From: Octopus vulgaris
Lineage: Eukaryota
Direction of reading: 5' to 3'
Length of the DNA: 64,000 bases
Assembly (NCBI GenBank): GCA_951406725.2
Contig: OX597815.1
Location: forward strand, 93,620,001-93,684,000
The notes beneath the pieces are model-generated. The model was not told the DNA's origin. It was given only the letters and a program-made list of their open reading frames with translations, and made no database searches. The position numbers and the translations under genes are program-made. This document shows positions 1-64,000 of the stretch, one piece after another (positions within the stretch are counted from its first letter, which is position 1; the number at the start of each line of letters is the position of its first letter).

Positions 1-162
1 ATGCATCTCTCACTACATATAACCACACACTAAAAAAGTAGTAAATACATTTAGAAGAACAGTTTTTCCAGTTTGTAAAACTACAAACAGAAGGGTAGAT
101 ATTCCAGTATCAATTGATTTTGCTTTCTATGTCGAATTGACCCTTAAAGTTCATCAATTCTC

Positions 163-315
163 TGTTTATATATTGTGAGTAAGGATGAATGGCTGCCATT
201 TCTAGCAGGCAGGTATCCAGTACTGATGATGGGTGGAGATCCAGAAACAATGGTCTACTGGTCTTGCCAAGCAGGAGGGGAGTGGTTCACGCCCTTACTT
301 ACAATATATCAAACA
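163..315. mobile_element. Fold-back element with terminal inverted repeats enclosing the hammerhead
   Basis: TGTTTATATATTGTGAGTAAGGATGAA (163-189) is the near reverse complement of TTCACGCCCTTACTTACAATATATCAAACA (286-315). Confidence 0.65.
202..274 (+). ncRNA. Type I hammerhead ribozyme
   Basis: CCAGTA-CTGATGA(223-229)-TGGGT ggag ATCCA-GAAA(244-247)-C aatg G-TC-TACTGG. Stem I is a perfect 6 bp, stem II is 5 bp with a tetraloop, and the GUC cleavage triplet ends at 255. Stem I extends through an internal loop into GGCAGG/CTTGCC. Confidence 0.85.
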
Positions 316-484
316 TAGGTTGTGTGTTGTTAACCAGCTGGAAAAGATCTTTTCCTGGGGTTAAAATGTAGTAACATAATTCTGTATAGAACAGCTATGT
401 TATAGTCACAAAAAAATATTACTGTCTCATATTCTTACTACATATATTTTGAGATTTTAGAACTCACTACTTTGCTTGTGTGTA

Positions 485-520
<36 letters not shown>

Positions 521-527
521 TATGTAT

Positions 528-1998
528 ATCATCATCATCATTATCATCATCATCGTTTAACATCTGCTTTCCATGCTAGCATGGGTTGGACGATTTGACT
601 GAGGGCTGGCAAACCAGATGGTTGCACCAGTCTTCAATCTTGATCTGGCAGAGTTTCTACAGCTGGATGTCTTTCCTAATGCCAACCACTCCGAGAGCGT
701 AGTGGATGCTTTTACGTGCCACCGGCATGGGGCCAGTCAGGCGGTACTGGCAACGACCTCACTCAAATCTTTTACACATGCCACCGGCACAGGTGCCAGT
801 AAGGTGATGCTGGTAACGATCACGCTCGAATGATGTCTTTTATGTGCCACGGGCACGGAGGCCAGTTAGCCGCTCTGGCAATGATCTTGCTCGGATGGTA
901 CTCTTAACACCCTACTAGCACAGGGTTCGAGTGCCAGTAAGGCAACTCTGGTAACGATCACAGTCGAATGGTGCCTTTATGTGCCACTGGCATGGGAGCC
1001 AGTTAGCCGCTCTGTCAACGATCACACTCATATGGTGCTCTTTGCACCCCGCTAGCACGGATGCCAGTCATTAAATTTGATTTTGATTTTGATTTCACTT
1101 GCCTCAACATGTCTTCACAAACAGAGTTTTAGTGTCCAAAGAAGGAAAAGGTATGCATAAGTGGGCTGGTTATGCTCCTGGCATAGGCCACGAGATTATG
1201 GTCTCATTTGGCTTGCTGGGTCTTCTCACGCACAGCATATTTCCAAAAGTCTTGGTCACTAGTCATTTCCTTGGTGAGGCCTAAAGTTTGAAGGTCGTGC
1301 TTCACCACTTCATCCCAGGTCTTCCTAGGTCTACCTCTTCCACAAGGTTCCCTCAGCTGCTAGGGTGTGTCACTTTTTCACACAGCTATCCTCATCCATT
1401 CTCACCACATGACCATGTTCCTCTTGCACACCACATCTGATGCTTCTTAGGTCCAAGGTACTTACACTCTGTCGTGTATGCACACTGACATTACACATCC
1501 ATTGGATCATACTGGCTTCATTCCTTGCGAGCTTACGCATGTCTTCAGCAGTCACAGCCCATGTTTCACTGCCATGTAGCTGGCTGTTTGTACACATGCA
1601 TCATACAGTCTACATTTTACTCTGAGCGAGAGGCCTTTTGTCACCAGCAGAGGTAAGAGCTCTTTGAACTTTGCCCAAGCTATTCTTATTCTAGCAGCTA
1701 CACTTTCAGTGCACCCTCCCCCGCTACTGACTTGGTCACCTAGGTAACAGAAGCTATCAACTACTTCTAGTTTTCCTTCCTGGAATGTGGCGGAAGTTGG
1801 TCTCTGTGTATTTTCAGAGTTTATTGCTCCCGAGCATCTGCCACATACAAAAACTATCTTCCCAGTTAGTCTTCCTTTGGTATTACTGCACCTCTTATGT
1901 GTCCATAGCTTACACTGGGTACATCTTATAGAGTTTCTACCTATGCCTCAACTACAGATCGAGCAGGGCCATCTACCTGAAGGGATTTGTGGTTTCTC
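528..1998 (-). mobile_element. 5'-truncated RTE-clade LINE (RT C-terminus with PHD-like insert, 3' UTR, (GAT)n tail)
   Basis: Minus-strand translation WPCSIC..SIRCTQCKLWTHKRC..FVCGRC..LEVVDSFCYLGDQV..ARIRIAWAKFKEL..LHGSETWAV, with stops and frameshifts; 3' UTR ends in (GAT)n. Confidence 0.9.
709..1075 (-). repeat. Tandem array of ~60-70 bp dual-hairpin units in the RTE 3' UTR
   Basis: About 6 units of TTTTAYGTGCC-nnn-GGCAC...GCCAG-N~10-CTGGYAACGATC. Confidence 0.8.
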
Positions 1999-2205
1999 AC
2001 TATATATATATTTTATGCATGTATATTCTATGTGAAAGAAAAGCATTATGTGATTAAATGTTCGATATATGAAATGTTATGTGGATGACCTTATATTTGT
2101 TTGTTCTGCAACCATAGTTTAATATATTTGTCTCATTTAATTGAGCACTTCTACATCAGTCCTATTAAACATTTTGTTCCTGATAAGAAACAATCACTTT
2201 ATTAT

Positions 2206-2258
<53 letters not shown>

Positions 2259-2284
2259 TTCCAAGATATGTATATATCTTGCTT

Positions 2285-2438
2285 AGTGGTTAGTGTTAGA
2301 AAGGGCATCCAGCTGTAATATCCTGTCAAAACAGTCACAGAAGTCTGGCGCAGGCTTCAATCTAGCCGGCTATTATGAAACCGTCCCACCCATGGAAGGC
2401 AGACGTTAAGCAATGATGATGATGATGATGATGATGAT
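2285..2438 (+). mobile_element. RTE 3'-tail / SINE-like repeat (abundant family)
   Basis: AGTGGTT..AAGGGCATCCAGCTGTA...GACGTTAA..(GAT)n. Similar copies at ~13060-13260, 16228-16440, 20578-20708, 21905-22215, 24290-24500, 25912-26180, 28197-28360, 29765-29930, 39535-39770, 40100-40465, 52100-52330, 58970-59240 and 60190-60370. Confidence 0.85.
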
Positions 2439-3052
2439 ATATACATATACAGGTATTGTGATGCAAAAGGAAAAATAGAATGCAAATATGAGTATATATA
2501 TATTTTTATTAATATATACTAGCTTGATAAGTGCCAATGCACAAAACTTTCAGCCCTTGAGTCACTCTGTTGTGTCTTCTAAATATTAATATATATACAT
2601 ATATACACTTAGATTTTTTAAAATTTTCATTAAATAAAAGTAATTTCTGTTTAACAGGTATAACATTGAAAGTTATTAAATTACAAAGTATTTGTGTTGT
2701 TTATAATAAACTTTGTTGGCCACAAGAGATTATGTCTGATCTTTAGCATACTGCTGTATGTCTTCTCAAATCATGATCACAAGAAAAGTTGTTAAGAATT
2801 ACCAACAAAAACAAAGCTGATAAATATGCACAGGTGTTGCAAATTAAGTTTAATTACCAATATACATCAGCTTGGATGACACTTTACTCTACTGACAAAG
2901 GAAGGTGACTGATCAAACTGATTATGTGAACAGAATTCTTTTCTGCCTATTCTTGTCAGAACCTTTAATACAGAATATCAAAATTTTAATCCCTTTCACA
3001 CTTACAAAATGTCGAGCAAACTTTAAAATTTGTCATTACCGTTATTGTCAGT

Positions 3053-3240
3053 ATGGGAAGAACTTATGAATCGTTTACTGTAAAGGAGAAATTAAATATG
3101 TTGAATATGCATTTGAACATGGCAATAGAGCTGCCGGAATGCATTTTAATGTTAATGTAGACAATGTTCAGAATTGGCATAAACAGTACGACAAACTTAA
3201 AACTGTGTCTAGTAATAAACAGACAAAAATAAAAACATAC
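3053..3240 (+). pseudogene. pogo-family transposase N-terminal (Brinker-type HTH) remnant
   Basis: MGRTYESFTVKEKLN/VEYAFEHGNRAAGMHFNVNVDNVQNWHKQ with one frameshift; matches the pogo/POGK BrkDBD pattern SYxxxFKLxVVEYAExxxNxxAAxxFxVxExxVRxWRK. Confidence 0.7.
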
Positions 3241-3466
3241 AGTGAAGATTATCCATATCATTACATTTTTCTCAGTCAGTAATATCCATATTACCATGTA
3301 TTTCAATGGTGCTCCATTGCAATACGTAGAAATTCCAAGCAATGCAAAATATGGCCTGGACCATGTTTACCAGCATGAATATCAGAGTTCAAAAAGTAGT
3401 TAACCATTTAATGGTTTTAGTAAATTTATACAGAAAAAGTAAGCATGATACCATCCAGCATAGATA

Positions 3467-3609
3467 AAGTCAACTTCATTATGTGTATTTAAGCCATTAT
3501 TTTTTCTTTCAAAACTCATTCTGATATTAATTAAGTCAACTTCATTATGTGTATTTAAGCCATTATTTTTTCTTTTAAAACTCATTCTGATATTAAATAA
3601 GTCAACTTC
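3467..3609. repeat. 66-bp tandem repeat, ~2.2 copies
   Basis: AAGTCAACTTC recurs at 3467, 3533 and 3599 with near-identical intervening sequence. Confidence 0.95.
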
Positions 3610-3670
3610 CAGTATGAATGTTTACATTTTGTGTGTCTTTTTCAAAAAAAAAATTCTGCAAACAATCTAT

Positions 3671-3950
3671 CCATGTAATTTACGCCCCTACTATAGTTTA
3701 TTTTTATTTTTATGGAAAAAGTGTGTAAATTACATGGGTCTTTATGGTGACCACATGTGTATCGTTGGCAATTTTCTTTCTCCATCTTCCCTTTCTTGGA
3801 CCTTTCCTTTTTCTATGTTTCTGATGAAGTGCTCTGCTCGAAATGTTAAATCCTCCTTCTTTCTTTCCTTTCCTGAGCGTCCAATAACACTGTACTTGTT
3901 CCACGTCCTCGTGTTGTTGTGTTTTCTCTTTGTTCGTGTTTGGATTAACT
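3671..3950 (+). mobile_element. Penelope-like pseudo-LTR remnant with minimal hammerhead motif
   Basis: GTTT-CTGATGA-AGTGC tct GCTC-GAAA-TG-TT-AAAT (3817-3852); inverted 15-bp segment at the 5' edge (3671-3685 vs 3723-3737); pyrimidine-rich body. Confidence 0.6.
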
Positions 3951-3967
3951 ATATATATATATTTATA

Positions 3968-4362
3968 GGCGCAGGAGTGGCTGTGTGGTAAGTAGCTTGC
4001 TAACCAACCACATGGTTCCGGGTTCAGTCCCACTGCATGGCATCTTGGGCAAGTGTCTTCTGCTATAGCCCCGGGCCGACCAATGCCTTGTGAGTGGATT
4101 TGGTAGACGGAAACTGAAAGAAGCCTGTCGTATATATGTATATATATGTATGTGTGTGTGTCTGTGTTTGTCCCCCTAGCATTGCTTGACAGCCGATGCT
4201 GGTGTGTTTACGTTCCCGTCACTTAGCGGTTCGGCAAAAGAGACCGATAGAATAAGTACTGGGCTTACAAAGAATAAGTCCCGGGGCCGATTTGCTCGAC
4301 TAAAGGCGGTGCTCCAGCATGGCTGCAGTCAAATGACTGAAACTAGTAAAAGAGAAAGAGAA
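3968..4362 (+). mobile_element. tRNA-derived SINE family A (internal (TA)n/(TG)n)
   Basis: A-box GTGGCTGTGTGGT, B-box GGTTCAGTCCC, CORE-like CTTGGGCAAGTGTCTT, 3' end GCAGTCAAATGACTGAAAC. Other copies at 4467-4718, 20407-20505 (internally deleted), 38870-39300 and 50290-50490 (-). Confidence 0.85.
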
Positions 4363-4373
4363 AATATTTATTT

Positions 4374-4404
<31 letters not shown>

Positions 4405-4405
4405 A

Positions 4406-4467
<62 letters not shown>

Positions 4468-4839
4468 GTGTGTGTGTGTGTGTATCTATGTGTTTGTGTG
4501 TCTTTGTGTCTGTATTTGTCTCCCCATCACTGCTTGACAGCTGGTTTTGGTGGGTTTATGTACCCATAACCTGGCCGTTTGGCAAAAGAGACTGATAGAA
4601 TAAGTACTAGACTTTTTAAAAAAATTTAAATCCTGAGGTTGATTTGTTTGACTAAACCCTTCAAAGCAGTGCCCCAGCATGGCCGCAATCAAATGATTGA
4701 AACAAATAAAAGACAAAGATAAGAGCTGGGAGAAGGCCTTTCCTCAAGGAAACATATGATGTGGCAAAGCAAATGCTGAAAGGGTGATACAAGGCTGACT
4801 CCTCTTCTAACCACCAGGAAAAACATCAAAATTGCAACA

Positions 4840-5157
4840 TGGTACATTAGATGGCTGGATAAGATAAAAAATGAACAGGTGTGGCAAAAGAGTGTAAGTG
4901 TCAGTGAAAGAACAGACTCTGAAGCAAAAGTGGGGACAAGTAGGCCACATCATAAGGAAACCAACATCCCACATTACACATCAAGCCCTGACCTGGAACC
5001 ATAAAGGAAGCAGAAGAGAGGCTGTCTTTTCTGTTTATCACCAATTGGATCCCTGCTTTTTCAGTTCTACCTCAATATCACATCTTCATTTATTTTTAGG
5101 ACATCCTCTCTTACGCTTCCCTTGTGGCTCCAGGTCAGGGCTTCATGTGTAATGTGG
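4840..5157. mobile_element. RTE LINE 3' fragment with inverted duplication
   Basis: Plus strand KWGQVGHIIRKPTSHITHQALTWN; 5020-5157 on minus gives THEALTW/QGKRKRGCPKNK*RCDIEVELKK. Confidence 0.75.
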
Positions 5158-6462
5158 AAAAAAATATTACTGACAGCCTCTGCTCCATAGGAAACAAACC
5201 GCTTAAGAAAACGGGAGGTAATTTTAAAAAATTAAGAATTAATTTCACACACAAAAAAAAATTTTCATGCTTCAGGGCGACACTTCCTCTTACTTTGTAT
5301 AAAATGTTGTCTATTTTCACAATAATTGATTATTGTGGGAAAGAAATTTTTACAAAGGGTATTAGATATTTCTATCTGTTGACTTGATATGTTTAATGTG
5401 TGTGTGTGTGTGTGTGTGCACATCTTTATGTGTGCTTGTGATCTGGAAATAATGGTTAAGTGTGTTCATGTATGATTTTGTGTATGCATGTTTGTATAAA
5501 TGTATGTGTGTGTATATGCATACATTTGTATAATTGTATGAGTAAATGTGTATATGTGCATGTATTTGTATGTGAATACCTGTTTGCATTTAAGTGGGCC
5601 TTGTCTATGTATATATGTGTTCATGTATATATATATGTGTGTGTATATGCATGTGTAGGTGAACGTATATGTGCACATGTTTTTACATATATATTTAAAT
5701 GCTTACATGTATGTTTGTGTGTGTTCATGTTTGTGTGTGTGTGTGTGTGTGTGTATGTGTGTATGTGTGTTCGTATGTGTGTATGTGTGTGTGTGTGCTT
5801 TCTTTGAAGCTCTTTTGATATGTTTTTCTCTGTGCTACTAAAAAGTTTGACAAAAACCGAAGATTAAATAAAATCAAAAATATTTTTTTTTTAAATTGCA
5901 AAAATAAAAAAAATTCTCTTAAAATTTATCACTAAAAATATTTTACATTCTTTCAATTCAAAACAGAAGTAAAAAAAAAAAAAGAAAAAGAAATATAAAT
6001 AAAATAAATTTAAAAAGAAGAGAAAAACGGGGAAAAAAATGAAAGAAAAATCAGTTGATGATGGAATAGCGGTCACAGAAGCTGATGGAATCTACTGAGT
6101 GAATAAGGGCAGTAATCATTATTTTAATGCATACACACACACACGTACATATGGACGCACGCACACACACACACACATATTCATGCACACACATACATTA
6201 GGAACTCTGTGTCTATAAAGCACTTGAAAAGAACTGAACTGATCTTAGTCATAGCATTACAATGTAAAAGACTCATTTTTTTTTTTATTTTATTTATGAC
6301 GAGTCAGATTCCCAGTTCATTCTAATGCAGAATGTAAATAAATGTGGAATCCCACAATGTCAAGCCTTTCAACTGGGGGTAATACTATTGTTATTGTTAT
6401 TGATTTTGTTATTGTGGTTGTTGTTGTTGTTGCTGCTGCTGCTGCTTATTGTTAATAATTCT

Positions 6463-6990
6463 TTAACCTGGGGTCAACTTTGACAGAGCAGATCTTTGAT
6501 CAAACGCATTCCAGTGTGGAGCATCCCGCCCTTTTTCCTCGGCACTGTTAATTCAAGACAACCTCAACATGCTGCTGCCACTGCTGCTGCTGCTACTGCT
6601 GTTATTTGGACCCAGGTCTGAATAGACCCACAATACAAAGTATTTCAGCTGTGAGGCATAGTGTATCTAGCTAGGAATACATTACTCAAGCTGTCTTTTC
6701 CTTTTAATACAGTTAAGTTTATTTGGAGATTTGTCTGTTATTTCTAGCAGATTAAGTAACTATGAAGATATATATATAATTGTTAGAACTTTTGGTTGAC
6801 CTGTAAGAAATAGCAGCAAATCTCCCTAAAATCATAGGCAGGTATTTTTTTTAAAAAACCCATAGGAATATTAGAAAATGTAATTCCAGTTCTACTACAC
6901 AGGAAAAAGTCAGGAAAATCATGGATAGAACGTCTTTAATTATTTGGTATGCTTAGTCAGAGGTGACTGGTGGCCAAAAGGTAGCAACAG
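6463..6990. mobile_element. Interspersed repeat family C, two copies in opposite orientation
   Basis: TGACCTGCTAGAAATAGCAGCCAAATCTCCC...CATGGCTGGAATGCCTTTGATC-type sequence; also at ~10255-10410, 10685-10880, 12685-12800, 62130-62290 and 62735-62930. Confidence 0.7.
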
Positions 6991-7249
6991 AAAGAGAAGT
7001 GCAATATTTAACAGTAAGAAGAATAGACAGTAAGAAGTAAGATAAAAATGTAAGCTGATATTAATGCTACATATTAACATTTTTGGAAATCTGTCTCATG
7101 CTCTAATTACTAAGTAACACACACATCCAGCTTTGAGAGGAATTGGTTCGGTAGATAATATATAACTGGATTGCTAAATCAGGGTTCCTGAACTTATAAC
7201 TGCTACAGAGTTTACATTGTGCCTCTGGGAGAACTATCTAAGTTCAGTC

Positions 7250-8250
7250 AGTTGTAGAGAACATTCACTAATTAGCTTCGACAAATAAGTTTCTTATTGA
7301 GAAATTTACTTTCCATCTGTGGAAGATGACTTCTTAATCCATAGACATGTGGATTTTTGTGGCTAAATCATAACTTGTGCTTATTGGATCATATTCTAGA
7401 TCTAATACAAATCATTACAATTGAGTTGCACCAGATAAAATAAAAATAAGATTCGGTATTCCCCAATGTTGTTTCAAATTATTATTTAATATGTTATAGA
7501 TGATATATTACTAGTGTTGTTAGATACAAATAATTTTCTATACAGTTGATGTTGTTTTACTTTATTTCCACTAAGAAATGGTAAATATAAAAGGAAATTT
7601 AAATACTGGATTATGTGGACTTTCTCCTTGGTTTTTTGATGCTAAAATGATAAAGTTTTAGCAAAATTGTGTTTTCTACTTGAACCAAAGAGCCTGTTTG
7701 AATCTGTCTTACTGCAAAGGTCATATTAATAATGTCCCTTTCACAACAGATTCTACATTAGCTTTCTGGCAAGAGATTGTTAACAGTAAGATACTGAACA
7801 AGATTGATTCAGAAATGTTCTTACCAAGATTTTGCTGGCTATTGACAAGAAGGAAATGTTTAATTGTCACATGATTGCCTGTCACTTTTTTTTTTCATGG
7901 GTGAATTATAGCAACATCTTTTAGTTCTTAGGGAATGAAGCCTGCTGACCATACCAAGGAAAATTGTTTAGTTTCCAGTGAGTGTTTCGCCACTGTAGGT
8001 GTATATTTCACTAATTTCAAAAAATCCATAGGAACTCCATCAAGAATTGTGTTAATGAGAATTTGCATTTGATTATTAATAGGTTCCATGTTTATATTGG
8101 ATAGTTTGTACAGAACATTCTGAAAGTGCTCAGCCTATCTTTTGTACACTGCTCTTCATCTGTGATAGATGTATTTACATCTGCTGTGAGATGCAAAATA
8201 TTCTTATGAATTGGGCCATAAGTTGCATGAAGACTTTGAAAAAATTATTT
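7250..8250 (-). mobile_element. Degenerate RTE/BovB-like reverse transcriptase region
   Basis: Minus strand FFQSLHATYGP..LTADVNTSITDEE..AEHFQNVL, ISFLSIASKILVRT and NMTFAVRQIQ. Confidence 0.75.
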
Positions 8251-8253
8251 TTA

Positions 8254-9500
8254 TTGAGAATGGAATCATGGAACATTCAAAACCTCTAAAATAAAGACAA
8301 TCCAAGAAGAAGAATGGTACAAATTGCCCTGGAACTTCCTCATTATAATCTGGATATAGTTACACCCTGTAAGACTCAACTTACTGAAGAGTGTCAGTTG
8401 AAAGGAGTGTAGGTTATACATTCTTTTGGATGGCTACAGGGAAGACAGAAACTTAAGTAAGCTATGTTGGCTTCTCTTAACATTATTTTTTTTTTTGCTT
8501 CTCAACTGGAATCTATCCCCAAGGAAATAAATACTAAAATCCTGTCTCAGAGAATTCTACTTGGAAAGAAGAATTAATAAATTGTTCCCACCATGCCTTG
8601 TTCAGGTAGGACAAATGATCAGTTTTACTGTAACCTTGAATTCATGTTTTCAGCTATGTCAGACCTATGTAGCACCACTCTGGCATTGAAGCTGTCAAGC
8701 AAAATAGCTTATCTCAGATAAGCTGTTTTTAGTTTGTAGTTTCAGTGCCAGAATGGAGTTATGGCTGTATGGCTTCATGTGAATGGCCATCCTGCAGTGA
8801 GTTCATGTAATAGCAATGACCTCCTCCTTTTCACAAAATGTGCTGAACACAACCTCTTTTTAACTAATACAAACTTTTATTTTTTAGTGAGATACAAAAC
8901 ATCTTGAATATGTTCTTACTCCAAGCACTGGCATCTGCTGAACAACATAATTATAAGAAGGTGTGATAACAAAATCTAAGCACGAAGCTGAATGCAGTAC
9001 TGGTCATAGACTCATTGTTAGTAAAAATGAAATTCAGGAGCAACAGATGTCCTCAGCATAAGCTACCATCAAGGAAGCTGAAGATGTAGAGTTTTAAGTC
9101 ATTGTTTCAAAAAGCCTTCTCAGAAGCCATTTCTGAAAGACTAAAGAATGACTTTCAATCCTGATGACATAGAACGCTAAAATACTTCAGGCTCCAAGTA
9201 GACATTACCTGGACTGGTTTGATGAAAATATCCAAGAAATCCAAGGCTTTCTTCAAGAGAAAGAAATCTATTTGAAGCTGTTAGCAAAGACTTCAACTCA
9301 TACTAAAAAACTGATATTCTACATTCATGCACCAGTGCTCTCCAGAAAAAATAAATATATAACTATGGGCCACAAATGATAACTGGCATCAGAAGACAAA
9401 ATCCAATGATGATACAAACAATGCAAAGAAAATTTTTTAAAGCTTTTGTACAACCAATCTATTGCCCAAAACTCCTGTAGTGCCTTCAAGTCCACAAGGC
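8254..9500 (+). mobile_element. Degenerate RTE/BovB-like APE endonuclease plus linker
   Basis: LRMESWNIQNL..ALELPHYNLDIV..QL/VGYTFFW; SCNSNDLLLFTKCAEHNLFLTNT; SKHWHLL; DWFDENIQEIQ. Confidence 0.8.
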
Positions 9501-11434
9501 GATTAGCCTAGGTAAAATAGCTTTCATCACTCTTAAGCAATGCACATGAGAGCAAGCATCTATTCTTGTAAACCTCTCTCTCTCTCTCCCTCCCCCCTCT
9601 CTCTCTCCCTCAGTATAAGTAATCACATTTGTAAGTTGAATTTCTTTCATTTTAAACTCTGATTGTTAAAATTCATTTGTAAAATTCTTTTACATTCAGT
9701 GAGTTCATGACATTCTGGATTTTGTCATACTCCTCAGTATTTTCAATCCAAGGTATTCTCTCCTTAATAGTGACATGAAACCAAACCTCTTGGTTGTGTT
9801 TATTGAGACACTAATAATAGTTAACCAATGAGTCAATGACCTTGATATGTTTTAGTATCCTTGTATTGAATTGATGCGTAACCGGTGGTCATATTTCCTG
9901 GTATTATCTAGATTTCTAGTTGTGATATACATCAATACTCCATATATGATTTTGGAATATTTCTACATTCTTATAGCATGCATAAAGTTTGTTATTGAAG
10001 TCCTTTACGTGAAGATATACAGGATGTTACTCAAAGAGATTTTATTTCAGGATTATTGGTATATAGGTGCACCCCACCACACACACACAACACATGCACA
10101 TGCACCCATATGGAGCATATCAATGGTATTGAAATAAAAGTTTTTTGAACAGTTTCTCTTCATGTGTGTAGTTATATACATTTATAAATTAATACACATA
10201 TTGATGTATTTATTCTGCCTGTATCAACCAACATAGGAACCTCTGCATGGTGCTTGACCTTCTAGAAAAAGCAACCAAATCTCCCTTGTGCTCCAATCAG
10301 ACATATTTTAAAAAAAGAACTCAATGAATAATATTAGCCAAGGTTACCCAACGTCTAAAAGAGACGGGAGTAGTCACACTGGAGCATCTTTGATAATAGC
10401 TGGATCCAAACAACATCAGCTGATGTCTTTATAACTATTGTATGCTCTCAGCTCACATATACTCAATAAATTATCCTCAGTTTATTTTTCTTCAGATTTT
10501 TCCATATCTGATGTCTCACTATCTTGTAACATTACACTTGTAGCATATAGCTTAACTTGTAGCATAAAACTTATTTGTGCATAAAGAAATACTTTGATTT
10601 TGCTGTTATTGTTATCATTGTCATCATCATTAATGTCGTCACCATTATCATCATCATCACATCATCATTGTTGTTCTTGTTTTTCTTTAGCCCCAAGTCA
10701 GCCCCAGTTGAACAGCTATGCCTTTTAGTTGTTACCACAATTTCTTGTTTTCAGGAATAATTAATCTGATACTACATTATCCAGTGTAAATTGCCCCTTT
10801 TTTTAAGGTGTTAGTGTATGACTTGAGAGAAATTTGGTTGTTATTTCTAGTAGGTCATACAACACTTCAGAGGCTCCCTCTCTCATCAGCTTAAATTAAA
10901 CACTTCACTTCCAACAGACATCCATAAAATTATTCCCATCTGTGTTTGATTAATCTAATTAAATTTCATTATTAAAATAACTTTGATTACCAAATGCAAC
11001 AGTATGGAAAAATAAAGCATAAAATTCAAGTAATACATTGGTTTGGCAATATCTATGAGTAAATGCATTCATGGGGATTGATGAGCAAAATTTATTTGTT
11101 GCTCATAGAATATTTTCTAGACAAGGAACTAGATTTTTTCCCCGAAAAAATTTTAATATGGAAAGATATTGTGTTACATGAGTTCAGAAGTAAATATTTG
11201 AAGAATGTTTGAAATGGTGAAATTGTTAAATAAGCAAATAAATAAATAAATTGTTTTCAAGAAATGATCTACATTACTGTGTAACATTGAATTTTATATG
11301 GAAGTGAGAGACAAGACATGATGTCAAAATTAATAATCATTTAATTTTAAAGAAAACACATCAAAGACTTGAGAGTAAGTATTAAATTTTAATGCCATTT
11401 TTTAAGAAACAAAAGCAAATTTTGGGAGTTTTAT

Positions 11435-11880
11435 ATGTACACATACACACACAGGCACACACACACATACACACACACACATGCACACTAACACACACAC
11501 TAACACACACACACACACACACATGCATACATATACACACATACATATGATCCCTGTAAGCATAGAAAAGTGGGTGTTAAATTATTATGAAGTGTGTGTG
11601 TGTGTGTGCGTGTGTGTGTGCATGCATGCATGCATGGTGCATGTGTGTGTATATAAACAAGAATATATATATATATTAATATGTCCATATATGAACATAT
11701 ATATATACATATACAAATAAGTGTGTTTGAGTATCTATGTATGTATCTATGTAATATATGTGTATGAGTGTGCATATATGTGTGTACATGCATGTATTTA
11801 TGTATATGTATTATGCGTATGTGTGTATGTATCTATGTATATATATATCTATCTATCTCTCTCTCTCTCTCTCTCTCTCG

Positions 11881-11977
<97 letters not shown>

Positions 11978-12139
11978 AATATAAATATATATACATATAT
12001 AAATAAGCATAAATAGATATATATATACACATACATATATGTACATATATACACATACATACACACATACACACATACATACATATATACATACATACAT
12101 ACATACATATATACATACATGCATATATGCATGCATACA

Positions 12140-12178
<39 letters not shown>
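11435..12178. repeat. Compound microsatellite (CA)n/(TG)n/(CT)n/(TA)n/(TACA)n
   Basis: Direct inspection. Similar tracts at 5395-5800, 14950-15090, 15600-15715, 29455-29760, 49635-49920, 50490-50705 and 51455-51675. Confidence 0.95.
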
Positions 12179-12181
<3 letters not shown>

Positions 12182-12978
12182 CATTCTGAATTAAGATATA
12201 CAATAAGATAGCAAGAGATCTTATTGAAGATATTGCAAGTTACTGAGAAAATATCAACAGCAAATGTTCGAGATGTGTTGAGAAGAGGAAAAAATATATG
12301 GTGGAGATTGTAAAGATGAAAGATTGCTGTAAAATATAATTAAGAGAGGGGGGATGAAGAGAGAGGGGGAGGTGGAAGAAGAGAGAGGGAAGAGAGGGAG
12401 GGAGGGAGGAAGAGAAGTGGAGGAGAGAAAAGAAGTGTCAGTGAAAGAGATCTGTATGTTTGCCTTGAGTAAAACTGAAGGAGTAATGAGAAAGTTCTAT
12501 TCTGAAAGAACCAATAAATGTTTTAGAAATTGTATCTTGTAGCCTATTGTTGGATATCAATACAGTAAGAATGACTACAAAACCAACATCAAGAATGATT
12601 TTTCTTTCTTTAAATATTTGGATGTAGTAGTAATACATATGATCGTTATTGACTGGTCAATGGGGGAGTTTGTATGTGTGTTACTTGACCTGCTAGAAAT
12701 AGCAACTAGATGTCATCCAAACCACACAGTGCAATTTTTTGAAATATGGAGGAAAAAATTGGTTAAATGTAGTTCTGGATAAAGTGATATAAATGATGAG
12801 GTATGCATGTGGATGGCATTTCCTTCTTTCCCAACTTTGGCTTCATGAACTGTAGTGTAGCTATAGTTCCTAAAATCCATGGCAACAAAAGGACTTTAAA
12901 AAAGCTAGCTGATTGATTGACCAAATGATTAATCAAACAATTGATTTGTTAATTATGTGTGAGTGTGTGTGTGTATGT

Positions 12979-13023
<45 letters not shown>

Positions 13024-13413
13024 TGTGTGTGTGTATGTATGAGTATGTGAGTCCTGTGCCAGTGTTATGTGAAAAGCACTTGTGCCAGTGCTGCATAGGA
13101 ATGCTTGTGCTGGTTCCACATTAAAAGTCCTCAGTACACTCAGTTAAATCAGTCTGGAACCTGGTGCAGCTCTTCAGCTTGTCAGCTCTGGTCAAACCAT
13201 CCAACCCATACCAGCCAGCACGGAAAATGGCTGTTAAGGAATGATGATGATGATGTTGATGATGATGGTGATGGTGGTGGTGGTGGTGATGGTCATGGTG
13301 GTCGTGGTGATTATGATGATGATGAGGAGGAGGAGGGCGACGATGACAACAATGATGACGATGATGACAATGACTATGATGACAAGGACGACAAGGACAA
13401 CAGCAACAATAGT

Positions 13414-13929
13414 GGAGGCACAATGGCCCAGTGGTTAGGGCAGCGGACTCGCAGTCATAAGAACGCAGATTCGATTCCCAGACCAGGCATTGTAAGTGTT
13501 TATTGAGCAAAAACACCTAAGCTCCACGAGGCTCTGGCGGGGGGTAGTGGTGAACCCCGCTGTACTCTTTCACCACAACTGCTCTCACTCTTTTTTCCTA
13601 CTTCTGCCACAAAGCAGAGGAATCACGGTGTGGTAAACTTTCAGACCCTAGTCTAGATTGCAAATCCTCTGTACCTCAGGATGGTTAACTCTCCTCCCAT
13701 TAAAAGCCACTATTTACGGAATGAGGATAACAACGTAGCTTTCGCGCCCGTGCAACTGCCAGTCTATCGCATATGGTGGGTGGATCTTCCAGCTGCCACA
13801 CACATTCTTAGTAGAATAGAGTAAGCTCGAATTAGAGATTATTCTTTGTGGCTAATGGCATGAGTCCTGATTGGAAGAAGAAGAAGAAGAAGAAGAAGAA
13901 GAAGAAGAAGAAGAAGAAGAAGAAGAAGA
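13414..13929 (+). mobile_element. tRNA(Arg)-derived SINE with (GAA)n tail (OR-like octopus SINE)
   Basis: Head TGGCCCAGTGGTTAGGGCAGCGGACTCGCA (TCG in anticodon position), B-box GATTCGATTCCC, long unique body, (GAA)n tail; CpGs retained. Confidence 0.75.
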
Positions 13930-13952
13930 CAATGACAACAACGATATGTATA

Positions 13953-14166
13953 TGAAAAATAAGGATAAACAAAGTTAATATTAAAGTTCTCATTCGCATT
14001 TTACCATTATGGTTGTTTGGAACTCAACTATATATGTTCCCTGAAGATCCATTATGGTTGAGCATCTATATGCATTTGGAAAATCTATCACAGGACTCCA
14101 AACAACCATAATGGGAAAATATACATAGGAACTTTTAATATAAAGTTATGTTTATCCTTATTTTTC
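13953..14166. repeat. Fold-back element, ~75-bp imperfect arms
   Basis: GAAAAATAAGGATAAAC...CCATTATGGTTGTTTGGA vs TCCAAACAACCATAATGG...GTTTATCCTTATTTTTC. Confidence 0.8.
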
Positions 14167-14239
14167 CTACATTTGCTCTATAGCTCATAACTAGTAATAC
14201 TACGGAGTATAGAAGTTATATACAACTGTCCATATACAT

Positions 14240-14860
14240 AAGGGTGTAAGCAATTTGAGAGAAAAACTGGGTGTATGAGGCAGCAAATGTAGTGTATAAG
14301 AGAAAAGACTACACTGGTGCAGTCATGTAATGAGTATGAATGAAGACAATTGTATCAAGAAGTATCTTTCCTAAATAGTGGAGGGAACATGTAGAAGGGA
14401 TAGACCCAGGAAGATGTGGGACAAAGTGGGACAAAGTGGTGAGAAAGGATTTTCAGACATTGGGCCTCACAGAGGGGATGACAGGGAATCAAGACTCCTA
14501 GCAGTTTGCTGTGCTTGAGAAGTCACATCAAGCTAAGTAAAATCATGGTTGTCCTTGCATACAGGCATGTCTCCTTCATCCCTCTTCTGCTGAGTGTTCC
14601 TAATCATGTGGGCTCAGGGTGCTGGTATTATGTAAAAAGCACCCATGCCACAGCTACATAAAGGCAACCATACCAGTACTGCATAAAAGCACCCACTACA
14701 CACTGTAAAGTGGTTGGCATTAGAAAGGGCATCCAGCCATAGAAACCATACCAAAATAGACATGGAGCCCAGGCAGCTCTTCAGTTGGCCAAAGCCTGTA
14801 AAACCATCCAACCAGCATGGAAAACAGATATTAAATGACGGTGATGATGATGATGATATT
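14240..14860 (+). mobile_element. RTE LINE 3' end (same family as 528-1998)
   Basis: LREKLGV..HVMSMNEDNCIKK..VEGTCRRDRPRKMWD followed by the 3' UTR and (GAT)n. Other 3' ends at 40510-40995 (+) and 25680-25800 (-). Confidence 0.8.
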
Positions 14861-14955
14861 CAAAAAGCAGACTAAATTATTAAAATTTACATGGCACTCT
14901 AAACATAACAGTAGTGGTACATCTATTATCTACTTGTACACACAATTTATATGCA

Positions 14956-14989
<34 letters not shown>

Positions 14990-15279
14990 CATACATACAT
15001 ACGTATGTATGTATGTGTGTATGTGTGTATGTATGTATGTGTGTGTGTGTATGTATGTATGTATGTATGTATGTATGTATGTATGTATGTATAAAGCAGC
15101 CATTTTGATCATCAACAACTGCTATATGTTGTCTGGCTATATGGCTAAATGAATGACTTTCATAGGCTCAAAAGTGACTGACAAGATAGGTGGTTACTGA
15201 AACATCTCAATGTCCCACAAGGTAACTTGTGGTAAATATTCCATACCTTATTTGAGGTCCCTCTTTCCTATTTGTTTAA

Positions 15280-15504
15280 CACTTTAACATTCAGATTACT
15301 CTGTCAAATGTAATACTCATTTATTCACATTGCTTTGAATTAATCATGCATTATCTTGTAGCTTCAAGATTTTGGGGATGTGGTTGTTGAGGATGTGATT
15401 GCTTATTTTTAAATTGACATTGTACAGTAAGTGTGAAAGGCCAATTTGAGCATAAAACAGATAGAATATTTGGACTGGATATGGCAAGTTTAAATGTGAA
15501 AGGG
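15280..15504 (-). mobile_element. piggyBac-type MITE (decayed copy)
   Basis: Reverse complement of the TTAA-flanked element at 61655-61861; ends TTAA|CACTTT...AAAGGG|TTA. Confidence 0.75.
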
Positions 15505-15662
15505 TTACTTCACATCAATAGAAAGCCATGGCAATAAGCAACTATTGAATTGCTGTGCACTTTCAGTGATGAAATACTTGCTTAGATGAACTAAAATTAT
15601 ACACACAAACGCAATCACACACATGCACACACACACGCATGCACACGCACGCGCACATGCAC

Positions 15663-15715
<53 letters not shown>

Positions 15716-16789
15716 TGAATATATGTGAGTGTGTTTATCTATGAAGGACAATAGTAACAACATATCAAATGGCAACTTTTTATCAATGATAGCAGTACAA
15801 TCTCGCAAAATACTACAACAGAAGTACGCCAAAAACAAATACAACAGCAATAGAAGCAACCACAACAACAAACATAGTAGCAACAACAATGCGGTAGCAA
15901 CAAAAGCAACAATAATTCTCCCCATGATCCTTCTATATACTTCAAAAATGCTAAAAGCTTAGGTTTAAATTTTAATTCTTAATCAAAACACAAGATTACA
16001 TTCAATATATTTGACTCTTTCCCTATCATCCTGGATTAAATATTGTTGCTCCTTGTTGAATTCTTTCTATTCATTTCGGCTGACATTCAGTTTTTTTTTT
16101 TTTTTTAAGACTCACATTAACTGATTCATTTGATCATATTAGAATTTTTTCATTTTTACCCTTTTATTATTTTACCATTTCAATATTTTACCGTTTTTAT
16201 CATATTGTTACATTTCTATTTCATCATTTTATCATCATCTTCATTTAATGTCTGTTTTCCATGTTGGCATGGATTGGACAGTTCAATGGGAACCAATGGG
16301 CCAGAGGAGAGGACAGTGCTGAGTTCTAATATCTGCTTTGCCATGGTTTCTACAGCTGGATGCTCTTCCTAATACAATCACTTTACAGATTGTACTGGGT
16401 ACTTTTTCTCATGGCACCAGCACAATGTTGCTATTTTGTACTCTCAATACAAGCTCCTCTACTGAGTTGCGTAGAGTAATGAGGGAGGTAAAAGTATGAT
16501 AGGGGGACAGGAACCAAATTACCATTTATTTTTTTATCATTTCTAAGGCAGTGAGCTGGCAAAGTTGTTAGCACACCAGGCAAAAATGCTACTAAGCATT
16601 TTGTTCAGTGTGCTCATGATTCTGCCAGCTCGCCACCTAAAATTGATTAATAAAAGAAGTGAAATAGAATCTGTGCATGTGTTTATTACTGACATAATGA
16701 CCTTCCTGAGTGAGATATAACAAAATCTGTTTTAACATACAAGTTCTCATCAAGAGTTTGGCAAACCATATATAAAAACAAAATATAAT

Positions 16790-17070
16790 TTTCTATTTGG
16801 CCATTATATTATTTTATTATCTTATTGCTTTATCATTTTATCATTTTATTATTTTAAATATTACCATTTTATCATTTTATTGTTTTGATATATTATTTAC
16901 TTATTTTATCATATATTTCACCTTACTGTTTTATAATTTTACATTTCAATATTTTACTATATTTACCATTTTATTATTGTACCATTCAATTATTTTACCC
17001 TTTGATAATTTTATCACAATTTTATAATTTTACTATGGTGCCGTTTGTTCAATTCTTACCATTTCATCAA
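16790..17070. repeat. Degenerate 8-bp minisatellite (TTTTACCA/TTTTATCA)n
   Basis: Period-8 units; further pieces at 16145-16235, 21415-21560 and 22215-22325. Confidence 0.7.
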
Positions 17071-17297
17071 GCAGTATGTTGTATCCTTGAGCTAGGCACT
17101 CATTTCATATTACTCCACTACACTAATTTAAATGAGTACCAGTACTTGATGGGCAAACCATGTGACAAACTAGTACCATGTTCAGTGGGAGTACTCTCAG
17201 CCTGAACACCCTGAAAATTCAGATTAAGTTCTAATCTCATAAACTGACAGACATTTTATCATTCTCCCATTTTATTATTTTAATATTTTATTATTTT

Positions 17298-17510
17298 TAA
17301 GGTGTGAACCGGCAGAATTGTTAACATGCTGGGCAAAATGCTTTGCAGTATTTTGTTCATCTTCACATTCTGGGTTCAAATTACACCAAGGTTGACTTTG
17401 CCTTTCATCCTTTTGGAACCAATAAAATAAGTGCCAGTTGAGTACTGGGGTCGATGTAATCAACTTATCTCCTCCCCTGAAGTTGCTGGCCTTGTGCCAA
17501 AATTTGAAAT
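17298..17510 (+). mobile_element. tRNA-derived SINE family B
   Basis: GGCAGAATTGTTA..GGGCAAAATGC..GTTCAAAT..GACTTTGCCTTTCATCCTTT..AATAAGTGCCAG. Copies at 22528-22720, 22733-22925, 27805-28010 (-), 32730-32860 and 43620-44290 (interrupted). Confidence 0.8.
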
Positions 17511-18024
17511 TAGTATATCAGTGAGTTATCAAAGAGACAAGGAAGAGAGCATAAATGGTGACTTAGCAGGTGCAAATTATCACAGGCAATATGGCTGAAT
17601 AGGTAAGAAGTTCACTTTTTGACCATGAAGTTTCGACTCTACTACAAGACATCATGGGAAAATGTCATTTTCCATCACTCCAGGTCAACTCATAGCTTGT
17701 GAGTGAAATTGGATAGCTGGAAACTGTATAGAAGCTTGTCGGTTGGATTGTATCTGTAATTTGAAAGATACAGCCTTGTCATTCACTATATCATGCTGAT
17801 TCTGCCTACGGATTTCATTAAGGCTACAGGTGTCTGTGGAGTACTTAGCCACTTACTAATTTAATTTAATGAGCAGTTAATTCACTTAAGTAAATTGGTC
17901 AAATAACTGAAAATTCATCAAGAAAACTGATGGAGATCCATCCATCCATTCATCCATTCATATATGTGTGTGCTTCTTTGTGTATGTATGTAAATATATA
18001 TGTATGTAAACATGTATGTGTGTT

Positions 18025-18077
<53 letters not shown>

Positions 18078-18109
18078 TTGTATGTATATAGCATCATGAA
18101 TTAGAGAGG

Positions 18110-19333
18110 ATGAAGTTTAAGAGCAAAGTATTCACTGCACTAGTAAAAGACCTACTGTATGCTGATGACTGATCTTGTCAATCATACAGAGCATAGATTG
18201 CAATCATTGATTGCTGTACTTGATTCAGCATGTGATATCTTTGGTTTGACAATAAATTTAAAGAAAATATTAGTTTTGTCTCAACCTCTACCTGGCCGTT
18301 ATGTAATCAGTAATCTTCTTAAGTTTGTTGAATCCTTCATATACCTTGGGTGTACAGTGAATAAAGATGGAAGATTAGATGCAGAAATATCTCTAAAGAT
18401 TCAAAAGACAGCAAAGTCTTTTGGTAGTTTAAAGTATCAAGCCTGGTTACAAGGACATATCAACAATGAAATAAAAAAAGAAATCTATTCATAAATCCTG
18501 GTGTTAATTTCTCTTCTATACTCGTCTGATATTTGGATATATTACGAATATCATGCTACTTTCTGAAAGTAAAATGGAATTCATTCATCACTGACTCTTA
18601 TGTTCTAGCTGCATCTGGTATTTGATCCATCTAAGCTATAATTTTGAATAATCATTTGTGATGGTCTGGACATATTGTCTTCATGGTGAACATACACTTA
18701 AGCAATTGTTTTACTGGGAACTTGTTCAGGGAAAAAGGAAACAGTGTAAACCAAAGAAAATGTTCAAGGATGCATTGAAGAAGAACTTGAAGAATGTAGG
18801 AATTGATTTTAAAAAACCCTGGAAAATCATGTTGTAGATTATTCTATCTGGCATTAAAAAATATGGGATGGTGCGAAAACTTTTGAGGCTAATACAAGTA
18901 AATATTAAGAGGAAAATACGAAAAAACAACTAGTAAGGGAATATGAACTTGAGAGAACATTTTTTACTTGTATACTTCATGGCAAAATTTGTCTGAGCTT
19001 AGATTTAAAACTCACATAAGAGCACACAGTAGGACACATCCTATTGATCAGAGAACAAACCTATCTATCACTTCTCAATTCCACATATGCAACGGGATCT
19101 GAAAATCTCAAGAAGGTCAGAAGAAACATTTAAGGTTCATCAAGATCAGCCACCACAGGCAGTTCAAGATGCATCAAATCATATAAATTGTAACTAATGT
19201 GCAACTTATGTGAACATCTTTTAAAAGTATGAAAAATATGTTTCATCTAAAAAGCCACATAAGATCTCATGCCAGAACTGAGTATCATCTACACTAAGGT
19301 GGTCAAACTTGTATTGAACAGACAGCCATCATG
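18110..19333 (+). mobile_element. RTE/BovB-like LINE 3' half with C-terminal C2H2 fingers
   Basis: DLLYADD, ACDIFGLTINLKK, VESFIYLG, QGKRKQCKPKKMFKDALKKNL, three decayed CxxC..HxRxH motifs, 3' end GACAGCCATCAT. Confidence 0.85.
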
Positions 19334-19335
19334 TA

Positions 19336-20328
19336 TCAGGTCATCCCATAAGTTCTGTCCAAATTTTGAATAAAGAAAACAAGTGATCAAATGTTATATT
19401 TAATTGAAATTTAATCATCAATGTACTTCCCTGATTATCTATGACTTCCTTCTTATTTACAAGCTTTTTAATCCCGTCAATGTAAAACTCTTTCGGTTTC
19501 AAAGTGAAGAACTCTGAAATGTCAGTTTTGACCTCCTGCTGGCTTGCAAAAGTTATGTCCCCCAAATGATTCTGTAAACTACAAAACAAATGATAGTCTG
19601 AAGGAGCAAGGTCAGGAGAATAAGGTGGATGAAGAATTTTTTCCCAACCAAGCTCTTCGATCTTCTGTGATGTGATCTTTGCAGTGTGAGGTCACGCATT
19701 GTCCTGATGAAACATCACTCCATTTCGATTCACTAAAGTAGGTCTTTAGAACAGATGTCAAGATTTACAGTTGCTTTCAGACAATTCATGAGGCACCCAT
19801 TTTCCAAGTTTAGGAACCATTCCAAGTTGTTGAAGATGATGATGAACAGTTGTATGGTTTGAACTAAGCTTTATTGCCAATTCTTCAACTCATAGTGCAG
19901 GATTTTCTTTAAGTAATGCCTCAAGGAGCTTATCATCAAACTCAACTGGACCTCCTGTTTGATCTTCATCTTCAAGGCTGAAATCTCCACTTCTGAATTT
20001 TGAAAACCATCTTCTGCAAGTTCTTTCATTCAAGCATTCTTTCCCATAAACTGAGTGTATGTTTTAAGTCACTTTGGTTGCAGAGTTTCTTTTTTTGTAC
20101 TCAAAAAGCATTATGTCCCTTAAATGCTCTTTAGATACTTCCATGTTAAAAAGGTTTTTAATCAAAGACATTTTAATTTTATTATTCTGCAAAATAATAT
20201 TTAATTAGTTTAAATGTACACAAATGCATAAAAATAATTTTTAATTCCATTAGACATTCTAAAATACTATTAAATTTTATTCAATTTTAAAAGAGATAAA
20301 ATCAGACAGAACTTATGGGATGATCTAA
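19336..20328 (-). mobile_element. Internally deleted mariner (DD34D) element
   Basis: 24-bp TIRs TCAGGTCATCCCATAAGTTCTGTC with TA flanks; MEVSKEHLR from 20144, then GKWVPHEL, HQDNA and HPPYSPDLAPSDYHLF. Confidence 0.95.
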
Positions 20329-21714
20329 TATATATATATCTGTGTGTGTGTGTGTGTATACATATATATGTATACACACACACATATGTATATATAAATA
20401 AATATATGTGGTTGTGTGGTAAAAAGCTTGCTTCCAGATCACATGGTTCTGGGTTCAGTCCCACTGTGTGACACCTTGGCCGCAGTCAAATGACTGAAAC
20501 AAGTAATATATAAATATATATATATATATATAAGCAGTAGAGTGAGTTGCCACATCAAAGTGACAGGTGAATGTTACTTCATCATCATCATCATCATCAT
20601 CATCGTTTAACGTCTGCTTTCCAATTTGACTGAGGACTGGCGAACCAGATGGTTGCACCAGGCTCCAATCTGATCTGGCAGAGTTTCTACAGCTGGATGC
20701 CCTTCCTTCATTTGTAGAAATATGTACCTGCCATTTTCTCAATGCTACTACTACTAACTCTTTCTTTACATCTTTCCTTTTCTACTTTTCATTATTCCTT
20801 TAACACTATCTCTCTCATTTCTTCCCAGTCTTCTATCATACTCTCTTTCTCTCCCTCTCACCCAAGCCCATCTTTTGCAATCATCCTCTTTTTGACTCAG
20901 TGTAATGGTCTTGCTGCCCTGAATGAACAGTGGTAACATAGAGTAGTGAGAATCCTAATACAAAGCAACCTCACAAGCACTGATGCTGCAATAAAGTGCA
21001 TTCAATACAATTTACAAGTGGTGGAAGAACAAATGAAGATATTAAGGATAGAGAAGACCATATGTCTTTTCTTGTCAAGGATATGGAGACCTCTCTAGTG
21101 CTGGGCTACTATAAAATGCACCAAGTATGTGTTATAAAGTGGTTTGTGGATGTGCAATATCATCAGGGAGTGGGTGAACCCGTTAGTCTAGTCTTGTTGA
21201 AGACATGATAACCTTTCCTGTGCTGGTGCCTTGAAAAATGCATCCTGTACACTCTGTAAAGTGGTTGGCATTGGGAAGAGTATTCAGCTACAGAAACGAT
21301 GTTAAACTGAAAATGAGGGATGGCCATTTCTAGAAAGATGGATACTACAAACAAGAACTGATTTGACCCAACCCAGATCAATATGGAAATTAGAAATAAA
21401 ATGATTGATACTGATGATCATTTCTACATTTTATATTTTACCATTGGCCCCTTACCTTTTTATCATTTTTTCATTTTACCATCATTTTATGATTATATCA
21501 TTTTATCTTTTTGTTGCTTTACTATCTTAGCATTTATCATTTTGCCATTTCAAATGTTCATCTTTTTACTCAATGCTCATCTCTAATAATCAGTCTCTCT
21601 TCTCACTCAAGTACACTTACCTACCTACCCACCTTTTTTGTTCCTCTATCCTAGTTCTGTCTCTCATATTCACCTTGTACTTTGATCGCACAACTCTCTC
21701 TCTCCTCCTCTCTC

Positions 21715-21782
<68 letters not shown>

Positions 21783-22137
21783 CCTCCCCTCTCTCACTCT
21801 CTCTCCCTCTCTCTCAATGGAGAAACCATGTATTCATCTTCAGCAAGATACCTGCCCCTGCTCCCTATGATATTTTCATATCTCTCAGTACTATACACTA
21901 TTCAGTTGAGGGATCTTGTTTTGCATGTACTGGGTGACCTCACTACTGCTTGTGCCATAAAAAATACATCTAGTTTACTCTGTTAAGTGGTTGGTGTTGG
22001 GAAGGGCATCCAGCTGTAGAAACCAGCCAAAGCAGGTAGTGGAGCTAGGTGCAGCCTTCTGGCTTTCCAGTTCATGTCAAGCCATCCAACCCATGCCAGT
22101 ATGAAAAAAATGATGATGATGATGATGATGATGACGA

Positions 22138-22179
<42 letters not shown>

Positions 22180-25141
22180 TGATGACGACAACGACGATGA
22201 CGACGATGATGATAATTACCATTTTATTATTCTACCATTACAATGTTTTACCATGTTGCCATCTGATGATTTTTACCATTTCATCACTGAACCATTTTAT
22301 CATTCAATCATTTACCATTTTACCTGGAGAAACTGTCTTTGTAATATATTCACTCAAAAAATACACTAAGAAAACCATCAAAGGAAATAAAAAATAGATA
22401 TAACTAATTATTACTATATATATTATATCCAATGCTTTATCAGTTCCACTATTTATCATTTTTTCCCCTGTTATAGCCTGTTAGCTATAGTCATACTAGG
22501 ACATTGCCATTAATGTTAGTTTCACTGAAGGCAGTAAGCTGGCAGAATTGTTAATACACTGGGTAAAATGCTTTGTGGTATTTAATCTGCTGGGACTGAC
22601 TTTGCCTTTCATCCTTTCAGGGTCGATAAAATAAGTACCAGTTAATCACTGGAGCCAATTTAATCAACTTATCCCCTTTCGAAAACCCGCTGGCCTTGTG
22701 CCAAAATTTGAAACCAGCATTACACTCACTTAAGGCGATGAACTGGCAGAATTGTTAGCACACTGGGCAAAATGTTTAGAGGTATTTCATCTGTCTTTAC
22801 GTTCAAACATTGCCTTTCATCCTTTCAGGGTGGATAAAATAAAAACTGGTTGAGCACTGGGGTTGATATAATTGACTTACCTCTCCTCCAATATTGCTGG
22901 TCTTGTAGAAAAATTTGTGACCAACACTTTCATTTGCACAGCTTTACCTCTGTAGTTGAACTCTGTGAATCTGATACTACAACATTTGCTTATGTTTCTT
23001 GCTGTGACAGATTTAGCTGAGATCTCTGGGAGAAAACTATTCAGGTATCTCTTTTAAAAAAGTACTTCATCTTATCCATGTACTTTTTTAAAAAGTTTTT
23101 TGGTAAATTATTGAAGATTTGTGAGCTTTTGAAACTTATGCTTTGTAATATCTGACCTTGACCAAAACTCCTTTTTCTCCCCTTCTCTCTCTCTCTCTCA
23201 CTCTCTCTCTCTCCCTCTCTCCCTCTCTCGTCTTTCAGTCACCAAATAAATAAATAAACAATAGTGAGGGTAAGGCAATCTCTATAGTGCTAGCACCAAG
23301 AATAAATGCACCCAGAACACTCTAACCAAGCCAAATCTGAGACATTGGAACAAAACATGGTCCTTCATCAGATTCTTTCAAACCTTCCAATCTATGAAAA
23401 ATGAACATAAAATGATGATGATGATGATGATGATGTATGACATTCAATGCACTTCTCCTCAACAATGATGATGGTGATAATGATGATATATAAATACACA
23501 CGTGCGCGTGCACCCACCCCCCACACACACACAGAGTAACAATCTATCCCTCACCACTTCATGTATTCTGGTGGTCTATGATCCATATATTTGTACTTCA
23601 CTACATTTAAACTGGTGTGTGTGTTTGAGTTCTTGGTATTTTGGCTGCTTCCAGCTAAAATACCAAGAGCATAAATATATTCAATTTACTATGCAAAAAC
23701 TTTGCAAGATTACTTGAAATACTGAAACCATCATTAAAAATTTAATTCAAAATGAGCTTATGGAAACGAGCTGTTCCAGTCATTATATGAATAAATATTT
23801 CATAATTATACCAAAATTACTTTTTTGATGCAAAAGGATTTGTGAGAAGGCTCAATAAAAGTAGAATGAATCAGATTTTGAGTGATATGTATACAATAAG
23901 TATATCTAATACAAAGAGACACTTGAAAATAAAATCAAGCTGCATATTAAAATAAATATATGCATAATATGTTCTTATATATCTATAATGTCAATTTTGT
24001 TGATCTGAACACTGCTGCATTTTTTTTTTTTTTTTGCAAATGCAGATTCAAGTCAATAAACTCGTAAAACATAAAACTGCATCCAATTGATTTATTTCCT
24101 TCTGTATTTGTATCAATTTTCAAATGCTTTATTCTATAAGGTACTTTAGAAAATTAAAAATTCAGTATTTCCCAAAGTCTAGACACCAGTTATAATTTTA
24201 CATGTATTATATATTCAATAACAGCAGTGGTCTTACATTATGCATTGCTCTTAGTAATCGAGGTGTATGTGTGTTTATATATATCCTAATCATCATTTAA
24301 CATCTTCTTTCGATCCTGGCATGATTTGGATGATTTGACAGGAGCTGCTTAAACAAGACTGCACCAAGCTTCAGTGTCTGTTTTGGCATGGTTTTTAAGG
24401 CTGGTTGACCTTCCAAACACCAACCACTTTACAATGTGGAATGGATGCTTGTACATGGCACCAGCACTGGCAGGGTCACCAAGTAATTAACTTGCAAGAC
24501 AAAGATCCATTGAGAGGGAAGGGGGCATTAGAGGAGGTGATGAAAGGTTATAGTATGGCAGAGACAGAAAAAGGCGTCTTGTATAGGAGATACATGGTTA
24601 CCCAGTCAGAGAGAGAGAGAGTGATCAAAATCAAGGACAGAAACAGGTGTGTTGCTGTAGAGGAGATACATAGTTACCCAGTCAGAGGGAAAGAGCAAGA
24701 AAAAGAGAAGGAGAGAGTGGAAAAGAGTGAGAGTGTAAGAGTGCAAGAGAGAGCAGTAGAGACATGATGGTAAAGAGCCAGGGTATACTCACAAGGAACA
24801 GGGATCAGAATACAAATGGAATGGTAGAGTAGAGCAAGGGAGAGACAGATGGTGACAAAGTGCCTGGGCATACCCTCATGATATGAGGGTCAGAATGCAA
24901 ATGGTAGGGTATTGCGAAAGGTGCATGAGTAGGGAGTAGAGACTCTACATGAATGCAAAGAGTGAAGAGGTGGGGAATGCAGTGACTGGTGAAATCTGGC
25001 TATGTAGAGGGGGTGGGGGACAACAGGATAGCCATGATACTGTGAGCAGGGCAGTGAGGACAGGAATGAGGAGCAAGAGATAAGCATAAGCATAGTACAT
25101 GAAAAAGAGGAAAAGTAAGGAAGAGATGTAATTTGGTTTGG

Positions 25142-25589
25142 GGATCTTTTCACTTTGACCGGCAGATTTTTAAAATAATTTCTATGTAACTAAACACTTT
25201 TAAACTTCGTATACTGGTAGTGTGTTACATAAAACATCTATTTCTCTTGGCTTTCTTGAGAAAATTCTGTAGTTTGTAAGCTATTTGTTGTTTAATTTCT
25301 TGCATTTCGGCAATATGCCATAAAAAACAGGGACAATTTCATATGACACCGCAAATTATTGTTGTTGACAAAATACGGCAGATATTGAATTCACCTCAAT
25401 AGATGTCATTGATTGGTTGAAATTACCGAAATGCAAGAAATTAAACAACAAATAGCTTACAAACTACAGAATTTTCTCAAGAAAGCCAAGAGAAAAAGAT
25501 GTTTTATGTAACACATTCTACCAGTATACGAAGTTTAAAAGTGTTTAGTTACAAAGAAATTATTTTTAAAATCTGCCGGTCAAAGATCC
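25142..25589. mobile_element. Fold-back MITE with ~165-bp arms and 8-bp TSD (Merlin- or MULE-like)
   Basis: GGATC...GATCC termini; TGGTTTGG duplicated at 25134-25141 and 25590-25597; near-perfect long inverted arms. Confidence 0.85.
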
Positions 25590-27349
25590 TGGTTTGGTGG
25601 GGTAGGGTGTGAAAAAAGTTTATTGTTACATGTGGGTGAAGCACATAGCACTTCTAGAACTCAGTTTCACTGAAGCAGGTGGGTCTTCTTAAGAACCTCA
25701 TATCACCAAATATCTTAGTCCATTGTCATCTTCTCCGTGAGGCCCAAAATCCTGAGATCGGTCCTCACCACTTCATCCTGTCTTCCTGGGTCTCTCTCTT
25801 TCAAAAATACCATCCACAATCAGTGTGCATGTACACATGCATAAGGTTATGTATACATAAATATATACACAAATACATACATACAAGGTCTGGTCAAAAA
25901 GTATCGGCACCCATCATCATCATCATCAACATTTAAAGTTTGTTTTCCAGAGTTGAATGGCTTGACAGGAAATGGGCAGGCCAGAGGTCACACTAGGTTC
26001 TGTGGTCTGTTTTGGCTTGGTTCCAACAGCTGGATGCCCTTCCTAATGGCAACCATGTTACAGAATATATTGGGTACTTTTTACATGGCAATATCACCAG
26101 TGCTTTTTACATGGCACCATTGCCAGCGCTTTTTATGTAGTACCATCACCAATGCTTTTTATGTAGCACCAGCAACCATACCAAAACTACGACACATATC
26201 TTATCAGAAACAACCAGCTGTCATTCATGAGTGAGTATGGTTCGGTGACATGTATCATGTTCTTGCTAATTGTTATGATGTGAGCAATCATAGACACCCT
26301 CCTAACCCAACCACCTTTGACCCAGCAGAACGTCCAAGATGTGACAGTCAGAGGGGTAAGAGTTGCACTTAACTGGTATTTATTACTGTTGAGTAAGGGC
26401 TAAAGTAACATGTAGTGAAGTGCCTTGCTCAATGACACAAGGTAGCATCCAGCCAGGAGTAGAAATCCCTGACCTTTTTATCATGAGCCAACCACTCATA
26501 ACCACTAGCCCATATACCTGAACCCATCAGAAATAATTAATTTGCTTTGCTGAACCTTGCAGACAACTTGTTAAGACTTACTCAAATTTTTAGCAAATGA
26601 AATTTAGGTCACATCTAATAATTAGAACCAGATTTTTACAGATTAAGCTGTTTTAGAAAAGGAGAAATTGTAGAAATTCCCTGATCTTTGAGCAGAAAAT
26701 TTCCCAGATTGCATTAAAAACTTTTACACATCTTGAGAAAGATGCAGGTTTTACATTATGGTGCAATATTATCACTTCTTGTTTCTTTGTTTTCTTTTCA
26801 AGATGCCAATGGTAACACAAAGTTGTTTTCAGACTAATAAAAACAAATAATTCTGGTGTAAATAACTTTCACAAGGACTTCAGGCAAATCTACAGTTTTC
26901 AATGAATCATTTCATTGGTTGATGTTTCAACAGTCAGTCGTTTCTGCCTGGAAAATATTTGACTTTTAATTAAAACAGTGGAATAGTCAAGCTTGTAACC
27001 TATATTGTACCCCATATATTCAGAACTGCATACAAAATATAATTGCCTTTTCCAAATTCTACTCATACAAACATACACAAGCACACACTCACTCTTTCTT
27101 TCTCTCTGTCCTTTTACTCCCTCCTCAAGCACCTCTTGCTTTGTCTCTTCCAACTTCTCTCTATCCCTCCCCTTCTTCCTCCTTTCTCCCTCTTTCTTCT
27201 CCTCTATTTTCTCCCTTCATCTCCCCCTCCCCTTCTCTCCCTATTTCTCTCTCTGTCTCTTTCTGTTGCATGCCTGTTGAAATGCATTTATTTGAACCAT
27301 CCCAAACCTCCTGTATACTTCCTTGTTTCAAAGGTAAACACTTGCTATG

Positions 27350-28060
27350 CAAACTAAATTAATATTACTGCGTGTAGAGTAGATTTTGCAGTTGTATTAA
27401 ACTGAGGTAAATATAATTACATATTTAATGTGTTACACAATACTAAATACTTTTATAATTATTTCATTAAACTACAGCAAATAGGATTATATTTGCTCTG
27501 TTAGTAAACTGTATTAAACATGTGCTATTGTGTTAAACTATAGCAAATATATATTTGGTGTTGAATTACAGTAAATATCTTTGCCTTCTTCAGCTACAGT
27601 AAATATATAATTAATGTGATAATATGCATTAAACCTAATTGTATTGTTGTTGTAAACTGCAGCACATATAACTATATTTAGTATGGTGAACTGCAGTAAA
27701 TGTAATTATTGTGGTACACTATCAAGATGATTGTTTTTTTTTCTATGTTGAGCTACAAGAAATATAATTACATTTATAGTGTTAAGCTACACTAAATGTT
27801 AGTTTCAAATTTTAGCAAAAAGGCCAGCAATTTTTGAGATGGGGTTAGTCAATTACATTCACCCCAGTGCTCAACTGGTACTTATTTTATCACTCCTAAA
27901 AGAATGAAAGGCAAAGTTGACCTCAGCAGAATTTGAACGTAAAGACAGATAAAATACCACTAAACATTTTGCTCAGTGTGCAAATGATTCAGCCAAATTG
28001 CTGCCTTAACTATACTAAATATTACTGAACTTGCTACAGTAAATACTATATATTATATGA
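27350..28060. repeat. Degenerate ~30-35-bp minisatellite (core AACTACAGTAAATATA)
   Basis: The core recurs many times; the tract is interrupted by a SINE at 27805-28010 and resumes at 30170-30470. Confidence 0.65.
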
Positions 28061-28149
28061 AAAAATGAATAGAAATGGCTTTTCTGATAATTTATTACTT
28101 TAATAATTAAATGTTTATTGTACCATGGATTTTCTATTTCTTATTCTAT

Positions 28150-28231
<82 letters not shown>

Positions 28232-28361
28232 GTTTGACGTCTGCTTTCCTTGCTAGCATGGGTTGGACGATATGACTGAGGACTAGCAAACCAGATGGCT
28301 GCTCCACACTCCAATCTGATCTGGCAGAGTTTCTACAGCTGGATGCCCCTCCTAACATCAA

Positions 28362-28406
<45 letters not shown>

Positions 28407-28412
28407 TATATA

Positions 28413-28501
<89 letters not shown>

Positions 28502-28602
28502 TATATTCAAAAAAATGAATAGAAATGGGTTTTCTGATAACTTTTCCACTTTATTAATTGGATGTTTATACATACATATATATATACATTCACACACACA
28601 CA

Positions 28603-28809
28603 CAGGGTGACCACAAAACACTCACTAATTTTATGATGCTATGATTACTAAAGTAATTCCAATGTCAATAAATATAGTGTCCACAGATTCCCTAACAACA
28701 AAATTTTCTTTTATTTTTAGGTGACTTACCATCTTTGACATGAATGCAAGGAAATTCAAGATGGCTGCTCCACAGCAACACAGCTGCGAGTGCTTTTGTG
28801 GACACACTG
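28603..28809. mobile_element. Tc1/mariner-type MITE
   Basis: CAGGGTGACCACAAAACACTC ... GAGTGCTTTTGTGGACACACTG|TA inverted termini. Confidence 0.7.
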
Positions 28810-28842
28810 TATGTATGTATATGTATATATATATATGCATAC

Positions 28843-28907
<65 letters not shown>

Positions 28908-28930
28908 AATCTAGAACAATGAGAATGAGT

Positions 28931-29032
28931 GCTTGTAAATAGGAAGAAAGTCATAGATAATCAGGGAAGTACATTGATGATTAAATTTCAATTAAATATA
29001 ACATTTGATCACTTGTTTTCTTTATTCAAAAT
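28931..29032 (+). mobile_element. Mariner 3' fragment
   Basis: Near-identical to the reverse complement of ~19362-19465. Confidence 0.9.
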
Positions 29033-29034
29033 AG

Positions 29035-29272
29035 TGGATGAGAAAGACTCTTTATTTGTGTATTAAGGCTACCAACGGTTTCATGTTAAGAAAATATCTT
29101 AACAGTTCTTCAAGCCAATCACATAAAGAAATTGTAATTCATCTCCATTTTGAATTAAAACAAATGGAGACAAACAATTTCTCTATGTGATCAACTTGAA
29201 GAATTGTTAAGATATTTTTTAACATGAAACCATTGGCAGCCTTAATGCACAAATAAAGAATCTTTATCCATC
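29035..29272. mobile_element. Palindromic element with two inverted hammerhead-like cores
   Basis: ~110-bp arms with a short loop. Minus 29067-29116 reads GGC-TTGAAGA-AC-TGTTAAGA tattt TCTTAACA-T-GAAA-CC gtt GG-TA-GCC. Confidence 0.65.
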
Positions 29273-31954
29273 AATGTAGTGTTGAGAAGTCATTCTCATT
29301 GTTTAACATTTACATATCAATGCTTCTGGTGTTCCCAAATACCAGATAAGTACTAGACATGAACAAAGAATCAAAATAAACCATAGATTTATATATATAT
29401 CATCATCACCCTCATCATCTTTTAATGAACATTTTCCATGCTGGCATGGGTTACATATATGTGTGTATGTATGTATGTATGTATGTATGTATGTATGTAT
29501 GTATGTATGTATGTATGTATGTATGTATGTTCGTATGTACATACATACATATGTATATATGTATGTATGTTTGTATGTATTCATGTAGGTATGTATCTAT
29601 ATATGTAGGTATGTATGTATGTATGTTCGTATGTACGTACATACGTATGTATATATGTATGTATGTTTGTATGTATTCATGTATGTATGTATGTATGTAT
29701 GTATGTATGTATGTATGTATGTATGCATGCATGCATGTATATAGGTATGTATATGTATGTATACTACACCTTCGGAGTGGTTGGCATTAGGAAGAGCATC
29801 CAGCTGTAGAAACCTTGCCAAATCAGACTGGAGCCAGGTGCAACCTCCCGCCCTGCCAAATCTCAGTCAAACTGTCCAACCTATCACAACATGGAAAGCG
29901 CATGTTAAACAACGATGATGATGATGATGTGTGTGTTTTCTTGTCAACACAACATGTGATGATTGTAAATGAGCATCACTGTCATACAAGCAGTGATCAC
30001 TTCCAGTTTTCGAGGAAAAACACATCTGGCAATTTTACCCAGCTTAGAAACAAACAGGAAGGGCATCCAGCTATAGAAATTCTGATTCATTAAATTTTGT
30101 GGACATTAAACGACAATGATGTTGATGATGATGACGTTGATGATGATGATGATGATGATGAGGATGATACATTACTATAGCAAATATATTTACTATAGTA
30201 AATATAATTATATTTATTCAAATATATTATAATAAATATAAATACATTTATTCTCTTTGCCTGCAGTAACTGTAATAATATTTACTATGAAACTACTGTA
30301 ACTGTAATTATCTGTAGTCTTAAGCTACAATGAATATAATTATATTCATTATAATTCAACTCAGTTATATTTACTACAATAAATATAATTATGGTGTTTA
30401 ACTATAACAAATATATTATAATATTATTTTATACTTCAATAAATACATAACATAATTATACTGATTGCTTAAAGCTGAAGAAGACTAATTTAACATCAAG
30501 TTTCTCCATGTATTTTCTGCTAAAAATAATTGTTTTATAAAGCAACTATATTTCTCTCTGCACCTGGACATTTGAATTGTATAAGAAAGAATTATGGTGC
30601 TGTAGTGGGGGTAAAACACAGACAATGATACTCGAAGACCAGCAACAACCGAGCTGGTGTGATTCAGCAGGTGTCCAGTGTCAAGACTAAGTGCATATGA
30701 AATGAGAAAACAGCTGACAATAATAAATTGGTCAATTGGATGTTTCTTCCAAGGTAATGTTTTAGGGTCAGATGTCCTTCCTGTTGCCAAGCTTTTTAGT
30801 AATTTCTTAGAACATGCAAGTACAGAGGATACCTATTCCAAAAGATATAATACTAAATGTGTCATATAAAAAGGTGTAAGGAAACAAGATTGAAATGACC
30901 CTCATTGGAGAATATTTGCTAACAGATAGCAGTGAGAAGGGCAGAGAAACAACAGCAGAATATATATTTTAAAAAAATGTTTTTTGTTATGTATTGACCA
31001 TACAGGCAGAAGTTATTAACATGTGTAACGATTTATATGTAGCAAATAAATGAGAGGAAGAAAATATTAGTCGATAAAGCCTTTTCTTTTATCATTGCAA
31101 TTTAAGATACAACTGCTTTGGGTTGCTGTATACAGATTATTTGCAGTGTTGTTATTCATTCTGTAGGTAATTACATCCATCTTTTGTTGACTGCCAGGAG
31201 AATGGATGGAAGAAGAGTAAAAGAATTTGGACAAATAGAGTGGCTGAAAGTTATGTAGTCCCTCATGTGAGGTGCTGCTTCCATTGGCACCAAACAAAAG
31301 GAGCAAGAACTGAATTTGAATTCTATATTTATATTTTCTCCAAACTAAATTAGGAGAGGCTATGACTTAAGTTTGACTTGAATTGGTCAGTTAAAGAATA
31401 GAACTTATCTATGTGTGACAGTTGGCTCTCATAAATTTTTTAGCATAAATACTGAGAACAATAGGAAGGAACTCATAGAAAAATCTAGTCTAGGTTTCAC
31501 AACTTGGCAATGAAACTAGGAAGCTATTTGCTACATATCTACTAACCATGTGAAAGCAGATAAAGTAAAATTTTAGTGTTGCCTGAAAAGTGCAGGACTG
31601 AAAGCTGACAAAGATTTTAAACATAATTCGAGATCAAAACCTTCCCACTAGGAACTTCTAAAATTATTTAATGAAGTAGAATATATGGAGATTGTCATGA
31701 GCAACAATCACTTTGTTTCTAGCTGCTCAAAATGAGACAAAATAGAAAAAAGAGAATATGTGCACACACACATGCATGCACACATGCACGTGCAAAAATA
31801 TTTTGATAAACACAAATATATATTATTTGTCTCATAAGAATGTTTCACTATTGTGGCTACTTGCCACCTCTGCGTTGGATGTTCTAATGCAATTAGATGC
31901 TGAACCACAAGGGATTACCAAGATATACTGTACACACAAGACATACAATATGTA

Positions 31955-32029
<75 letters not shown>

Positions 32030-32032
32030 ATA

Positions 32033-32480
32033 AAAGTGGGACATAGTTGGAGCTTTTACTCACTGGAAATTATTCCAATCTTATGAAACATACTCACAGA
32101 AAAGAGGTAGTACATCATACACTACAAAAGGTATCAAGAGAATGACAAAGTGATTATACTGTGAAAGATACTGGTTCACACAGACAATCCAAATTATCTT
32201 AATCACTGAGCCTCAGGAAAATGAAGTCTGCTAATCAACATAGCAATTCCAACAATAAATCCACATAATATATGGAAAGACTATCCAACTACATAACTGC
32301 ATAAATCTAGAAATAGAGATATTCAAAATGAGGAGATAAAAAACAGGAACAACTTCAATTATAATAGGTGCCTTGGGAATGATAAAAAGTGATGTAAAGT
32401 GTTGCATACATATAACAAAGAGTACTTTCGTTATCAAAGATGTAAAAAAATAAATACTGTACATGCCCAAGGCATATAAT
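32033..32480 (+). mobile_element. Decayed RLE-type (R4/NeSL-like) non-LTR retrotransposon C-terminus
   Basis: Across frameshifts: HWKL..ENDKVIIL..VHTD..LLINIAIPT..NLEIEIFKM..IIIGALGMIK, matching the restriction-like endonuclease domain. Confidence 0.65.
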
Positions 32481-32914
32481 GTTGTGCAGTGAAAACATGC
32501 AATAAAAATAATACTTTTCTGTTTTCTATAGAGATGTACATATTTATAACAGAATTTTAAATATTAGTTTTATTACTATTGTATTTTGTAAAAGTGTTTC
32601 CATCTTCATTAGTAGACTTTGTTTCCAAAGGGCTGTGTAGGTTTTTGCATAAGAAAGATCACCATTGATAGAGATAATCAGAATACTTCCCAGTTTATTA
32701 ATGCAGGGACAACAAGTCATTGAGATTAGAATGTCAGACAAAATTTGTCTATATTTAGTTCTAACTTTCATGTTCTGAGTTCAAATTTCACCAGGGTCAA
32801 TGCTACCTTTGATTCTTCCAAGGTCCATAAAATATAGTAGCAGTCAAGTACTAGAGTCTCTGAAGACTATACTGGGTTTCTATCTTCATGTGAAAAATAG
32901 ACTACTGAGAGTAA

Positions 32915-33072
32915 CCATGGGCAGACTGCATCCTGAGCCACATGCAACCCATGAGACTTTCAGAATGGCATTCTAATGAAAAATTATCTTAAAATGTTTT
33001 AGTAGTACAGTCTACCTGATGATGAGTCATATCTCATGCAGCCTGTTTTTTGAAAAAGGTCACCTATGCTTG
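32915..33072. mobile_element. Decayed hAT-type MITE
   Basis: CATGGGCAGACTGC..GCCACATGCAACCC ... AGGTCACCTATGCTTG resembles Charlie-type termini; no TSD seen. Confidence 0.4.
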
Positions 33073-34050
33073 ATGGAGAGCATTCAATGCTTCATATAGT
33101 CTTCTTTTCATATGAAGATAGATGTTATTCTCACTGAGTGCTTGCCATCACTTGAGTTGAGCTGGTCAGTGAAGATAAATTTTGTTGGCTGCATGAATAA
33201 TAACTGAAGCAAACTTGGGAATATTTAACTGAATATTTATTGCTATTTACAATGAGCAACATTAATAATTGTTGACTGGGAGAGAGAAAAACTGTTCTGA
33301 AATTACAGAACTTTATCTGTATGACAACATGCAGCTGGTCCAAAAATATACAAAGCCATGGCACAAAGTTCATTGACTCTCTGCACACTAAGTTATGTAC
33401 CAAAGAGTTTTTATTGGGAACAAGAGGTTTTATTCTGGAACAATCAAGAAAACCATATCACACCACAACCTCCTGCTGAGTGGTCAACTTATATATTTGA
33501 GACTATGATGGTGTCTGATCAAATATCTAGAAGATAGGCTTCAAATCACTGCTACCTTACATAGTCATGTATGTAGATTACATAGTCATAAATAAAGAAT
33601 ATGGAGGATATATAAAATCTGAAGAGAAATGAGGTGAATATGACTTGTTGGATGAATATGACTTGCTGAATGTATAATCTGTGCAGAGATTGCAGAGGTT
33701 TCAGGGGTTCCTGAGATGACTGAATTCTCAACCTCAGGTTAAAAAGAATCATTTGTTTATAATGAATGCAGAATTCCCTACCTCTCACTACACAAATATG
33801 TAGATAACCAATTCTTAACCTAAACATAGCATACATATATGACTCCCTACTGGTAAACAGTGTTCAATCTCCAGCCAGCAACTTTTATGATCAATGTAAT
33901 TTTCATGTATAAACAAATGATGTCATAAGAAATCTAAAATGGACTTGGTTTTAAATGGGGGGGAAACACACAGCTTAAATCAGCCTAACCAAATAACAAA
34001 AATATCTAAGACATCATTTAATTGAGTCACAAACTATTCTTAGTTTATAA

Positions 34051-35194
34051 CACAGGCCAACAAAAATATGTTTCCTGTTTTCAAAAGATTTGGACCTGAA
34101 CGAGGGGTTTTTTGACACAGAATCTGAAAATGACATCTGTTTACTACCATCATGTCAAGATTTTAAGATGATAGATCCCTAGAATTTCACAGTCTTTTCA
34201 ATAAAACAGTTCATGAAGAACAAGATATAACATACAAACATACACAGAAATTGTTTTTTCTTCAAAAACCAGAATATTTTCTTAAATTTTTCCTGAAAAA
34301 TTAGTAAAAATCTTGAAATTTCTACAGACAAATCATATTATTGTTTATGCCTAATTTCCCATGAATTTGCATTTGGATGACTTTCTTGAATGCTAAACCT
34401 CAGAAAGATCACAGGCCAAGTTCCAGAAATAGTCTGCTGTCATATGCAAGTTCCCATCTGCCTTGATACTTTTGTTCCATTGATTTTATGTCCTGATGGA
34501 AATATTCTCCCTGCTCATCATTTGTGACACCAAGATTTTCAGGGAATTTATCAAGGTGATTGTGAAGATAGTGCAGCTTTATGCTCATATTTGCTCTCAA
34601 CTTTTGAAAGTTCTCCAGCCGCTTTCTTGATGCCCAAATGAATTCCATGTTGCTGCTTCAATGCAGTTCATTGAATTTACAAAGTTCCAATCTTACATCA
34701 ATATTTTTATTTGATGCTCATCAAATACTCCAGCTTCTATCTTTTTACTGCTCAGACTGAGAAATGTGCTGCAGATATAGTGAAAGTATGGTCCATTTTC
34801 ATCCAGAACTTTAACAAACTGCTTCATAATGCCAAGTTTGGTATGCATTGGAGGTAAGATGATTTTTCACAGTTGAACTAATTGCTCTTCGACATTACAA
34901 GATCCTGGAACTAATGTTTGCTGCAGCCATTCTTTGATCACCCAATGTTTTGCTTTCTGTTCTACATACCTAAATAGCAAGGTTATTTAGTGTATCCACT
35001 TTATAGCCCCCCTCCCAAGAGAAAACTGACCATCTTAAAGTTTACATATATCACCCACTGATGTTTGTGGGGTTGGTGTATCTTGAAATCTAGGCATGTC
35101 AGTAAAAAATGGATTCCATTTTTGGATTCAGCATATCAAAAAACCTTTAGATCAGGTGAAAATATCCTGACTATAAAATACCTGTTGGCTTGTG
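34051..35194 (-). mobile_element. Chapaev3-like DNA transposon, internally deleted
   Basis: TAA|CACAGGCCAACA ... TGTTGGCTTGTG|TAA (3-bp TWA TSD, CAC termini). Transposase motifs SGYTK*PC, LPPMHTKLGIMKQFVK and MSIKLHYLHNHLDKFPENLG..DEQGEYFHQDIK..YQGRW. Confidence 0.85.
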
Positions 35195-36214
35195 TAATTT
35201 AAAACATACTTGAGGCATGTTTTGAAAACATGATGCCAAAGTGGAAACTCAACTGAATATTTTTCGATTCACATATGACATTATAATTTTAAGAAATTTT
35301 GGAATGAAAGCAAAATAAGAAAAATGTATAAAATGTATAAAATCTGGTTAAAAGTTCTTAAATCATTCTCATTACAATCACAAGTTTGTGCATCTTTTAT
35401 ATAAGGCATGCATATTTTTGTCTTGGTTGAATTTATAAATCCCACCAAAGCTTTAAGTTGTGTGTCACAACTAGTTCAACACATTTTGTTACAGATGTGA
35501 ATCAATATTTTCTTATTCAACTTGTCAGGATGCAAAAATTTTAAAGTACCTCATAGCTTGTCAATTATTCAGTGAAAGCCTTGAGGAAACTGATAGTGAT
35601 TTCAATTCAATGAAAAAAAAAATGAAAAAAAGATGAAAAATTTCAGATGTTATATATGGTTGCTGTTGGTTGAAGGAAAATAAAGATTAGGTCAAAATAT
35701 TTGATATTTCAATGGCAGCTAGGGTAAGAAGGAGAAAAGGAAAGGAGAAAAAAATTAGGGAGCTGCTAACTCAGTTGCTAACAAAGACTCTCCTCAACTC
35801 TCAGTTGCTTTCTGTAAAAGACACACTGTATGATAAGGGGACTGTGGACACTACATTATACTGTGATTGAATGTAGAAGATTAACAGAGGCTGGGGAAAA
35901 AGTGAGAAGGAAGGAGGGACCCATTATGTTTAAAGGTAACCTGAAATATCTCCTTTACAGATATTGGGTAAAATAACAATCATGAGATTTAAAGTTAAGA
36001 TATTAATAAGAAAGCATCACTGGTTAGTGTAGAACTGTATAAAATCCTACTGAATTGAAGTTGAAGTTACATTATGTGTCTTTCTTTATTTTAGAATAGA
36101 TGGAAATTATAAGAGTCCTTGAATTTAAACTAAAGTAAGCATTTTTTTTAATTAGTATATACATGTGACCACTGACTCAATAAAATTATTCTAATATATA
36201 AATTAAAATACTGG

Positions 36215-36983
36215 CCACACACACTCAATGTATGTGCTTTGTTTGCCACTTTGCTGTGGTATAGTGTTTGGGGGATGACTTCTTCATAACACTGGGTGAT
36301 AAACACCTGAAAGTCATAGACTGGTGAAACAACTTGCCTCTGATCAAATTCAGAAGTGATAGATATTGATATTTCACCATTTTTGTGGCTTATCAACATC
36401 ATGTACCTGAATCAAACCAGGGATGGATTGAATCACTGGTCTATCACTATATATAAATAGTGGAAAAACTTTTTGCTGGTTTTACCATGGTGATGTGTGC
36501 ATAAGATTGGATTCAATAGCAAATTAAAAGCAGCATTAGTGTTGTAAACATTGAGTGCACATACTCAATGTATGTGTTTTGTTTGATCGCTGGTTTGCTG
36601 TGGTATAGCACTTGGTAGAACACCTTCGTTGTGGTATAACACCCTCATAGCACTGGGTGTTAGAACACCTAAAAGTCATATACAGTTGAAACAAGTTGCC
36701 TTTGATCAAATTTAGGAGTGATGGATACCGCTGTTTCACCATTTTTGTAGCTTATCAACATCATGCACTGGAATCAAATCACTAGTCTATGACTATATAT
36801 AAAAAGTGATAAAACTATTTGCTGGTATACCACAGTGATGCACACATAAGATTAAATTCAATAACAAATTAAAAGCAGCATTAGTGTTGCAAACATTATC
36901 AACTGCACATAATCAATGTACGTTTTGTTTGTTCGCTGGTTTGTTGTGATATAGCACTTGGGAGGTGAATCCTTCATAACACT
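36215..36983. repeat. ~345-bp tandem repeat, ~2.2 copies, each full unit with a TATA-like box
   Basis: ACTCAATGTA-type motif at 36223, 36563 and 36911; TATATATAAA at 36448 and 36794; ATTAAAAGCAGCATTAGTGTTG twice. Confidence 0.9.
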
Positions 36984-38257
36984 AAAATCAAATTCTTCTG
37001 CCAGGCAAGATTCTTCCTTTTGAACTCAAAAGTCCTCAGAGGTCAATGAGAAGGGCTTCCTAGTTGAAACACTGCGGCAAAAGTAGCAGTCAAGTGAGTT
37101 GAAAGAGTCGCAGGACATTAAATGTATCAATCAAAATACAGAGAAATAATTTACTTCTAGCTGCAGTACGGGACCAAGGAGGGGATATTCAAGTACCCCA
37201 CTTCTAACTACAATGAGGAGACTATGAAATATAGTTATAACAAACCACATATATATTAACCTGTAAGGTTCTCATGTCAAATATATTGATATATGACTCA
37301 TCAAGTCATATAACTTTATCTATGAGATTCCCAATCCATACACATTAACCTGTAGCTCCAGTACAGATGTTTATACCTAAGAATATTTAATGTTTTGTAC
37401 CATTTCAGTGTAAGTTTATCATCATAAATCCTTTAGTCTATCATTAAAAATCTCCAATATTTGTTACTGGACTCTCAATATACCATAGCACACCAGTTAT
37501 AAACTTATCCATTCAACCACCCAGAATTCATAGAAAATATTGTTTATTAAATAAGTAATTAAGAACTATTCAAACTTATTCATACAAGATACCATTAAAT
37601 TGTCCAAACAGTAGATGGGAAGTGATATCCATTGATCACCAAAATTGACAGAGAACACACCATTTCAAGAGATAAAGTTAATAAAATGAAAATAAAACCT
37701 ATTAACATTTACAAAGACTAGTAAACTTTAGGTATTTACAAATATTAACAATTTATACAAGACCATCTATAACCAAAGATCATGAAAAACATATTTAGTA
37801 ATAAGATCAGATATAATTTTTCCCCTGTTGGTTTATAATCAGGATTCTTGATACTGAGCCTATAAAGCCAGAAACATGAATATTGTTTCCTGATTATGTT
37901 TATTTTTCTATGAAGATTCCAAATCACATGAGTAGTTTTAATTTAATATATGACTCTAAATTATTTCTACATTTTCACTTAGATACCAGACTAATAATTA
38001 TTTCTTACAGGTCATTTGGGAATTTCTCAAATATTATGACTAAAACAAGCTGTGATGGCTGCCTAAACTAGAAAAAGATTGTTTTTCTTTTTGTAAAATG
38101 AGAAAATAAATGTTTTGTCTTGTAAAGGCTCTTCAATGTTAAAAAATGAAGTTTTGGATGTGTTTTTAGCTGACAAAAGTCTAAATACTATTCCAAGATA
38201 TGTATAATATACTCATGTTTATCTATACAGGCAATGTTTCCTTCTGATTATTATGTA

Positions 38258-38474
38258 CAAGGGAGTGCTGAAAAGTTCCTAGCTTAGGGTAAAAGAAAAT
38301 ATAGGAGGATCGGTTAATTATTATTTAATTCAATATATTCCCCTCTCAGATTCACACACTTATTGCAGCAGTTCTTCAGTTTTTCTAAGCCCTGCAAAAG
38401 AACTTGGAAGGTTGGGCCTCCAACCAGGCCTTTCACAATACTCTTAAAGCCAGGAACTTTTCAACAACCCCTTG
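38258..38474. mobile_element. Mariner-derived MITE
   Basis: TA|CAAGGGAGTGCTGAAAAGTTCCT ... AGGAACTTTTCAACAACCCCTTG|TA; the minus strand retains the mariner C-terminal codons GEYIE. Confidence 0.85.
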
Positions 38475-39000
38475 TATATTCTTAGGGACATTAGATGTTC
38501 ACCATAATTTCACACTGGAAAATCTCAGACACACACACACATACACACACAAATACATACATACATGACTACTTAGTTTATGTTCTCTATTTTCTAATGA
38601 AAGTAGCTTGTTTCCTCATTCTTTCTCTATTGGAAAGAAATTTCAAAAACATAAGCAGAATCATGTTCTACTGTTCTGGTTTAAACAGCTATGTAATTCC
38701 CAAACTCTAAAATGTGGTCATGACAAAGGAGTTCCTGACTGTATAGCAGTATTAGATGTCCCTAAAAACCTTGCAACTTATGTTTAGTGAGAAGACCAGT
38801 TTTTCGAAATAAATTATTGTACTCTGGTTTAAACTGCATAAGATCTGTTCCAAGAACTCTGACAACAATAGCTTCACAATCACATGGTTTGGGGTTGAGT
38901 TCCGTTGTGTGGCACCTTTGACAAGCATCTTCTACTTTTGCCTCAGGCCAACCAAAGCTTCGTGAGTGGATTTGGTAGACAGAAACTGAAAGAAGCTGTC

Positions 39001-39040
<40 letters not shown>

Positions 39041-41779
39041 ATTTATACACACACAGACACACACACATGCCTATTTGTGTGTGTCTTTGTGTCTGTGTTT
39101 GTTCCCCATCACTACTTGACAATTAGTGTTGGTGTGTTTACATCTCCATAACTTAGCATTTTGGCAAAAGAGACCGATAGAATAAGTACTAAGCTTAAAA
39201 AATAAGTCCTGGGATCAATTTGTTTGACTTAAAGTTTTTAAGGTGGTGCTTCAGCATGGCCACGGTCAAATGACTGAAACAAGTAAAAGAATAAAAGAAA
39301 GAACACAGACACAGAGAACATATATAGTTAGCTAAAGAAAGCTCTTGTATTCTGCCTCTTGTTACTTATTCATATCTAATATCATTGATGCACTGATCAC
39401 AACAGATTTACATAAATCTAGAAATGTTTGAGTTTTCCATTAATGAACAAAGCAAACGGAATCCTATCAACTTATAAACACAGAGAAGATTTGTAAGTCA
39501 TTTCAAATATTCTCTATTTAAGACACCACCACCACTATCATCATCATCATCAGCAGCAGCAGCAGCATTATTTAACATCTGCTTTCCATGATGGTATGGG
39601 TTGGATGGTTCAACAGGAGCTGGTGATCTAGGGGACTATATAAAAGCTCTAATGTCTGCTTTGGCATGGTTTCTATGGCAGGATGGCCTTCCAAATGCCA
39701 ACCACTTTACAGAATGTACTGGGTACTTTTTACTCAGTACCAATACCAGTAAAGTCACCAAGTAACTGAGAGTGGGGGTGTAGTATTAAAGGAGGTACTT
39801 TATGCCACCTCTTCCTCATCAATACTACATACTATGCAATTTTTATGCATACACATGAATAAAAATAATCACACACACTCATATACTAAAGAGGCTTACA
39901 TGAATGCAGGCATATCTGCACATGGAGAGATCTCTATTAGTTTAAACTATGAGTATTCAGTAGTCAACTGAAATTACCTGCTCATTAGATTAACTGGTAC
40001 ACAACTGACCATTGCACAGATGCATGTACCCCTCCTGTGACTCTCAGGCTGAATTAGCAAGACACTGTGTGACATGGCTGTACTTTTGAATTTCCGATGG
40101 CAGTGCCATGTAAAAGAGGCCATGTAGCAACACATAACTGCATCCATGTGGTGACATGTAAAAGCACTCATGTAGCAATGCATAAATGTGCCTGTGCAGC
40201 CACATGTAAAAGCACTTATGCAGCATCACATAAAAGTGTCCATGTGGTACCACATATAAGCACTCATGTGGTGCCACATAAAATCATCTACCACACTCTG
40301 TAAAGTGGCTGGGATTAGGAAGGGCATTCAGCCATAGAAACCAAACCAAATCAGACTGCAGTTTGGTGCATCCCACTGGCTTGCCAGCTCTGGTTACACC
40401 ATCCAACCCATGCCAGCATGGATAACAGATGTTAAATGATGATGATGATGATGACGATGATGAATCCATCTAACAGGCTTGTATACTGTTTCCATTGACC
40501 CAAATTCCTTTACAAGGTGTGCGTTGAAATGCAGATGGATGAGGACAATTGCATAAAGAAGTGCCAATCACTTAAAGTGAAGGGAAGTTGTGAAAGAGGG
40601 AAGCCCAGGAAGACTTTGGACGAAGTATTGAAGACTGATCTCAAAACACTGTGCATTATGAAGGAGATGACAGGAGACCAAGATATGTGGCACACTACTG
40701 TACACAAGAAAACCTGCCCACCACAACAGAATCAAGATCCTAAAACCGAGGTGCCACATAAAAATCATTGGTGTGGGTGCTGGTTCCATGCAAAAACCAC
40801 TGGTGCTGGTGTCATGTAAAAAGCACTCAGTATAGTAGCTGGAATGATATCCAGCCATACAAACCAAACCAAAAACAGACTATGGAACCTGGTGTGGGCC
40901 CTGGCCTAGTCAGTTCCTGACAAGCTGTCCAACCCATGCCAGCATGGAAAATGGACATTAAATAATGATGACAATGATGACAATGATGATGATGAGATTA
41001 TAGAAAATGTCATTTACCCAAGATACCACACACTAGGATTGAAACCACAACCTCATGGCTTCAAAGCAAACTTCTTAACCATCTGGTTATATTCACACAT
41101 ACATGTACATATACACACACATTAACTCACATTCATATATTTACAAATCCTTGGCTCAGTCTTGATCCAAACGAAGAAAACTTGTCATTTTATTAGTGCA
41201 TATACTGTAGAGTTTCACATACATAATATAAGGAATTGAAAAGCTTTGAGTTATCCAGATTATGATTGCAATTAGAAGACAAAAAATTCCAACAAACAAG
41301 AAGATTAATTCCAATAACACAGACAATTCAAACTTTTGGATTAGTTGATATTTAAAGATAAGATTCACTCCTAAATGTATTGTCTTTATTTTGGCAAAAA
41401 TTAGGATTAGCTGATACTATTGGATTTTTTTTTTTTTGCTTATTCTTTTAAGATTTGAAATATCTCTAAAGGGAGTTTTTAACTTTTAATTACAAGAATA
41501 ATCTTAGATACTCAAAGCTTTTTGTCTCACTGTATTACATGTGTGTGACTCTGCCATATGCATATTTTGCATGCTGGATATACTCTGGAGGTATTTCACC
41601 CATTTCATGATGATGATGGTGATGGTGATAGTGATGGAGGAGGAGGAGAAGGAGGAGGACATTGACGACATTGATGATAATGATAATGAGAAGAAACTTA
41701 AGGCAATGGATGGAGATACAGACAGAGATACTGAATAACAATGACATAACCAAGGACATCCTCACATAAATGAGGATAT

Positions 41780-42060
41780 TTTCATGCTAAGAGTTGCTGA
41801 AGTATGGAACAAACTGCCAGCATCAGTTGTTAGTTGTCGGAGCACTGCATCCTTCAAAACTTCCATGCTTCCTGAGATTCGCCAACACTACACCTGATTT
41901 TCTCCTCTCCATACACACACAAGCATGCATCTGACTCATACACTGTTCACTTTCCAGACACTTGTACATTACTGCATATACTTTATACACACTTTTGACA
42001 AGTTGTGGTGCACCTGAGCACTGTATACAATAATTTCATTATTATTATTATTATTATTAT
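41780..42060 (+). mobile_element. CR1-like LINE 3' end with (ATT)n tail
   Basis: LRVAEVWNKLPASVVSCRSTASFKTSM followed by a short UTR and (ATT)n. Confidence 0.8.
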
Positions 42061-43410
42061 GATATGGTAATGTAGAGATAGCAAGAATGTGGAGTAGGAT
42101 GAATTACTAAATTTCTTTTGAAGTACTGGGATTATGAAAGATATTACTATAGTAACTATAATTGTACGAGAACTGGTAGTATGGAAGTATATGAACAAAA
42201 ACCAAGCACCTCCTTAACATGTCATGTGTCATACTAACCAAGGAATCAGTGATATTGATCAGTGGGATATTTGAGATATGTAGTTGTATCAGTAATACTG
42301 GTTTGTATGATATCTGAGACATTAAGATGTAACAGTGACAGTGGTCTGTGTAATATCTGATAATTGGAAAATCTTCACCTGTGAAGAAATAAATTTACTT
42401 TAGCTTATTTGTTTCCTATACTTTTCGAAGCTTGATATATTTTATCATTTACAATTATATTTAATATTTATTAAAGATTTTGTTTCCACTTACCCTTTAA
42501 TTCCTTTTTTAATTCTATATAAATTCATTAATCTAAATTACAGCTAAAGTACAGGAATCTGAAGTCAGTTCCCTCATGCAGCTTTACACAAGCAGAAGCT
42601 GTTATCTTTTACTGACTAATCTATACCAGCATGGAAAAACAGATATAAAAATCCTGTTGCCACTGGCAGTTTTCTCTATATTTTATTCATAAGTCTTAAA
42701 ACTACATTCACGTGGTAAACCTTTCCTTGGTATTGATTTTTCTTTAAAAGATATTAATAGGGTTTTCACCATAGATAGAGCTGTAATATTTTACTGTCAT
42801 CTCAATTTTAAACCACAGTTAGCAATTCTATAATGATCTGATTGACCACTTTGATATTTAGCTTTTATGTCAGATATTATCATTGTCTTAAGAAATGTCA
42901 TCTTATCTACTCTTCATGTCTTATTCACATCATTCTCTATGCTTTATTGTCCCCTTTGCCTTACACTGGTGATTTGTGTATTTCTTTACATGTTTCTTGT
43001 ATTTCCTATACAACCATTATTAAAAAGTATCAGAGAGAAATGAAGCTTTACTTAATTTTATCTTCTTCGTAATTTTACATCCAATTTTCCTTACTAACAT
43101 GGGTTGGACTGGGCTCATAGTGTCTTACCTCTCATCATAGCCCTTTGTCATCAGGCACATATAGCAGAATGTATGTAAAGTTTTTAGAAAGGTTCTTTTT
43201 ATGTTTGAAAACCTTTTCCATCACTGATTATACTACAGTGTGGACTGGGAGCATTTTATTGTACCACCAACACTAGAAATACTGTTTGTGGTATGACTAA
43301 AATCTTCACTAGCTTCTTTCATATATTCATATGCAGAATTACTGTTCTCCTAGATTGGTTGTCTGTGCTAGAGCACCTGGAGTCTACATCACTTCTGTTC
43401 ATTCCTTCTT

Positions 43411-43462
<52 letters not shown>

Positions 43463-43697
43463 TAATACAATTGTTAATGATATTATAATTAATCATTGTT
43501 TGTGCTAGTTCTCATGCATGTTTTCTCATACTCAATATAAAATGCCAATAGTTTTTGTAATTTATTCTCTTGTAATGTCACTTTATTTGTTGTTCAGGTG
43601 GCAAGTAAAGAAACCATTGGGTAGTAGAATGACAGAATTGTGGGAGCATAAAACAAATTGTCTTGTAATATTTGTTCTTGATCTTTACTTATGAATT

Positions 43698-44183
43698 TAT
43701 AATGGGACTAGAAGGCTCCTGATACCTGTGGAGTATCTCCTCCCATTACAATTATTTTTTTGAAGTCTTAGGATTCTGGAACTCAAAGAAGAAGAAGCTT
43801 ACGAGTGAATGCAATTCAATAGTTGTTTATTTGGTTCTCATTTCATGGGGTTTGTCCCGGTGACCATCTATGTGTCAGCGCATAGTTCGTTAGCTCCATT
43901 TGCGAGAGGTACATTACCTCTGGAGATAATGGGTAAAGTTAGAGCGTGTTAAGAATCCGCTGTGAGCTGCTAGGTTGTAATGTTGTTCAACGTGAGCACC
44001 AACGCAAGAGAAGAGGACGGGTTGCTCAATACACCTCCTTAAATAGATGTTGCCCGCGAGAGCCTCGCTGTGGTCTCGTGCATGGCAAAAATGGTTGTCG
44101 GTGAGATCTCACTCTTGTCTTGGACAGTAATGGCTGCCGGTGAGATCTCACAAAATGGCGCTGGCTTCTTGTGTCACGCTACA
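43698..44183 (-). mobile_element. Solo LTR (Gypsy-like) inserted in a SINE
   Basis: AATT TSD at 43694-43697 and 44184-44187. Minus strand starts TGTAGCG, carries TATTTAA and AATAAA, and is CpG-rich. It splits a family-B SINE. Confidence 0.75.
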
Positions 44184-44864
44184 AATTCAAATTCTGCCAA
44201 AGTTAACTTTACTTTTCCTTCTGCTTAAAGTACCAGCCAACTTCTTGAGGTTGATATAAATAACTGTTCCCCTTCAAAAGTAACTGTATTAGAAACATAA
44301 GCATCATTATCCTCATCAGTTTCTTTTCCTTACTTTTCCATGCTTGCATGAGTCAGACTGAGGTTATTGAGGTGGATTTTCTATGGCCAGATACACATCC
44401 TGTTGCCAATCCTTACCTGTTTCCAAATAAGATAATATTCTCCTATGTTTTTGTAGAATGAATGATATTCATTTACAACTATCATGTGATGTCAAGACAA
44501 GGAGATACACACATACACAAACTGATGCACATGCTGTTGTGACCAGAAGAAATATAATTATTATATCGACACTATAAGAAAATGGTTATTATTTATTACA
44601 GTCCTATTAATGAAAAGTGGGTCATAGGATTTACCTCTCTTTCCCAAGATTTGCATTCACCCCAATAACAAGTCTTCATGTATATATACATTCATACACC
44701 TCAGCCACATTCAAAGTTTACTTTCTCTGTTAACTTTCCTGTGATTGCACACCACCACTTGTGTCTCCATAACTTGCACTGAGTACACAGCATGGAATTT
44801 CTACTTACACCTTTTATTATGAAAGTAAAAAAAAGCTTGTTTAATCATGTTTCTTGAGAAAATA

Positions 44865-46032
44865 TCTCTTATTATAAAAGGCAGATTTTATCTGCCTCCC
44901 TTTGGGAGTTATACAAATCTACAATATAGGATTTCTTCAATTACAATTTACCTAGCATTTTTAAGAGTACAATGCATCGCTTCATGCCAGGTCCAGTTTT
45001 TAAAATTTAAACTCCAATTAAGCAAAATTTACAGAAAACTCACATTCTGGTGTGTGTGTCAAATGCTTTTTCTTAGTCTGGTTTACACCACACGCAAACG
45101 CACACACACAGTGTGCGACGAATAAAATGAAAGTAAATAGCGACAGAGTGATTTGAGGAAGACTTAAGTGAAAGTATTTAAACCACTACTCAAAAAATAA
45201 AAAAAACACAGCAAACAGAAACAAATAAATACACAATTTCTTCAATTAGAGTTTACCTAAGATTTTTCAGAGTACTTCAGTGGGTGATGCCATAAAAAAT
45301 TTCTTTCAATTTTACCACCAATTAAGACAAAATTTGAGAAAACTCAATATTTTAACATATCACTCCGAAAGCATTGATGTACATGTGTGCGTGCGTGAGT
45401 GTGTGTGTGTCATTCCTCACACACACGCATACACATACATATACAACCACATACAACTACATACACATACAACTACATACAAACACGTGTGTGTTTGTTA
45501 TTAGTAAAAAAGGCGCCAAATCACAACTCACTTATCATTCCAACACATTTGCAAAGACACACGGACGGACAGAAAAGGTAAATTGGTTTTTATTTTACTC
45601 ATTTCCTATTGTGTTTTCAAAATTTGTAATTCTGACAAAAAATGGATACGAATTTCATTATATCAAGCAGCGAGTCAGAATTCGAAGGATTTTCTACTGA
45701 AGACCTTCATAAATCTAACTCTATGACTGAAAAAAAAAGCATCTTTATATAAAAGTGAAGTTGTGTGTCTGTCTCCTACCATTTAGATTCCTAACTACTC
45801 CCACATTTTGCGGTGCAGTTTAACCAAAAGCGGGTATCTTATAGTCGTGATTCATATCGAGCCCTTCTGGGTATTAGCGTGCGTCTACGATGAGTCTACG
45901 ATTTAAAAAAAATTTACCATCCTATTTTTCCATTTTAATGCATTTTTTTGCTATTTTTTGGCTATAACTCTCTAAAAGTGCTTATATAGTTATTTCCCTT
46001 ACAACCCGAGCAACGCCGGGCGATAATGCTAG
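44865..46032 (+). mobile_element. Non-autonomous Helitron, probably composite
   Basis: A|TC starts at 44865 and 45742; 3' hairpin CCCGAGCAACGCCGGG followed by CTAG|T at 46029-46033. Confidence 0.7.
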
Positions 46033-46739
46033 TAGAGTATAAATTGCAAGTAAAAGATGTCAACTATCTCAGCCTACCAACTATAATGTTATAACATTAA
46101 TTATAATATCAATTACAGTTGTGTTGTTTATACTATTTGAAAATTCACAATAGTGTTTGACACTTGACTGAATGACAATGAACTGGATATTTTTCAGGAA
46201 CTGAACAGAACCCAGAATGAATTAAATCATTATAATATGAGGAAGTTCACTGAAAAATCACTGAGCAACCTTCTATGGTCAGATTAAGCTTTACAATTTC
46301 TTTTATGTTTCTTCAAAAATGCAAAGCGTGCCTCATCAGGGGAGTAAATTAGAATAAACCTAAGCATGTTTCATATTACTTTTGAAAAGACATTTCTTTT
46401 TGAGAAGAATGAAGAACAAAAAGAAAGAATAGTAGAGAAACGCATTTTAGAGTCATTTTATACATGTCACTATTTATCTTTTAAATATTGATCTAATCTT
46501 TCTAAGTTGAAGGCATGTTATGGCAGGGGATTGGGAGAATACTCAGGTTCCATATCTACTAATATACTATTATCACCTGACTTATTATATATATTTTTGT
46601 ACTATTTAGGAATTTATTACTGGCTGTTACATCATTTACACAAATTATGGTAACTATATGGAAACTATGTTAGATATGTGCATTCATACTCTACCACCTT
46701 TAGGAAAATGGCCCTGCTCAGTATGCCTACCCTAGCTGG

Positions 46740-47045
46740 CTCTCTGTTGCTTATGATGGTGAATGTTCCGGTTGATCCAATCAACAGAACAGCCTGCTCA
46801 TGAAATTAACATACAAGTGACTGAGCACTCCACTGACCTGCATACCATTAATGTAGCTCTCAGGGATATTCACCATGATACAGAATGTGATAAGGCTGGC
46901 CCTTTGAATTATAGCTTTTGCCATTTGAGTGGACTGGAGCAACATGAAATAAAGTGCCTTGCCAAAGGAGACAACAAGCTGTCAGGTGTCAAACTCACAA
47001 CCTTATGATCATGAACTGAATACCCTAACCACTAACCATGTGCCA
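46740..47045 (-). mobile_element. tRNA-derived SINE family D
   Basis: Minus-strand head TGGTTAGTGGTTAGGGTATTC..GAGTTTGACACC, then GGCAAGGCACTTTATTTC; related pieces at ~17590-17940 and 55930-56170. Confidence 0.65.
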
Positions 47046-47790
47046 AGCTGCTTGGTATGTAGAAAAAGTGAAAGTAGAAATACCACATGGTGTACTCAGT
47101 GCAAGCTATGGACACACACAAGACCTGCAATGGAATTATAAGAAGGTTAACAGAGAAAGTTGACTTTGTATGTAGTAGAGGCATGGGAGAAATAAACATA
47201 ATGAACACACAGGAAATAAATTTTCATGAATGCCCATGTGATTCCCTACAGGTTGTAGATAGCTTCTGTTACCTAGGCAATCAAATTAGCAAGGGAGAGA
47301 ATGCTCTAAATGTATAGTTGCTAGACAGAATGGAGAAATTTTAGAGAGCTCTTACTTCTGTTGATAAGAAAAGGCCTTTCTCTCAGCATGAAAGGCAGAT
47401 TGTATGATGCTCGCATGCGAATAGCAATGCTACATGGTAGTGAGACATGTGTCTTGAATGTAGAAGCTATGTGAAGACTAGAGAGGAACGAAACTAGTTG
47501 GATATGCAGTGCCAATATACGACAACATGCAAATGTGTCGAGAGAAAGATTGAGCATAAGAGGAATCAGATGTGGCATGCTGGTATGATCGTGTGATGTG
47601 TATGAATGGTGAACAGCTATATAAAGAAGTACTGATCATTAAATAAGGTTAGATTTTGTGGAAGAAGGAGATCCAGGAAGATATAGGAGGAGGATCTTGA
47701 AGGCTGATCTTAAGATGTTGAACCTCAGAGAAGAGATGACAAAAGACTGAGACAATTGGTTATTTGCTGTATTTGAGAAGACACAGCTGT
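47046..47790 (+). mobile_element. Older RTE LINE fragment with PHD-like insert
   Basis: CLVCRK..WCTQCKLWTH..FVCSR..QVVDSFCYLGNQI..GRLYDA..MLHGSET. Confidence 0.85.
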
Positions 47791-48534
47791 CTTGATGATG
47801 ATAGTGAGGTTCTAAAAGCATTATTTTTATATCTATACACTCACTTGCATCTACCCTTGCACCTAATCTGTTCCACCTCTTATTTACCTTACATCCATCC
47901 CTTCACTATTCTAACTATGTCACTATTCAGCTGCTATAATATGAAAGCAGAATATGCACATATTTCATTGACATTTGTGCTACCAGTTACCGCTCCCTCT
48001 CCCTGGAACTACTTTCTTTTAAAATTCATCCCACATTCTCAATATCATCCTTTTCCACATTATTTTTCGCCAGTCACCCCTGTCTATGCCTCCAGGTATC
48101 TTCCTGTATTCTGAGATTCCTCTGAGTGCTGCCATATCTAATCTTTAACACCCTCTCTTATCTACTATCATTCAAACAAAGCCATGTATGTGATGTACAA
48201 ATATGTATACAGAAGTGTATTTTGATGTGTATCACTGTACCTTCTTGAACTACAAATAGATTTACAAACCTTCTGACATGTATTGCATCTTACCCAATCT
48301 TTTGTCTAATGATCTAATCTTTGGGAAAACATACATAACTACACAAATTACTGGCCAAGCTTATTCCTCTCACTTTACAAAATTGTGCATTATCTCACAG
48401 CTCACTTCAATTTTGCAAGGTAAAAGCATATCTTTGTTTAAATATTCACATCATCCTTTATTCCTTTTCTTCATTGTTTGTAGTCAAAAGCATTTATTTC
48501 TCAGTTTGGCAGGTTTTGTTTTCTGTTCTGCACT

Positions 48535-48940
48535 TATTGGATTGAGTCATAAATAATTTCCGATTCTGTTAAATACCTTTGCTCATGAAATAATTTTACA
48601 ACGAATTATTTTCAATTATCAGTATGGTTGCCATTATTTTGAATGACCTCTTGCCATTTATCAGGTAGCTTTTTGATTCTTCTGAAGTAAAATCCAGCTG
48701 GCCTCAACATGAAGAAGCTTTCCACATACATTTTCACCTGATTTTCTTGAGAAAATGTTTTCCCTCTCAGAGCACTTTGTAGAGAGAGAAGATGGAAACA
48801 AGTTGGTGCAAGGTCCAGTGAATATGGTGGCTGGAGTAGAACACACCAGCCCAAATTCAATATTTTATCCTGTGTGATCTTTGCAGAACGTGGTCTTGTG
48901 TTATCATGGAGAAGCAAAATGTGTCTCCTATTGACAAAAA
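48535..48940 (-). mobile_element. Mariner transposase C-terminal fragment with one TIR
   Basis: LLHDNTRP..QPPYSLDLAPTCFHL..KLPDKWQEVIQNNG. Confidence 0.9.
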
Positions 48941-49155
48941 TAAAGAATGAAAGCCAATGCACTGCCATGCTACATACTAACTTTTATGAACCTCATGAGA
49001 CCACATTGGAAGCAGACATGAGAGTCAAGAGCCTTAAAGGTTTTAGTTGCTTTATGAATCCTTCGAGATATTTCACCATCTAAGAATGATTGTGTGTGTG
49101 TTGTCCAGGTAGAGAAACATGTCTATTGATGTCAGTTCTGTTCCTTCATCTAAAA

Positions 49156-49408
49156 CAGCGATTCTCAACTGGGGTCCATTTGGTTCTCAAGATCAAAATA
49201 AGATTTTTTTGTCAAAGTATAGGTGCAATAAATTGGTTCTATAATGCACAAAATATTTTGATAATTTTTCATACAGTTCCTAATAATATTTAATCATAAA
49301 AATATAATAGGATTTTTTTAGACATCGGATGACTATGAGTATCTACCTAAGTAAAATAAGAATCAAAGGGGTCCATTGGTAAAAAAAAAAAATGGTTGAA
49401 AACCACTG
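49156..49408. mobile_element. hAT (Charlie-like) MITE
   Basis: CAGCGATTCTCAAC...GTTGAAAACCACTG with perfect 8-bp TSD ATCTAAAA on both sides. Confidence 0.9.
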
Positions 49409-49636
49409 ATCTAAAATATATAGTATCACTTAAGTGATTGTTGAGACAAGATGGAATATTACAATAAACTTGTCCATGCTAATGCTGAACCCAAATAACT
49501 TATAAGATACAGAGACACAGGGAAAGGGGAGGGGAGAGGGAAAGGAAGGAGAGAGAGGGGAGGTTAAGAAAGGGGGAGGAGGAAGTGAGAGAGAGAAACA
49601 GACATCAAATTGGCAGTCATTAGGGCACTGGATTGC

Positions 49637-49674
<38 letters not shown>

Positions 49675-51480
49675 GTATGTGTGTGTGTATACATGGTGTA
49701 CATATGTGCATGTGTATGTGTAAATGTATATATATATATGTGTGTGTGTGTATGCATATATGTATGTATGTGTATATATATATATATATATACATACATA
49801 TATATGTATATATGTATATATATATACATACATACATACATATATACATATATATATATACACACACACACACACATTTACACACACATATATACATGCA
49901 CACATGCACACCATGTACATAAATCACCATGGTATGCTACTAATATACTGCCATACTTCTTTCTATTTTCTGCACTGTTTATAAATGTAGAAATAGTGAC
50001 ATTAAAACATATGGCATTTATTTGATGGAACAATGTTCAGATTTTCCTCAGTGTAAATTTCCACACACCCTGTTTCAAAACCTGCATTATGCTGCCTACA
50101 ATATTCTTGTATTAATGCAAAAACAGAAAGAAATAAGAGTAGCTATTTTGAGAATATATTAAAAAAGAAAAAGATTTCACTGAATGCTTACTATAATTAT
50201 CATGAGAAATATATCTTTCATGTTCTTTGTTTTACTGTTCTTCTGTCAATATGCAATAATCTATAAACCATATAGCCTTTTTTATCTTTAGTTTCTATCT
50301 TTTACTTGTTTCAATCATTGGACTGCAGCCCTGAAGGGTTTTAGTTAAACAAATTAACCCCAGTAGATTTTTTAAAGTCTGGTACTTATTCTATTGGTTT
50401 CTTTTGCTGAACTGCTAAGTTATGAGAGATGTAAGCAAACCAGCATCAGTTGTGAGGTGGTGGCAATGGATAAACACAAATTTCAAGGCACATGCACATA
50501 GATATATACAAATATACAAGCATACATGCATACATACATTCATACATATATACATACATACATACATACATGCATGCATGCATACATACAAACATACATA
50601 CATACATGTATGCATGCATACATACATATATACACATATACATGCATATGTACACATATACATACATACATGCATGCATACATATATACATACATATATA
50701 TATGTCAGCATGGAAGGCAGACATTAAACGATGATGATGATGATGATGTGTGTGTGTGTGTACATATATATATTGGCGCAGTCCTTTGGCTTGCCAGTTC
50801 CTGTGAAACCACCAAACGCATACCAGCATGGAAAATGGACATCAAATGATGAGGAGGAGGAGGAAGGGGAGAAGGGGGGAGAATGAGGTGAGGGGAGGAG
50901 GAGGCAGAGGGGAGGGGTAGAGTAGGAGGCAGAGCAGCAACAGTAGCAGCCATATAGGCATATATCATGTCACTCTCCTTCTCTCTGTGGAGTATTGAAG
51001 ACAGATCAAGTATTTTGAGTCCAATTTTATATGGCTGCTCTCCCAATGGTTGCAATATCCCAACAATACAACAGTTTATAGGACGTTAGCACTACCATTA
51101 ACTGATGAATAAATGTGGAAAAGATAAGTTTGTTGTTTACAGGCTGCTTGTGGCCAAGATATATAAAACTGTGGGGTTTAGTTTATATTAACTACAAGTC
51201 AAGTACAGTTTTCATTATAAGTCAATGGATAGAGTGTTCTGTGAAGTGTACATCATTGTGGAATCAGGAAGTTTTATCAATGATTTCCAACAGTTAGCTT
51301 CTATAACAACTGACAGTCACTGCACCACATACATCTATTAAAAGTGGCAGCTGCTGCACTAGTTTTGCAGATTGAAAAATATAACTCCATCAATAGGCAT
51401 ATTCACCACAATACAATCAAACACTGTAGCAGATTAAGAAAAAAAGAATAAACAATATATATATATACATATACATATAC

Positions 51481-51531
<51 letters not shown>

Positions 51532-54500
51532 CACACACACACACACACACATCAGGAAAATAGTATTTAAAAGCACACAGTACACACTAACAAACATACA
51601 TGTACATACATAAACATGCACACACACACACACACACGCACACACACACACACACACATGCATGTACACATGCACATCACTTTATGATAAGCAAAAATAT
51701 TCCATTTGTTAGGTAAAAATTCATTAGATATAGATCATAAATACTTTGTCTTATGTGTATAAGCAACCCATTGTTTGAAGCCTTGAGGTGATCTTATGCA
51801 GTTTATTTTTAAATATTCAGTTCAGACTACAACTTTTCAACAAAGCAAAAAAAAAAAGTGTTTAGAATTGTTAGGCATTTTTAGAGTATTAAAATATATT
51901 AAATAGTCTTCTGTACCAGTTTAGCTTTGCATGTGTTATTCTTAATGCTGTGTTCAGCTGCTAAACTGCTGCTAGAGATATATGGCTTCTAGTTTTCTTT
52001 CCTATGTCTCAATATAGAGTAAACTTAAAGTTAATTCAGATTAGCAAAAATTGAAGGATAATGGAAATAAAATTTATTGTGTGTGTGTGTGTGTGCAACA
52101 TCATCATCATTTAGTGTCCTTCTTCCATTCTGTCATAGGTTGGACAGTTCAACAGGATTTTATGAAGCAGAGAACTATATCATGCTCTGTTGTCTGCTTT
52201 GACATGGTTTCTATGGCTAGATGCCCTTCCTAATGTCAACCGTCAACCACTTTACGAAATGTACTTGGTAGTTTTTTCATGACACTCACTCTTGTGAAGT
52301 CACCAAGTAACTCACAAGATAAGACCCCTCAACTGAGTGTGGATGTAATATTGAGGAAGGTAGCTTTATGTCAGGCATTGAGAGGTTAAAATATGATAGA
52401 GAGACAGGAACAGTTGTCTTGCTGTTGAGGAGATAGATGGCTACTCCAGCTGAAAAGAGACAAAAGAGATGGCAGTGATGAGGTGTCAGTGTTTCTTTAG
52501 CTGAATGCCCTTCCTTAACCACTTTACCAGTGTACTTTGTAATTTTTTTGTGGCACTAGCACTAGTAACTTACAAGACTAAGAGCCTAAAGTGACTCCTA
52601 GAACTGAAGAGGAATAGAAGAGAGAGTGGATAATGATTCTTGATGGAAGAAAAGTAAATGGTAAGTAAGAGAAGAGGAATGAAACAGGAGCAGTATGGTT
52701 GGGAATAGGGGAGAAGGTAGGGATTAGCTGTTCCAGCGTATCTTCCCTGCCATCCTCCAGGGCAATGTTTTTCCATTTTGTTTGCTGGGGCCATGAAGCA
52801 GTCTGAATTAAAGGAAATCAAGAGAATGTAAGAATTTCATATTTTACTACCTGTTGTTGGTCTTTATATGATTAAGATGTAAATGTTAAAGTAGCGACAG
52901 AAGTTATTGAGAAAAAGGGATAAAGTTGAAAGATGATAGGATGGGTTGTGTAAGAGGATTATCTATACAAGGAGTCAATATGAACTGAAGGTGTAAGGAA
53001 AAGGGGAGATGAAGGGAGCAATAGACTAGGATGACATGTATGTTGATATTTTTTTTTTATTGTTAATTTAAAATCCAATTTTTCATGCTAACATGGGTTG
53101 ACCAGTGACTTATCTGAGGTAGCATTTTGGGATCAGATGCCCTTCCTGTCAGCTACCCTTATCAGTTTTTCAAGTAAAAGATTTGTATTATTCCACTTGT
53201 CTTCAAAAGTGCAATATAAACAGTCACAATTTTAATAAGGAATGTAAACATCTTATCCCTATCTGCTTAGATGGTGACAAGCAAAGTCATGGAATGTTAA
53301 AACACACACACACATACACACTTATACATGTACGCACATATTCATTTGTGTGTGTGTGAGAGAGAGATGAAAATATGTTTTTAAGCCATTAAAACCTCTT
53401 TCTTGAAAACATTTCTTCTTCACTTGTTTCATATCCCTTTCAGTTGAGGGCAATGGTCCATACATCTTCTGACATATTTATCTCTTAGCTTTTTCCCTAC
53501 CAATTGACCCAGAACAACCCATCATCATAGAATACTGATACACCTGAGACTCCCCACTTTTACCTATTCATATTTAAATCAAAATATTGATGTAAATCTC
53601 GTTACTGCATAAGTAATAATATTGAATTTAATTAGATTAAACACTTGCTGTACACTATCCAACATTTCTGTGACATGAGTTTTGTGTTCTCTAAATTTCT
53701 TGATATTTTACCAAATCTTTTTTTTTTAGCAGTTCTATCATGTAGTACCATTAAACACAATAAAACTATGTAGTGCAACTGAATACTAATGCATAGTATA
53801 TTACTATAACACCATGTGGTACCACAGAACATTATTTAAAGAATGTTAAATGATGGTGATATCTGTATTTTGCTACATAATGTAGCATAAATCTTCAAGT
53901 ATCAACACTTTTCACAGTAGTAGAAAGTTCAATGCCTCAGTAAAGGTTGTATTTTTTTTTCTTCTTTTACTTCTTTAGTCTATGTCAAAGAGATGTCACT
54001 TACAACATTTACATGACCTCTGGGATCAGGAAGTAATTATTCCTTGACATCTTGACTGACTGAACCTTGATTAAAGACATTTTAACAACTTAAGTGATGT
54101 GACATATAATTCCCATTGTGTTTGCTTAAAAGAATATTTCTGTTTGATCTTCAGGTGGTGGTTGTGGTGCTGGTGTTGGTGCTGGTGGTAGCTATAGTAG
54201 TGGTGGTGAAAACAGGTTATCTACTAGGCCAGCTACAATCACTTAAACCTGTTAATAATACATATTCAAAAATAATAAATGGCAGAATCAGTAGTACATC
54301 AGGCAAAATGTCTTGCTCTATTTAAGTTACAGACCTTTCTTTCTATTCTAAGTTCAGATCCTTTGTGAATCAACTTTACCTTTCATCTTCCCAATCAAAT
54401 TAAATCAAGTATCAATCAAGTAGTGGTATTGATTGAAATAATTGTTCTCTATCCTCATGTTCCTTACATTTTGACATCAAAATGCTTCCCAAGTTGAGTT

Positions 54501-54880
54501 GACAAGTTTTTTTTTTATTTCTTCCATCCAGTTGAAGTTTTTAAAATTTTCCCCTGATTATTTTTTTTAAAATGTAGTAATTTTGATGTAAAATTTTATG
54601 GTGATTACAAAAATTGGATTCAGGAAGAATTTTAACAAAATCTGAGGTCATTTTGCTTTTCATATCTCAAAAACTTATAGAAATAAATACCAATGAAGTT
54701 CTGAGGTAGATTTAATAGGTTGTATCCCACTTGATAAAAAATTAAATGTTTCTCAATGTACTTAAGCTAAATATCAATATATTGATGTGAAAAAATGTAA
54801 TGATAAATAAATAAAAAAATCTAATTGTTCAGAAAATATGAAGAAGTCTGAAATGAATGTCTATGGAAGCATAATCTTGA

Positions 54881-55010
54881 AACAGATATATAATTTATGC
54901 TTATGTAAGGAAAATATCTCCAAACAGATATAATTTGTATTTATGGAAGATAAATATTTACAAATAGATATCATTCATGCCTATATTAGAAATATACTCT
55001 CATTAAACAG
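54881..55010. repeat. ~41-bp tandem repeat, 3 degenerate copies
   Basis: AAACAGATATA..ATTT..TTATG..AAATAT recurs. Confidence 0.6.
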
Positions 55011-57169
55011 TGTTTATTTTGTTACAACATACATTTGTGGGTAACAACTTTATTATACATTTGGGTTTCAGAGAAAAATCAAATCTACCACTCTGTCATC
55101 CCATCCACTCCAGGAAGTAATAGCAGATGTTTATTCACATGAAAGCAAGAAGTTTTTATTCAGAAAGGAAATATGAAATTGTTTGGCTTTTAGACCATTC
55201 TCAAGACCTTTCTCAAAAAACAGGTGAAGGATAATAAATTTTATTTCTTTTTCCAATTATGCATCATCCTTATTATTACCATAATCCTTCTCATCATCAA
55301 TGTCATCATTGCTGTCACCAGTGTCATTGTCACTGTCATCATCATCATTTTCATATATTTTTCCATACTTGCCTAGATTGGCTGGCTCAATATATAGTTC
55401 AAGTCAGTCCTTATTCTGAGTAACTGCCCTCCTTGATAGGTTACAGGCCCATATCTCACTCTAGGCCTAGTCTCAACAGCTGGATGCCCTTCCTGTCACC
55501 ATCCACTTTACAGAGTGTAGTGAATGAGCTTATTGTGGCATTCCTATAAGTGATGTTGTCATGTTCTCTCAACTAGATATTGTTCCCATACATCTGCCAA
55601 CCACTTTACACCACCAATGGAGTGGTTGTCATGTTCTTGACAAGACTAAGCAGTCCTCTTCACCCAATACTATCCTTGCTTCTTTGCCAACCTCTTTATA
55701 GAAGGTATTGGGTACATTTTATTATAAAACCAGCACCTGTGAGGTAGCTTTATATCTCAATAAATCTTGTGAGACTATGGTATTGCACTTGGTAAGGTTT
55801 GGACATGTTTTTTTTTTATGTGAGATGATTAGTTGCCTATTGAATTACGGTGAGAGTACATATTGGCATAGACTTGTCAGATCGTAAACAACAATGTCTT
55901 TCAAAAATATTGCTCTAATGTGTACATATAATGGCCTAGTTGTAAGGGTACTGCACTCACAATTAGCAGTACATTGTGTTCTAGAGCAAGACACTTTATT
56001 TCACATTACTCTGAGATCATATCGATATTTGATGTGAGGTATATTATGCACCTGTACAGGAAGCCAGCTGATGTATAGAAGAAACATTTGATCTCTATAA
56101 ACAAATCATCTGTGCAAGTTTTTCAGCAAGAAATTGCAGAACCCACATCTGTTGTTTATTACAAGAGAATCCAGCACATCCTATTTTACTATACAAACTA
56201 CCATATTATTAACATGTAAGCTGAAAGAACATACAGTGTGATAATTGTGTGAGGATAAATGGCACCACAAGAGGAATAATTTTGTCTCTTTTCACCATAG
56301 TTCAAGTATGCTAGCAATCCAGCCTGCTAACCACGGAGCCAGTAAATTCCTATGATATTATATTCAGATTTTATTTTTTTATTATTTCCCAACTGTTCAA
56401 ATCATTGGAAAAGTATTTTTAAAAAATAAGCCAAATAAAGGATAAACAGTTAATACTATCACAACAAAAATAAGCTTTTTATTTCTTGGGAGATTACACA
56501 GAAAGTGAAATAAATATTTAAAAAATTAAACATTACATGAATAAATTTGCTAATCTGAAATAAGAAATTAAGAGAAAAAAACTTATGTCTGTGTGTCTGT
56601 GTATTTATTCTATAATTGCCTAGATAGAGATATTAAAAGAAAATAAAACCCAGAAAACAACAATTTTATAAGATTGTCTTGAAAGTTTATTTTACTTAGC
56701 CAGAAGCATTTCAAAACAAAAAGTATAAAACTATTATTGATTTCATGGGCATTACATCTCAAGAAAATCTTTTATTTCAATAACTTTACAATAAAACAAC
56801 AACTTCTAGAACAAAACAACAGGTCTGTCATTCTCTTAACCTTCTTTTCTGCTTTTTCTTTCTCACTAAGCTCTTTGCTGATGTCTGCTATTTTCCATCA
56901 ATAGATGTCTTCTTTGTGAATTCATAAAATGGATGTTGTTGACTGGAGACTTGGTTCATGCTTAGCATTCAAAATCAACTCATGATTTTCAATATATATA
57001 ATAAGTTTGATAAATGTGTGTGTGTGTGTGCGCACACATGTGTAAGTGTCTGTGTTTTGAAAAACTATCACTGTAATTATTTTAATATAAGGGATGTAAA
57101 ATGTTCTACAAACAAGGTAATTGACATTGCTATAGATCACTGCCAATGCTCCAGCTCATTCTGACATCA

Positions 57170-57930
57170 TTTGTGGCCTTACTTACATGACAGCAAAAAC
57201 ATCACTCCAAAGATTAACTTTCCTTTTTCTAGCCTGAAAACACTTCATACTCAAACAGCTGCTGATGCTCTACAAAGCTCAAGTAAGACGCACAGTAAAA
57301 TAACGCTTTTACATTTGGGAATGGTTCTATTACTGCTACACACAAAAAAAACATCCTAGACAGCATCTAAAAGAAATCCATTGGATCATTGGCAAGGATT
57401 CGCATATCAGTATTTGAGCCCACAAATGCTCTACCTTTACAGTGTACTACATGCAACAGTGTCTGCTCCTCAGGGATAACTAGTTCACATATCTCTCACA
57501 CCCAAGCCATCCTGTGTCTTCTTCTCATCACTTGTTTTGTGTTTCTCCCTTCCAAGCCTGTAATAGTTATCTTTCAAACCTTTCCTTCTGAGAATGTCAA
57601 CTGGCCTCCTGGAATATCTCACCACATAATTTTTCCTACAAGCAATGATATACAACTGTTTAAACTGAGCATTAATAACATCAATCTAACAAACTTTGCC
57701 AGGCCTGTGAAGATGATGGACACATCTCCTTCCTCTTGATTGGAAAAAAAAATCCCTTCTAAAAAATATATACTTAAACTCAATACCTTGGTTATTCTCG
57801 TACATGGAGACCTGGTCTTCCACCCTTTGTACCTTGTGACGCATTCCCTACATTTCATCCCCTAACAGCCATTATTTCTCAATCTGTGGCATTACTCAGC
57901 TGAAATCACTTGAGAGCAGAATTGGCACAT
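57170..57930 (+). mobile_element. Jockey/CR1-group LINE 3' fragment
   Basis: KQLLMLYKAQVR..ILDSI..IFPTSNDIQLFKLSIN, with frameshifts. Confidence 0.6.
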
Positions 57931-58019
57931 ACAAGGTGCATTAGGATCATCAGAGGACAATTAATGATGTTTTGAAGTGTTTGAGGGAGGGCATTTGGTG
58001 AAAGTGATCTGTGAAGCAT

Positions 58020-58403
58020 GAAGAATTGGAGTCTTCATGACAGCAAGGCACATTGTCATCAAGCTCTCCTCAGTCATATGTTTCTTGCCAAAAACAACAT
58101 GGTACTCTTCCACCCCTGTCCTATTCACCAGATCTGTAGACTTCCATCTCTTCCCCAAGATGAAAATACAACTCAAAGGTCATCATTTTAACACCGTTGT
58201 TGAGATTCAGAGCAAATTACAGAAAGTCCATAACTCGCTTACAGAAAACAACTTCCAAGCTGGCTTCTAAAAGTGGCAGGAATGCTGGCACGGGTGTATT
58301 GTTGTGCAAGGTGACTATTTTGAAGGAGATGATGTTAAAACTTAATAAGTTATTTATTTTTTATTAAACATAACTAGTCTGGGAACTTTTTGATATCCCC
58401 TCA
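58020..58403 (+). mobile_element. Mariner C-terminal fragment plus right TIR
   Basis: FLAKNNM..YSPDL..LFPKMKIQLKGHHF..KWQECW..QGDYFEGD, then GGGAACTTTTTGATATCCCCTCA|TA. Confidence 0.85.
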
Positions 58404-61269
58404 TATTACTTAATCACTTTCTTTGTGCCTTCCAGTTATTTTTCTCTTCCTCAGAAACCACTTCCTTCTCTCATTTGCATTATCATCCCTTCTCACACTA
58501 AATCCACCATTCACCTTCTTATGCCTTCAGCCATACTCTGTTCTAATACTTCTCACACCTGCTATCATTTTCAACACACTCTGCCACTATACCTTGCACA
58601 TCAAATCCATACTTTCCTATTTTTTCTCTTTTCTGAGCCATTTCTATCTCTCCCACTATACCCTCTCTTCATACTGGTACATCCTATCAACTGCACTGAT
58701 ACCCTCATTCATCACTCATTACATTCACCTCTACCCCTATCTCTAACCATCTGTTACTCTCCCCTCACATTCTTATGAAATTACCCCTCCCTTTTCCCAG
58801 ATCCACTGTATCTTCTCTTCTTGTACCTTGAGCTACCCTGGAATTTTGTCACCACAATCTCTACTCTCTTTCCACCTATTGCCATCATCTCATATAATGA
58901 GCAGTAACTATGTTTCTCCTCTGTAGCAAAACACCTGTACCTGCCACCTGATCATACTTTAGTCTCTCAACATCATTATCATTTAACGACTGTTTTTCAT
59001 GTTGGCATGGGCTGGACGGTTTGACAGGAGCTGCACGAGGTTCCTAGTCTGTTTTGGCTTGGTTTCTATAGCTGGATGCCCTTCCTAATGCTAACCACTT
59101 TACGGAATGTACCAAATGCTTTTTATATGACACCAGTATCAGTGCATTTTCCATGGCACTAACACCAGTGTTTTTTTATTTGGAACCAGCACCAGTGCTT
59201 TTTATGTGGCACCAGCATCAGTGCTTTTTACATGGTGTACGATTTACGTAATTCCAAACAGGTTAATTATTGCTTATTTTATGTTGGCAAGTCATGGAAG
59301 TTATCCCCAATGATCTCCTATTGCAAACATTCTAGAAGCTTCCAAGAAGTTGGATTCATGTCCCTTTTACTAATCCCAATGAACCAGGGATTGTTCTAGA
59401 ATGTAAGTTAGTCACCAGGTAGCGTTAAGGTCTCAGGACCATATACTAAAGAGACACAGATCCTGCTCTCTGTCTTCAATTGCCAGACTTCATGCTAGAC
59501 ACATCTCTGTGTTAAGAGCACATAAATTTTGCTACATGTGGCCCAAGGAATCAAATGCCTTACAGGAGCAACCGGGTACCTCATAGTTATCAAGTTGCAT
59601 GACATGTGCACGACTTGCTTTTGCACAAGATATAAACCTAAGTGGCATAAAAAATTCTCTCATACATTTTAATTTATCTTCTACAGATGGATTGTGACAA
59701 GGCAAGATAACATGTATTCATTCTTCATTTATGTATTGCTTCAACCGAAGCATCTTATTGGTGAAGTCTTACCTAGTTCTGAATTGCTATTAAATTACTT
59801 GTGAAGTTCAAGAATGGCTCTTTCATTTAATCCAATCAAAAATGCATTTTACCTTTCGTAATACGAGGATTTTTGCTTCTTAATTAACTTCTTGTTCCAG
59901 CAGTAATAAGGCCAAGTTGCAGCCTTAACTCTTATTACAGTGGCCAACCTCATTGTTACAATGGTACCAGTACCAGTACCCTTTCTAGCAAGCATTACTC
60001 CTCTATCTATGGCACTAATCCGCTGAAATCACTTGAGAGTAGAACTGACACATATTACTTACCCCCTTAACCACCCTCCTGCTCTAAAACTTCCCACCCC
60101 ATTCAGTCAAGGGGAGCTTTTTCATTTTCCCTTTCCTGTTCTTTTCTTATGTTGCAAGTTACCCAGAAACTTCACAACTTCACACAAAAAGGCACCAGTA
60201 CACACTGTAAAGTAATTGGTGGTAGGAAGGGCATCCAGCCGTAGAACACATGCCAGAGCTAACATTTGAGCTTGGTGCACTGCTTGGGGTTCACCAGAGC
60301 CTATCAAGCTGTCCAGTCCTTGCCAGTATGGGAAATGGACATTAAATGATGATGATGATGACGATGAAGAGGATATCAGATTTAGATGAGATTTAAAAGA
60401 AGTGAAACTGCGAGGTTTGTGCCTTTCACACGGGCAATAATGATGTACATGAAAGTTAAATGGATTCAAGCAGGAATTGAAACCCGTGTTGTTGGCAATC
60501 CAATGAGGATTGCCAATTAAAATGGTTCTAGGCAATTGCTCAACTTACAAGGAATAACTTGCAAATCTCCATCAAATCACATTTGTGGAAGGCTGAAAGT
60601 TCTGACAGCCCCACTTTTTTCATTCCCTTGAAGCATTCATTTCTTGTCATCTTTTAATGGCACCATCAAACTTATTTTTATCTTATCTAACATACTTGTA
60701 GTTCTTGCTTGGCTGCACTGTTAAGCCAATCACATTTAGTTTTTTGTTTTGTTTTTTTATAGCACTTGAGTTTATCTTATAATACCACTAAAAATGAAGA
60801 TTTGAATGCAAATTTCGTTCTAATGTTTATAGAATATGCCACAATTACTTTTTGATGCAACTTGTATTTGGCCTAAACAAAGAAAAAAAAAGAAGTTTCC
60901 AATTCTGTAAATACCATGTTATTGCCGTTTCCCCTCAAGTTAGTTTTGATCAAATAGCCTTATAACATATAGATGGTCAGCTAAATATTGAGGTACTACC
61001 TAGTTATACCATATCTCCACTTAATTAGTTACCAGTCTAAACATGTTATATTTACCTCACTATCAGCCTATTTTTGTACACCTGAACATTTTGGTAAAAA
61101 CTGCAAGAGAAGCAAACAAAATGAACTTGGTCAGAGTGTGGCAACTGCTATTTCTTTCTATTTATTGTGGGTGTTGTGCACCCTAGTACAATGCTTGAGG
61201 TTGGTGGTGTTACTGATGTTGCAGTTATTTTTGGAAGTGTTTCTTTACATTTGTCTGAGCTGAGTGAGA

Positions 61270-62040
61270 GAGATAGCATTTTTAGGGTAGTGTGATAGCA
61301 ATGACCTGGGATGTTGTTTGTGTGTTTTTCTATGAGATAGTAACAACAGTGTAATGTGTGAGGGAAGGGGGTACTTGTAGCAATAAGCTGTACTCCTCAC
61401 AAGTCCAGGTGGAATTTAATTTTTGGCATGTTTGTGTTTACGAGTGTTGATGATTTGTGGATGGCGTTAGTCTTTGTACAACCTCTTATAATGTGTAATG
61501 CCCTGTTCAGTGTACTTGGTACTTATTGTGGTTTGCTATACAGAAATTAGTACCCAGGTAGGGCTAGCAAAGTCCATAGTAGATGTAATGTATTGCTAGT
61601 ATACCATTGCTGTCTCTTTCCAATAGATAATTGTGGTACTTATCATTTATTTAACCCTTTAGTATTTAAACCGGCCATATCCAACTCAAATATTCTACCT
61701 GTTTTATGTTCAAATCAGCCACATCTGGCCTCTCACACCTACACTACGATGACATTCTAAAACTAAACAATCATATCATCAAAATCTCAAAGATACAAGA
61801 TATTGCATGATTAATTCAAAACAGTGTGAATAAATAAGCATTGTATCTGACTGCCAAAGGGTTAAGTATGTTTGTGAATCAGTTTGCATTGTTTACTATG
61901 TTACTGTGTATATTGTGAATGTTGTGATCTTGTAACTGTTAGTATTTATGCCTTCTGTGTAAGTAGTTAGTTTATGTTGAATGTGACAGTGTTTGATGTT
62001 CTCTGGTTCACCAGTAAGATAGAAAAAAGTGAGTTTATTT
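61270..62040 (-). mobile_element. I/Jockey-group LINE fragment interrupted by a MITE
   Basis: Minus strand QYITSTMDFASPTW..NRALHIIRGCTKT..KIKFHLDL. Confidence 0.55.
61655..61861 (+). mobile_element. piggyBac-type MITE
   Basis: TTAA|CCCTTT ... AAAGGG|TTAA. Confidence 0.9.
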
Positions 62041-62399
62041 CATGTTCTATGGAGTTGCTGGAAAGAAGGGACATAGTGTATTTCATAGCTACCAAAGTTC
62101 ACCCTATGTTGTTAAACTTCAAGGCACTCCAGCTGTGATCATCTCATCTGTTTTGGGCACAATGTACTTTGACTGCATTATGTACTGTATCCTTCTTTTT
62201 CTTGAAGATGGTAGAATGTAATTTGAGGGAGATATGGTTGATGTTTATTTCTAACAGGCCAAGCAATCATACATAGGTTCCTTTGATAGCTCAGTAGAGA
62301 CTCCCTGGTTCTTCAAGCAGGGTTGACAACAGATTTTAGAAAAGACTGAAGACAAGTGCTGACAATCGACTGCTCTGCAGGATACCTTTTCTGACAATG

Positions 62400-63097
62400 T
62401 ATGACGTCAGATTTAATTGTCTAGTTTTCCCAAATACAATAATGTTCCAAGTCTTTACTGTATAAACGTATTGAGTTCTCCAATTTTAGAGGTAGTAATA
62501 TGCAATTTAACCTACTAGTTCCTATGTATAGTAGATACTATAAATTGTCTAACATAACGAATTTTTTTTCAATATAAATAAAAAAAAACATCTCTTTTCC
62601 CGCGTCCGTAAATTAATGCAGAATAAAAGTGATATCAACAGAAGGAACTGTTATTCTAGATCCCTCCTGTCAAAAAGTAATCTAGTGCAGATCCTTATAA
62701 TCAGCACTAATTAGAATCCTACAAGGAAGCCTATATGTGGTCATGTACGCGGCTAGAAATAGAAATTAAATTTATGCAAATTATACTCAACGAATTTTTT
62801 AAAATGGATACATTTAATCAAATACTTCTATTTACATTATATTTGAAAGAAAAATAGGATGGTCATGGCTGGAATGCCTTTGATCATAGGTTTGTTTGCT
62901 TGATGAGAGCTGACTTGCGGTCCAAACTATATAGCTAGTTAATCATGCGGCATGTTTGAGCGCAATTTTCCTGTTTGTTACCATTTCGATCATCCGTAGT
63001 ATTTGTGCGTGTAGCATTATTTCTCTTTCAAACGTATATATATTAACATAACGAGTGGTGGCTGCTGTGTATAACAAAGGGACATTATAAGACGGTC
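62400..63097. promoter_or_regulatory. CpG-retaining promoter region of LSM5, possibly bidirectional
   Basis: CpG frequency visibly rises from ~62400 onward; canonical CRE TGACGTCA at 62402-62409; lies directly upstream of the LSM5 ATG. Confidence 0.55.
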
Positions 63098-63140
63098 ATG
63101 GCGACTACTTTTACCAATCCTTCCCAGTTGTTACCGCTTG
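63098..63140 (+). CDS. LSM5: U6 snRNA-associated Sm-like protein LSm5, first coding exon (partial gene)
   Basis: ATG GCG ACT ACT TTT ACC AAT CCT TCC CAG TTG TTA CCG CTT G|GTGCGT = MATTFTNPSQLLPL(E), matching the metazoan LSm5 N-terminus TNPSQLLPLE. Good Kozak context and a phase-1 donor. Exon 2 was not found in the window. Confidence 0.9.
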
Positions 63141-64000
63141 GTGCGTAATTTAATTACAACTTATCTCCTCATCGTCTGTATCTATCCATCAAGATTTTCT
63201 ATATACATATTCCATTTTGTTTCACTAATCCCATTTTAAAATACTGTTTCATTTACACCTTCACCTCTTCCTTTCTCAACGAAATCTCCAACCAAAATAT
63301 TTTAAAAGCACGTGTTCTATGGAATTAGTGATTTACCTTTTATTTTCTAATTTATTTTGTTCCTGAATATTCTAACTTATAAACATTAGATTAGTTTCGA
63401 ATTATACACTGTTGTTTCTCAGTTTCTGTTATTCAACTTTCGTAGTTTAGACTTTTTTTTCGAATTAAATGTCAACAGCTTTACTTGAGTGTTATAATTT
63501 CAATGCAGTTGAGAAAGCCGAACTATATTGTTTTTAATCATTAAAAGAGGGCAAGCGAGCATGGTTGTGTATTTATAAACTCATTACAACATTATTTCAG
63601 TGCCAATGAATAATCTATAACGCATAGTTATACGATTCTCATAATATAATTTCATTGTAATAGCTTTAGTATCGTTGAATGCATTACAAATATTGAAGAC
63701 CGGTCGGTATAAGGAGTATAAATTATGAATATTGATTTTTTTTTTAACACTGACTTAAGGTATATAAATATATAAAGGCATTTCTATATACGGTTTATAT
63801 AACGGAAAAGAGCTTATATATATATTTTGTAGGTATCAGCTCTGCTTATTGTCCTGTTATAAAAAAATATATCCCACAAGATTCATTCCGGATTATATAC
63901 CCAGTTTTTATTTAAGATTTTAAATTGTTATTGTTTAATTGCATAATGTTAGCTAAGTTCATGTATAGATAATTTGCAGTGGTTCTTCCTTTAGCCGTTG

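Follow-up and report, generated by a model that had tools for sequence, protein, structure and literature searches.

The window analysed here, a 64,000-nt stretch of the 2.8-Gb Octopus vulgaris genome (G000:C2:93620001-93684000), contains at positions 163-315 a fold-back tipped by a hammerhead ribozyme motif, which raises the question of what kind of element this is and where it begins and ends. The initial annotation took it for a MITE-like self-cleaving mobile RNA of about 150 nt, closed into one long hairpin by its own inverted arms. We found that the repeat is a known kind of animal element, not a new 150-base one. The fold-back is the middle of one worn, truncated copy of a 352-nt repeat, an old and likely member of the metazoan non-LTR retrozymes, the boundaries of which had been placed wrongly. 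All features of the copy described below lie on the + strand.

The rod and its hammerhead motif

The segment 163-315 folds into a single rod with a minimum free energy of -65.6 kcal/mol, compared with -39.5 ± 3.8 kcal/mol for shuffled sequences (z = -6.94), and none of the 200 shuffles was as stable. Its ends are held together by 27 terminal base pairs (163-190/285-315). At the tip (217-261) sits a type I hammerhead motif, found once in the window where 0.03 occurrences are expected. Helix I (208-268) consists of a perfect inner stem of 6 bp (217-222/256-261), an internal loop (214-216/262) and, beyond it, the GGCAGG/CTTGCC pairing (208-213/263-268); it shows compensatory changes across the families described below. 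The 5′ core strand is CUGAUGA (CTGATGA in the DNA, 223-229), helix II (230-243) carries a U-A pair at its base and a GGAG tetraloop, and the remaining part (244-255) comprises GAAA (244-247), a 2-bp helix III and GUC (253-255), with the cut predicted after C255. The core agrees letter for letter with C3-U4-G5-A6-N7-G8-A9, G12-A13-A14-A15.1 and U16.1-H17, and the fold with the hammerhead is 3.7 kcal/mol less stable than the minimum fold. The initial annotation had read all of this correctly: the rod-shaped fold-back, the complete core, the perfect stem I, the tetraloop-capped stem II and the further pairing. An Rfam search, proposed there as a check, did not recover the motif: at E ≤ 10 no hammerhead model was among the 9 matches, nor among the 63 matches of a second scan. 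The matches obtained were microsatellite-driven miRNA and snoRNA matches only.

The repeat unit and its copies

A genome search with 163-315 gave, from the best 40 of 255 candidates, 41 matches that were 81-89% identical (self-match apart), and the similarity among paralogues extends past the rod on both sides. Followed in the 3′ direction, the copies return to the sequence that lies 5′ of the rod, which makes the repeat a unit of 352 nt joined head to tail. This unit, which we call family A, is non-coding and has a GC content of 42%. By its identity to the majority unit and its end class, the window copy (158-479) is a single 5′-truncated insertion that runs from unit position 86 to 352 and then from 1 to 60, where it stops at a long, tailed 3′ end. 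It matches the tandem majority unit in 287 of 327 columns (88%) and covers 93% of it. From the fold and the piece boundaries, the rod is a prolonged helix I of the hammerhead that lies inside the unit and does not represent terminal repeats. A 3′ hairpin domain follows (316-424), blocks of which are also kept in family B (see below); other copies have a short 3′ end, which corresponds to about 413-428. The tail between the short and the long 3′ ends, about 60 nt, is found at 425-479 and has the character of a Penelope-type extension. A GT/ATAC/AT microsatellite adjoins the 3′ end (480-523) and, judging from its sequence and from the (TA)n at family B ends, is likely the target site.

A 24-mer of family A has 18 exact and 48 one-mismatch matches genome-wide (control 0), a ratio that translates arithmetically into about 225 hammerhead-bearing copies, roughly 10% diverged. 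We fetched 65 loci, 30 of them with the rod as the query, and kept 52 after dropping 13 duplicates. At these 52 distinct loci the main piece has a mean identity of 88% (69-92); it crosses the unit seam at 35 of them and is longer than one unit at 23. The 860 nt at another locus (L098) amount to 2.4 units in tandem.

These copies bear directly on the reading of the rod as a self-cleaving MITE-like element of about 150 nt bounded by terminal inverted repeats. MITEs are short and non-coding, with a long fold-back, and their ends are set by terminal inverted repeats with a target duplication. Family A is likewise short, non-coding and strongly folded back, the 27 bp of terminal pairing are real, and one aligned piece (in L065) spans the rod only. 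However, the other 81 of 82 pieces are not restricted to the rod, even though the rod had served as the query for 30 of the 65 loci, and in the window itself the homology goes 164 nt past the right arm. With no more than that one piece limited to the rod, the MITE-like reading fails. The inverted arms lie within the unit, its ends do not fall at the arms, and target duplications are not evident. None was found at the window copy, where the longest shared flanking word is 3 nt. Elsewhere the shared words are mostly microsatellite, long ones occurring at 8 of 51 loci as compared with 4.1 on average, and 9 at most, in mismatched pairs. Hence the arms do pair over some 27 bp, as had been claimed, but they do not close the element, which runs on to 479 and, in paralogues, far upstream. 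We regard a separate 150-nt element as scarcely credible.

The claim that stood was the broader one: a type I hammerhead, its helix III palindromic and very short, in a non-autonomous mobile family with kinship to retrozymes and Penelope elements. Metazoan non-LTR retrozymes have been described from coral, from Mytilus mussel (350-390 bp) and from axolotl (Rtz331 and Rtz353) (PMC7229834; vertebrate survey 10.64898/2026.07.22.740005). They are non-coding units of 170-400 nt with less than 45% GC and one type I hammerhead per unit, occur as tandem and dispersed copies, have a short palindromic helix III and are found together with Penelope-like elements (PLEs). In these respects the octopus units resemble them: 352 nt in family A, close to the mussel units (PMC7229834), and 360 nt in family B, each with one type I hammerhead. 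Head-to-tail dimers and multimers are dispersed in the genome, though the window copy itself is 0.93 unit. Neither an ORF, an LTR nor a tRNA head accompanies the unit: its longest stop-free frame has 54 codons, no ORF is joined to it at the 52 family A loci, and no tRNA head was seen in the 4 loci scanned. Family A shares a mismatch at the base of helix II with the axolotl HHR_Amex2. Unlike the known retrozymes, families A and B have C at core position 4, and family A is old and mostly in 1-2 units, with cleavage predicted from sequence. The two fixed 3′ ends and head-to-head arms described below are not reported for retrozymes in the available text of PMC7229834 and 10.64898/2026.07.22.740005.

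The family extends the non-LTR retrozymes to the octopus genome. We found no literature on cephalopod retrozymes, and supplements, for example those of PMC7229834, could list cephalopod elements. No cephalopod term occurs in the supplementary text of PMC4209133, one file apart. The accessible part of PMC6962438 counts 235 Rfam Hammerhead_1 loci in the giant squid without describing them, and PMC11662667, as far as available, is on twisters.

Core decay and sister families

A comparison of the window copy with 80 aligned copies that cover the hammerhead shows that the canonical appearance of its core is partly an accident of decay. Core positions 4-5 are CG in 40 copies, TG in 15 and CA in 14. 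Because they vary like the other CpG sites of the unit, the ancestral core was CCGAUGA. Judging from this pattern, the canonical-looking U4 (T224) in the window copy is likely a CpG transition. Of the 80 copies, 22 have an intact core with C4 and 11 one with U4. At position 10.1 most copies (61 of 80) carry an A opposite another A, where the window has its U-A pair, and loop II is AAAG in the family versus GGAG in the window. The description of the hammerhead as near-intact thus applies to the letters of the window core but not to the family, with its C at position 4 and its A.A mismatch. The window's CAATGG had been recognised as one change from the palindrome CCATGG, and the family bears this out: the commonest form, in 37 of 80 copies, is ACCATGGT, with ACCAUGGU as helix III. 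The responsible letter, A249, breaks the dimer palindrome and changes the predicted self-duplex energy to -1.4 kcal/mol, compared with -12.6 kcal/mol for the majority form. With less than one unit, 12% divergence, a single hammerhead and a lost palindrome, the window copy is likely dead, as far as its letters tell. Core divergence in family A is 5.8%, compared with 8.8% at other non-CpG sites, which we did not use as evidence because the loci were fetched with core patterns. The locus itself, a decayed copy, is of little import. Its wider lesson is that, through CpG decay, a dead copy can come to resemble the canonical ribozyme more closely than its active ancestor did.

Divergent relatives were sampled by a single pattern that combines the core with a palindromic helix III; it has 890 matches in the genome (control 1), and 98 of the 100 matches listed belong to one family, B. 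Family B is young, with a 360-nt unit that is 98-100% identical among 10 variants, and its 27-mer with the C4 core has 798 exact genome matches (control 0). It has a U.U mismatch in helix II. Families A and B align end to end with 199 identities in 335 columns, and are colinear outside the core as well (score 97 versus 56 ± 11, reached by 0 of 500 shuffles). Family C is about 61% identical to both A and B and has many copies, about 90% identical to one another, among them L103:5076-5318 (G000:C14:47998575 region) and L179-L208; a first look gave 3825 candidates, a number that TA repeats in the query may have raised. It combines the canonical CUGAUGA core with the palindromic helix III ACUCGAGU. 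Relatives D (L172:1859-1945) and E (L085:1-330) are diverged and represented by one example each, and in E the palindromic helix III is shortened and the core changed.

Covariation over 7 sequences of these 5 families supports hammerhead helices I, II and III with an open-ended helix I. Pairing is formed in 87.6% of cells, and 9 of 14 pairs are changed on both sides (0 of 500 shuffles; 0-2 in slid controls). Both figures lean towards pairing, since motif and model guided the choice of sequences. Even so, helix I changes almost wholly across families, and helix III is palindromic with three different sequences. The pair 10.1-11.1 is formed in only 2 of 7 sequences. This mismatch and the C4 majority core count against the retrozyme reading, as do the lack of an Rfam hammerhead match and the lower stability of the hammerhead fold in the window copy. 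According to PMC3088659, in the part available, U4C lowers activity in vitro but still allows viroid infectivity, and a U.U mismatch can open helix II. The same non-standard core, together with the tandem arrays, could speak for spread at the DNA level, by a satellite-like or rolling-circle DNA process or by Helitron capture, with the hammerhead a passenger or inactive. Against this stand the helices, which covary across five families, and the manner of insertion: 3′ ends that are fixed, 5′ starts that are not, and two-armed inversions are in keeping with target-primed reverse transcription. We consider DNA-level spread very improbable.

Insertion footprint and the source of the enzyme

The 3′ ends of family A fall at two fixed places about 60 nt apart. 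With end windows that were drawn after the data had been seen, 25 of the 52 loci have the short end and 13 the long one (38 of 52, versus 7.5 expected), and the 5′ starts are scattered, lying in the same windows at only 8 of 52. At the 19 loci with head-to-head copies a long end is paired with a short one in 10 and like with like in none, the other 9 having at least one end of another kind. The 3′ end of the window copy is of the long class and is followed by the microsatellite described above; the 10 kb that precede the window (L066) contain no partner arm. Family B presents the same picture in a fresher state. In 21 stretches examined, some of them overlapping and 2 without the family, we distinguished 13 two-armed insertions, in all of which one arm ends at unit position 256. 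The other arm ends at 210 in 10 of the 13 and at 212, 200 and 185 in the remainder, and the insertions run into (TA)n. The short and the long ends of A and B fall in corresponding places. The largest family B array has 14.7 + 8.4 units, and one stretch with two-armed insertions in (TA)n is G000:C1:161875000-161885000 (L167).

This footprint is that of PLEs, for which 5′ truncation, an inverted 5′-truncated partner, a tail of 30-40 bp on one end and a bias towards microsatellites have been described (10.1101/2021.04.23.441226, in the part available). Families A and B display all four, their tails (46 and about 60 nt) being longer than the range given for PLEs. Hence, the most likely explanation, in which we have considerable confidence, is that 158-479 is one old, 5′-truncated copy of a 352-nt non-coding type I hammerhead repeat, likely a non-LTR retrozyme and likely pasted by a Penelope-type reverse transcriptase/endonuclease. 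The movement of retrozymes by PLEs had been proposed on grounds of co-occurrence and sequence (PMC7229834; 10.64898/2026.07.22.740005), and the fixed ends, the tail and the inverted arms support that proposal as it appears in the accessible parts of these sources.

From what is observed (the length of the unit, its dispersal, copies in tandem and head to head, two fixed 3′ ends, targets rich in TA, no ORF and conserved helices), the following cycle can be envisaged. In outline it follows the model of PMC7229834, in which tandem units are transcribed, dimers cleave, the product is ligated, and a PLE enzyme carries out target-primed reverse transcription around the resulting circle. A tandem locus would be transcribed, as proposed there. 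Dimeric cleavage after GUC, in which adjacent hammerheads pair their palindromic helices III, is the predicted next step: with palindromic helices as short as these, monomers cleave poorly and the ribozyme acts as a dimer (PMC4209133, available in part). The unit RNA would then be ligated into a circle. A borrowed Penelope enzyme would nick (TA)n, prime at a fixed site of the RNA and copy round the circle for 0.5 to 15 turns, often twice. The result would be two back-to-back arms with ends that differ by a tail of 46-60 nt.

More tentatively, and with somewhat less than even confidence, we propose that the families represent successive waves of one retrozyme lineage, with at least five families that range from 12% diverged to essentially identical. 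The weakened hammerhead, with its C4, mismatched helix II base and palindromic helix III, would act as a gate, cutting transcripts only when they are in tandem and sparing the unit circle. The Penelope enzyme would then prime twice at two fixed sites of the circle to give the two-armed insertions in (TA)n. If gate and double priming are true, the spread of retrozymes would be tied to Penelope enzymes by an insertion footprint, and the families would form a natural series in which to test how far the hammerhead of an active retroelement can be weakened. Family B, with its C4 core in 798 exact copies, is a better object than the window copy for tests of cleavage, circles and mobilisation.

The same tail, inversions and microsatellite targets would be expected if the unit were the pseudo-LTR of an unsampled autonomous PLE and the copies its 5′-truncated ends. 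PLE pseudo-LTRs do carry type I hammerheads with a palindromic 15.2-16.2 region predicted to act as dimers (PMC4209133), features that family A shares, and 150 of 6136 GIY-YIG candidates were scored. However, upstream the copies re-enter the unit's own 3′ end and not an ORF, as is seen where the seam is crossed (35 of 52 loci), and they reach 2.4 units in tandem in family A and 14.7 in family B. Matches in a tblastn search with PLE proteins were found at only two of the 52 family A loci, in both cases apart from the insertions, and none of the 52 has an RT + GIY-YIG ORF between pseudo-LTRs. Unlike PLEs, the family A unit has no ORF and loops on itself, and unlike the minimal-type hammerheads of PLE pseudo-LTRs its hammerhead combines a long helix I, interrupted by an internal loop, with a short helix II, as in the canonical type. 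We therefore consider a present-day pseudo-LTR unlikely. Descent is another matter: retrozyme units have been derived from PLE pseudo-LTRs (10.64898/2026.07.22.740005, in the part available), and this unit, too, may be descended from one.

Candidate enzymes are present. A genome search for GIY-YIG (PF01541) gave 148 matches among the best 150 of 6136 candidates, many of them in open frames of 781 codons. The three PLE-like proteins scanned all end in GIY-YIG and two also match RVT_1, so that intact Penelope-like ORFs with a C-terminal GIY-YIG exist in this genome. No pseudo-LTR homologous to unit A or B was found by BLAST among 30 GIY-YIG loci and 8 longer stretches, a small part of the 6136, or by covariance model R1 over 38 sources. 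The Penelope helper is inferred from the footprint because no PLE locus examined shares terminal sequence with A or B.

Two of the loci are of interest in themselves. L103:1321-4483 (G000:C14:47994800-47998000) is a young Penelope-like element with a C-terminal GIY-YIG, TA flanks and a 766-bp inverted terminal copy of 100% identity; the hammerhead core in its terminal repeat is CCGAAGA, i.e., it has C4. A match at this locus that might have marked an autonomous partner proved to be a copy of family C that is separate from the PLE and lies some 600 nt past its end. L097:1245-3587 (G000:C16:20836700-20839100) belongs to a young multi-copy Penelope-like family that ends in (TA)n and has an intact 781-codon RT + GIY-YIG ORF; a relaxed scan of it gave no hammerhead with its parts in circular order.

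At the RNA level, a search of sequencing runs with family B returned no RNA run among those listed. Three runs from three studies, the RNA nature of which is only a guess, contain one 390-nt contig that covers a family B unit plus 30 nt; because a circle, a tandem transcript and DNA are indistinguishable in it, we do not count it as evidence. Contigs over the hammerhead obtained with window 1-1200 come from other copies because they carry the family-majority letters at 235, 236 and 249.

Also of note is the neighbourhood of the window copy. An unrelated, very abundant repeat starts after an ATC run and occupies 560-1200 and beyond, with internal sub-repeats of 63-138 nt (700-1060) and very high contig depth. 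Furthermore, the segment 517-575 has an inverted match within the window at 2391-2449.
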